Assembly (NCBI GenBank): GCA_900088475.1
Contig: FLMG01001070.1
Location: 1 to 64,000 of the forward strand
Source of the DNA: Hyphochytrium catenoides
Lineage: Eukaryota > Protista > Hyphochytriomycota
Reading direction: 5' to 3'
Length of the DNA stretch: 64,000 nucleotides
In this document: in pieces, positions 1 to 64,000 of the stretch
Numbering within the stretch: the stretch's first letter is position 1
How the letters are laid out: the number at the start of each line of letters is the position of its first letter
The notes under the pieces: model-generated
Databases searched by the model: none
Seen by the model: the letters and a program-made list of their open reading frames with translations, nothing else
What the model was told of the DNA's origin: nothing
Program-made: the position numbers and the translations under genes

Positions 1-108
1 TTGCAGACCAAGAGCCAATGCTTACAAGCAGATAGTGATAACCTAAGGTTGACAGGAAAAGACTTCATAGCGCCATGTCCGCTCTAGAAAAGCGCACACT
101 CTTCTCAC

Positions 109-149
109 CTCGCAAACTCTTCCGGAAGCCTGCTGCGACTGTCCGTCAT
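109..149 (-). CDS. Possible first exon (MTDSRSRLPEEFA..) of a minus-strand gene running off the left edge
   Basis: ATG at 149 followed by 13 codons and a canonical AG|GTGAG donor at 108; head-to-head with the next gene. No product can be assigned. Confidence 0.3.
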
Positions 150-414
150 GGGGCTTTGCGAGATACTTGCCGTCAGCCTTAGGACTGCGCCCCGGTACTG
201 CTGGAGCCTATGTCGGGAGCGAGCCGTCAGCCTGCATAAAAAGCTTCGTGGGCGTGCCGTTCCTCTCTGCGCTTCAGTTGTCTATCTCTGTCTCTGCTGA
301 GTCTCGATCTGTCTCTCTGCCACTGCAGCAAATGACCCTTTTCCTCTCTTGCTGCCCTGGATCGGTGTTCCCCTCATGCGCACCTTGTCTAGAATGTTGC
401 TGCTCTTCTCATTG

Positions 415-415
<1 letters not shown>

Positions 416-478
<63 letters not shown>

Positions 479-560
479 GTCTCTCTCTCTCCCCCACCTT
501 CTCTCTCTCTCTCTCACTGCATCTCTCTCTGTCTTTCTCTCCGTCTCTCTCTCTCTCTCC
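416..560. repeat. (CT)n/(GA)n microsatellite; similar tracts at 14092-14163, 22981-23060, 30445-30611, 47660-47850, 51509-51705
   Basis: Directly visible dinucleotide runs; they produce the spurious SLSL/ERER ORFs in the ORF track. Confidence 0.97.
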
Positions 561-792
561 GTTCTCGGCTTCATCTCGTCAATCAGCCTGTTGGTTACAT
601 CAAATCTCCTTATTTGGAATAATTGAGTTATTAATCAACAGTAAGGGAACGACTGTACATTTTACAGTACAGTAATTGCGTAAGCCGACTATCCTTCACC
701 ACAGAACTCTTGATTAGGAACTAGGCCAACTATGATCCAGGATCCGTACTCAAAAGAAGCTGCATCCAAACGTCAGAGGGAAAGGATTCTGA

Positions 793-822
793 TGCTGCTG
801 CTGGTGCTGCTGCTGCTGCTGC
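793..822. repeat. (CTG)n trinucleotide repeat
   Basis: tgctgctgctggtgctgctgctgctgctgc. Confidence 0.9.
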
Positions 823-1181
823 TTAGCGTCACTGAACTGATGGCAGGAAGGTCTGGAGACGAGAGAGGAGAGAGAGACAGAGAGAGACAGAGAGAGACAC
901 ACAAAGAGGATGGAACAGAGGGAGGAAAAATAAAGAGAGAGAGGGAAAGAGAATTATAGACCCATGAACCCGATGGATGAGACATTGAGAGTGGGGACAG
1001 AGAAAGCCATCAGCTGAATATCAGAGAAAGAAAGTAGAGGTGGGAGCCACTGGATCCAGCAGGTAGACCAGAGCTAATAAGGCCTCCATACTATTGATAG
1101 CCGCGGCCCGGCTTATTGACAACCAAAGTTCCTGAGAAGATCGCTCTTTGTCACCCTTTAGAGCTGTTCTTTCTACCCTTC

Positions 1182-4100
1182 ATGGCCTCACTCGTCTCCT
1201 CAGTCGAGGAGGCCGGAGCATTGGAGGCTGATGTCGCAGTGATTGGTGGCGGAGTCGTGGGCCTGGCGATTGTCAGGGAGCTGAGCCTGTCTGGGTACCG
1301 TTGCATACTGGCAGAGAAATCCACATTAGTCAGCGGGTGAGGCTTTATTCTCCATTTCTTTGGAAGCTCCGCCCCTCCTGCTTGACGATCATGCTAGAGC
1401 TCGGACTCCCGTCTGCTGGTCGACAAAACAGAACTGTGTCTCTGTCTCATAATTTGTGGCCTTCTCATCCTTCGCCCACGTCTCTACCCTTTTTTCTTAG
1501 AACTACACCTCCATATCTCTCTATTTTGCAAGCGTTCTCATCCTCTCTCTCTCTCTCTCGCTCGCTCTCTCTCTTTCTCTCCACACGAACACCTATCACC
1601 TTGTCAGCGCTAGCTCAGGGAACTCGGGCATTGTCTGTACGGGTTATGATGCTCCGGCCAACAGCCTGGAGGTGGGAGCCTCCCACGTTCCGTATTCACC
1701 CCACTATCCACACACCGTATTCCTCGTCCTTGCCATACTCTTTCTCTTGTTCTTCCTTCCTCTCTCCTTCTCTTTTCTCTGTCTGGTTTATCTCCTCCCT
1801 TCCCAAGTAAGGCTGGTGGTCACAACATTGTCTTCTCTGTCTCTCCACCGTTCTTGGCTCTCTTCTAATATCCTTTCTCACGTCTCTTGCCTATCTCCCT
1901 ATCTGCCGGATCAGCGTCGACTTCTCGCTCGGAGTTATCGTCTCCTGGCAGGAGGTGAAGCAGGGTCGCCAGAGGGGCTACTTCGAGCTTGGAAGGTTCC
2001 GCATAAGAGGAGCGGTAGCCTCATTGTGGCCTGGACGAACGAGGAACTCTCTCGTCTACCAGGTGTGCCTCTGTGTGTCTCTCTTATTTCTATCGCTACC
2101 TCCCAGGCGTTGACTCTTTTCTCCCCCTGCTCTGTTCCTGCTCCCTCTCTCGGCTCTGGCTTTCTTCTTTCTCTCTTCTCCTCGAATGAACGGCATTAAG
2201 TCATAAGTCTCTCAGTAGTTCGTGAGATTGACCCATATCGTTTGCTCGGTCTCTCCTCCCAAATATTCGCTCTAAATATTCGTAAATACCTTTGGCTTCA
2301 GAGATTCTAAAGGAAGTCCATGAGGCCGGTAAGGCTAAGAGAGAGAGAGAGAGAGAGAGAGAGTAAAGCCACTTAGCTCCGCGCGCATTGCTCGTTAGAA
2401 CTCGTCCTCCGTATCCCCAGCTAAATTGTTCTGTTAGCCTTTGAATGACCGTCAAAGTGGTCTTTATTGTGCTTCGGTAACTCTACCTTCCTCTTTGCCT
2501 ACTCTTACTCTCTTGATCATGTCTTTCCGCAGGAGACACTTCTTCCCGCATTGTGTCTGGCGCGGAGTTACGTGATATGGAGCCCAACTTGTCGTCTCAG
2601 GCTCTGGGAGGGTTACACGTCGCGGGGGAGATCGTCTTAGACCCTTGGCTATACTGTGCTGCTCTTGCCCTGGATGCTGAAAATAACGGTGCAGCTTATC
2701 GCCGTCTCCTTGGCAGTCATCTTTATCCTTTTCTGTAAAGCCTTCTCTCCACTACCTTTTGTGCAGTCTGGCTTGCCCGTCTTTCTCGTCCAGTGCTAAA
2801 CCTACAGGGTTTTACGGTAAGCACATACCTTCGGGCTTACATATTATCTGCTGTCATCACCTAGGCGCGCTTCTTTTAGAGCACTGGGAGGTCGCGAGTT
2901 GCGAGCGAGGTGAGCTCCCTGGTGCCATTGACTCTACTGATTACGGAAGAGGAGACAATCACAAGGAAGGAGAAGGCAGGGTCGAGAAGGGTTGGATATT
3001 AAGGTCGAGCCTCAGCCGAAGGACCATCCGGAGCCGTTTAGTGGTTAATTGTGGAGGGCTATGGGGAGACAAGGTGGAGAAAGCACGGGAAACAGTGCCG
3101 CATTTTCAGGTCTTGTGCAGCTTCGTCGTCACAGTTCCCGGTAATCCGGGATAAGTTCTCCGGTTGTCAATCGGCCCTTCTCCTCTCGTGCGAGGCCATC
3201 TTTTGTTCCTCTTCTTGTCTATAAAATAACATTTCCTGGGCGGCCTAGCACGACATCTATCAACCCCATCCCTTAAGATGTTTCTCAGTCATACTCTTCC
3301 GTCTTCTTACCTTTGTCAGTCAATGTCGCATTCTCTCTGGACTTAATGCAACCACTTAACACCATGTTTTTTCTTAGATACATCCTCGCAAAGGGCAGTA
3401 CTTGATCATGGAGGCTGACGAAGTGCAGCAAGCGCCTCTTCTACATCACCCAATTCAGCCAATACCTTCAGACAGGACCAAAGGTGCGGGGACATCACTG
3501 ATTAGACGTCGTCATTCTCTAATGTCCTTCCTCCTTACATTGTGCAATAGTTGGACCACAATGTTCATTAGTGGGCAATGCTTGACGCTTCTTAACCTAT
3601 TGTCAGGTGTTTATGTCTTTCCATCACTCTACGGACAAATCCTTGTGGGGCCTACTGCTGAAGACTGCGAAGAGAGGGAGCGGAAGAAGGAGTTGGCAGA
3701 TCCAAAAATAGCTGCCCTCCTTTTTGAGCACGGAAAGCGCGTTGTACCGCGCTTAATAACAGCAAAAGTGGTGGGCGAGTATGTAGGTATTAGACCTGCC
3801 ACTCAATATAGAGATTATCAGATCAAGGTGAGCCCCTGTCTGGCTGGTCGACCTGGGCTCCTAAAAGGGCGGGGGCAAGCGTATGACTATGGGACAAGCG
3901 GAGATAGAGGGCAGTATAACAGACAAAGGACGGACGAAAAGAGAGGACTTAAAACTTTGCAACAAAGAGAGGAGTGACGGGGAGCGAAGTGCTGTGAGGA
4001 GGAGGGTCGGTGATTAATATAGCAGAATCTAACCCAGGGATCGTCTCCACAGCTGGACATCGAGAGCAACTGGATCACCGTGGCAGGTGGATATATATCA

Positions 4101-4547
4101 GATACAGATCTCCTTCCTATTCGTCTAATAATGCTTGCATATTGAATGTTAAGCGTGTCGCACTTCCGTCTTATCCTTCCAGATCTCTCTGTCTTATGAC
4201 TAGTGCTATTGGACTTATATCTAAATGTACTCTCGTGTCTGACATGACCTGTAGGGATTAGAAGCACTGGTCTTAGCGCATCCGCTGGCATAGCGGAGTA
4301 TGTGAAAGAGCTTGTGCAGGAATCAATTGGCGATTCCCTTTCTTCCATGCCGCCAAGTGGACCCATGCCTCCAAGCTCTTTATTGTCTAACGGCCGCGCC
4401 CCTACATCTCTTCCTTCGACTGCTGAACTACTACGTGGCTGGTCACAGACTGATCACTCCTTAACGCTTGGTAGGAGAAGGATGATAGTAACGCATCCGA
4501 TCACTATCCTCGGTTGGCAACGCTTGCAGAGGCATGGGAAGCTATGA
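1182..4547 (+). CDS. FAD-dependent oxidoreductase, DAO / L-2-hydroxyglutarate dehydrogenase / GlpA-like family (multi-exon)
   Basis: Spliced exons give DVAVIGGGVVG (Rossmann), GASSGNSGIVCTGYDAP, RSGSLIVAW, VVNCGGLWGD, PRKGQY, GVYVFPSLYGQILVGPTAED, YVGIRPA, GIRSTGLSASAGIAEYV; GT-AG boundaries; stop TGA 4545-4547. Confidence 0.9.
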
Positions 4548-4925
4548 CAGTGTTATTCTTCAACGGGCAAGATCCTTTCTCTGACAGTCCCAAGAAAGAG
4601 ACAATATAAGGGATCCGACACTGTACCCTAAATGGCCTCAAAGCACGGTAGGTGCAATTGAGGGTTTGACAGCTGCTTCTAGCCGCACACAGTGGTGCTC
4701 TTGAGGTACGGGTGAGTAGTGGTCGCACTATCAACAGCGTCCTCGTTTGGCTTACAGCTCATAAGGCTCAGCATCCTTTTGATGTTTGAAGTTATTGTTG
4801 ACACATCTAGTCTCAGTGGCAGGCAACGTCCGAACTCTATTAGTAGTATTACGGAACTCCAGCATTATATTGCCACAGTCCCATCCGTCTCCTTCTCGAC
4901 GTCCTGTCCTAAATGTTCAGCTACC

Positions 4926-7900
4926 CTAAAAGCCTGGACCTTCTCGTAGCAGTGGACGGGTTTCCCGATCCAAATAGGCCAAAGTGCGAGAATCATCCTG
5001 CATGCAGAGAGTGGTGTCAGGAAGGGTAACTCCAGGCACAGCCTAGAATACACTCCATACGGAGACAGCTTTACGGCAAAGACCCTAAAGTCACGAAGGA
5101 GGCTAGACAAGACATTGAGCAAAAAGAGAAAGCAGCGCCCAGAAGGCTGGTGCGTGAGTAACTGTCAATTCATGGACGAAACCAGCATCTATCGAGAGCA
5201 AGAAGTAGTTTCCATCACAGCTTTCACTGATGGATGAGCCGTTTCGATATAATTTGCATTGTCTCCAATATTCAACTCTTACCTTCAGAAGCGGCGTGAG
5301 CACGCTTCTGCACCATTGATTGTAGTTGTTCAACCAGGAGAGCTCTTTGTCGGTTAGGAGTCCGCAGTCCACTAGATTAAGGGCGATCGGAACTGCTGTT
5401 ATGGTCTCAAAGCTGCAAAACTTGCCGAGCTCCGTAGCTGGAGGAGCCAACTCTGGATATCGCGGTACTCGGGTTACCTTAAGGAGAGGAATTCGTCAGA
5501 AATAGGAGGGCAAGCATCTCTGGGCGATACGTTTAGTCGTAGAGGATCAATGGTACTTTGAGGCGTGAGGCCGGTACAGCAGACGCGGACAGGATGCCTT
5601 TCATATTCAAAGCCCGTATGAAGAGGTAGGGTTTCCAAGAGTGACGATTGAGGAGGAGCACAAAAATAATGAGGGCACAGCTGGACTCCCCATATGAGGA
5701 GGCTGTGCAACCATCAAGAGTAAGGCACCTACCTCCTTACAGATACAAACTGTCTCTATCCGAATACCGAAGCTCCCAGTCTGGTAGTATCCCGGTTCAT
5801 TACTCGTCGTCATCCCAGGCTCAAAGCCGGCTTCGTAGGTAGTAGCGTCGCGTAGGGCAATGCCTTGAGGGCCCTCATGGACGTTGAGAAATGCTCCGAC
5901 ACCTTTAGCGAGGAGATTAAAAGAAGAGGTAAATGAGGCAAGTGTGGCACATGGTTGAAGTGGAACGTCTCAAATAAGGTAGGAGTTGACATCCTCTTAG
6001 TCAGAGAGAGAGGGGGAACTCTTCAGTGGAGGTGACGGAAACGACTACAGAGCCCTAGGAAAGTAGTGCGGGACTCTTCTCTAACTGACCGTGGCCTGTG
6101 CCATGCTTGTAATCCAGCCCGGAGTCCCATAGGGCCAGTCGAGCGAGAGCGTCAATATATTTCCCTTTGACACCCTGACATAGGGACGTCAGATCAGATA
6201 AAGACAAGGAATATTAACGCCGGGTGGTCTCTCCCTCTTGGAAGTTTCTTAGGCCATACCACCCGGCAAGAGAAAACAGCAGACTTGGAAACCTCGCATT
6301 AAAGTAGAAGGAAGAGGTCATCACCTTAGGAAAGACTGCAGTGGCAATGCCAATGTGACCCTTGAGCACCCGAGTGTAGCATTCCTTATGCCAAGGATTA
6401 GGCTTGCCAAGGTGGATAGTCCTAACAATTGCACGAGTGACACGTTAGGTAAAGATACTCTTAACCCGAAATTTCCTGTGTGGAGACAACAAGGAGTCCA
6501 TAGGATTGTAGTGTGAATAGGTGGGAAAATATGGAGAAAGAACCCCGAATCATCGATTGAGTGGGACCTGGTGACGTCCGTTGTTCCATCAACGTATTGG
6601 GCTCCTGAGTCGAGTAGTAACGGAGCATCAGTGCCTATGACGGCGCATGATTCGGGTACGGCCTGTAAGCACCAATGCAGCCAATAGCGTTGCAATATAT
6701 CAAGTGCAGGGAGCAGGTTAGACCCTAGGAGGCACTATATAAGAGTGGTGTGACCGATCATAGTTGTTCCTGACCTTGTAGTGGATGATGGCGCCGTTGG
6801 GTCCATAGCCAGCAATGGTCTCAAAACTCAAGCTTACAAAACCTTCTTCTTGCTTACGGAACTCTTCCAGCTTATCAGCTATTGAGCACTTGGAAATGAC
6901 AGCAAATGTCAAGAGAGTAAGGAGTTTGAGATCTAGAGTGAGCTTGAAGAAGGTTGTCGAGCTCACCTCAGTTAGCGGCCATCCCATGCCAAGCCCCTGA
7001 CCCTGCTGTCCCTGCTCTACTGCGTCTTCAAGCCATGCCAGAAACCGCACAACTGCCGCTCCATCTCGAAGATGGGCCTGGCGGAGACCTTCAAGCTCTG
7101 CCTCGTTCTTCACACTCTTTAGCATTGCGATTGGGCTCTGCTCCTGTGAAAGAGATAAGTTTCCGGAAGACCATGCATCCCTGTCTGCTATGAACCCGAA
7201 CACTAAATCCTCTGTCTCCTAACCCGGACTTTCCTACTAGCACTTCCTTTTTGACGGTCTACCTCAAGCAAGATGACGCCAACGCCTTCTAGAGCGTTGC
7301 TAAGGGCTAAACTTGTGGTGTGTGGGTCAACCATGCACTTGGACTCTGGGTAGCATTTAGTGCGAGTAAGCTACCGATAAATGACTTCAAGAGGGAAACT
7401 AGCAAGACTGACCTTTGGGCAAGTTTTTGAGATGGTCGAGAATGGCATCATACGGCATTATCCTGACCTCTGTGGGGAGATGGTCCCGAACCTGGCGTGA
7501 AGGCGGAATAGAGATGCTAGTGAATAAAGGAGGATAATGACCGAAAGGACACAGTTCTGTAGGCGAGTCGCACAGCATTCAGTAAAGTGCGCAGCTGGGG
7601 AATATGCTCTTTGTCGTACCTCTCCGCTTAGCTTTGAGTCGTCAACAAAGATGATAGACTGGTTCATAGTGACCACGGCGTAGGCCATGAACACAGGGTT
7701 GTAGTCAATATCAGAGCCGCGAAGGTTAAAGAGCCAGGCAATCTCATCCAGGCTTGAGAGAACCAAGGTCTCGGCACCCTGATGTGATTTCCTCTTTAGG
7801 CCACAACAAAAATGAGAGAAAGAGATCCATGTCCCTACCTTGTCTTGCATCTTTTTCCTAATCTCAACCAGTTTTGCTGTCGTATCCTTGCCTGCATATG

Positions 7901-8719
7901 AGATTAGAAGACTAGCATTTACTTGCTCCAACAACAAAAGGAAATAGGAAGGGAGATATGAGCCGGCATACGCGAGGATTGGAAGGCTCCAACAAACAAG
8001 CAAAAGGTCATCGACTGTAAGTAGGCACACCTGCAAGGGACAAAGGATGCACTTGGAGTGGGTTTGCTGGAGCTGCAGGTTGGTCATTCCCCCATAATGT
8101 GTCCACCGGATTAGTCACAGTGGGAACTACATTCACCCCAGTCTTCGAGAGCTTTTCTTTCCACTTCCTTGCGGATGCGAGCGTGACTAGGTAGGGATCA
8201 ATGCCAACCTTCTCGCCTGGTGATGCATTGAGCTATTACACTGCGCTGAGAGTAATAGATGGTCTTGGCAGCCTGTCATAGCCATCCATTCGTACCTTTC
8301 TTCAGCTCTTTGACAAGCCAGTCCTCAATGGACGGCGTCTCTGGATCTCCAGCTTTCATCAGCTCCCAATCTGCAGCCATTTGGGCTCTAGCCTGCACCC
8401 AGTACCTGCCATCAGTCCAAAGAGCCGCTTTCGACGCTGTCACCACCGCGGTGCCTGAGAGAAGAAAGTTATTAGCAGCATGACTATTGAGAGCTTATCG
8501 TCTCTCAAGCTCTCCATTTCCGGCTATAGTACCTGCAGAACCAGTGAACTCGGTCAAAAAAGCTCTACGCTTATCCCTGTCAGTCACATATTCCGACTGA
8601 TGTGCGTCGGCCGAGCCACAGACAAAAGCATCAACGCCAATGGCAGCGAGAATCTCTCTGAACTTGGTAAGCTTCTGTCCAGCTCGGACGACTTGCTTGG
8701 TGCCGCTAGACGTAGCCAT
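4926..8719 (-). CDS. Xaa-Pro aminopeptidase (aminopeptidase P, M24B; multi-exon)
   Basis: ADAHQSEYV..RRAFLTEFTGSAG, WTDGRY, LDEIAWLFNLRGSDIDYNPVF, LLDSGAQYVDGTTDVTR, HGTGH, SNEPGYY..GSFGIRIE; last exon DDSRTLAYLDRETRPLLREGPGF* ends at 4926. Confidence 0.95.
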
Positions 8720-9330
8720 TCCTCTCCAGATCACGCGGTGAACTTCACAACTGGTCCTATTTGCTGCCTTAGAATCTCCAGAATGGCTCGCGCAGTTCTG
8801 ATCTCAACTGAAGATCTGAAGAGCTTCATCTTCATCTTTGTCTCCCAGCAAATCTTCAGAATCCTTTTTATTCAGAACCAAGGCGGAATATTATAAGGTG
8901 GGCCCCTACCTATTGTACCACGGTATCTGTATAGCTATCAGAATAGCGGCATATCTTTAGGGACAACCCTTCCTCTTACCTCTTACCACATCACACTCCG
9001 GATCTGCAAATCATAAGTGTCAGTTATCTCTCGGCGAATTGATTAGTTATCCCAAAGTCCCACCCATCCCCAGCTCACTGTCAATACAGCTAGTGTAGAC
9101 GGTTCGATAGGGGTGGCCCACGCACCTATGGTTTTCTGGTGGTTTGGTGGCGCAATCAGCTTGAGATGCTATCACCCACGCTGGCATGATCAGAGCTTCA
9201 CACCTCCAGTCTTGGTGTGCTCAACAGCAGATGTGAAGCTCGGAGACTCGAAAGTCTCTAACTTCCTCTTTGAAGTGAAGAGCTCTCACTCTCTGTGGCA
9301 CGTGTCGTGGTGTAGGAAAAGTCAGGAAGT

Positions 9331-10277
9331 ATGTTGGGGCCATTGAGGTCGCGGCTCGCGCCGAGCCTCCGAACGGGACTTACTCCAGGCTTGGGCTCAG
9401 GCACATCCTTCCGACTAATGGGCCTTAGTCAAGGCAAGCCAATGTCGACGATGTCGTCTGCAATTACTGACACGGGCCACAGACGCTACGTTCCCAAGAG
9501 TGAGCGCCTAGTAATCAAAAGCCCAGTCAAAAAGTAAGCTCGCACGGTGAATCCAACTATCTGTGAGGTACGGACTAAAGTGCGTTTTTCTCTCTCCGCC
9601 ATAACAGAGCCTCCAGCCTGTTAGCAGATCTCCAAAAAGAGCTTGCGGAGAGCAAACCTATAGTTAAACAATGGGACTTCAAGATTGGTGATGCTATTGA
9701 AGTGACGGTAGGGTTTACTTTTGTCCTATTCGCTTCGTTCAGATGGTGCAAGCTGATTGAACCGCAATCTCTCTCCGGACTTTGGCAGTGGCTGAATACC
9801 ATGGCAGACAAGAAACCCGCCACCTTCCGAGGGGTGGTTCTAGGACGGAAGAACAAAGGCAATGAGAGTGGAGTGCTGATTAGAAATGTAGGTTACAGCT
9901 GCTGCACGTGTCGTTATAGTCTGTTTTGACCGTGCTGCTACTATACTTGCAGCACTACGCTGGGGTATCGTTGGAGCGCTACCTGAAGCTATATTCGCCC
10001 CAGCTTCTTGATATCAAGGTACGCATCTCTTCTCTTGGCAGCTGGGTGTTAGGGGACACAGGGGCATCGAAGTCGGTTGCTAGTAATCTTCCATTTGAGC
10101 GTGACTGCTAGCCAACCCTTTCTAAGAGCGGTGTATTATTTCTATTCTGTCCTAAAGGTCTTGAAAACGGCTGCAATCCATGAAAAGAACCCCAAGAAGA
10201 AGCGAGGGAAGCGTGTACGAAGAGCCAAGGTCTACTACATCCGCAACTGTCCGCCTTCGTGGTCCACAGTAGGGTAA
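9331..10277 (+). CDS. MRPL19: Organellar (probably mitochondrial) ribosomal protein bL19, 5 exons
   Basis: R/S/L-rich transit-like N-terminus; DFKIGDAIEV, FRGVVLGRKNKG, LERYLKLYSPQLLDIKV, RVRRAKVYYIR. Confidence 0.9.
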
Positions 10278-10995
10278 AGATCGACTGTTCTCACGCTCCT
10301 ACTATTAATCGAGTTGTACATAAACTGATATCAGTGCCTTTCGTGAAGCCTATAACGATGGGGAATGTAAGGGCAGTAGGTTCCTAGTAGTAGACTTTTG
10401 GGTTATGAAGCCATCATGGCAACAATGGCCGCCAATAGAGTCAAAGCCCCAAGGTAAAGGTCCCAGTAGTTTGCTTTTGACTTCCACGCATACGATAACT
10501 AACTCTCGGAAGGACGACCAAAGATAGGGAAGTCGGGCTCAGTAGTTCCTAGTGATTGAAGTAGGCTAACTAGGAAGCACATGCCTCCTGGCGGGCAGTC
10601 TGCCCAGCCGTCGCCAATTAATCCTGTTTACCTAGGTTCAACCCAAGAACTCTGGGACCTGGGACCTAACCTGAGAGAGCGGGTAACCGCCATGATCTCT
10701 CCCTATACATCAGAATGCAGAAGGAAGTTTAACACTCTAATAACCGCCCCCAGAGCAAGTCTGAAAGATCCTGATACCGCGGGCCTGTCAACAAATCATC
10801 TGCGGCTCTGCGGCTGTTCCGATGAAACCTTTTCACCGACCCTACTAGTAAGGGCAGCGCGAAGCTCGGCTTAAGGGGGCCGTGAAGTCCCTCGGCGACC
10901 AAGTTCGTGACTTTATTTAGCAACCTTTAGATAGAGCTAGAGGACGGAGGCAAAGGACATATAAACGGCTTTAGGGTGACTGACGGAAGACAAGC

Positions 10996-12427
10996 ATGTT
11001 AGGTGAAAGGCTTACTTCTTCGCAAGCTGCGAAGGCTACTTGGATGGCCATATCGCTATATAGTTTTTCGGCATTCCTGAGGCCAAGTGAGAGCCACTGT
11101 CAGCGAGAGCCAGCTCAACCTGAAAGGGCGTCCTCACAATCACTAGATGGAGAATTTCTGCCTCCTCGCAATCTAGGGAGGAAAAGGAGCCGTTCAGAGA
11201 AGAAACGGGCCCCCAGTCTTCTTGTCAGTCGTGCGGCTGCCCGAGGCGACCGGTCTCATATGGAAGACACAAACGTCGTAGCGCTGGAGAATCGCTTTCT
11301 TGCTGTGTTTGACGGGTGAGTCCTGTGACATAGACTACATTGACACTTTCTATTAAGAGGCTTGTGGTACACTCACTTCTTAGGCACGGAGGAGCCGATG
11401 TTTCAAAATACCTTCGCAACGGATTCTATGCCAAACTTGCCGCCAAATTCCCATCAATGATCAGCCCCAATACCATTGATGAGGATATTACCAAGGTGTA
11501 TCTGGAAGAGACAGTAAATGAGATTGATACTGAAATATGTGCAAGAGAAGATATGCATGAACAAGGGTCAACCGCAGTTATAGCGCTAATTGGGGATGAG
11601 TATATCTGGACTGTAAACGTAGGGGACTCTCGTGCTTTCCTTTGTAGCGGAGGCTCCGTTCGGAGCGAGACGAAGGATCACAAGCCTGACGACCCCATGG
11701 AGAGGCAACGTATAGAAAGTGTCGGTGGCAAGGTGATCTGGGTTGGCTGGACCGACCCCGAGGGCAACCCTATCAAAGACTTTGGCGCCTACCGCATGAA
11801 CGGCAACCTCGGTCAGATGCTCACACTTACTCCCTACATATTCTTGCGCAAGTCTGCCTCACATCGTACTCTGGTGACGCCTTCCTAGAGTTGGTTGGGT
11901 TTGCTCTTGTTTCAAGCGAGGGCAGCTAATCCGTTCGCCTCGTATTCCCGTTTCTGTGGCTCTTTGTGTTTCTGTGGCTCTTTTGGCTCCCGAATCCTTT
12001 TCAATAGTTAACACTAAGATTTCTGTCGACAGCTGTGGCACGATCAATAGGGGACAAGTATGAACGTCCTTACGTCACCAGTACCCCGGACATTGTAAAG
12101 CTAAAACGGGACCCCGACCGCGATGATTTCATGGTTCTCGCTTCAGATGGTCTCTGGGATGTCATGGACCCGCAGGACGTACTGAAGTTCGTCCGAGGGA
12201 TTCTTTCCAGCTCGGCCATTGGGGCGAGAGGGACGTGGAGGAATGCTCCGCAGGAGTCGAGTCAAGTCTCCATGAAAGAGTGGACCAGACAATATGGAAC
12301 GGATAGGACGATGATAAAGGCTGTCTTTCGTAAGAGAAAAGAAAACATGGCGGAGTACCTAGTAGAGGAAGCTCTAAATCGCGGCTCGTGTGACAATATC
12401 ACTGTTGTCATAGTGTTTTTTCATTAG
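10996..12427 (+). CDS. Protein phosphatase 2C (PPM family), 3 exons
   Basis: RSHMED, AVFDG|HGG, GSTAV, NVGDSRA, DHKP, ARSIGD, LASDGLWDV, GSCDNITV. Confidence 0.95.
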
Positions 12428-14090
12428 CGGAGAACTAGCGAAGGTAAGGCACGGTGCACCAGGTAGCAAAGAGCGAAGCCATCTCTAACTGAAACTTGAT
12501 TCCTTCATACAGCTACTGTGCCAGATTTGCAGATGAAAGGGGGAGTACTACGATGGGAACTTTTGGCAAGGATCGGGGGGGGGTCCGTGAGGAAAGTCTA
12601 ACACAGCATGGTGTCGAGATTGACCAGTACTCTGAGACCTGTGAAGAAATGCCTTTATTCTTACTCGTCAATACGCGTACGTAGGCACAGAGTGACACAG
12701 CTCAAGAACTAGCCATAGGGACGTGCCAGAGCCACAGGGCTACTCCATAATAGGCCAAGTATAGTTGGCATACACAGTTGACAGACACAATTAGCAGAGC
12801 AACATGCCCTCCTTATGTTCTAGCGAGCAAGGTCATCTGTCCTAGTGATGTGATGAAATCAGCACATCCTTGCCGTCATGCGAAAGCAGGCTTGCAGAGA
12901 TTGAGAGGACCCCAACAAACTCCAATGGTAGCTTATAACTCACCTCGAGTTCTTAAGGAACTCTGAACAAGAGAACTCACTAGGCAGCTTGAGACACAGT
13001 TGCTTTGGAGCTCTAGTGGTGCTCTTGATGATTGCATGGTTCCTGAACGAAGGAGACAGCAGCGAGCAGCGCGTTAAGATAGAGAGCAGCAAGTGCACTT
13101 ATTCCTGCTGCTTCTTGAGGCAAGGTGACGTTTGGGCAGGCACGAGACAGTCTGTGATAAAACAGTAACTGTTCAGACCTCCGGCTGCCCGCTAACGGTC
13201 CTATATTGGTTGTGGAGCAGACTCTGACTGACTGCAGCTGTCATTTTGGCCAGATGATATTTATGATAACAGTCACGAGAACAGTAATGAATGGGAAGAT
13301 TAGTCGTTCTTATTCTGCATCGCTCAGTCCAATTGGGATACAAAATTTTAGGGGCAGGAACCGCCACTTGCACCAGGATTGAAGTCGTAGATTAACCGCC
13401 AAGAGCTTCTCTTCTCTGTAAAGCCAGTTCCCTATGTAGACCCAATAATACGCCGCTTAGGTTGGGCTTTCAAGGCAATACAAAGGATCTGAGTCCATTA
13501 ATCCTCCGCCTTATTAGTTTGTCCTCCACGTATCGAATAGGTACCAGATCCCAACTCGTACTCCGCCAGGGTCTTTGTGAATCCATCTCTCTCTCTCCCT
13601 TTCCCTCCTTCTTCCCTCCTTGTACTTTCGATCTTCTACAAAACAGAACATGGCCTGCCTCTTCCTCTCTCTCTGCTCCTCTGTCTGTCTCGCTCCTGGC
13701 CTGCTGTACGGGAAGAGCCTGTCTCGCTGAGCTTTACAGTCTATCTCGTGCCTTTCTATCTTCCACGTCCCTGTCTCCCCTCCATAAAGGATGATGGTCA
13801 TCTCTACCTCCTCTGTCTCTCCCCCTCCCGTTTCTGAGTACGTATTGTCTACGAAGATGGACCCACAATCATCCATCTCTTACCTCTCTGTCTGTCGCCT
13901 ACCCTGCCCGCCCTTGTCTCTCTACCATTTTTCCCTCAGTGTTCTATGTCCATCCTTTGTCCCTCCTCTCACTGTGCATTCGCCCACCCCGCACTGTCAG
14001 GACATGCCATGCCGCCTTCTTTATCTAGAGTGTGTTACTAGCCCAGCCCTTCTTGATGGAAAGGAGCATCATCATCTTTGGCCCTGGAAC

Positions 14091-14134
<44 letters not shown>

Positions 14135-14792
14135 CTCTCTCTCTCGCTCTCTCGCTCTCTCTCTGTGTCGCTCCTTTTCCTTCCATTCCATTCTCTCCTC
14201 TTTTATTGACTTGCTACTGTCTCTCTTCTCTTGTCTTCTGCTCCTTTTCTCTCATGCCTCTCTCTCTCCTCTTCCTGTCTCTCCCCTCTTTATCCTTCTT
14301 CCTCACACACTCTCTCGTCCCCTTCGCTCTGTCTGTCTCTCCTCTCTTCTCTGTGGCGACTCATCCTCACCTCTTCTGTTCGGCTGGTTGTTCTGCTACA
14401 GCCCTTGTTCATCCTCTTTCCCCACTGCATCTTTCTTTCCCGACAAAGGTATACACAGAGTACAACAGAGTAGCCCGGCTGGCTGGACTTAGAAGCCTGT
14501 TGCAGATCACGCTCTGGCCCAAGTTTTTTCTGCATTCGTCTGGACAAGTGTGCAGTCAAGCAGAAGAAGAGCCAGATCCAAAGAGTCTCGCTGATGACGT
14601 GCATTTTTGAAGATTCATTGCAACCTGAAAGGAAGGACGTTTGAGGAAGCAAGGTTGATAATGGATTAGCAACGAAAAGACTGGTTCGTTGTCCTTTATT
14701 GCTCAGATTAGCGACAGATTCTTCTCCGTCTACCGATCTTAGTATTCTACACGTTCTATCGTCTTCCTAGTGGGCACTGGTCGGTGAAGCTT

Positions 14793-17644
14793 ATGGCGGG
14801 CCAAAGGTAAGAACTGAAGATTGATAGTGTAGGGCAACTTATGGCGTCTGCTATCCATTCTAACGGCAAGGTTGTCACTCTGCTGTAGGCAAGGATCCTA
14901 CAAACTCAGTGCAAAGGGATCCAATGCAGAGAGCTTTAAATCTGCTCACAGCACACAAAGCCCTGCGCTAGTCTCGTCCTTACCTAGCCACAACCCGTCC
15001 CTCGTTGGCGCTTCGGAGTCAAGCGCGCCGGACTCTCCCGGAGTGAATCATGACACACAGATCCCAGTAACAGGAATCAAGAAAGAAAGCTCTGAAGCTG
15101 TGTTGAATGAGCCGGAAGGTGAGGAGAGAAGGTTTAGCCAAGAAAGGAGGCCGGCGACATCCGAGAAGGCAGTCTTGAGGATAGTGGAAGGGGAGAAGGA
15201 TAGAGAACAGACCAGCACGTTCAGTGCGTCCACCTATCATGAGACGATCGGAACAGACTATGGCAAGTCGACTGCAGTCTTTACCGAGGATGACACCGGC
15301 AGCGTGGAGAACGACGGGCAGCCGAAGAAGCAAGTGATAGGTAGGCAATAGAAGACCACTTCAACTGCACAATCTCTCTTTGGTGTCACAGTCCTTTGGT
15401 ACTGGCATGTCTCTGTCCGAATCCTCACATAATATCGTCTGTTGTCGTCAGTTGGACGGTGTACAACTGAGAATCATGTCTCCTTCTTTGCATCCTCTGT
15501 ACTATTTCTTCTCCGTTGTCCTCGCCACCTGACGGATCTCTATCTTTTTTCTCTACGCCGCCTCTGCCCCGCCAATGCGTTCAAGTCTAACGTCGTCTTA
15601 ACCTTAATTGCTTCCTCCACGTTCTCTATGTAAAGCAGAAGAAGAATCAGAGAAAGAGAGTCACGAGTTTGATCACCCTACGTTATACTTGGATGACCAT
15701 GGCGTTCTGCGCCATAAGAACTCTGACACGACGGTGACGGATGTGGAATTCTACTCGTTGGGCGAGGAGCTCTTGCACTCGCTAGAGGAGCATGTAGAGA
15801 GCAAGATGATGCGCCAGTTTGGCCTTAAGTGCTTTTACATGCCTTCGAAGGAGGCATCTCTACACTCCACACTCTTTGTCTCTGAGGACTACCAGCGATG
15901 CGATAAAGTTGTGGTCTTCGTCGGTGCATGCCGTGGTGCACGACCTGGTGTATGGAGTCGAAGTGTACTCGTTCGACTGGGTATCCAGAAGGGCTCTATG
16001 CTACCGTACTTTGCGGTTGCCCAGAGTCAGAACTACGGGATCGTAGTGCTGAATCCTAGCAACACAAGCACGCTGACGACGGACCCGGTGACGGGTGAAA
16101 AGGTTAAGAGGCTTATACCATGCTCTTCAACTCCTGAAGAGCATATGGTATCAGCTTGGGACTATTGCCTCGCTGACACCCATGCGAGCAAGATCTCCTT
16201 TGTCTGCTATGCCTACGGGGGGCTGCTGACCAAGCATCTGCTAAGAGAGAGGCTGCCGGAGATTTTCCCCCGCTTCAACGGCGCTGTCTTTATTGAGTCA
16301 AACATTTCTGTCCTGGACACTGATCCCAATGCCCTCCAGAGTATGCTGCTGCAACAGTGCATTCGGTGGGAATCTTCATATGAGCCGTTTGGCTCACTGA
16401 TTTCCAACGATCCCAATGCCTGCGTCATCCTCTCTGCAGCAAAGAAGCCAAGCGACCATTCTAACTCGGGCTACCTGGTGGACAGACTTCTGTTTCAGTC
16501 CTTCAACTTCTTAGAATATGGCAATGCCACCGTGTTTGCCACAGAGCTCGCTAGGCGGCTGCGGTCCACAAGAACAAAGAGTGCCCCGGACAATGCGGAT
16601 GTCCATATTACCCATCGACAGTTCGATAAGCTGACTGTCGAAGACTTTGAGTTGCTGAAGGTGATAGGCAAGGGTGCATTCGGGAAAGTGATGTTGGTCA
16701 GGAAGAAAGAAGGTGCGAACGTCGGAGAGATCTTCGCCCTGAAGGTGCTGAAGAAAGCTGCAGTGTTCGCAAAGAAGCAGGTCGACCACACGATAACGGA
16801 GAGAAGAATCTTGAAGGAGATCAAGCATCCATTCATTGTCGACCTTCGCTTTGCCTTTCAGACAGACGAGAAGCTCTACATTGTAATGGACTATTACCCT
16901 GGAGGCTCTCTCTTCTTCCATTTGAGGAAATGCCAGAGATTTAGTGAGGGCAGGGCCCGTTTCTATGCGGCAGAGCTGCTGCTCGCTCTCCATCACCTGC
17001 ACAAATATAACATTGCCTATCGGGATCTCAAGCTTGAGAACATACTAATGGATGCTGAGGGCCATGTGGCACTGACGGACTTCGGCTTATCGAAGGAGAA
17101 CGTAGAGGTGCCTGACAGCGTTAAGACTTTCTGCGGTACAGCAGAATACATTGCTCCGGAGCTACTCAGGGGCCAGGGTTATGGCAAAGCTGTTGATTGG
17201 TGGGGCTTCGGCATCTTGGTCTACGAGATGATTGCGGGCCGGACACCATTCTATGACAAGAACAGGAAGCGCATGTTTCACTTCATCCTTCACCGGGAAG
17301 TCGCCTTTCCGCCCTTCTTCTCTGAAAATGCGAAGTCTCTTCTCGTAGGGCTTCTGAAGAAGAGTCCTTCAGAGAGACTGGGTTTTAAGGGCTGGGAGGA
17401 GATCATAGATCATCCCTTCTTTGCAGAGATCGACTTTGATGCGTTGATGAACAAGCAGGTGACGCCGCCGTTCAAGCCACGGGTGGCCGATGAGATGGAT
17501 ACAGGCAACGTAGCAACAGTCTTCACGCGCGAAGTCCCTCAGGACACGCCGGTGCCTAGAGGTCAGATGGACGCTAAGCAAGCCAAGGCTTTTGAGGGCT
17601 TCACCTACATTCCTGACAGTCAGCTGAATGTGCCAGGAGCCTAG
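14793..17644 (+). CDS. Arb2/FAM172-like domain fused to an AGC-family Ser/Thr kinase (Akt/SGK/S6K-like, no PH domain)
   Basis: Exons ~14793-14806, ~14890-15340, ~15639-17644. Arb2-like motifs RPGVWSR, GSMLPY, YGIVVLNP, TPEEH..AWD, CYAYGG; kinase motifs GKGAFGKV, ALK, YRDLKLEN, DFG, TFCGTAEYIAPE, hydrophobic motif FEGFTY. Both domains lie in one uninterrupted exon. Confidence 0.9.
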
Positions 17645-18915
17645 AAACACCACTCAGATTCCCGCATCGTATCGTCGTCCAGTGTCCCCTCTCTCATCTC
17701 TGTTAATAGCCTCCCTCTCACTTTCTTCTTTCTCATTCGGTACATTACGTCCAGAGCCACAGATCTGCTGTGCATCCCTGTTCTCTTCCTTTTACTTTAA
17801 CTTTGTCTGAACTTCTTCGTACATAAGGTATGTGCATAGCTTTCGTCCTCCTATGCTGTCATGGGTCGCAGGCAGTAGGGTGACACGATGCTAGTCTTAA
17901 CCTTAATCGTTCGCTCTCTTTGTTAGTGTCCAGCTTCCACCGGATGCCCAGAGAAGCATTTGGCACAGTGCTAGGACCACATAATAAATGAAAGAATAAC
18001 CTCTTTTCTCTTTCTTTTTGAACTGAGAGGGGTGAGGAGGCAGCTGCATGGCTCTCTCTCCAGCCTACCTAGTGGGCCATTTGAGAGCGTCCTCTTTCCG
18101 GATTGGCACCCTACGTAGTGATACCTGGCTGGGGTAACTCGTCAGAATGCGACACTAGGGTAGCCGCGGAGGCTTCCGAAGAGAGGCAGCAAAGATTGGG
18201 CCCAGGATATCATTGAATTATAGCAGTCTGGATGATGAATGATGAAAAACCGAGGGAGCGGTGCACCCAGATGAGGAATTGTCTAAACGCCACGATCACC
18301 AAAGTATAAGAAACTCTCTGGGGATACAAGCACAAGCGGCGAGGCTCGCCCTCTTCTTCCTCTCCCTGAGACGCTAGCAGCAGCTCTAGCAGCGTCTTCA
18401 AGAGTTCAAGAGGCAGCTCATCAGCTGTGAACGGTGAGAGGAGGTGCGAAGCAGCGGCAGCAGAGGCATCGTTAGCAAGCTTCAATTTCAACCATAAATA
18501 TACGTATTAAGTCACCATGTCAATAAATCAGCAGATGTTCATCATAGCTCATACTCGGTTCCTCTCGTGCTACTCTGTATTTTTTATAATAAAGTGTAAT
18601 ACAATCTTCAGTGGCTCCCGATATCGTCGCCTTTGGGCTTACACTTTTCTGCCTCCCACGGTCATCAGCATGCATCGGACGAGAGCTGGTGAGAAGCTAT
18701 TGAGCAGGAGGAACAGCCGAGCTTGACGCTCTTTGTCTCTCCCAGAGCCTCCGCCTTTTCATTTAAGCAACATCCATATACAAGCTGCACCATGCTAGCA
18801 TCCACTGTTCTCAACCGGTATTTCTCCGTCCCTTTTCTCCTTTTTACCCGCGTAGCAAGCAACATCAATTTGACCCATCGCTGTTGAGAGCAGCGCGTGA
18901 CTCGGAAGAGCTGGG

Positions 18916-20339
18916 ATGGCTGCCATGGCAGGAAACAATGGCGTTGTCATTCAGACCATTGGTCCGGCGGTCATTGTTTGGGGCGACTTCTATAATATTA
19001 TGTGCGTAGTGAAGGTTGCCATGCTCTGGCGGTGCCCCTGCCCCCGCCTCGTTCTTCAGCCTTCGAATATGGCTAAGTCTGACGCTCCGCCCTTTATCTC
19101 CGTCTGAATGGCAGTCACTTGGAGTGTGCGGCTTGCGGCAAAAGGAGGTCCTGTCCTTGGTATGGAACCTCAATGAGAGGCATAACTCCGTGCCCTTTAC
19201 CCAGCAAGGGTCTGGGTCCTGGAGGTGGTGTAAGGTAAGTCTCAGCCCTGATGTGAGGACAGGTCTAGGTGCTCCCAGTGAAAGCTCATTCCATAACTAA
19301 CTTCCCCCTAATCCATGATCCACCTCAACGTAGTGGTGAGCAGCAGGAAGCGTGTAACAGCTGTGGACACGGCGTAATGTATCCGAAGTACCGGTTAAAT
19401 GTGAGGGTCATCCTTAACTTCCTTGCACTGCGCTAGGTTATTAATCAAGGGCTCTGCAGGTAAAGTTTGCAGTAGGGGATAACTGCTTTGATGCTCTGGC
19501 CTTTGATGAGGTGGTGGAGTACTTCTTCGGCTGCTCAGCATGGCGCTTCTATGAGGTAATTCCTAAGTGAGAAGACAGAAGCTGAGGGCGGTGAAGTATT
19601 TCTTACCTCTGTGACTCTCCCCTGTCCATGTCTCTTCTGTACGACTGGGTGTCTCTTCTTTCTCTTTGTTTATCTCCCGCTTAGTCTCTCTCTTGTCAGG
19701 TATGACCCGTCTTTCGGCCCTACTGACTGTCACAGTAGCTCAGTTGGACGTACTGCCATTCTTCATGACAAGGCCCTGACGCTAACCTCTTCAACAGCTC
19801 AGAAAACAAGAAGAGCACCTTGTTCGCCGCGTGAAGGACTTGGTTGAAGATGTGTACTGTGACCTGGTGTTAAAGGTAAGGGGCCGGTCCCTTTCCTTCT
19901 GGTGCCATTGAGCACTCTTTGTAGCATGCGATGTCTTCTTGAGTAACTGAGCACTATAAGCCCATCGCCAATCTCAATCTCAGTCGGTCTTGGATTGTGT
20001 CTCCCATCTTTGTCTCACCTTGTTAGATAGATTAGCCGCCTTCACGACTTAGTGCTTTGCGGCTAGCACTCATTCCGCTCGATCTCAGTTCCGGCCGCAA
20101 GGCAAAGCTACTGCCAAATCCCACTATCAGACACAGGTGAGATGTGCTGTTATTGTAGGTCATAGACTGGCGTGACGTTGCTGTGTTATGAGTTGGCTCA
20201 TCTTTTCCCTCGCATTCTTCGTTCCCCATGACCTTAGCTCAAGAAAGATCCCATCATTGTGGATATAAAGCCTCTACAGAAGAGTTATCCCAAGGGCAAG
20301 ATTGTGGCGACTGTACTAGGAAGAGACGGCTTATCATAG
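18916..20339 (+). CDS. Small stand-alone RPA1-C-terminal-like OB fold with Zn ribbon (Rep_fac-A_C / DDIAS-N-like), ~7 exons
   Basis: Manual splicing gives ..WGDFYNIIHLECAACGKRR..EACNSCGHGVMYPKYRLN|VKFAVGDNCFDALAFDEVVEYFFGCSA..; CxxC..CxxC plus YRL..FD..FFG.SA is the RPA1 DBD-C pattern. Confidence 0.7.
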
Positions 20340-20632
20340 GATATAGTCCCTCCAAAGTAAGTCCAGGACATTGACATTAGATGTTGTCTTTGAGCATATT
20401 CAATATATACCAGAGGAGTCTACTGGGAATCAGAGGCTAACTGTGCTCTGAACATAGGTTAAACCATCCGCCTTTCTTGAAGCTCTGACTAAACTCTTTG
20501 ATGAGGAGCTTGGAGCAAGCGGAACAAGCCCTGTTTGGCCTTCTGTGGAGCTTTGGACAGTTTTAGATGCAGCACCCGTGATTGCACCCGTCGTCACACT
20601 TCCCTCGCTTCTTCGAGACTTCCATTCTCTCC

Positions 20633-22366
20633 TCAGCTAAGGACTTCATGTTGCTCTCTTGCTTCTTCGGCTAGAGCAGACTTCGCGAAGTTCTTCACAG
20701 CCCGAAGCTGGAGCTCTTCCCTATTTAGTGGACGATCTCCATCATCCACCTCCGACTCATCTCCAGAATTGAGATCTTCAGCGGCCGGTGCAGACACTTG
20801 TAGCGGACCTAGGAGTGGAGATTGCTCTTGCTCCACTATCGTGGATCGGACAATGTCATCTATTGTCCTGTCATCGCCTTCGGGCCTTGAGAAGTCTGTG
20901 AGTTTCTGTTCAATGATCTCTAAGCACTGCATAAGGTTAGAGGCCGTAGTTCCTTGCACAGGCATCTCTTCCGGAGATCCAGTCGCATCTAAGCGGTTAA
21001 AGATACTCTGTATGCCACCCTTGAGTACATTCAGCTCTTCCATCGACTCTTCATACTTCTTCTGATACTCGACTATGTGCACCTCGGCAGCGAGATACTT
21101 AGCGTCCAGCGTGCGAAGTAGCTTCTTACGCTGGGCATCAGTGTTAAAGTCTTGGCCCTTTAGATGCTCCAGTTCTGACTTCCTTTCTATAAGACGAAGC
21201 TCGACCCGTGCGATTTCAGAGTTGAGATTGTTCACATACTTATACAACGAGAAAATCTTGTCCTCCCCTTCAAGAAATTGGTCGATCTAGAGAGTGGAAG
21301 CGTTATAGAAAGTCCATTCGCGGAAGAACAAAGTTAGAAGAAGCTGAGTGGTACCAGGTAGAGACCGAACGAAGAAGAAAGGCAGCAAGAGCAGTTAGGT
21401 TTAGACCCACGAAGAGACATGGGGCTGCTGCAGTACACTTGGAGGAGTAGTAAACGTGAGAGAGTGTCCTACCAGACTATCAACATCCAGCACACCGTCG
21501 GCATTTCTCAACATCTTTAGTTGATTCTCGTACTGCTGGAGCTTCTCGCTTGTCAGCTTGGTCTTAGATTTCTCGTTGAGAAACTCCCATTGTGACCTAA
21601 TGACTCTTTTTTTGATCTTATCCTCTTGCTCTACGCTCAGAATGCCCACAGGATTGGCCAGGCTTTCCTGAGACACTGCTCCTTCAACGCCTTCCTGAGC
21701 CCTTTGGAGCTTTTTCTTCTCATCGGATACCGCCTGACCCAGTCTGTCCCATTCCGTGCGGAAGTGTTCCCTTCTTAGCTTGGCTTGCTCATGGAGGGAG
21801 CGAAGTTTAGCGTGACATTGGTCTCTCTCATCAAGCGCGGCTCTGGTATCTCGGAAGGACTGTGCGATCTCTTTCTTCATCTCATGGATCTGTCGTTCCA
21901 GATTGCGATATATCTTGTCAAAGCAAGCTCTGTCTCGTCTGTAGCTGTTGATCTGCTCTCTCACGAAGTTATTCTCACTAATTGTCTTGTTTAGCTTCAT
22001 CAGTGCCTTGTCAACCCGCTGATGGATTAGCTTTGACTGCTTCGACAGCAGAAGGTCGTTCTCCTTGAAAGCATTAATGCCTCCTCCTACTTCTTTTCTC
22101 TCCTCTTCTACCCGGGTCTGCAGCATGCGAAGCCTTGCCTGAGTTTGCTGAACCTTCTTTTTCTCCGCATCACGCTTCCTGGCATAGACGGCCAATTGGT
22201 CCTCTAACTGCTTTAGTACTTCCGCTGCAGCGAAGGTTTGGTTGGGTTTCACGCTCTGAACACGATTCACTAGCTCAATTCGGAGCTCCTCCGTCTCCTC
22301 CTTGAACTTTTCAACTACTTGGTGCTGCTCCTGCAAAGACCTGGGCAAGCGCTTGAGGACAGGCAT
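20633..22366 (-). CDS. ODA1: Outer dynein arm docking complex subunit (ODA1/DC2, CCDC114/CCDC63 family), 2 exons (22366-21473, 21286-20633)
   Basis: Coiled coil with VDKALMKLNKTISENNFVREQINSYRRDRACFDKIYRNLE and FLEGEDKIFSLYKYVNNLNSEI, then RPLNREEL near the C-terminus. Confidence 0.85.
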
Positions 22367-22985
22367 GGTGTCTGACTTCGTTATCCGCCCTCTGTCCGAG
22401 TTCGTTATGCTTCTCTCTCCTCTTCAAGGTAGATACTTGCTAAAGGGAGATTTAGTGAGACGCCCCTCCTCCCTGCCCACTGCGTACAACCCAGCCACTG
22501 ATGGGTTTGCCTGGAAAGGGCGTAGCTAGGCCTTAAGTGCGACCAAAACCGGCATCTTTATAAGACTCTAGTGACGGTATGAATGGCGGTGGTCAACGCT
22601 CCATGTTATGTGGTGTTTAGAGCGGTGATTGACATTCAGCTTGAGTAGGCTTCCGAGGCCTTCCAAGATCTGCTTTCTCTTTCCGCTACGTTGAAGAGTC
22701 CATCCAAGCAAGCAGGCAAATACAACGATGGTACGTTGTCACCCTCACAAGGTCTAGCGTTACCCTTGTCTCGTCCTCCTGGAATCTTCCACTTCACCGT
22801 TCCGATTCTTGCTCCTTGCAGCGATACAAGTTCTCTTCCTCCTTCAAGTCTTTCCTTCCTCCGTCTCTCCTCTTTAGCTCCAACTCATGGAGCCTCTCTG
22901 TCTTTGTCATGCTGTGCCAGGATGGTGGTGGATCTCCCACGGACATTTCCCCCCTCTCTCTTCCGCTCTGTTTATCAGTGTCTGT

Positions 22986-23024
<39 letters not shown>

Positions 23025-23410
23025 GTCTGTCCCCCTCTCTGTCTCTATCTCTATCTCTCTTTATTCTCCCTTCCTCTGCTCTGAGGAACCGAGGGGCCGA
23101 GGGTCACAGGGAGCGAAGCGGCAACAGAGAGCTTCTGACGCTTTCGACCTTGTAACGCTAAAGAAAGGCATCCAACGCAGTAGTAATGCAACAAAGATGG
23201 TGGTCTCATTGTGGGCTAACCCAGACATTTACCTGTAGTAATAATAGTACAGGGCAGAACTACCGTTTTGACTGAACCTCGATAACTGACCAGCTACTGC
23301 CTATGATTACTGATTTGAAGGAGACGTTAGCGGAAGGCCCATTGAGTTTGGTTGAGAGTTTGTGAGTTGTGAGTGTGAAGGGAGGAGGATAATTAAAGAG
23401 GAAGAGCGAG

Positions 23411-23433
23411 NNNNNNNNNNNNNNNNNNNNNNN
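23411..23433. other. Assembly gap (N run) within a GA microsatellite
   Basis: 23 N. Confidence 1.
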
Positions 23434-23794
23434 GAGAGAGAGAGAGAGAGAGAGAGAAAGAAAGGGGCAAACGGGGAAAGACAGAGCAGGAAAAGATAGA
23501 GGGGAAAGGAGCATCATGTCATTCCAAGAGCAACAGAGATGAATGGATCCGTTGAAGGTTGAAGACACACAGACTTCGACGTCCAGCTTATTAGCTTGCT
23601 CGCACTACCAGCCAGGCAGAAAGGAGTCTTCACTGCGAAGTCCAGCAGGCTTTCATAGTCCAACTCTGCAAACCTGCAGCATTCCATGGCTTAGAGAGAG
23701 CGATTTCACCACGTTAGCTTGCCATACGCTCTCCCTCTTAGGAGAGACATCCTAGCTCTTTTCTCCTTCGCGAGCTGACCCTCTGGCGGAGAAG

Positions 23795-26334
23795 ATGGCT
23801 AAACGGGTGCACTATTACTATCATGGTAGCGACAAGGACCCTCGTTTCTTCCTTGCCATCTTTATCCCGCTCGCGGGGTCTACCATGTTTTATCTTATCG
23901 CCTTCTGCTATATCTGCAGCCTTCTGCTGCGCAATTTGCTCTGTGTCTCGGAGTTGCCTTACTGCTCACTAGCTCACCATACGTTGCACACCTCCTTATC
24001 TCACTAGACGATATTGGCAACTACTATTTCGGTAAGGGCCATCCCATGAAGGTAGGCTCTTCAAGGTCTCAGTAACATATCTCATGGACGGTGTCCCTGA
24101 CCGCTAATGACCTTAGCCACACCGCATCCGCATGACCCACGAGATGTTGAAGAGCTACAAGCTTCTCGGTGTCATGGAAAGAGCGGTAGGTTAACCCACA
24201 GTCGCAGCAGGAGTTCACGGATGCATCATCTCATGTGGGTGGGCAAAGGTAGATTGACGAAGAGGTGTATACCTAACACATGTAGAGTTCTCATCAGGGA
24301 GTAAGGGACGGACAGTCCAATGACAAGGCAAGAGGATGGAGGAAAAGGGAGAGAACGTAGAAAGCGTTGAGAAGGTACATCTGTCTATAGGAGGATGTGA
24401 AAGTGTGAGAGCAGGAGAGTAGTCCTATTCTATACTAAAGCTTCTGAACAAGCAGCAGATGGAGCGAGCCCTCTCAGCCTTCGAGATGATGAAGTTCCAC
24501 TCGGACGACTACGTCTCGTACCTCCAGGCACCACGCAAAGATGATATTTCGGGAGATCTCAAACGGCTAAAACATTGTACGTAAAACCTTTGGCGAAGGC
24601 AACTCAGCTTAACTTCATGAGCCAAACAGTCTGGGATCCGTCGAACTCACTCTGATCGATGCCGTTCTTTTCACCTTCCTTCCGCGCCCCCGCATGCATC
24701 TGTATCTCTTGCTTTACCTGTTATAGACAACTTGGGCATGGAGTGCCCACTATTCGATGGAGTTTTCGAGTACTGTCAAATTGCCGCCACAGGCTCTGTA
24801 GTTGGTGCACGTAGGCTAAACGAGAAGAAGGCCGATGTCTTTATTAACTACAGCGGCGGGATGAGCCTCGCTCGGCGGTCGCAGAGCTATGGCTTTTGCT
24901 ATGTTAATGATAGCGTTCTGGCCATCTTGGAGCTCTTGCGGTAAGGAGGTCTGCCCACTCGTTCTGAACGAAAGTGCTCCTGTTAATTGGAGGCCGCGTT
25001 CTCGCTGCTTCTTTCCTCTGCTCCCCCGTGCCCTTACTTTGATCTGTTTCATCTTGAGTGCAGCACAACTGCTTGTTTTCCTCACGTCAACGCTTCCCTT
25101 GGTCTGTTGGTTCACGTGGTGCTTCCTGTATGCGATCCTGGCGTTCGTGTCAATACTTCTGGCAGGATGCGTCATTGTGCGGATAACCAACAGCCGATTG
25201 CCCCATTCGCAGGGCTCATCGGCGAGTTCTTTACGTAGATATAGATGCCTTTCACCCGTTAGGTGTGGAGGAAGCCTTTTATAGCACGGACCGAGTGATG
25301 ACCCTATCGTTTCATCAAGAAGGGAGCACAGGGCATATTGACGATATTGGAGTCGGGAAGGGGAAGGGATACGCGGTCAATGTTCCCTTTAAAGACGGGG
25401 TGGACCATAACACATACCTCTCACTCTTCAAGCCAGTGCTGCAGGAGGTTTTAAAACGGTAAGTGCAGAGCTAATCGTGTTTGGTCCTTTCTACTGTGAA
25501 GTGGAAGCGACGAATCTCTACATCAACTCCTCTCTGCCTTCCGCCTTCCCTAGCTCCCCTTCTTTCCCTGCCCGTAGCCGCGCTTTTCCCACTCTCTCTC
25601 ACAAAAGGCTCTAGCAGCTCTAGGAGATCGCCTTATGGCATGACCCCATATCTCTTTCCTTCCTCCTCTCTCTTGGCTGATCCTCAATGCCCAGGTTCCG
25701 CCCCGAGGCGATTGTCTTTCAATGTGGAGCGAGCTGTTTGGGTGGAGACCGGTACTGCAGGATGAATCTGACAGCTGAGACCGTCGCGGAGTGCGCGAAA
25801 GTCTTGAAGGCTGCCGCTAAGCCCTTATTAGTACTAGGAGGCTCAGGGTTCACTCTCAGAAACGTATCGAGGTGCTGGACCTATCTTACAGCAACACTGC
25901 TAGACAGACAGCTATCGCCGGTCATTCCCGATCACAAGTACAGCGATTACTATGGACCGGACTATGTTTTGCTGGACAGGTCCGAGCTGAGCTCGCTGAG
26001 CAACGAAGACCTAAATGACAGGTAAATTGTGGGCCAAGGGACGTATCCGAGAAAAAATTGGTCACTTATTGAGCTGGTTCGAGCTAGTTTTCAACAAGGT
26101 CTAGGATCAGACTCAGGGAGAGAAAAAGGGAGACGACATTCAGACGCTGAGAAGAGAGATAGAAGAGAGCCATGGAGAAGAAAGTGGGAGACAAGGGGCC
26201 GATGCGGTTAGCTTTGGGGAGCTCTTAGCAGTACAGACATTGACTGATGTTTTCACGCCTACAGAGATACGTTAGCTCGGAACCTTAGGACCATTGTAGA
26301 GAACATCCGCAACTTGGTTTTACCTCGCCGATAG
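23795..26334 (+). CDS. Class I (RPD3/HDAC1-like) histone deacetylase homolog with catalytic and Zn-binding residues substituted (probable pseudoenzyme), ~8 exons
   Basis: [80 protein letters not shown]. Reading frame and splice sites are intact; stop TAG 26332-26334. Confidence 0.9.
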
Positions 26335-26494
26335 TGAAGTATCGGCTTCACTGAAGAGGACTTGGTTGTGGGGAAGCAGAAAAAGAGTGAGCTGGATCGC
26401 TCGTTGTATATATAGTTACTGAGGATGTTACATAAGGTTAATAGCAGATGTCAGAAAAGTTGAGAATGCCGCACCAACGAGAGCGAGGCCGCCG

Positions 26495-29359
26495 CTATGA
26501 TAGTCTTCCCCAAGGGTAGAGAAAGTCCTCTAGCTCCTGCCTTAGCGCTCCAGACACCTTCAGGCAGTCTCTATAAAGCTGACTTCGCATATATTCACTG
26601 TCAGACGCCCAGCCTACCCTCCTGTACTTGAAGGGAGAGACACTCTCCACTGTCGTCTTCTCCAAATCCGTCAAGAGCTGATCGAGCTCCTCCTCTCCGT
26701 CAAATAGCGTGCCTGTGAGGGAGGTCCGGTCATTCAGATTTTCTAGGTCCTCCACGAGTTTCACTCTAAGATCCCGTGGGAGCCCCGCGATCGCCTTCTT
26801 CATCCTTAACATCCGCCGCCAAACTGCCCGCAGAGCACTGAAGGAGCTTTTGGCCTCTCCGTAGCCATACCACAACGTCCCTCGCCCATCCTTGACATTT
26901 TCCGTGTGCCGATGGTCTAAGGATGAATATGATGGAAGTCAGTCTCTAAACCCTATGAACCGTCTTACCAAGAGTCTAATCTCTAACGCTAAGACTTATA
27001 AGTAATCCTATATGTCCCTTCCCACCCTGAGACATCCCAGATGAAGACAAAACCAGTTGCACTGCCTATATTGAGTTCCAGGATACTCTAGTTTTCTTTT
27101 CCCGTCGAGCCATATGTACTTACAGGAGATGGTAGCAGCTGCTGAAACGCCAAAAAGAGCTCCTAGAGTCTCTGCTATGTCCTTGTCGCTCTTCTGCGTG
27201 TAAACAGATTATAGGCAGGTTGCAGAAGGAGATTTCGCTCAGTTTCGGCATCATAGAGGTCATTATACAAGGGAAACGCGGACGCTGCGTAGGAGAAGGG
27301 CTATTGAATGAAGGTACAGAAGACAACGAAGAACAGTTACTCAGTGCGCAAGATCCCTAAGGATGACGACAGAGCAACTCAAAAAAGACAGGAGCATAGT
27401 CAGAGATAGGATAGAGGTAAAGGACGCATGCACAGACCTGGAGCTTCGTGACTTTCGTATGTATGAGGTTGCAAACCTCCAAATTAGCCTCAGACAGTGC
27501 TCCCCAAGTCAAGTCCGTCCGGCTCAATTTCATCTCTTTGATAAAGAGCTGGTCATCGTCAAGTAATGGCTTCTCCTCTACTTTCTTGTCCTGCGTTCTC
27601 TCCTGCTTGTTCTCTCCATTTTCTGCATTCTCTGACACTCTCGAATTCTCTGGCCGTGTCTCAGGCTGAATATCCTTTCCTCCAACTTTCTTTCCGGGGT
27701 TTCCAGTGACGTCCATGGCCTTTTCAGCCTTTCCCTCTGTGTCTCCAGCCTTTCCTTCTTCGGGGGGGTTACGACTGTCTGCCAGCGTTTGCTCGCCGTT
27801 GTCTCTCTTTGGCTCCGACTCCTCAGGCTTCATGTTCTCACTCTTCTCTATTCTATCTGATGTCGTAGGGTTACCATCATCGGCTCTATTACTCTTACTT
27901 TCCAGCTCCGGTCCAGGTTCCTGCAAGGTCGTCTTTCCATTCTGTGCCTGCTGCGGACTATTTCCATCCGCCTTGGCATCACGCTCATCACCTTTGCTAG
28001 GCTCCTCAGGCTCCTTCTTTCCCCCTTCCCTATCTACCTTTGCTCCGGTCTCTGCTTTCTTCTCAATCTCGGTTGCCTTGCTCAACCCATTTTGAGCTTT
28101 CACCGGCGCTGTACCATTGAGCGCACCGTTTTGGCTCTGCTGTAATTGCTGAGTCGAAGGAGGTGGCCTTGTGATCCCATATATTCTTGCCCACCGCGCC
28201 CTAACGCCTGTCAAGGGGACGTGGTTAGTATGATACTGACTGCCAACTCCAAGGCGCTATCATGGGAAAATCTACGTTGTTGCCTTCTTTGTTAATCTAT
28301 GTGTGTCCTTGCATTCAGGCCTTTGGGACACCGAATCCTCAAATAGTAGCAGCTCTTCCTCCAACCTAAACCTGCGCAGGAACTACCTACCTTTGTTTGG
28401 ATTCATCGAGAAAATGCTGTACGCTTTCTCAAAGTAGAGCTGAAAGGCTGCATGGTACTTCCTCAGCCCGAGCGGAGAATGTAGATCGAACTTCCGCAAG
28501 TCTAGGCCATCCACAAATCCTGAATTTACTGGGAGGAGAAAAAAGGTTCTCATGTTAGGCAGCTCTCTTAGTGTCTTCTTTGCCCGTCCTTATTCTAAAG
28601 TTCTCTTCATACCACTTGGCTCCCCTCTCCCTCTCCTGGCCCCACTCCCCTTTGCCCCAACAGAATCACCATCTCTCTCTTCCCCTGTTCCCTACCTCTC
28701 TACGACCTGCTCTATATGTGAGGATGGCAAAGTATACTGCCACTGGCCTCTTTCGCCCTTCCGTACATCTTTGCTAGCTCTAATGCTCACTTGCAATCGT
28801 ACACTCGCCGCACCCCCAACGCACAAGTGCACCGGTTCTCTTACACGACACCCCGTCCCGCGGAAACCCTACGTTAAGCAGGACCCGCTTGTCCACCTCC
28901 ATGAGAATGCCCTATCCTAATCCTCCGGCTCCCTGTCTCTCGCTTCTTTCTCTATCTCTATCTCTCTCTTCGTGGGCCTTGTCCTCTGTACGCACCTAGA
29001 CTTCCGTTTGATTCCGTGAGCACGCGCTTTTTGGGCAGCTTGTCAACGGTTGTGGCAAAGTTGCCGTCCCTCTTGCCTAAGTAGCTGCTTCCAGGCGTCT
29101 CTGCCTTTTTCGCTATTGCGCTCATGATACCTGTCTTGGTCTGTAGAAAGGAATCTGTGTTGACCTTCACGGCAGTTGAGGAGCTACCTGTCCCAGGTGT
29201 CGAAGTTGAGCCCGTGAGGTCCACAGATGAGCTATCAGCGGTTCCCGGAGTAGAGGACGGCTTTGGGGCGTGCAAGGCCGCATGAGTGACGCATACACCA
29301 CCTGCAATTTGGACTATTGCCCTCTTGTTGCACCCTGGCGTGGTGCAGGTCTTATACAT
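26495..29359 (-). CDS. Uncharacterised multi-exon protein: N-terminal WRKY19-like zinc finger (CTTPGCNK..GGVCVTH), long E/K/N-rich disordered middle, helical C-terminal domain
   Basis: ORFs 28958-29359, 27357-28214 and 26495-26875 are linked by GT-AG introns and small exons (VNSGFVDGLDLRKFDLHSPLG.., KSDKDIAETLGALFGVSAAATIS). Start codon uncertain. Confidence 0.65.
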
Positions 29360-30484
29360 CTCGGTGGCTTGCTCTCCCTCTTCTGACTCAGCCTCGGGGT
29401 GGTGCTGGGTCCGCCTCGCTCTCTTGGGTCATCACAGGGAGAGATAAGAGGATCTATAGTCCTATCTCTTGCAAATGAGTGAGGATGAAGTTTGCAGTAC
29501 TCGAGCAGGACTCTGGAAGTTGAAGTGCTTCTTTTGACACCACCTGCTTCCTCTACGGCAAGCGGCGGCCGTCTTGTGGTGGACACGCGTGCCCACTTAC
29601 TGGCTAAGCGTCAGAAGTACCACGGGCAAGTTGGGAGAGACAATTTATGACGCTTCAGAGCTGCGCTGGAGCTGCCCTGTATCTTCCAGCAGACCAAGTT
29701 GAACGATTGTGAGGTCGAGCAAGTTCAATGGCTGTTGGGCTTGATGACGGTCCTAGCTGTGTACGAGAGCGAGCGGCACGTACAGGCCATGAGAGCGGTC
29801 GTACGAGTAGTTCTGCGAGTAGAAGTAGGAGGATAATAAGAAAGGAAGAGCTCAACAACATGATTTGAGATAGAACCATACATAGAAGATAGACACAGAA
29901 TATGAAAGCGGAAAACCACACAGCCACAACCGAGAGATAGAGGGGGAGAGAGAAAGACAGAGGGATACTGAGAGAATGAGTGTGAGAGAGAGAGAAAGAA
30001 CATATAGGAGAGAGAGAGTTCAGGGAATAGACAGAGCAAGAGAGAGATACAGAGAAAGAGAGACAGAGAGAGAGAGAATGAAAGAAAGAGAAATGCTATG
30101 GTTCGCGGTGGTGGAGGAGTAAATGTAAACCACCACCACAGGAGGCACCCCCTGCTCATGGTTCCCGAGGCTATCACCCCAACGTTGCCTAAAGAGTGAA
30201 ATACAACAAAAAGATTCTGCTCTCGCCACTGCCCCCATGTCGCCAAAGGTGCCGTTCCTCGTTTCAAAACTATATGTAGAGGGGGATTCGCCCTTCATGG
30301 ACACCTCAGGGTCCTGGAGGAGGTCAGAGAGTGACGAAAGTTACCAATCTCAGCTACCAGCTCAAGGCTTGAGGACCTTCATCTGCCTCCTCCTCCTCCG
30401 CTACCTTGTAACAAAAGCGAGAAATCTTCCCATCTTTACTTCACATTCTCTCTCTCTCTGTGTCTCTTTCGCTGTCTCTTTCTT

Positions 30485-30519
<35 letters not shown>

Positions 30520-30950
30520 CTCTCCCTGTGTCTCTTTCGCTGTCTCTTTCTTTCTTTCTCTCTCTCTCTCTCTCTCTCTCGCGCGCTCTCTCTCTCGCTC
30601 TCTCTCTCTCTGTTACCCCCTTTCCCTTTCTGTTGAAGCTAGGGATTGAACTACCTTTGGTTGCCTTATCTCTCAACCGACCACGCTTCCTGGATTGTGA
30701 AGCTTGTGCTTCCTTTCAAGAGGCATCAAGAGGCAGTCTATCTATGGAGCAGACAGAAGAGAAAGTCTTTGACCTCTGGAGCCGTCACCTCAAGCTCTAA
30801 CATATTCACGGGCGAACCTGTGTGTCATGTTCCTAGCAGGGCAATAGCCTTTGGACCGCAGGCGAGGAACCACGGCGACAAAGGCAAGAGGGCTCAAGCA
30901 AGGTCTGCAGGAAAGAGTCGCTAGAGCTGTGGGGCAGGCTGTATAAGAGG

Positions 30951-33900
30951 ATGAATCGCAACCGCAGCAAGAGTGTTTTGAACCAGAAGAAGGTCAACAG
31001 CCCAATTCCGCAGCTGAGGAAGCGTACAGTCGCTCAGCCCGACCCTGTCGTCGCGCGTGTGGGGAATATTGTAAGCCAAGCACCCTGGTGCTCACTTCTT
31101 CTCCCTTAGATCAATCTAGTGGGCTTCTGTGTGAAGAACTCAGCCTCATGTCTTTCAAATGTCTTACGTTGCACCACGTAGTCTTTCAGCCTGCATTTTC
31201 TGGCAAGGTCCATGACTTATATACTCTCTTTGGTCCACCCATGGCGTACAAGTTGTCTAATCTTATCTACTCTTATCTTCTGTGCCTATAGCCTTCTTTT
31301 GCTAACGACTTCTGCTATTTGGCATAGCAAATCGGAGCTGAGATTGGGAAGGGCGGCTTTGGCACTGTCTTTCTGGGTCTCAGTCTCGAGACCGGTGCAT
31401 CGGTGGCAGTAAAACGCATATCGTTGCACGACATTGAGAAAGAAGAGCTCAGCGGCATCCAAGTAAGACGTGAGCCTCTCTTTGGCGTCCCTTGCAAAAG
31501 CTTTGGTCGCTTCTTATCTTCTATCTATCAGTCTGATGTGTGCTGGGCCTATGTTGTTCACTGCCTCCTTTTCTTATACATCTGTTGTCATTTTGGATCC
31601 TGTCTCTCCCCCGTTCCCTTTCGGCAAGCCTCTCATATTTCACTTGATGCCTCTATCTTTCTGCACCTCTAGCTCTCCATGTCTCTGTCTCTCTCTCTTC
31701 TCTTTCTTTTCTTCATCCTTGCTGTCTACTACTTATTTGCTGCCCTCCTCTGCCTCCATTCTCCTCTGTCGTTCCAGAGTGAGATTGATCTCTTGAAGCG
31801 GTTAAATCATGAGAATATCGTGAAATATTGCGACACGGTCCAGCAGTACAATTACCTATACATTATACTAGAGTGAGGACGACGACTTCTCTGTCCTAAC
31901 CCTGCCTTCTACCAGTTTAGATGCACTGTCTTCGAAATGGTTAAGGCGTTCTCATCTATGTAGCCCTTCTTTGCTTCGCCACACGGTGCTCTCAAGGGTC
32001 CCGCTGCGTTACCCTCTGTTCTAACAGGTATATGGAGAATGGCTCTCTGGCTCAAACATTGAAGAGATTCGGTACCCTTTCGGAGTCATTAGTGGCTATA
32101 TATATTGCCCAAGTCTTGAGGGGCTTGGCATATCTTCATGAGCAAGGTTCGCACTCTGCGTCATCTCGCCGCCCTGTCTCTTGATAGGTCTCATCACCAT
32201 GACCCTTACGTGCTTTCCTGAAGCCATTTGTCTCCCCTTTGTGGTCGCTAGCGTAACCACGATATGTTTCTCTCTTGCCTACGAAACCCATACTCTTTGC
32301 CTGCTGTTTTACTTACCCATCTCTTCCGCTTCATGCTCCCTTTCCACAATTGTTGTCGGCAGGCGTGCTACACCGCGATATAAAGGGGGCCAACATTCTC
32401 ACGTCGAAGGACGGCGTGGTTAAATTGGCCGACTTTGGCGTAGCTGTGAGATTAGGGGACGCTCAGAAGAGCAACTCCGTCGTGGGAACCCCCTACTGGA
32501 GTAAGCCTGCATGCATCTCGGAATGGTGTCCTTGTGGTCTCTATCTATCTAGTGTCAGAGTCCTTCTTATTGCTCTAGCCTCCCCCCATTTGCGAATCTC
32601 CACCCCTTGCCCCCTCCTTAGCCTGCCATGTTACGGCGCTCTGTTTTAAGGTTATTTTTTCTTCTCCCTCCAGTGGCTCCGGAGATCATTGAGATGGTGG
32701 GCTGCACTGCGGCGTCTGATATTTGGTGAGTGGTAGGAAAGTCTCTGCCCCTGAAAAGACACCGTCACTTCAGCCGCAGATTGCATTTTGTTGCTTCTCC
32801 AATGGTCTTCTTTTTTAGTTAGGTTCCACCCTTATAAGCTACAGGTCATCCTGTCCAATAGTTCTCTCTCCTATGTACTCATTGAGCTTACAACGTGAGA
32901 AACCACTGTTATTGTAGGAGTGTGGGTTGCACAGTGATCGAGCTTTTAACTGGAAAACCACCTTACTTTGACCTTGCCCCAATGGCTGCACTATTTCGTA
33001 TAGTTCAGGACCCTTATCCGCCGGTTCCAGAGGGGTTGTCGCCGGTAAGTTTGCCTCACTCTCTCTCGTTGGCCACACCCCGGACAATAGTGCTTTTGGG
33101 CTCTACCGGTTTCCTCTCTTCGTTACTGAAGCTCTTTATCGGTCTCAGGCCTGCCGGGAATTTTTGATGAAGTGCTTCAGTAAACACCCTCCGCATCGTG
33201 GCACTGCGACGGAACTCTTAGAAATGCCTTGGATCACGTCAGCTCCTAGAAGGAATCTTAATCAGGTAACAATGCCATTCAAGTGCGAGAAGGAGACTTC
33301 TTCGAAGCCATTTTCGGCCCAAAAAGGTGGACTCTGTCGTCTTCAACAACCTTTGGCACCTCTGGCGCTAATTTTTCTTGCCTGGCGACTTTTTTCCAGT
33401 GTCGGGGAAGCTTTGCTTATGCTTTTGATTTTGGAAAGAGAAATGCGTTACATGGCTAGCTGATCTCATTGATCTGCTCATAAAATTACTGCCTCACTGA
33501 CGCTTTCCATCCCCTCAACTCCTAAATATAGCAAAGCAAGCGCCTCATAGAGACCATTAGTACGACTGAGGACAGCGGGATCAGCCAAGTCATCGCTAGA
33601 GAGAGGACCTTAAGAGGGCTTTCCCCTTCATGGCCTGCGGAAGAGAAAGAAAACAGGAGAAGAAGCAAGAAAGACTCGGACTTGGAGAGAAGCAGAACTC
33701 GGACTACTTCAGACGCTAACCAGGGTCCACGAACGCCAAAGTGTACGTAAGAGATAAAGCGCACAGTCCTTCCTACATAGGTGTTGACTACCTGTCTCTC
33801 TTCCTACCAGCACCCAGAGGGCCCAAACTCCCATCACCAACAGCATCTCCAAGAAACAAGGAAAAGATGGCGAAGGATAAGGGGGAGGAAGAAGAGGAGC

Positions 33901-36900
33901 TCTGGGATACTGAGGAGACTACAGATAACTCAGCTTCTGTTCGCCATGGTCCGGTAGGTGCAACATTTGCCATTAGAGGGTACTGGCACGCGTTTGCCTG
34001 CTAGTGTGATTCTCTTTCTTCTGTTTGCCTCTGGTTTTGGGTTTTCTACAAATCGATGCAGGAATTCAGTCCTTTCTCGCACGATGTGACTTCCTCGGAT
34101 CGCCCGGGTGTGCGGTGTGTGTCTCTAGCTGGCCGGGTCTGAGCATAGCTCTATGTATCTCTTCGGAAACTAGCTCGGGATGGAAGTATTCTATAGATTC
34201 AAAAATTCTGCTTACGTTTGACTTTCCCATCTAGTTCGCGCACCTGCGGCTGGGGCAACAAGATTCTCCAAGATCCAAGCCGCCAGGTAGGTTATGGGGC
34301 CTTGAGCATCTTGACCCGGCTACGCTGTTTATGTACCCTATCTCCGCCCCTCTATGGCCTAGGTGACCCTACCTTTGGCAAAAGCAGCATAGTCTTATAT
34401 CCTTTTCTTCCTCTCATGTCTGCTCCTGGCTATGCTCTCATTCTGACTATGTGTACCAGCCTCGCTTGTTATAGATGCTGATGCTTTGGACGACTGGGAG
34501 GATGATGACGACGAAGGGAAGTCAAGTACCTCGGAGAAGAAGGTACGTCTTTTCAACTTTGCGGAGGCGCAGGCCACGTATCAGCCCGTGGAGTAAGATA
34601 TCCTCCACTGTTATTGACATTTGTATCCACAAATCGTCAGACGGCAGGTACAAGCTCGGGCACACAGAGCGCGTCCTCTACGCTTCGTCTTCTCTCTCTG
34701 GATGCCACGCCCACTGCCCGGCTGCAAAGATTTAAAGAAGTGGAGTCAGAAGACCTGGAGGGCCTAGATTTGCAAGTCGGAGAGAATCAGGTCAACAAAC
34801 TTAACAATCTAAATTTTCCAAGATAGACTGCTGTCGCTCTTCACTACTCTTTATATAATAGGCAGCATATCCGTCCTTCTACTAAAAGCTGCTTGCCCTC
34901 GGTGCCACCTTTCTCCCTTCATGTTCAGCCAATAACTATAATTTTGATACCCTCTCTTACTTGCTTCAGAAGGGAAAAGCGAGCCAAAGCGCTGAAAGGC
35001 TTGATCTTGCACAGAGACTAAGGCAGAGAATGTCCCAGCTCAGTGAGGTGAGTCGCTCGGCCTTCACGTCCAATGACGATAGAGTCTCACTTTGACCCTC
35101 CAATCTTCTTGTTTGTGCGTTGAAAGGCGGAAAACACCATCTCGTGGCAGGATGACTTTGAGGAGGAGGGTAGGAATGCGAAAGTGATACGTTCTAGCTA
35201 CTTAACCGCAGCACAGCCTTCCGTGCCATTCTCCAAGTCAATGATCATCCAGCCTCTTCTGTCTTCCTTCTATCTCCTTGCTCACTGCTCCGGCTGACAC
35301 GATCTGTTCTTGTGACATCCCTATCTTTCCGGATCCCGATGCAATTTCAAAGACCTGGAGGAGTCCGCTGACCGCGATCTGATTGCTAAACAAAGCACAA
35401 TGATTGCTACCCTCTTGAGGCAGCTTGAGACGTCAAGCAGTGATGCTGCAGTCCTCCAGGCATGCAATGAGCTGGTAAGCAACCCTCATAAAAGATTAAG
35501 GTGAATCGGGGAGCGGAATGGCTGCACGTATGAGGGAATATAGCACCGACGAGGTGGTAAATGGAAGCGCTCATATATGATTAGGCGAAAAGACAACAAG
35601 GGAGCAAGTGCAGCTAGGGTCACACTAGAAACCTGAGTATTAGGTGCCCAAACAGTAGACCTGATAAAAGAAGGAAAATGCTTGGTGGTCTCTCTGAAGT
35701 ACTGAAGTCAAGCTCAAACTCTCTGGGTACGTTTTGCTGTAGGAGTCAGCTCTTAGCGAGAGCTCTGTCGATCAACGGGCAGCCATAGTACGGTCGCAGA
35801 ACGGTATCATCCCGCTTCTCATGGACGTTCTGGACAGAAAGAGTCCAGCTGTGCTACTTGCTGTGCTGAGGCTTATGCAGCTGGTTAGTAAAATCTATGT
35901 ACTCACCATTTTCGTCTGTCTTTGCTCTCTATGGATACCAGCCATTTATCTTTTTGAATCCCCCGTCTCTATTTGGCATCTCGGCTCTCTTCTCGCTACG
36001 GCGATATGAACGGATCTCCAGCCGCTTTCTTTTTGGTACTCCAGACTGTGGCATAAATATCGTGCGCTCATGCCTCGAACATGCTTTCCCTCCATCCGCA
36101 GCTCACTGAAGAGAACAAGAAGCTTCAGGAGAATCTATCTCTTGTTGGATTTATCCCTATTGTCATTCGGATAGTCAGCTCATCAAGGCCAAAAGCTGAT
36201 GACGGCGTGTTGGGTGGGAGATCACCCAGTAGTGGCCGGCAGGGAAGGGAGGGATCGGGGGAAAAGGAGTCAATAGAAGACGAGGACCCAAAGTTACAGA
36301 TCCGAATGGAAGCTGCCAAGCTCATCCACAAGATATGCCGCACGTCCACTCTCACTTTACAAATGTTGATAGCGTGTGGGGGCCTAGCGGTGAGAGAACG
36401 CGACAACTCTATTCTCGCCTGCTCGTCCTCTATTGCTACATATGTACCTGGCTACGTTGCAGTATTAACGCTGCCTCCGTATCGATGCAGGTGCTAGTCA
36501 ACTTTCTTGACATCTCAGACGCTCGCTACCAGCCACTCGTAAAGATTGGTCTGGATGGCATTGTCAGCGCTTTCAATCTTCCGGTATGTTTGCCGCCTTA
36601 AGGTCTTCTGGTGCTTGTCAATAACCTTTCGTCCGACATCCCACTAGACAATATCGAAGAATGACTTTTGCCGACTTTTTGCAAAGAGTGGGCTTTTACG
36701 GAGGCTCATGGTTGTCTTTGGCCACATTCTCAAAGAGGTTGGAAGCCACTCCTTGCTCCCCATTCTCTTCTTCCCTTGTTTCGGCCGAAGATCGACCGGC
36801 CCTTCTCTTCTCCACCAAACACAACATTATCCACCACTAAGATGGGCGACGTTGACGTTAATCACCATTTCACCTGCTGTTCTAGTTCTCAAGCCTGACA

Positions 36901-38960
36901 TCTGTTGGCTTACCTCCTTCCTCTGTCTTTGCCCTGAAAACCGCTTTGATTGTGCGGACAGATCTATCCATCCCCAGACGCCGCCTCGTCTACCCAGTCG
37001 GAATGGCAACGGAAGGATCTGGAGGATGTGAGCGAAATTTTTCTTCTCTTCTCGCAAGGAGATGGCGAGGTGAAGCAACACATGGTTGAGACCGATGTAC
37101 TACAAGGTAATAGGACCAGGCCTAATACGCGTTTAGACTTTCCTCGCGCCAAAAGAATGCGTGAGCTGAGTTGCCAGGCCATACCTCATTTTGGTGCATT
37201 ACCTCATCGGAGAGTCGCTCTGTTCCTTGCTTCTAGCTCTCTTGCGCTCTCCTCTCATCAAGCCCCTCTCTCTTTCTCTGTTATTCTCCATTCTTTCTTC
37301 TCCCGTTTAATAACTCCTCTTCGGATCTGTCTCCCTCTGCTTTCCCTTAATCTTACTATGCAATTCTGCACTCACTCCCCACAGGTCTCCTTCAGGTCTT
37401 GAGGCCCTCGTCACCGTCGTTACTGCTCGACGACTTCTATTCCTGGATCACGTTGAAATTGGTGAAATGTATCAGAAACCTGAGTATGGACCTGAACACC
37501 CTAGACCAACTCTTTAAAGCTGGGACCATCGCGGTGCTTCTTGGGCTTTTGAAGATTAGACAGGGGCCCCATTTCAAGGTATACAGTGGTGGACTTGAAT
37601 GGATGCGTTCTGGGACTTGGTGTGCAGTGCAATCAACGACAATACCGTCTTTTATTGCTCCAAAGCCGTGAAGCGAACATTCATTGTGGCGCTCTGTCTC
37701 TAATCAATCTCCTCTGTATATTTGACGTTTTCTAATGGGAGTGTAGGAAATCCAAAGCCATGGAATCCATGCAATGTATTACCTCTGCCAGCTAAACAAG
37801 TCTCGTCAGACGAAGGTGTGGAAGAGATAGCCACTTAAGCCGCGTACTCCAGTTCCTTCGTCTGGATCCCTTGTTCTTCCTGTGTTATAAGCTGAAAGCT
37901 GCCGTGAGCTTCTCCTCCGGCCGCTTACCCGACCGGATATCAGTCTCTAAATTGTAACAACGTTTTGCTCGCGTGGACGTAGGCGGCAGAACTGGGACTG
38001 ATCCCTGAGCTGCTCACCGTCATACATGATCGTAGTCCAATGAAGCAGTTTGCCATGCAGCTGCTGATGGACCTAGCGCACGCATCCACCTCTTCCAGAG
38101 AGGAGCTTCGAGCCAATGATTGTGGCAGCTTCTTTGTCAGACAGCTGACAGAGAAATACTGGCAAACAATCGCTTTGAACTCGCTTGCAGCGTGGTAAGT
38201 AAGGATGTTCTACAGCACCAACTCCTGACAGGTTGGGAAACCGAACTGTAAGACGCCTGGACTTACTGAGAAGAGCTTCATATTGATTGGCTGTTAGAGG
38301 AATGTTGGATGACATCCGTCCACACTTCACTGCCCTCGTGACATATCAAGCTTCTGACCCCGTTTTCCTAAATCCTAGGTTAGTGAACGAGCCGAGCTAC
38401 ATTGAGCAGGTGCTCTTGGAGCCCGAGAATCTCCAACGACTAGTAGCTTTGTTTCGGACGGCTCAGGGTGAAGACTTTGAGCAGATCACCGAGACCTTTC
38501 AAGAAATGGTAGTCCGGTCGACTGCTCTGAACCAGGTAAGCGTTCTTCATATACATGCGCTCCTTTCCTTACAATATCGCGCTGCTATGAGCCTTCTTCA
38601 CCCTAAATATTCCCTATCTTTCCCGCTTGTTTGTTCCTAACATCCATTTCTTCTCTGCCTCCGTCTCTACCGCAAATTCGCCTTTTCCATTCTTGCCAGG
38701 CTTTGGGCCGTTCCTCTCTCTTTGTGGCGGAGATTGTCGAGAGGGTGCGCTATCCTAAGGCCAAAGTGCGGAAAGACCTTTTGCAGCTGTTGAAGTCCAT
38801 TATTGAAGGGCATCAGCATCCCAAACAGCTCATTTTGGAGCACAATCTATCACGCACTGCCAGGGAGTGCGCTCTGGATCCCGTGCAAGTGTTGGTGCGA
38901 GCAGTAGCGCACAATCTGGAGCAGATAATTATTAAGATCGTGACGACTCCGGGCTGGTGA
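30951..38960 (+). CDS. STE-group kinase of the Cdc15/SepH/S. pombe Cdc7/plant MAP3K-epsilon type with C-terminal ARM-like repeats (>20 exons)
   Basis: [71 protein letters not shown]; C-terminal [36 protein letters not shown]. Confidence 0.92.
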
Positions 38961-39310
38961 CACTGATGGGATTCTCCCATAGCTTTAGCCCTTAAGGGAC
39001 AGAAATGTCCGACCAAGAAGACGGAAGAACAGGAGAAAGAACCCTTATTTATTAACAAAGATGGGTCTGTCAAGACTTAGCAGACCTGGGAATATGTAAA
39101 AGAAGACACTTTTAACGGATCTCTGGCTCCGTCAAACGTCCGCGGTCTACTAGAACATCGGTCCTAATAAATCTCCACCTTTGTCAAGGTTAGCTTGAGC
39201 GACAGAACCACGAGTTAAATGACCAGTATTTAGTGATTCCCAAGACAAAGCTAGGACAGCGTGAGGACTAGTATGCTCTATCGTCTATGTAGCTCCGAGC
39301 TTCTGGCTCT

Positions 39311-42300
39311 TTATTTAGAGCTTTTTCCCTTACTTCGGACCGGAGGTGAAGAAGATTGAAACGTCCGTCTGGCATTGGTAACTGGCAGGATTGTCTTCGA
39401 ACCCTTTCCATTGCCGGTTTCCTCTCTCTTCTGCGGCCGTCCTCTTGGAAGGCCAGGAGAGTCTCCGGGTGAGCGTGTTCCCCCTCCCACCGAACCGGGC
39501 GAGGTTCCAAATCCCAACCGCGAGAGATACGAAGACCGTATCTCCATAGGACTCTTATGCAGCTTTTGGTTGGCAAGTCTAATATATGGCTCCAGCATGC
39601 CCTGCATCGCCTCCACGCCATTGACATTAAAATACATCATTGCCCTCCTTGACACTCCCCGAGAATCATCCTCATCCTCCATAAATGAGACGGAAGTGTG
39701 AGTGCGGATCCGCTTTATCACCTTGTCTCCGAAACGATAGAGAACGAGGCCTAGAGTTGTGGTTGGAGAGCGTAAAGATATGAGAGGCAGATTAAATGTA
39801 GGTGTTCGAATGTAGTGGTGGGGATTGATTTAGCGGTAACCCTAAGTTAGAAGGTGAAAGTTTGAAGAAGCTGCAAAGTCGGGATGTTCCTTGAAGCCAA
39901 CACACCGAAGACGCGCTAGCAGAAGAACCAGCAAAAAAGCAGACAGCTCTTCACTTCAGGATAAGGATCACTGTGATAACAAAAAGAAGAGGCGGATGGG
40001 ATATGCGGGACGGGAACGGCTCTTACCGGTCATGATAACTGCTAATCCTGAGATATCTGTGGGTCTCAGCGGCTGATGTCCAGGCACAAAGTCAAGAGAA
40101 AAAGCGAGGTTGCCCAATGGCACCATGACCGTGAGAGCCAGATAGAGAAGGTTGGCACTGCCATACTTGAGTATCATGATCAGCAAGACATTATCTACAG
40201 GCGATTGGACGACAGCGTGTGTGAAGTTAGTTACAGCCGTAAGACCCCAAGCTCTGAGAGGGCTAGGAAGACTTCTTAGAGCTTAGAACGAGGACGCTTT
40301 GGTAAAAGGTAAAGGGGTCTACAGGGGACAGAGCCAGAGTCAAAGTCGTTGTTCCCAATGCACAAACGCGCAGTGCTCTATGCGTAACCCACAACCTGCA
40401 ACTACTACTATATCGTTCTGTCACACTCCTTCTCTCTGATATTGCAATCCGTAAGCACTTACAGACAAGGTTGAATGCTAGGTACACATTCACATAGANN
40501 NNNNNNNNNNNNNNNNNNNNNNNNNNNNNNNNNNNNNNNNNNNNNNNNNNNNNNNNNNNCAACGTAACAGTTGAGCCCATCCCAGATATTCTGCGGCAGC
40601 TCTGCAATCGTAAGGTTGCTCGCGTTGGCGGAAGGAATGGCGAGAGGCAGAGAAATCAAGAACTGATAGATGGCAACATAACCGTTGAGCCAGACAACCT
40701 GCACAAGTTGGAATGGGATAGATATCAGTGGCGTTAGGGTCACATGACCTGTCTTTGCCAAGGACTTGACAGATTTCCATTCCAAGCCTTGGACGATAAA
40801 GGTGGAGGACTAGAATTTGAGTAAAGGGCTTACATCAATCTCCTTTTCTCCTAGCGCTTTCTCTTTGTAGACGCTAGAGAGGCACATAGGAACGCAGCTG
40901 ATCACCATTACAGCTGCCCACATCAGCTCATTATGGTATGGGCCCTCGGGGGAATCTTGCGGGCGGAAGAAGGAAGGCACGAGCACTAATATGATGCCTG
41001 AGATGACCACGCCTGCGCCGATGTACTGTGTTGGAGAGTACTTGGCTTCCAAAAAGATCTGATGGACAGGAGGAGACAAGAATGCAGTAATGTAGAAGTC
41101 AAAATGATGCGGACGATCAGCGGTGTCAGTTTAGAAAGCGGACATGCATAAAAGGACCACTCAGCGTATATAGCGGCCTACTAACAAACAATCTTGATGC
41201 AGAGAGCGAGTGTTTGAAAAGAACGATAGCACGATAGCTGACAGTCAGACTGTCACCAAACATATGATGCCACCCCATTCTACATCTTGTCCTACCGACC
41301 TTGGAGATGAGCATAGAGACGGGAATCGCGGCTTGGGTTAGCAGGATAATGAGCGATCCGTTGCTAATATAGTTGGTCGCAAAGGTCTGCATCAGACCAC
41401 TGACGCCATCCAGGACGCCCATGACTGCAAACTGGTATTGAGGAATCTCCCGACTGGGCTCAAAGAGAGAAGGCTTGAGATAGTTCATTGGAATGATGTA
41501 AGCAAAGCTCACGGGAATGTACACGAAGGAGCCCAGGAGCGACTGGAAGAGAGGATAATTTTGCCTGAAGGAAATGGGGAGTGCACATCAGTGAGGTCAG
41601 CTGGCACAACATAGTTGAGGAAATCTGCAGGATAACAGAGGTAAGATATTAAGTTAGCGGTAGGACAAAAGTATGTCAGAGCTGCGAGGGAGAAGGTGGC
41701 TATGGTTGGAACTGAATCATTATATCGCACAGCCATCAATGCATCATTCGGGCAGAGAGAGTTTGGGCAAGAGTGTTCAGGAAGACGACGAAGCAATAGG
41801 AAGAGAAAGGTCCATGCACGTTAAAAATGAGCATGGAGATGGAGCTAAAGACGAAGACTGCTGGCAACGATGCATCGGCCGAGAACTTGGCGATGAATGT
41901 GTCGAACACAGAGGTAAATGATTGTGCGACTCACATGGGCAGCGTCTCAAGTTTCCCAAATACTTTATTACCCGTACCAAAGATCAGCATGGCAATGAAG
42001 GAAATAAGCAGCAACTTTGACTGCGCGTAAAATGGCGAGGTTGCATATTAGGGATAGGGGCATAAGTACCTCTTAAGGGGAAGAGTGAGAGAGAGAGAGA
42101 GAAGGCGAACAGAAAGAGAAGCAACAGATGGGAGGGACAGAAGACAAGGAAAAAAAGAGGGACAAAGGAGAGAGAGATACAATAGGGATAGTCGTAGCTC
42201 TTAGCCGGCATGGCCCTTCACAGGATGCGTATAGAACTAACGACCTAGGGCAGCCTCAGTTAGTGTAGGTAGCAGCCATGTCACCCTACCTTGGTTGTCG

Positions 42301-42562
42301 GATCCATACCTCCATCTGCCTGCTTAACATCCTTACTCTTGTCCGTTGCAGAGGACCTGTTGAGTGTCCGTTCTCTCTCCCTCTTGGCTGCTATGCCGCT
42401 GGGGGAAGGTCGAGGCACTCCAGGGCTGGCTGCTGCTGGTGGTCTGCGGATTGGGGGACCCGGTGAGCTTGATCTAGAGTTCGGGAGGCTGCGGACTGCA
42501 CTCTTCGGAATAAGCGGGATCCGTTCGCCATCTCCCTCTTTTGGTCTCCCCCCCAGATCCAT
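39311..42562 (-). CDS. CRT-like (chloroquine-resistance-transporter-like, DMT superfamily) membrane transporter
   Basis: LIFGTGNKVFGKL, NYPLF, FAVMGVLDGVSG, LLTQAAIPVSM, PMCLSSVYKEKAL, WLNGYVAIYQ, ILKYGSANLL; ~10 hydrophobic segments. Confidence 0.88.
40499..40559. other. Assembly gap (N run) inside the CRT-like coding region
   Basis: 61 N; the reading frames on either side are offset, so the gap length is only an estimate. Confidence 1.
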
Positions 42563-45500
42563 ATTTCTCCTCGATGTCCTCTATCCAAAGAAGCTATAAC
42601 GGCAGTAACAACTAAGCCCTATCCCGTCCTCCGAACTAAGGACGAAGGCAATAGATTACTCCAACTGCTGATTGGTGGACCTTATCGCTCTCTTCCTATG
42701 TCTGTCATGGCTGCTGCGAACGATTATGAATGGAACAGCACCGAGACAAGCTCTGGCAATGCACAGCTGGAAGCCTCTCTGTCGGTCGGAGGCTAAACTG
42801 ATGACTCTTGACTCTTGACGGACCGGACAGGCGCAGGGGTTGGAATCAGACGGGATCGGCGGGAGCAGAGAGCACAGAGGGAGTGAATAGTGACAGAAGA
42901 GAGGGGACAAAGGAGTGGGACAGAGATAAGTCGTAACCCCAGATAAGAAGGGCTTCGAGATCGAAAGAGAGCATTGAGGCGCACATAATGTGCGCATTTT
43001 CACAAATCTTTGAAGGTTTCGTTCATCAAGAAAGCAATAATAAAGGAGCTTGCTAGCTAAGATAAGGTTAGCTATTATAAAATAGGAAATATTCCTGAGC
43101 ATAAAATTCGGCGCTTCTGTTTATCGATTTGTGCGCTTCAGGGACCGTTCTTATGTGTCTGTAGCTGTGTCGGTGCAAAGGAGCTGTCATCACATCATCA
43201 GCATGGGAACCAAGAGGACAGGAGAGGTGGGCGAGGCAGCACCAGGCAGCCTTGAGGCTTCTCATCATTGTCGTCTCTTCGTCGCGCCTCCTCGCTCAGG
43301 TGAGGATCATCCTCAAACGAGTGGAAAAGCAGCTGCCTGTCAATCTTCTGCTGCTTACGGTCACGTACGAGGATGGCTCAGGCGTTGAACAAGGGTACAA
43401 TAACGCCTCCATGTACGGATTGAGCAGGAAAGGCAAACCATCCGCGCCAAATGTTCCGAGTGGCGTTTGTCAGGGTATCTCCGGACTAATGGGATGGAAG
43501 CAGCAGGATAGTTGCTGGGCTGAATAACATCTTGTGTGGGTGTTCGGTCTCTTTCTCATCAGCCATCAGACCACACCTTTGCAAGCGCTCAGCTAGCTGA
43601 TCTCGTCCTCTGGAATCTGCGCTCTCATATGTTACATGCGGCGCCTTTCCCACGCCTATAGACACCAGTCGCTAGCAGGAAACTTCATGATGATGCTCTG
43701 CTGGTCCAGCAAGTCCCCTAGTAACAAGCACTTGTACGATTTGCCCACTGCTTTTCTGTTATGGGCTACCATGATACGCGGATTGCGTAGCTCGGGTTTG
43801 CTATCTATTGAACGCAGTAGGGAGTAGCAAGCCTTCGGATCTGACTTGACTCCATCTTATCTTGCTATCGCTCCGACAAGCTAATTGTACGGTCACAGGA
43901 TCCACGTAGGACGTAGCGTCCACGGGCCTACATCGTAGGTAGTTGATTCGGTATGAAACAGGATGGCAAATCGCCGTAGATATATATATATATATCCATA
44001 AAGGCTTTCACTCCCTTCGACAGGCAACACATTTGCCACTTTGCAATTGTCCCGCTAATTATTAGCGGCTAGCTCGTCCAGAATATAACAAGCCCTCTAC
44101 TCACATTGAATAATTAGGGATATGCCATACTATTGAATCACTGACTGCATCTGATCAAGATGGATTCTCCGCTCTTCGCTGTCGGCACAATCGCTCAACC
44201 GCACGGCTCCAATGTCTCATCATCTCACAGTAGCCGTACCTAAAAATGGAGATAGAGAAGGAGGAAGATTAGCAACAATACTAGGTATAGGGTCCATCAG
44301 GCAATGCGTAAAGAATGCAATGCGTTTGGAGCTTCAGTCCATCGTAGTCTATACCTTCCAGTCCCTTTCAAACGAAAGGGGTCAAGAGGTAAAGGATATG
44401 ATTCATCACTGCTCCAAAGTACATACAAAAACCACTCAAGTCAAGCAGCTCTAGTCTCTTTTCAGAGGCCTACCTTCGCAGTCCTCCTGTCGCATGGCTC
44501 CCGATGGCCATTAGGTTGCCGAAGCTGAGCAGGGTTGGGGTCTTTGTCAAGGAGCCTCTCACGGAGGTCAGCGGCGTGTCCCGGCTCCGCTAGCTAGCTC
44601 GTAGGTCGCATGTGCTTTGTTAAGCTAACTAGATAGCAGGCGCGAGGGACAAGAAGCTGATCTATTTTGACTATGACGTCTGAAGTGTATCGGCTCTAAA
44701 CCCTGCTAGAGAGACCCAGAATACAATCCTGTCAGTCAATCACCAAGCAAGAGACACAGTGTTCCCAAGATCAACAATGCGCAATGTAGGAGCGGGCTGT
44801 GGGAGACTCAGGAAATGATTTTCTTCAAAAGCATCAGACATACGCTCGATACAAAGTAACGATACCATCATTGTCTCCGCTGAATAAGCTGCAGTATCCA
44901 TCCAAAGAGCGACAATAAAAGGCAGGGACTTGCCATGCACGTACCTATATGGTGGTCCTCATAAGAGCTAATAAATTTCCTTTGGGTCTTATGCTGACTA
45001 GCTAAGGGCATGGGTTTTAGAGAGGCGAAGCGAGGCTTTTGTTAACAGACATAAAGTGAAACGGTATACTCTTCATCCCCACGCCATCATCCACCATGGC
45101 AACAAAAGATGGACCAGCTTGGATCGCTAAACGAGAATCAGTCGAATGCCAAGATCTATTGATGGAGGTAGCAGCGGTTTGGATGGGTGAGGTGGGTGAG
45201 CGCACATACTCGAAATAGCAGAGGTAGTGCTCTCTAGGCAAGGGAAACGACAAGTAGTGCCTGAATGCGCAAAATGATCAGGCCTAGATCTTCCCTCCTC
45301 GCCCGATCAGGGACCCACACGGATGAGGTGAAAGGCGCAGGTATGGAAGAGCCAAACTAAGCAGTGCTGCACACGTGCATACACTTTCCGTGGTAAGATA
45401 GCCCAAGCTGCGAGCGCAGTGGATCTTCAGAAGTGCCAGAAGCCAGAAGGGATTGAGGACCCAGGATTGCTATTCCGTTCAAGTGGTGGCTATGGATCCG

Positions 45501-45604
45501 CAAGCTTTAGATCATACCCTGCCCTGCACCAGCGATTTCAGCTCTCCCCCTGGACTCGAAGATACATATCCTTCCTTTCACTGATGTTCTGACCTTGATG
45601 AGCA

Positions 45605-47513
45605 TCATCATCAGTACAGGAAGAGATTCTCCTCGGGAAGAAGGAGGAGGGAGGAGGAGGTGAACCCACCAGCCACAATGTCATCGCCATCAAGCGCGAC
45701 GCCGCGAGCTGCGAGGCAAGCAAGAGACTCCAGTTGGTCAAGAGGAATACGCTTCAGGAGCTGAAGCGCAGGAATGAATTGCCAGAAAGGTTCTCGTGTT
45801 GTGAAGGTGTAAAGCCATGGCCAAGCGAAGCGTCAAGAGCAGAGCGGTCACACTGAAGCTTCACCAGATGTCCTACACAATCCACGATGCCCGGCATAGG
45901 TCCCACAAACGACTCCCAAACTAGCGGGACAAAGTGCAGCCCTACAGCCTTACAAGGAACCTCATAGTTCTTCGGCTTCGCTTTCTCAGACAAACGACGT
46001 TTATAGCCGGCATGGACTGCTGCATAAGAAAGGGTTCTGGATCCCAGCGAGTCCGTGACAGACACATGAAAGACCGTATGCTGAACAAGGCCGGAGAAGC
46101 CAACCACAAATCTCCCAGTTTCCAGAATTGACCTCGGAGGGAGGTGACGGGGTTCGCGAGAGACTTTGACTTTGAGAAAGCTTGAAAGAGAATGTCCTGA
46201 ACACGACGATGACGCTGATTAGCGCCACCACCACGGCGACATAGGATACCGTTATCTCCAAAAACATTCATAGGACACGAGCAGATCTGGCAAGAACCAG
46301 GAACAAAAGAGCGCACAAGAGGGATCCCAAGCATTTCGGCACAACATCACCCGGAACACCAAAGGGGACGAAACCTTCAACGGCAGCCAGGGAATAGGAG
46401 CAGCCCGAAGGAAAGCCCCCGGATCCGGGAGAGAAATAGCTCGTAAGCGAGCCTTGGACCGCAATCCAGGGTAGCGGAAGACAACAAGACATTGGCAGAC
46501 GCTGACCAAACAGACCGTGACAGGTAGTGCTGCAGCTTAGTCTCTTCTCGAGAGATTAATCGAGAAAAGGGCACACGCACTTCCGCATCCTGGACATCAA
46601 GGGCATGCCAAAAGACGTCAAGCAGCTCCCAGCTAACGGGTGGAGAGTAAGCCTCGAAGTCGTCCCGCATACGCAGGAGTTGCTTGATCAACGTGGCCGA
46701 GGCACCAAGAGAGCCAAGATAGGCCGGAAACGCCAAACAGGCGGAAGGCGCAAGGCCAAGGCCGCAGCGGACAGGGAGGATAGCTTTTTTTGCCAAACCA
46801 GATCCGGTACAGAAGGGAGATCCAATAAGCGAGCAAGGAAGCCACGTAGACGGATGCCAAGCTGAGAACACGGAGAGGCCAACCGGGAAGGTGGACAAGC
46901 ACGACGCAAGCGGTTGATATTAGGGTTACAACCACGAAGGAGACAAAGGTGGATCTCAGGAGAGGATCCAAGACTGAGCTTCGCGTCTACATCATCTAGA
47001 CGAGATAGGACAGAAGAGGCATAAGGGGAGACAAACGAAGGAGAACCAATGTGTACACCTATTCCACGCCATCCACACCCATTAGACACCCACAACACGA
47101 GAGACCGCCCCAGGTAAAACCGGAAGTGCGCAAGGTCCATACTGGGCCACCAAAGCTCACATTTGCCAAGGTTGAGCTCCAAACCAGTGTGTGGGCTGCG
47201 GTCTTGAAGGAGGGCAAGGGCCGCAGCGACATCATCTACGGAGCCAATAATAGTACCATCATCAAAGTACCAGGCGTTGAGATCCAATGAAAAAACAGAC
47301 GCAGCAATGTCAGAGACAACGGAATGGAGAGCTGATGCGAATAGCAAAATACCTAGAGGGTCACCTTGCTCGAGACCGCAGGAACTTGCGAGCAGATCAC
47401 AGCCATGGAACAGGTGGGACAAAGTGGAGTAACAATAGGTGACCCAAGGGAGAAGAGAGGGAAAGCACTCACCGACGCCATCCACGCCATCCAGATAGCT
47501 GAACGGTGTACTC
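45605..47513 (-). mobile_element. Degenerate non-LTR retrotransposon with restriction-like endonuclease (CRE/SLACS-like clade): RT motifs B-C, Zn knuckle, RLE and 3' region
   Basis: GLEQGDPLG, AWYFDDGTIIG, GLELNLGKCELW, GVHIGSPSF, GAFLRAAP, CQICSC..GDNGILC, RHRRVQD, LGDLWL, FVPLVWESF; several frameshifts. Confidence 0.88.
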
Positions 47514-47624
47514 ACTTGAAGGGGTTCTTGATGCATTCAGCAGAACCCTATCCTTGCTGGGAGGCCGTTACAAGGTTCTGCCGAAGGTTGACCTCAAGAA
47601 TGTCTTCAACTCAGTACACCGTTC
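47513..47624 (+). mobile_element. Inverted 5' segment of the same RT (motif A)
   Basis: LEGVLDAFSRTL..KVDLKNVFNSVHRS on the + strand, sharing AGTACACCGTTC with the start of the minus-strand RT portion. Confidence 0.8.
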
Positions 47625-47849
47625 GGGTATGTCTCTCTTCTCACCTCTCCAGGAGGGCGAAAGGGAGAGAGAGAGAAGAGGGAGAGAGAGGGAGGAAGAG
47701 AGAGAGAAGGTGGAGGTGGTGAAGAGAGGGAGAGACAAGTGTGATAGAGAGGGTGAGAGAGAAGGAGAGAGTGAGAGAGAGAGAGAGAGGAGGGAGAGAG
47801 AGGGAGGAGAGGAAGAAAGAGATAAGGAGGAGGGTGGAGAAGCGAGGGA

Positions 47850-48245
47850 GAAGAGCAGTATCAAGAGACCATAAAGTTTTGAGTGGTCCTTGAGTTGAGA
47901 AGGAGCCGCAACAGACTGCACGATCGTCCAAGAGAGAAGAAGAGGTCTTGCGGATTGACCTGCAGGGGAGCTGGCAAATGTCTAAGGAGAAGGAAGAGGG
48001 GGTTCCTGCAGCTCCCCTGCAAGAGTGAAGAAGGGGTCTTGCGGATTGACGTGCAAGGGGAGCTGGCTAATGCAGGGGAGTTGGATAATACCCCTCTTCC
48101 GTCTCTTATGGGCATTTGCCAGCTCCCCTGCAGGTCAATCCGCAAGACCCTTTCTTCTCTCTGGACGATTGTGCTGTCTGTTTCGGCTACCTTCTAAACT
48201 CATGCACCACTGAAAACTCTATGGTTTCCTGGTCTTTGCTTCTTC
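47850..48245. repeat. Imperfect inverted repeat (arms ~47850-48001 and ~48091-48245) made of CRE-like N-terminal coding sequence
   Basis: catttgccagctcccctgcaggtcaatccgcaagacc occurs on both strands; a third partial copy lies at ~48025-48066. Confidence 0.85.
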
Positions 48246-48651
48246 TTTTCCCCCAAGCAGTTCTCCTCTGGTCCCGTCCTGCCCGTGGGGGCAACAAACG
48301 TCGCCGATCCAGGAATGCCAGTCTGTGCAACTACTCCAACAGCGCCTCTCTCGGGGGCAAGCGGGTAACTACTGGGCTCTTTGGGACGAGGCACAGGCCT
48401 CCTGTCAACCGTTATCTCTGTCTTCCAACCAGCATCCTGCTCAATTGCCGGCCGCTATCTTGGACTCTCCGCTATTGTCAAACGTTGGGCGAGAGTCCAA
48501 ACTGGCTAAAGACGGCTTGTTTGCCAACGCTGTGGCTGGCCTGGTGTCCGAGGGCATTGCCATTCACTCGGAGGAAACTTTTGCATTTCTCAAGAGCAAA
48601 CACCCCGAGGGTGCTGCCCTTCCTCTTCCTGCCTTGCCTTATGGTGACTGA
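48091..48651 (+). mobile_element. N-terminal (pre-RT) region of a CRE-like ORF, frameshifted
   Basis: WSLLLLFPQAVL..RGG, QRLSRGQAGNYWALWDEA, AVAGLVSEGIA..ETFAFLKSKHP match the pre-RT pattern of CRE/SLACS elements. Confidence 0.7.
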
Positions 48652-48788
48652 TAGCAATTAATATTATCCAGAAGAAGAGGGAGAAGAAGAAGAAAAAGGA
48701 GGAGGAGAAGAAGATGAAGAATAACGAAGAGGAAGAAGTGGAAGAAGAAGAGACAGCAAAAGCTATAAAGCCTCGACTGATCCACGCT

Positions 48789-49028
48789 CATCATCAGTAA
48801 AGCAAGAATCATAGTTGATTTCCTCAGTAATAATAATAAGGGGAGAGGGAGGAGGGAGGAGGAGGTGAACCACCAACCACGATGACATCACCGCCAAGCT
48901 CGACCTCGAGGCCAGCAAGAGAAGGGTCCAGCCGCTCAAGAGACATACGCTTCAGGATCTAAAGCGCATTTTCTTCATGAATCGCCATAGAGATTCTCAT
49001 GTGAAGATGTAAAGCCACGGCCAAGTGA
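48789..49028 (-). mobile_element. Second, diverged copy of the 3' end of the CRE-like element
   Basis: Aligns by eye to 45605-45830 (catcatcagta, ggagggaggaggaggtgaacc, atacgcttcagga, tgtaaagcca.ggccaag). Confidence 0.75.
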
Positions 49029-50574
49029 GACCATACACCAAGATATAGTGAAGAAGAAATAGTCGTTACTCTTTCAACGAGCTACTAACTAGAAGAGAAC
49101 TAGGAGCATTATTTTCATGTTTAGTATAGCGGAGGACTACCTTCTTCGCGTCAGTGGCGGCAGAAGCAGAATGTCGACTCCTCCTCCTTTAGGATAAGGT
49201 CTCATCTTACTATACTACTTGGGCAGCAGGGTGCGATGGCGGAAGAACCATCTATTGAGGTCTGAGGGGTTTTCATCGTTTGTTGGAGAAGTCAAAGTAG
49301 TAGTTTCAGACGAAGGAAGCTAGCGTTTACCTCTCACGGTTGGCTGGTAGTACGAGTGCTAGATATTGAGCTCTACTGCTGCGACTGCTGGCGTTATGTT
49401 TTGCTGATTAGCACTTACGTCACTGCCTTTATGTCCACCCAGTGAGGTCAAGATGGAAGAGTCACTTATCCTCGAGAGCCACTGTTCAAGAGTCATCACT
49501 ACTTCTTCTTGGTTGAACGTCACCATCTTTCTCGGCTTAACATTACGGCAGGACTTTCCTTATATCCAAACATTCTCTTAGTAGTTGGTTTTCCAGACTA
49601 TGATACTTGCTTTCCTTCTTTCTCTGTTCTGTAGGATCTATGCTAACTCACTCAGTAAAGCTTTTTGTCGCCTTGGACCCAAGTGCACTACTAGCTAAGA
49701 CTCTTGCTCACACTGCGCGCTGAGCATCCTCTGTGCGGCCACCACTTCGCTACAGCGATTACTGGAGCTTGTCAGTGTCGAGCATCCTCGACTAACCAAA
49801 CCTTCCTAGCCTGATTGACCTTCACCTATTTGGTCTACGGGCGATATACCCTCAACAGGAAGTTCTTGTTGCCCCCGAGACGCCGAGACTAGACCAAAAA
49901 CGATGAGCAGTAGAGTAACAGATAGGCAGACCAAGTGTGGAAAAGATGGCCAGAGGTAAGAGAAGTTGCTGCTGGGACCGGCAAACGCGAGTGACGAAGG
50001 ATGCCAACAAGGTTTAGCGAGGTGGTCGATGACGCCTCCTTTTAGTTCGAAGAGTACCAAGGAGGTCACCTTAGTCTGTCCCTTGACGATAGATTTATAA
50101 AGTACTTTGCTCGGACCTCGTACGTCCGGCGATGGCTGCTTGACGCTCCTTCCTTCTACTCGAGCCATCCCAAGCAACCAACTTGGAAGGCAGTACAGGG
50201 GAATTGGAAGGCGGCCATCTCTTTCAGAAACTCTCACACTTTCTTCCCTAATGCCAGACTCAACATCTCTCTAGATTATCCCGTTCTCACTCATTTCTTA
50301 GTGATGTGCGTCGTGGAGAAGGAAAGGAGCTTCATCAAAGCTGGAGTGAACAGAGAACTTGCGGATCCAACTTAGAAGGGTTTGCTTCTTGTACGATGCC
50401 ACGGAGTCCTTAAGCCTGTTTAGATGCACAGCCTCCTTGCAAATATTAAGTTACCCCTTCCTTACAGACCTGTGACCCTGTGCGGCGCTGTACATTATCA
50501 CTCGCAGGCTGCACTATCTATATAGGCTAACAGGGGCCACGGGCAATGAATTCAGCAGCAGTAGGGCCGCACCC

Positions 50575-50750
50575 TCCTTAGACGCGACGCGTAGGCCTGA
50601 CTGATTGTCCTCAAACATCAGTGTAGGCTAGACTTTCCTAGTATCACGTGCAAACAAGTTATCTGGACAATCTTCCTCCTTTTCCAGACATTGTCTCTCT
50701 GGCAGCTTCACGAAGCGCAACGTACTCTGCTTCGGTGCTGGACGCTAAGA
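50575..50750 (-). mobile_element. Ty1/copia RNase H relic
   Basis: SSTEAEYVALREAARET and PTLMFEDNQSGLRVASK on the minus strand, interrupted by a frameshift/stop. Confidence 0.8.
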
Positions 50751-52024
50751 AGCTCCGGACCATAATTGACTAAGCCTAAAGATGCGAAGGTTCGGAGCCC
50801 TTTGACAGTAACTGGCATCGCTTTGGGAATGATGCTCTGTCAGGGGCCTGAAGCCGCAGCTTCAACATGGAAAGGAGCGAGAGAGTGTGTGAGAGAACAA
50901 AGCGTCTATTCCCTAAGCAGAGAGTGACCCGAGCGAACAAGCAACCAGCGCAACAGCAAGCGAAAGAGAGAGCAAAGAGAGAGAACGATAGAGAAAAATA
51001 GTACTGTAGAGAGAGAGAGAGAGAGCCAGAGAGCCAGAGAGCCAGAGAGAGAGAGACTAAGGGTTATCCGTGAAGGAACAAAGAAGAGAAAAAGAGAGAG
51101 TTCTGGAAGGCAGAGAGATCTGAGCTGGGCGCTTCCTAGACACTGAAGACTGACCTGCCGATAACGCCCCTACAAGGCGACCGACGCGTTGTGCCCTTAT
51201 CCCCCACTATTAGCAACCCTGTGACACCTTCTTTGTCAGACGGCCGCCCGCCACCCAGCGTCAAAGCACGTATTCAGGGCAATTACACTATGAAGTCCTT
51301 GTGTCAGGAATAAGCTAAGCTATATCGCTGATGTGTTAGGTTGGGCTAGCGCCGCACATTGAGGTTTGTTGACCGTAGTAGCACCAGGCGGGGATCTGAA
51401 GCCCTCTCTGTGACACTGTAGGAGGGAGAGAGGGAGGAGAGGAGAGGAGGTAACGCGCGCCATCATGAATCTGATCGGCCCAACCTGCTGCTCTCTTCGC
51501 TTCCCCGCCTCTCTCTCGCTCTCTGTCTCGCTCTCTCTTCCTCTCTCTTTCTCTCTGTCTCTCTCTCTGTCTCCTCTCACACTGTCATTTTGGCCTCTCT
51601 CTCCCCCTCTCTCTCTCTTCTCTCTCACCCTCTCTTTTCTCACCTACCTCCCATTTCTCTCTCTCCCTTACTCTCTTTCTACTCCCTATGCTTTCTCTCT
51701 CTCTCTTCCACACTGGGCTGGTCTTCTTCCAGGTCTACTTTCCCACTTGCACCTCCTCCTCTCCTTGTTGTCTCTTGGAAAAGGAAGTTCTCTCGCCGCC
51801 TCGCTCAGCTCTTCCCAGCCGCACGACTCAGTCCTCTCCTCTGCGGTCTTTCTGGGCGATAAATCGCTGAACTCCTCGCCATGGCAGCGCTGCACTGGTG
51901 ACGAAGAGCAAGCTGCTTCTAGGTTGGCGTCTCCTGGAGAAGAAGAGAGTGACCACTGCGTCCTCCCGTCGGACATTTTCCTCAGTCGCAGAAAGGACTC
52001 ACCTTCCTGATCGTTGACAGAAGA

Positions 52025-55000
52025 ATGGCGGGAGAAGGTGAGGATCAAGCGGAAATGGCAGCGCAGTCCGTGCTGGTAAGACGCGCAGAACTTGTGGCAA
52101 AGAGAGAAGCGAGTGTCGGATGGACACTGACTTGCCCCTTTCCCAGAACCCAAATGCAAAGGAATTCCAACCCAGTCTTCCCGCCATCTCGGGGCCTATC
52201 CTCCCGCCATCGCTTGCGGGGGAGGGTGCGGACTCTAGTGTAGAGGGTAAGGGAGATAAGCACCTGTGATCAAGCGGCGCGCCTATCTGCACCATGCACT
52301 CGCTTGTCCTGGTTGTCATATCTCGGGGCGGTTGGTCTAAGAAAAGGGATCTTGCATCACGATTGTTTGAGCCTCGACCTCTTTTTCTCTGGTCACTTGG
52401 CTGCTCTTGCTCACTGCGTCTCTTGCTTTTTCTGTTGTTCTCTAACATCAAGGACCAGTCGGGATCGAGGCAAATTGGAGGCAACAAAGCCATTCTCTTC
52501 CTCCTGAAGGAAGGGGAGAAAGGAAAGGGGCTAAGAGGACTAGTGGCAAGGATAAGAAGAAGGGCAGGAAGACAGAGAAAGGAGACAAGCCCAGTGCCTG
52601 CAAGGTTGACTTGCCGCGGTTGTTCTCCTGCATTATCTTCTCGGCGGCAGCCGTTTCTTCATCTTCCTTCTCGTGCGCTGCCCTTGTGCCTGAGCTTCAC
52701 ATGCCCTTGACAAAGCATGCTTTGTTTGACCTCTGTGGAACCTTTCTAGAGTCCCTTGAAGCCCCTCGCACACCCATCTTACTCTCTAATGGACGACTGG
52801 AGCTCTCAGCCCAGTTCGGCGGCTAACACCCCGCCTGCAGCGCCTATCTCTTTCCTTCTTTTGTCATCCTCTCGTGAACTTCTTACTAATCACGTTGTCG
52901 ACTCCCCCTCGGGTTATTCTATGTATGCTTTCCCTATCCTCGTTGGTGGCGTCTTTATGCCCTTAGGTCATTGTATCAAACCTCACGCGGGCAACGGACA
53001 CCGCTGGCTTAGTGGTACTGTTAGAAGGGACATGCGGAAAGGTCAAGAGCTCGGACTTCTCAGATTTGCATGAAGGGCGCGCCACGTTCGGCTCCATAGT
53101 TTTCTGCACTCCCGAAGCGGCAGAAAAGGCACTGGAGGTGGTGCAATACAAAGATCAAGATATCTTGATATCGCGCGAGACCTTTGAGAATGACAGGAAT
53201 GAAGGTAAGAAGCTAGCAGAGCCGGTGGGATGGGTGCATGCAGATATATAAAGAAACATTGATGGAAGACCTAGCCGTCATGATAGAGAGCTCTTTCGAT
53301 ACGGGTAAGGAATGAGGGTTAACAGAAGTCGGGTTAGCTAAACAGCCAAGGAAAGATGTACCCAAACTCTCGAGAAAGAGCGGGCATTTTCCATTCGCAG
53401 ATGGAGGAGCCTATCTAGGACACCAAGATTCTATACTGACCAGACGCTACCCCTGACAGCCAAGCCTGCCACTGCTCCGAATGATATTCTGGTGATAAAG
53501 AATCTTCCATTTAGCTTTAAGATAGAAGAACTGCAGACTACTCTAAATGACTTAGCAGTCAAACCGCTCACAGTCACTTACCATACTGACAGTGGAGGGG
53601 CGTTTAGGGGTGAGCCAAGTCTCTCTTTGGCGTCTGTCATAACAATTATACCTTTTGGAGTCATATCCTTTTGAGATCTTTCCATCATCGTTCTAGAGTT
53701 TTCTCTCCCTTTGTGGTGACACCACCTCATGGCTTCTCACTTCTGCCATCCTCAGGCATCGCATTCGTTCAGTATCAGAGCCTTTACGATGCAGCGGCCG
53801 CGTTTCCTTTGATTCATGGCATGGAGCTTCAGGGCAGGCGCATTAGGGTTGAATATAAAAAGAAGGAGCAAGGGAGCAAGGTAAGCAAACTTTACGGAGG
53901 GAACAATCAAATGACATTCGGACAACTCTGGACTGGGAATTTAAAGGCAAGGGGGTTGGGGCCTTGTGAAGGCATCGGGAACTGTGCTAAGAAACTCATA
54001 GAACTTGTGACTTGAAGGTCAATGGTAAGCCCTGACCAAGGCTGAGAAGCTTGGATGGCATTGAAATGAAAAGAATCTGATGAACCATTTGCTCTCTAGG
54101 CCGCTAATGATGGAGGATCACCTGTCAAAAAAGGTCCGCCCAGTGGAAAGAATGAGGAGCCGTCTGATGATGAAAGCAGAAGGATATACGAGCAGTTGAT
54201 GGCCTACAAAGCCGCGTTGGATGCCGGTCTTATGCAGCCTGAACTTATTTATCCAGTCTATCAGGTCTATGGGGTCTCAGAAAGTGGAGGTGCCGCCGGC
54301 GCTACCTCCCTTCCTCCTGCTGGTGCCTACTCTATGCCTTCCAACCTACGACGATACGTACAGAAGATAGCAGATAAGCTCGGTCTGGTGCACTCCATGC
54401 ACAGCGATAAGGAGAACAAGTAGGCTTTTTTACTTTTTCTTCAAGCACCTCGCCTATTACTTTCGCTTCGTTTTTCCCTACATGAGCCCTGTCTACCTCC
54501 AATCTGAGTGCGACTTTTGCGGACTCAATCGTTACCTCTGTCTCTCATCTCTACGGGCTCTTAACCTGGAGCCCTTAGGAATTTGTACACACTCCTATAA
54601 GTATGGCGATCCCGACTAACTCTATGACGCACCGTTCTTTCTCTCCCATCCTCTGGAGCTTAGGTTCATTGTTATCCGCCCGCCGAAGGGTGTTCCGGTG
54701 CAGGAGGTACTAGGAGGTAGAGTAGGAGGGAAGACGAGTGCTAAACCTCGCCACCGCCGCGTAGATAGCCGAGAAGGAAGAGACTTGAACGGAGATAGTC
54801 CAGTGGGAGCGGGTAGGCATTGCTTATTCCCAACTGTGGCTATTACTATCTTGAGACTGTCACATGCTCCTGCATTTTGGTCTTTTAAGTTGCTAGTGTC
54901 CGTCCTCTCATTTACAGGCCGAGGGGTTTACCGTTTATCCTTTACCGGAAAGGCCTTCGTACCCTTGTCCATCTAGTGGTACTGTCACTTGCTGCTTTCT

Positions 55001-55808
55001 GACGTTTAGTCTTGGCTTTCCGACACCGTGCTCCCTCGTTTTACTCATCTATCTATGAAACATTTAGGCCCTTGGTCAGAAGGCGCCCGTAGACAAGGGT
55101 GTGAGGGCCGTTCTGCGGCCCACAGTAGAAGTGATAGCGTTGGTTCCTGGAGTGAGGGAACTAGGAGGAGCACAGGCACTCCGACCCTCACTACGCCTAC
55201 TGGATCACCAGCTCTGACAGGTACAGGATTACTCTATGAATCGTCAATGCCATAGAACTGACTTCTAAACAAGCGGTCAATATCATTTTGGTGGCCTCTC
55301 TGCCCTGTGTGTTTTATATGTTTCTCCTCTGACGATGTGCTTTCTCTGCAGGCAAGCCAGGCTCTCATCGCGAGCGAGGAATTAGCAACTTATCCCTCCA
55401 GTCCGATAGGTATGCTAGAGGCCCAGATGGCACTAGAGGATTTCCAAACGATCGTGCCAGACCTAAAGCCATAGGTAGGTAGGCTTAGTACAGACAAAGG
55501 ATTGCGCCTAATTCAAAGCTGGAGTTGACTTTGCATGTCACCTTTCGCGTTGACGAGATGTCACGCTATGGCTTGGTACTCGACTCTTTTAACATTCTAT
55601 TCTTGATTGCATAACAACCAGTTTGCCCACGCGGATTTGTTTCCAGCTCTATCTTTGTCCTTCAATCAACGTCTCTAAGCGCAGCTTCGTTCTAGATGGC
55701 AGCAGTAAGGCCTTTATAGTGATCACAAGCAACGGGAGCGCACTACACCCACGGAACCAAGCAGCCCCCAGCGTTCAGAGTAGTCCCCCACAACAGCAAG
55801 CCGGATAG
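52025..55808 (+). CDS. PIN4/Cip1/Cip2-like RNA-binding protein: degenerate RRM, RRM, R3H-like domain and SUZ-C-like motif
   Basis: ILVIKNLPFS..YHTDSGGAFRG|IAFVQY..IHGMELQGRRIRVEYKK; LRRYVQKIADKLGLVHS; YARGPDGTRGF; GT-AG exons; stop at 55808. Confidence 0.8.
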
Positions 55809-56179
55809 AAAGGACCAAAGAAGGAACACCAGGCAAATGCCTTATGGATTCTTAGTAGCAGTATCGGAGCAGTATATTTATAAATATGGCCCGATACCTC
55901 TTCCTTGAAAGGATGTGGACCCTACAAAGGGAGGAAAGAAGAAAGATGCGGCGCTCAACGAGACTATGGACTAATACGATAGTTCATCGGTAGCAGTACT
56001 GCATCAGGCTAGAAAAGAAACTAATGGGGGCCAGGGACATTCTCTTCTCCGTGTCATCTATACGGTGAGGTACCGTCCTTGCTTCTAGCCCAGAAGCGCT
56101 CACCCTAGGAGGAGGTTTAAGGTGTACGTCACAACGGACAGGAGACCATACATCAGTCTATGTACCGTGTGTAACTTCT

Positions 56180-58488
56180 TTATCCCCAATAATCATAATG
56201 CCGACCGCTATCAAAGCCTCCGCCTTGTCTTGTCACGGTGGTCATTAGTCTTCCTGGGGCATAACCACCAGCGCTGACCTGCATGGGTTAGAGTTAGAAA
56301 GGATAACGCTGAGCAAATGAGACAGTTGTCGCTTTGCAAGGGGAGCTGTACTAATGGTATGACCAGGACGGATGAGAGCCCATAGAACGGCGTACGTAGC
56401 CTTACAGAAGACACTGGCGTGTCTGTGGAGTTCAACAGCGACATGACAAGATGATGCGAGAAGGTAGCTAAATACCATCGGGTTGGCAGCATCTTCCACC
56501 GCAGCTATGCCTAGCTCCTTCTCTCTCACTCTTCGCTGCTGCAATTCCTCTCTGAGCCAATATTCCACTGTCTTGAGCAGCGGCGAAGAAGTGCCTGTCA
56601 AACGCAACGAAGGCAGTGAATTAGCCCCCAACGGAGTCAATCGAATCACAAAAGTAAGAGAGCCGAGTCCCTAAACGCTTCATCATCATCGATAGTTATT
56701 AATAGCGATCGTGGGGAGCCGAGATACAAAGTCCCAAGCTACAGGTAGCCCATAGAAGGGGATAATGCGCTTCAGGTATATCATCAAGGATGACGAGCAG
56801 GGTACGAGAGGGTGAACTGGTCACACAGCATAATAAAGAGGATGCGGCATCAGATAGCGCCGACAGCCAACAAGAATAAGGAGCAAAGCCTAGCACAGTG
56901 AGTTGCACAGTTCGTTGGTCCCGTTTACCTTCTCTTTTAAGACTCTGGTAGATGGGGATGTCGCTTATTCTTCCATGGTAGTGTACGCTGCCACCTCTCA
57001 GATATACAATATCGGTAGCCCACTCATCGAGACCATCAAGGATGTTGGTGGCATAAAGAATTGTTACTCCTCTTGTCTCACTCTCTTCCCTCAAAAAGTT
57101 CAGGAGATCTTGACGAACAACCAGGTCCAGAATAGCTGCAAAGCGCGAGTGTAGCCACGATTAGTCAACAGCGGAAGGGCTGGGCTCGCTAAGCCAGGAA
57201 CAACGATCAATACGACGCCATGTCAGAGCAAAGAGTTGCGAGATGAGGTTAAGCTGAGTTTGCCACCGTCAGAACAAGAACTGAAAAGAATCGCAGCTTC
57301 GCACCGGTGACCTCATCCATAAAGATGACCTGTACGGGCCTTAGCAGAGCTAAGAACAGTTGGACTCTGCGCCTTTGACCATCAGAGATCTTGTGCATCC
57401 GCCACTCAGGGTTGATGGAGAGGAGATCCATAAGCTTTTCTCTTCTCTCCGGAAACTCCTACAACATAGCCCGGTTAGCTAGTCAACTCTTTGGTGAAGG
57501 ACGCTGTCGCACCCATCCTCTGAATCTCTTTCTGGATTTCCTGACCGATCAGGCCCTCGACTCTCTCCGATTTCCTTCTCTGTCACTCACAGACGCGCTT
57601 TCTCTCTATCAGTCTGTTGGCCAGAGCTGCGACTGCCACAGATTGCTTATTGAAGTCCACTCACATCCTGCAGCTTCGTCATCATATCCCGCACCGGGAT
57701 ATCTGCAGAATATTGCACACCGTAGCCCGCGAAGGCCACAGTACGAAGGCCCCATTCAGCATCAATGTAGCTAAACAAGCAGGGTGCAGGAATATGTAAA
57801 TGATGAGTACAAAGATTGGCAGCACCAGACAAGACATTCTATCCTATGGCAATCAGTGTGGCAGATTATCTCTGCATCGGACGAGCCTTCAGCAACGCAT
57901 TAAAGCCCAAGAAAGGTGCCCAAGCAGTTTTACTAACGTTCTCTCGTTGTTCAGCGTGGTGTCACGGAAGGCATTCTTGCCAAGCACCTGGACAGCATCA
58001 TCTGCATGCATGTGCTTTCCACCCAAAATCCTTAAGAGAGTGCTCTTGCCTGCGCCGTTGGCACCGACCAGCAGTGTCCTAAGAACAAAGCAGAGGGAAG
58101 GTTTGCGTAAGGGCCCACCAAAGGCTTAGAGTGCCGATAACAGAGTGATTAGTACGGGATACGCAGAGTAGACCGTGGCGCTTCTGATTGGGCGGATTGA
58201 GGCGGCCAGGATAGGTGAGGAGCAAAGAGTTTGACGCTGAGACAATAGCACTTTACAACGAGGAATAGGCTCACCTGCTCGCCCTCTTCACTGACAAAGT
58301 CACATTATCCAGCACCTTGCTGTCCGCATCAGTACCAGCCAATGAGGTAACAGCAGAATATGCGAAGTTGAGATTCTTAACCTGTTATGTTCAAAAGTGT
58401 AGGTAGGTGAGAGCCGCTATTGGCGGTTTAGGCTATCGCAGTTGCTGACCTGACAGGCGGCAGGTGTACTCTCCTCTTGAGGCTGCAT
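56180..58488 (-). CDS. Soluble single-NBD ABC ATPase, CAF16 / plant ABCI19-21-like
   Basis: [66 protein letters not shown]; last exon ..[12 protein letters not shown]. Confidence 0.9.
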
Positions 58489-59156
58489 AATGCCTATCTT
58501 CGTCCAGGAGCTTGGATGGTGAATCCTTCTCGATGTTTAAACCCCGGACCCAGAGGCCGCAAACGTTCTCTACAATAGAACTCAGACTGTGACGTAGAGG
58601 CCTGGCCGCTATCTTGGCCCGTTGTGAGGACTTGTGGACCGCATCTGGCTCCCTGTTGCCCTGACGTGGCGAGGAGATAGTCCATACAGGCGCTCGCTAG
58701 CGCTGACAGCCAAAGGGGCAAGAGCGAGGAGGAGGAGGAGGAAGCAACCCTTCATCATCAAAGGGCAAAAAGCGCTCACGTCACTGTGTAAGAGGGAAGC
58801 TCCGAAGCTCCTCCCTCCCGATGATCATCAGAAGATCCATCAACCAACTCCGTTGTGTACGTCAGACAGCGGGGAAGACATCATCCTCGGCCGAATATAA
58901 AGAGGACTTTCCTCCAGACCGTGCAATAAAAAGCAGGGACAAAGAATTGGGACCACAGATAACACGAAATTAGTGGCAAAGAAAGACCGTCAAGAAACTC
59001 GGGTCGGCGACGGGACATTGTTGGTTTCTTTCTGGGTTTCTCGGGTCTCTAGTCTCAACCTGGTCGTCTGATTCATAAGTCAGTAAGCTTGTGGCTGGTC
59101 CAGGAGATTGCTTCATCATCAGGTCATCACAGACGAATCCTTAGGTTCTCCTCAAC

Positions 59157-60234
59157 GGCGACAGCCCGCGCCAGAGCGTCCAAACAATTCAGGCAACGAC
59201 GCCGGTCAAGGGAGAGACCAGCAACCTCGCCGGTCAAGGCGGCGGTGGAATTGGCGTCAGTTTGGCGCAGAAAGCAGAAAGATATCTGCGTAAAGTTCAT
59301 GATCACGAGGGTGATCGGAGGACCACCGGTAGCCTTCGGGGCCAGGAGGAGAGAGATGCCCTATCCACGGATCTGTGGCAGGCGCCAGGGGATGTGCCTA
59401 GTCTCTCTCTGATGGAGCTCGTTAGCTAGAGCTTATGGGAGCTTGGGGAGGCGCTGACTGAGCTTCATGTGACTCGGTGGGCCAAACTACAGGGTCTACC
59501 TGCATGGGCCTCTGGGACCACAGGAGTCCAGAGGGAGGAGCTAGTCCTTCTGCACAGCTCATTATGAGCCTGGGCGGCCAGCCTGGTTCACAAGAGCGTG
59601 CGCCACCAAGCCAGCAACGCAGACTTTGATGGTCGGGCGTATCTGGATGCGGGAGGAAGTCAGATCATGGGGCTTCTCATGGACTGTTGGCGGCAATGTC
59701 GGCTCCAGCCAGGAGTCTGTTATCGTGGCAGACATGACACGTTGGGACGTTGCACGACAACACTTGACACCAGGGATTCTTTGTGGGAGAGCGCAGCTAT
59801 CGCCACGCGGCGGAGACTGCTTCAGATGGGACATCGTGACTCTGGACATCGCTCGGGTGGTGACGCAGGATCACAGTTCAAGGGAGGCGGCGGCCGACCA
59901 CTCGGTGGACGTCAAGGAAGAGAAGTAGGGGCCTAGGTGGTAGCGGCCCAGGTGGAAGGGCCAACAACACTGAAAGCGCTGGAGACTGCAGTAAGAGCGG
60001 CTCTACTGGCGCGGACACTGATTAGCCCTGGGATAGTCTCTCTGGTAGGCGCTGGGATGGCGGCCAAGGAGCCTTCAGTAATTAAGTCGGTCTCACCTGA
60101 ATCATCTCGGTGCACGCCACTATATCAGAGAGTACGAGCTGGGTGGCGGATTTGGAAAAAAATAGGAGCTAACGGGCTAATCCTAGAGTGGATACGTAAG
60201 GGAGTGAGGATACCATGGCTGGCTGGCACACCAG
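59157..60234 (+). mobile_element. DIRS/Ngaro-like retroelement fragment (gag-like region plus start of pol), left arm of the inverted repeat
   Basis: LYQRVRAGWRIWKKIGANGLILEWIRKGVRIPW resembles the pre-RT motif of tyrosine-recombinase retrotransposons; stops and frameshifts in gag. Confidence 0.65.
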
Positions 60235-61400
60235 GGGAGGTCAGCACTCCCATCATTACTTGTTTGCCAATCTCCTTCTGGCACTGTTCCCTGGTCACCC
60301 CTGTCTCCCGATGCCAGTACCCATAATTGAAAGCTGCTGGTGCCCCAGCCAGCCACGGTATTTTCACTCCTTTTCGTATCCACTCCAAAACTAGCCCGTT
60401 TGCTCCTATTTTCTTCCAACTCCGCCACCTAGCTCGTACTCTCTGGTATAGTGGCGTGCACCGTGATGTATCAGTTGAGACCGACTTTATTACTGAAGGC
60501 TCGTTGGCTAATATCCCAGCGCCTACCAGAGAGACTATCCCAGGGCTAATCAGTGTCCGCGCCAGCAGATCCGCTCTTACCGCGGCCCCCAGCGCTTTCA
60601 GTGTTGTTGGCCCTTCCACCTGGGCCCCTACCACCTCTTCCTTGGCGTCCACTGCGTCCTCGGCCGACGCCTCCTTGAAACTGCGAACCTCCGCCGCCAC
60701 CCGAGCGATGGGCAGAGTCACGATGTCCCATCTCAAGCAGCCTTCGCCGTGTGGCGATAGCTGAGCTCTTCCACACGGAATCCCTCGTGTCAAGTTGTTG
60801 ACGTGCCACGTCCCAACGCGTCATGTCTGCCACCATAGCAGACTCCTCTAGCCGGCATTGTTGGTAACGCCAACGGTCCATAAGAAGCCCCATGATCTGA
60901 CTGCCTCCCGCCTCCAGATACGCCCGACCATCAAAGTGCGTACGCTGTTATGAACCAGGGCTGGCCCAGGCTTGCATGGCACTATGCAAAAGAACGAGCT
61001 CCTCCCTCTGGGCTCCTGCGGTCCCAGCGGCCCATGCAGGTAGACCTTGTTCCGTGAGCTTTGCCGACCGAGTCACATGAAGCTCGGCCAGCGCCTCCTC
61101 GAGCTCCCATAAGCTCTGGCGATGACTAACGAACTCCATCAGAGAGAGACTAGGCACGTCCCCTGGTGCCTGCCAGAGATACGTGGCTAGGGCATCCCTC
61201 TCCTCCTGGCTCCTAAGGCTACCGGTCCTCCGATCACCCTCGTGATCATGAACTATCCGCAGGTACCTTTCTGCTTTCTGCGCCAAACTGGCGCCAATTC
61301 CACCACCGCCTTGCCGGCGAGGTTGCTGGTCTCTCCCCTCAACAGTGTCGTTGCCTAATCCTTGGGGCGCTCTGGCCCCGGCTGTCGCTATCCCGTCCAT
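60235..61400 (-). mobile_element. Second, diverged copy of the same DIRS/Ngaro-like gag-pol fragment, right arm
   Basis: ORF from ATG 61400; WRSWKKIGANGLVLEWIRKGVKIPW..FNYG..EIGKQVMMGVL; colinear with the reverse complement of 59157-60234. Confidence 0.7.
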
Positions 61401-61599
61401 GGGACTCCTTTCTGTCGCAACCTGGCTCAGATGCTTCGGTTGGAGCTCTTGTCGACTTCTCTCGGGCGAAGGTACTCCGAGAGAGGGAAAAGAAGAACTG
61501 AGTGCCGAGTGAGTGAACGAGGCTAGTCAGTTCGTTCCCTCTCTCTTACCAGTCATTCCATTTGTTGGATGCCAGGACCAACACAATAGAATGACGGAA

Positions 61600-62040
61600 G
61601 TGAGTTGAGCGATGATGAACTTATTTGCAATAAGGAACATCATCAACAACAACGATCGAGGAGGACATTATTGATTATTGGAACAATTGTTGCTGTGCCT
61701 CCCTCCTCCTCCCACCAGAAGAAGAAGAAGGACGAACCAAAGAGGACCGAGTGATGCCTGAATAAGCAGCCTCCTCTACTACTACTACTACCACCTCGGA
61801 GTGGTGTTTATTAAGTAACGGCGCGCGGTATTGTTGTTCTTATTGTTGCTGCTGCAGTTATATATCATTCCGATGATGCCAGACGACCGACGCGAGATCA
61901 ACGCGATGCATGGATGATGAAGACGACGACCAGGGAGGATCGATGAAACACGAAGAAGAAGAAGAGGGTGGCGGTGGTGATAATAATCAGCAACAAAAAG
62001 AGGAAGCAGCAGCAAGCAATGTCATCAAAAAGATAGTAGC
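61600..62040. repeat. Low-complexity patchwork of short trinucleotide runs (AAC, GAA, CTA, GAT, AGC)
   Basis: Directly visible. Confidence 0.7.
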
Positions 62041-62815
62041 ACTGCAGTACAAATAGCTATTAGATTCTTCTTCTCTAGTACAAGCTGCTCTCAAGGATCA
62101 CATCCTCAGCAGATCAACAATCATCATGAAGTGCTGCGTGGTGCCTGTGACTTGGTCAGGACTCAGGACCCGAACGACCTTGCTCCCTCCGATGACCAGG
62201 TTAAGACCTGTCAGGGACCCAAAAGAAGACTTGTTGCTTGGGACCTCGTGTGAGAACCTGAAGGACGGACTTCTGAACCGAAAAGTCAATGGAGAACCTA
62301 AATTGTGGCCTGAAGCTGACCCAAAAGACGAGTTGGACCAAGTTAAAAGCATTATCAGACCTGGGCGGGATTTAGAGGAAAAAGTCATGGACGAGGAATA
62401 TCCGAAACTACTGGGCTCACTTGAAGTTGACCCGAACTATCCACCTGTCCTGCAGAAGTTATTGGTTACTAGGAGGCAATCATAGGCAAAAGCGGCTAAC
62501 GGCGATCTGCTGTCATTGATTTTTATTAGAGCTTTGATGATAAGAGAGGAGGAAGGGATGATGTGTGATGCGAGCTCAGTTCTGTTTTGAAGGCCCACTG
62601 AGGCTCAAGAAGGGTGATCGGTAGACGCTGATGAGACTAGAATAATGCAATCTACGAAGCCAATCCCCTGAGGACGTGCACCAACACTCACACCCCGTGT
62701 ATCGCTATGGCGTAATCGGGGTCAGAGGGAGGATGAGTTTCTAAGCTTTGTAGAGACAATGTGGGAGAAGAGCTGAGTGGAGCCGCTCCGTCAGCGGGGT
62801 CATCAACACAAGCCA

Positions 62816-62963
62816 TTGCTTGCCTAATATCTGTCAAGACTACATTTACGTTCTCCTCGGTGGTATAGCTCGCCTAAGTTCCACCCTGCTTGCTTGCCTA
62901 ATATCTGTCAAGACTACATTTACGTTCTCCTCGGTGGTATAGCTCGCCTAAGTTCCACCCTGC
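62816..62963. repeat. Perfect 74-bp tandem duplication just upstream of the IFT144 start codon
   Basis: ttgcttgcctaatatc...gttccaccctgc at 62816-62889 and 62890-62963. Confidence 0.95.
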
Positions 62964-63017
62964 CGTGTTACTATCTTGTCTTATATAAGTCAACTGGCAA
63001 CTGGCGCAGTCAACAGT

Positions 63018-64000
63018 ATGGAGCTTTTCTTTACAATTGACCAGCGCCTGCATGGCAAAGGCCCTATTATATACAAGTGGAATCCACAAGGCTCCTTGGT
63101 TGCCTCCTCCGGCAGCTCTCGGGTCGTACAGCTATTTGACAGCAATGGAGAGATGGTAGACCAAGTGGTCCCTCCGTCACCGAGGTAAATATCTAATATC
63201 CTGGGCCTGTTTAATACCTCGGTTTCTTAGCCTGAAACAAATGCACAGTGTCGTGATGGCCCTAGAGTGGGACAAGAATGGCGTCATCTTAGCAATCATG
63301 CAGGACCATTCACCTATAATTGTGCTATGGCACTCAAGTACGAAGTCCTCACAGCAACTGGATGTCGGAGTGAAGGATCTAACTCTACTGTCGTGGTCGA
63401 GGACAGGGCCTCAGGTAAACTACCCAGACTTAATCTGGACTCTTCTCCCGTCAGCAGGACTAAGTGGAAGCCCTTCAGTTAGCAATCGGGACAGGAAAGG
63501 GCTCTGTAACGCTCTATAATTCTGCTTCAGGAGAGCGATGTACAGCACAAGCTAGGCATAAGAAACGAATCCTTTGTGGCGCCTGGAACAAAGAGAATAG
63601 GTTCGCCTATGGCTCAGAAGATAAGCAGGTACGAGAAGTCTAAAGAGCTCAACTCAAAAGAGCTGTTGCGGTTGCACGCAAGGACGTATCTGGGAGAGGG
63701 AAAGAGGGGGCTAGCGTGGAGGAAGAGGAAGGAAAGAGAAAGAAGGGAGAGTAACAGAAGAAATAGTGCAGTGGAAGTAAATTCTGAGCGGATATCGTCT
63801 CAGATTACCATATGCGATGCCCGTGGAGCGACATTAGACCAAATGAACATCAAGAGCCGACCGTTGGACATCGCGGTAAGGACTTTGATACGTACTGCTT
63901 ATCAGTCAGGCTGTGAGTCCAAGCCCTACACCGTCTCCCGTTGTGGTACTTGACGATTTTCTTGACGCTTAAGGGCGCGTACAGAAAGCATCTGGTCCTT
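63018..64000 (+). CDS. WDR19: WD-repeat intraflagellar transport protein IFT144/WDR19, 5' part (continues beyond the window)
   Basis: MELFFTIDQRLHGKGPIIYKWNPQGS, LEWDKNG..LAIMQ, WSRTGPQ|LAIGTGKG, RHKKRILCGAWN..AYGSEDK. Confidence 0.9.

What the first reader, a model, noticed from the sequence alone, without database searches (positions are those of the whole stretch)
15639..17644. Arb2/FAM172 silencing-associated domain fused to a complete AGC kinase
Seen: one exon encodes an Arb2/FAM172A-like alpha/beta-hydrolase-fold domain (~15680-16520) followed directly by an AGC kinase with activation-loop TFCGT, turn-motif DTP and hydrophobic motif FEGFTY. A single exon rules out a gene-model fusion artefact. 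Known: Arb2 domains occur in S. pombe Arb2 (Argonaute chaperone complex), the C-terminus of fungal Hda1/Clr3 and metazoan FAM172A (AGO2-associated). Inference: the domain occupies the slot of the PH/PX regulatory module of Akt/SGK, suggesting a PDK1/TOR-regulated kinase recruited to Argonaute or chromatin. I know of no characterised example, though unannotated stramenopile homologs may exist.
Basis: partly seen in the sequence, partly recalled or inferred. Interest (0 to 1): 0.75.

Follow-up and report, generated by a model that had tools for sequence, protein, structure and literature searches.

The report
Arb2-domain AGC kinase, stramenopile family
This is a real, intact gene for a growth-signalling (Akt/SGK/S6K-like) protein kinase with a catalytically dead Arb2/FAM172-type domain at its front; the design was reported in water moulds in 2010 and is widespread in their relatives, so it is one more member, not a new invention.

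Summary
One ORF (15608-17644, +) encodes an Arb2 domain (Pfam PF22749, E 4e-24), then a complete AGC kinase with Pkinase_C. All catalytic and regulatory motifs are intact. An AlphaFold model of the N-terminal domain (pLDDT 91) matches the solved Arb2 domains of Hda1 and Clr3 best (Z 18) and FAM172A-type models (TM 0.77).

The gene probably has two short upstream exons (ATG at 14793). This is read from the sequence only; no RNA data were found.

The architecture is not new. Judelson & Ah-Fong (2010) described an Arb2-AGC kinase in Phytophthora. I found it in at least eight classes across oomycetes and ochrophyte algae, some with FYVE, C2 or PH modules added.

One member has been studied. PsYPK1 of P. 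sojae was published as having an "N-terminal region of unknown function", but its orthologs score as Arb2 (E 4e-37). That region binds G-alpha and keeps the kinase out of the nucleus.

In the window protein the hydrolase nucleophile is Ala, so the domain is non-catalytic. It most likely serves docking or localisation. The Argonaute/chromatin idea has no support here.

An earlier follow-up on a paralogue in this genome reached the same 2010 paper. Verdict: new member of a known kind, modest interest.

The parts
14793..14806 (+). Proposed exon 1: start codon ATG and 14 coding bases (MAGQ..), donor AAG|GTAAGA
   Evidence: Read from the sequence. Frame check of the three-exon model gives 823 codons and a single terminal stop. 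No RNA support.
14889..15340 (+). Proposed exon 2: Ser/Glu-rich N-terminal region of about 150 aa with no recognisable domain. Acceptor CTGTAG|, donor ATAG|GTAGGC.
   Evidence: Open frame 14872-15351. No Pfam family. Splice phases match exons 1 and 3.
15639..17644 (+). Exon 3: the rest of the protein (Arb2 domain, linker, kinase, C-terminal tail, stop TAG). Acceptor AAGCAG| at 15633-15638.
   Evidence: ORF 15608-17644. Homology to relatives is continuous across the whole exon, so no hidden intron.
15659..16573 (+). Arb2 domain (ORF residues ~18-322), alpha/beta-hydrolase fold
   Evidence: Pfam PF22749, E 4e-24. AlphaFold pLDDT 90.9, pTM 0.90. Foldseek top five hits are Clr3, Hda1 and the HDA1 complex. 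VIA-align Z 18.4 to 5j8j against <=14.2 for generic hydrolases. ESM Atlas TM 0.77 to a chordate Arb2 cluster.
16205..16222 (+). Degenerate nucleophile elbow CYAYGG (residues 200-205), with Ala202 where a serine hydrolase has its Ser
   Evidence: Column counts over 97 Arb2 domains of relatives: Gly 58, Ser 21, Asp 12, Ala 3. Per-class motifs.
16574..16645 (+). Short linker of ~24 residues between Arb2 and the kinase. No FYVE, C2 or PH module.
   Evidence: pLDDT under 50 at residues 325-338. Pfam finds nothing here. Class A relatives carry a FYVE finger at this position.
16646..17422 (+). Protein kinase catalytic domain (residues 347-605) with all catalytic residues: GKGAFG, K379, E398, YRDLKLEN, DFG, APE
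   Evidence: Pfam Pkinase E 5.5e-69. Motif scan. Best solved relatives are AKT2 (E 4e-103), S6K1 and SGK1.
17126..17140 (+). Activation-loop motif TFCGT (T507, the PDK1-type phospho-acceptor of AGC kinases)
   Evidence: T507 is invariant in 97 relatives.
17483..17608 (+). AGC C-terminal tail (Pkinase_C, residues 626-667), with turn motif T647-P (17546-17551) and hydrophobic motif FEGFTY (17591-17608)
   Evidence: Pfam PF00433 E 2.5e-7. Motif scan. Sequence read.

Best explanation
The locus is a functional three-exon gene for an AGC protein kinase of the Akt/S6K/SGK type. Its regulatory N-terminal module is an Arb2/FAM172-type alpha/beta-hydrolase-fold domain that has lost its catalytic serine.

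Shown: both domains are real and intact, and they lie in one exon. The gene belongs to a large stramenopile family of Arb2-AGC kinases and sits nearest the oomycete Arb2-FYVE-'AGC/AKT' class, but it has no FYVE finger.

Inferred for the kinase: it is switched on like other AGC kinases. That means phosphorylation of the activation loop (T507) by a PDK1-type kinase, and of the turn and hydrophobic motifs (T647, T666) by a TOR-complex-type kinase.

Inferred for the Arb2 domain: it works as a non-enzymatic docking module tethered to the kinase by a flexible ~24-residue linker. It would decide where the kinase sits and which partner holds it, and it may also dimerise. The precedent is P. sojae PsYPK1, whose Arb2-containing N-terminal region binds the G-alpha subunit and keeps the kinase cytoplasmic.
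For: Domains and motifs.

Fold: model pLDDT 90.9. Hda1 and Clr3 Arb2 domains rank top in Foldseek (E 2e-8) and in VIA-align (Z 18.4/18.2, against <=14.2 for generic hydrolases). TM 0.77-0.79 to ESM Atlas Arb2 clusters.

Family: all 120 best relatives carry Arb2 plus kinase. The Arb2 profile finds 2044 representative proteins at E<=1e-3 and 439 at E<=1e-30. The ESM Atlas has a 245-member 'Arb2/Protein kinase' cluster, mostly Oomycota. The combination was published in 2010 (PMC3019232).

Placement: in the kinase tree the window is sister to the Arb2-FYVE-AKT class (SH-aLRT 90, up to 68% identity). Its Arb2 domain also scores best against that class (160-184 bits against <=141 for the others).

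Dead hydrolase: Ala at the nucleophile position.

Flexible tether: the full-length model has pLDDT 90 but pTM only 0.62, with a low-confidence linker.

PsYPK1 precedent: the paper reports G-alpha binding and cytoplasmic retention by the N-terminal region. The printed PsYPK1 sequence carries the Arb2 hallmarks. Its orthologs P0324 and P0243 score Pfam Arb2 at E 3.7e-37 and 2.5e-38. P0324 aligns to the window's Arb2 domain at E 3e-34.
Against: There is no expression or splice evidence. No RNA run was found, and only two 151-nt near-identical contigs turned up in one public run.

The window's Arb2 domain is unusually divergent. Its branch is 1.52 changes per column against a median of 0.16. It also departs at three positions that are conserved in relatives: Asn to Thr153 (Asn in 94 of 97), Gly to Ala278 (Gly in 94 of 97) and His to Ile233 (His in 65 of 97). 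The domain may therefore have a changed or weakened function.

PsYPK1 belongs to a different, distant class. Its G-alpha binding was mapped only to residues 2-303, which include a 130-residue extension the window protein lacks. So binding by the Arb2 fold itself is not proven.

Placement next to class A is not firm: an AU test does not reject grouping with the FYVE-less Saprolegniales class (p 0.07).

PDK1 and TOR dependence is inferred from motif conservation only.
Confidence: 0.7

Rival explanations
1. One reading: the Arb2 domain recruits the kinase to Argonaute or to chromatin, linking PDK1/TOR signalling to RNA silencing or histone marks.
For: Characterised Arb2 proteins act there. The Hda1 Arb2 domain binds histones (PMC5036196). 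FAM172A binds AGO2 and controls its nuclear import (PMC10205598). The fold match to these proteins is strong. PsYPK1 does shuttle to the nucleus.
Against: No Argonaute or histone link was found for any Arb2-AGC kinase. In PsYPK1, deleting residues 2-303 (which takes out part of the Arb2 domain) increases nuclear localisation, so this region is not needed for nuclear entry. Sister classes combine the same domain with FYVE, C2 and PH modules, which bind membrane lipids. Sequence identity to Hda1 and Clr3 Arb2 is only 12-13%, so binding surfaces need not be shared.
Confidence: 0.08
2. The Arb2 domain mainly drives homodimerisation, as in Hda1, Clr3 and FAM172A. This would bring two kinase domains together for trans-activation. 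It is compatible with the main explanation.
For: Homodimerisation through a conserved Arb2 sub-region is reported for Hda1, Clr3 and FAM172A. The window model aligns over 213 of the 244 residues of the Hda1 Arb2 chain.
Against: This was not tested here: no multimer prediction was available, and model coordinates could not be inspected. Conservation of the dimer 'arm' was not assessed.
Confidence: 0.12
3. A bifunctional enzyme: an active serine esterase or lipase fused to a kinase.
For: The fold is alpha/beta-hydrolase. Two classes (Arb2-FYVE-AKT with GYSYGG, PsYPK1 class with AYSFGA) keep a Ser in a G/A-x-S-x-G elbow. Several polar residues around the canonical site are near-invariant: S117, R118, H179, E230, S276.
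Against: The window protein has Ala at the nucleophile position. 76 of 97 relatives also lack Ser there. No Arb2 protein has a demonstrated hydrolase activity in the papers read.
Confidence: 0.03
4. A decaying, redundant paralogue on its way to becoming a pseudogene, in a genome that (by earlier scan notes) holds several other Arb2-AGC genes.
For: The Arb2 branch is very long, and three positions that are conserved in relatives have changed. No transcript evidence.
Against: 678 codons are open. Every catalytic and regulatory kinase residue is intact, including the positions invariant in 97 relatives. The Arb2 model is confidently folded. The two differences listed in a near-identical sequence from another run, at 16036 and 16042, are both third-position C>T changes and hence synonymous.
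Confidence: 0.05

Closest known systems
Oomycete Arb2-AGC kinases (P. infestans PITG_06776; Judelson & Ah-Fong 2010, PMC3019232)
   Same: N-terminal Arb2 domain followed by an AGC kinase in one polypeptide. Found in the stramenopile lineage. Function of the Arb2 part untested.
   Different: The window gene comes from a genome whose proteins are not in the databases searched (best full-length identity 42-47%). It falls outside all sampled oomycete classes, as sister to the FYVE-bearing one. The 2010 paper counted two such proteins in P. infestans. With the current Pfam model the domain appears in at least eight classes, and also in ochrophyte algae.
Oomycete Arb2-FYVE-'AGC/AKT' kinases (e.g. 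P0001 Bremia, P0006 P. nicotianae, P0013 Aphanomyces)
   Same: Nearest relatives for both the kinase domain (63-68% identity; SH-aLRT 90 sister group) and the Arb2 domain (32% identity, 160-184 bits).
   Different: They carry a FYVE zinc finger in a ~150-residue linker and keep Ser in the elbow (GYSYGG). The window protein has a ~24-residue linker, no FYVE, and Ala (CYAYGG).
PsYPK1 of Phytophthora sojae (Ps350990; Qiu et al. 2020, PMC7010300)
   Same: AGC kinase with Arb2 in the N-terminal half; orthologs score Pfam Arb2 at E ~1e-37. It is the only member found whose N-terminal region has been tested. That region binds G-alpha PsGPA1 and controls the nucleus/cytoplasm distribution.
   Different: It is a distant paralogous class on a long separate branch. 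It has an extra 130-residue N-terminal extension and a ~140-residue linker, and it keeps Ser in the elbow. The authors did not recognise the domain. The binding site was not mapped to the Arb2 fold itself.
Metazoan FAM172A, and fungal Arb2 / Hda1 / Clr3 Arb2 domains
   Same: Same fold (Z 18 to Hda1/Clr3; TM 0.77 to the chordate Arb2 cluster) and the same Pfam family.
   Different: Those are stand-alone proteins or are fused to a deacetylase, and they act with Argonaute, histones or chromatin. Here the domain is fused to a kinase, and sequence identity to them is only 12-13%.
Akt/PKB, SGK3, S6K (animal AGC kinases)
   Same: Catalytic domain about equally close to all three (E 4e-103, 1.5e-95, 5e-97). 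The same T-loop, turn and hydrophobic motifs.
   Different: No PH domain (Akt) and no PX domain (SGK3). The N-terminal module is Arb2 instead.

Membership tests
Arb2 domain (Pfam PF22749) | Score above the curated Pfam gathering threshold | tested here: met
   85.7 bits for the whole protein and 88.1 bits for the N-terminal part alone, against a cut-off of 26.8.
Arb2 domain (Pfam PF22749) | Alpha/beta-sandwich fold closer to solved Arb2 domains than to generic hydrolases | tested here: met
   5j8j Z 18.4 (213 residues, 3.8 A), 5ikk Z 18.2; the best non-Arb2 chain scores Z 14.2. Foldseek top five are all Arb2-bearing chains.
Arb2 domain (Pfam PF22749) | Binding of Argonaute or histones (the property that named the family) | not testable with these tools
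   Needs pull-down or ITC. Nothing in the sequence speaks for or against it.
AGC protein kinases | Intact catalytic core (Gly loop, VAIK Lys, alpha-C Glu, HRD/YRD, DFG, APE) | tested here: met
   GKGAFG 354, K379, E398, YRDLKLEN 471, DFG 491, APE 516. All lie in invariant columns of 97 relatives.
AGC protein kinases | C-terminal tail with turn motif and hydrophobic motif F-x-x-F-S/T-Y/F, plus a T-loop Thr | tested here: met
   Pkinase_C E 2.5e-7. T507 in TFCGT, T647-P, FEGFTY at 662-667.
Akt/PKB proper | N-terminal PH domain | tested here: not met
   No PH hit in the ORF or in the upstream exon.
Stramenopile Arb2-AGC kinases | Arb2 N-terminal to an AGC kinase in one polypeptide | tested here: met
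   Both domains lie in one ORF. All 120 best relatives share the arrangement.
Oomycete Arb2-FYVE-AGC/AKT class | FYVE zinc finger between Arb2 and kinase | tested here: not met
   No PF01363 hit. The linker is ~24 residues with no Cys cluster.
Oomycete Arb2-FYVE-AGC/AKT class | Phylogenetic grouping with the class | tested here: inconclusive
   Sister to the class with SH-aLRT 90, but an AU test does not reject grouping with the Saprolegniales FYVE-less class (p 0.07).
Serine hydrolases of the alpha/beta-hydrolase fold | Nucleophile Ser in a G-x-S-x-G elbow | tested here: not met
   CYAYGG with Ala202.

The most novel reading that the evidence does not exclude
The dead-hydrolase Arb2 domain may be a conserved docking site for heterotrimeric G-protein alpha subunits, or more broadly a nucleus/cytoplasm retention module. 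Under this reading, the whole stramenopile Arb2-AGC family, this gene included, would be direct G-protein effectors. The link between FAM172A and AGO2 nuclear import would then reflect the same ancestral role of Arb2 in nucleocytoplasmic partitioning.
Probability: 0.12. Interest if true: 0.6.

Novelty: new member of a known kind. Interest (0 to 1): 0.3.

Why it matters
For this gene alone, little changes: it is one more Arb2-AGC kinase, and the combination has been in print since 2010 and is catalogued automatically (for example as an ESM Atlas cluster).

Two side results are useful to people working on oomycete signalling. First, the family is much larger and older than the two P. infestans proteins counted in 2010. 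There are at least eight architectural classes (plain, +FYVE, +C2+FYVE, +PH-PH, with inserts, and others). Every holder named in the databases searched is a stramenopile: oomycetes, bolidophytes, pinguiophytes, chrysophytes, pelagophytes and eustigmatophytes. Second, PsYPK1's published 'N-terminal region of unknown function', which binds G-alpha and controls nuclear entry, contains an Arb2 domain. This gives the first experimental handle on what the domain does when fused to a kinase, and it points away from the Argonaute/chromatin expectation.

Tried and rejected
- **RNA evidence.** The look-up of sequencing runs returned one run with a 0.05 word share. Read laying placed only two 151-nt contigs inside the Arb2 exon. 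That gives no splice or expression information.
- **PDB sequence search with the Arb2 region.** Only chance-level hits, E about 1. The relationship is visible only through profiles and fold.
- **Word-based protein search restricted to the Arb2 region.** One hit. This is uninformative because too few exact words are shared. It was replaced by the exhaustive profile search.
- **First attempt to translate 16600-17641.** Out of frame; repeated in frame.
- **Looking for PsYPK1 among the first 178 proteins by short motifs.** Absent. Its orthologs were recovered only through the profile search.
- **Running the PsYPK1 sequence itself through Pfam.** Left out. It exists only as printed text in a supplement and has no reference, so the orthologs P0324 and P0243 were scanned instead.
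- **Confident Arb2-kinase packing, which would suggest Akt-like autoinhibition.** Not found: pTM 0.62 with a disordered linker. This is weak negative evidence only.
- **Firm assignment to the FYVE class.** The AU test against the alternative gave p 0.07, so the placement stays open.
- **The joined three-exon protein.** Used only for an in-script frame check.
- **Pfam on ten proteins at once.** Exceeded the size limit; repeated with nine.
Full report
**1. What is in the sequence**

The + strand holds one uninterrupted ORF, 15608-17644, of 678 codons ending in TAG. Pfam finds three domains, each far above its curated cut-off:
- Arb2 (PF22749) at ORF residues 57-260: E 4.2e-24, 85.7 bits, cut-off 26.8.
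- Pkinase at 347-605: E 5.5e-69.
- Pkinase_C at 626-667: E 2.5e-7.

Homology to the Arb2 domains of relatives covers residues ~18-322. That leaves only a ~24-residue linker before the kinase.

The kinase has every catalytic element: GKGAFG, K379, E398, YRDLKLEN, DFG and APE. These residues sit in columns that are invariant across 97 relatives. Among solved structures the catalytic domain is about equally close to AKT2 (E 4e-103), S6K1 (5e-97) and SGK1 (1.5e-95). I therefore call it Akt/S6K/SGK-like rather than Akt.

**2. Gene model**

The ORF has no in-frame ATG before residue 67, yet Arb2 homology begins at residue ~18, so the start must lie upstream. Reading the sequence and checking frames in a script gives three exons with GT..AG borders and consistent phases:
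- Exon 1, 14793-14806: ATG, donor AAG|GTAAGA.
- Exon 2, 14889-15340: acceptor CTGTAG|, donor ATAG|GTAGGC.
- Exon 3, 15639-17644: acceptor AAGCAG|.

The product is 823 residues. Exon 2 encodes a Ser/Glu-rich stretch with no Pfam family.

The model is not confirmed by RNA. The only public run holding any of the stretch gave two 151-nt contigs inside the Arb2 exon. The two differences listed there, at 16036 and 16042, are third-position C>T changes and hence synonymous.

**3. The N-terminal domain is a true Arb2 fold and a dead hydrolase**

An AlphaFold model of residues 1-341, built on 97 aligned relatives, has pLDDT 90.9 and pTM 0.90.
- Foldseek against the PDB ranks Clr3 (5ikk, E 2e-8), the Hda1 Arb2 domain (5j8j) and three chains of the HDA1 complex first. 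Generic alpha/beta hydrolases follow.
- VIA-align gives Z 18.4 (213 residues, 3.8 A) for 5j8j and Z 18.2 for 5ikk, against at most 14.2 for the best non-Arb2 chain.
- In the ESM Atlas the nearest clusters are 'Arb2/Protein kinase' (245 members, mostly Oomycota, TM 0.79) and a chordate Arb2 cluster of ~409-residue proteins, the FAM172A type (TM 0.77).

The canonical nucleophile elbow reads CYAYGG, with Ala where a serine hydrolase needs Ser. Across 97 relatives that column is Gly 58, Ser 21, Asp 12, Ala 3. Ser survives mainly in two classes, GYSYGG and AYSFGA.

Several polar residues around the canonical site are nearly invariant: S117, R118, H179, E230 and S276. This hints at a conserved, non-catalytic binding site.

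The window protein departs at three positions that are conserved in relatives: Asn to Thr153 (Asn in 94 of 97), Gly to Ala278 (Gly in 94 of 97) and His to Ile233 (His in 65 of 97). Its Arb2 branch is very long, 1.52 changes per column against a median of 0.16.

**4. Relatives and range**

All 120 best database relatives carry both Arb2 and a kinase. The best full-length identity is only 42-47%, so this organism's own proteins are not in the database.

A profile of the Arb2 domains, searched exhaustively, finds 2044 representative proteins at E<=1e-3 and 439 at E<=1e-30.

Domain scans and sequence inspection show at least eight arrangements:
- Arb2-kinase with a short linker.
- Arb2-kinase with a long linker.
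- Arb2 with an internal insert, then kinase.
- Arb2-FYVE-kinase (annotated 'AGC/AKT').
- Arb2-C2-FYVE-kinase (annotated 'PKC' or 'RAC').
- PH-PH-Arb2-kinase.
- The PsYPK1 type, with an N-terminal extension.
- PH-PH-Arb2 proteins in which Pfam finds no kinase (P0262).

Every holder that carries an organism name is a stramenopile. These are many oomycetes, plus Triparma, Pinguiococcus, Ochromonas, Aureoumbra and Nannochloropsis.

In a kinase-domain tree the window protein is sister to the oomycete Arb2-FYVE-AKT class (SH-aLRT 90, up to 68% identity). Its Arb2 domain also scores highest against that class (160-184 bits against <=141 for the others; nearest by path). The two domains thus tell the same story, which fits inheritance as one cassette.

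The placement is not firm. An AU test does not reject grouping with the FYVE-less Saprolegniales class (p 0.07).

Earlier scan notes call this genome hyphochytrid-like oomycete kin. A position just outside all sampled oomycetes is consistent with that, but I did not verify the organism. Those notes also list several other Arb2-AGC genes in the same genome, including one with FYVE. This gene may therefore be a FYVE-less paralogue; I could not test that.

**5. What is already known**

Judelson & Ah-Fong (2010, PMC3019232) listed Arb2 among novel accessory domains of P. infestans kinases. They described the AGC kinase PITG_06776 with an N-terminal Arb2 domain and orthologs in other Phytophthora species and Hyaloperonospora. 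I read that paper before seeing that an earlier follow-up in this scan (s1-336123, on a paralogue) had cited the same work.

A second link appears not to have been made in print. [quoted passage not shown]
- The first ~400 residues printed in that paper's S1 table carry the Arb2 hallmarks PGIWSRDLL, GSMLPV, VLNPSTNN, SSPDEHMLYVWDN, FLAYSFGA and CLSVG.
- I could not submit printed text to a tool, so I recovered its orthologs through the profile search.
- P0324 (P. ramorum, 844 aa) scores Arb2 at 128-367 (E 3.7e-37), plus Pkinase and Pkinase_C. P0243 (P. cactorum), which begins MADSRR like PsYPK1 and has the same motifs at the same positions, scores Arb2 at 133-372 (E 2.5e-38).
- The P0324 segment displayed is nearly identical to the printed PsYPK1 text. 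It aligns to the window's Arb2 domain at 30% identity, E 3e-34.

In PsYPK1, deleting residues 2-303 abolishes binding to the G-alpha subunit PsGPA1 and sends the kinase into the nucleus. Residues 1-542 suffice for binding.

The caveat is that 2-303 covers a 130-residue extension plus about 60% of the Arb2 fold. Binding by the fold itself is therefore not proven. PsYPK1 is also a distant paralogue of the window gene.

**6. How it most likely works**

Shown: an intact AGC kinase with a folded, non-catalytic Arb2 domain, tethered by a short linker that AlphaFold treats as flexible. The full-length model has pLDDT 90.1 but pTM 0.62, with residues 325-338 below 50.

Inferred: activation follows the general AGC scheme, with PDK1-type phosphorylation of T507 and TOR-complex-type phosphorylation of T647 and T666. 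The Arb2 domain acts as a docking, localisation or dimerisation module that sets where the kinase acts and with whom. I put this at about 0.7.

The Argonaute/chromatin reading (about 0.08) has no support from this family. Sister classes add membrane-lipid modules to the same cassette. The one tested member enters the nucleus better without its N-terminal region.

An active hydrolase is unlikely for this gene because of the Ala elbow. A decaying paralogue is unlikely given the intact 678-codon frame and perfect kinase motifs, though the fast-evolving Arb2 domain keeps it on the list.

**7. Surroundings**

Neighbouring ORFs:

| Position | Strand | What it is |
|---|---|---|
| 11340-12427 | + | PP2C phosphatase gene in at least two exon fragments |
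| about 13500-14600 | . | CT-rich tract with a (CT)36 microsatellite at 14093-14164, just before the proposed start |
| 20636-22366 | - | ODAD1-type coiled-coil (outer dynein arm docking) gene |

Nothing suggests a functional link, and eukaryotic neighbours need not be related.

**8. Verdict**

This is a new member of a kind known since 2010, of modest interest. The main added value is the wider map of the family and the recognition that PsYPK1's functional N-terminal region contains an Arb2 domain.

Noticed in passing
Literature / P0324, P0243 (not in the window): PsYPK1 of Phytophthora sojae was published in 2020 as having an N-terminal region of unknown function that binds G-alpha. That region contains a clear Arb2 domain: orthologs score Pfam Arb2 at E ~1e-37. 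The authors did not note it.
   Followed up: yes
window 14093-14164 (within a CT-rich tract, about 13500-14600): A (CT)36 microsatellite and a strongly skewed pyrimidine-rich tract (GC skew -0.45, AT skew -0.47) lie directly upstream of the proposed start codon. This is probably the promoter or 5' UTR region.
   Followed up: partly
window 11340-11888 and 12035-12427 (+): Two ORF fragments match consecutive parts of the PP2C phosphatase profile (E 1e-18 and 6e-19). They form a spliced PP2C gene immediately upstream of the kinase gene, on the same strand.
   Followed up: no
window 20636-21247 and 21404-22366 (-): Two ORFs match consecutive parts of the ODAD1 central coiled coil (outer dynein arm docking complex). 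This is a flagellar gene, consistent with a zoospore-forming organism.
   Followed up: no
window 7461-8087 (-): An ORF with a Creatinase/Prolidase N-terminal domain (E 5e-28), probably an exon of an Xaa-Pro aminopeptidase gene.
   Followed up: no
P0243 (Phytophthora cactorum KAG6972647.1): This gene model joins the PsYPK1-type N-terminus and Arb2 domain to a PBD and RhoGAP domain instead of a kinase. It is either a mis-merged annotation or a real alternative architecture.
   Followed up: no
P0262 (Lagenidium giganteum, 1385 aa), P0196 (Aphanomyces astaci, 2041 aa): Long Arb2-bearing proteins that the databases name 'PH domain-containing'. Pfam on P0262 finds PH and Arb2 but no kinase; P0196 was not scanned with Pfam and gave no kinase hit in phmmer. 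The Arb2 domain is thus also combined with lipid-binding modules outside the kinase family.
   Followed up: partly
window 15957-16107 and 16404-16554: One public run of 2019 (coded X1) holds two 151-nt contigs 98.7-99.3% identical to the Arb2 exon. The same organism or a very close relative is present at low abundance in that sample.
   Followed up: partly
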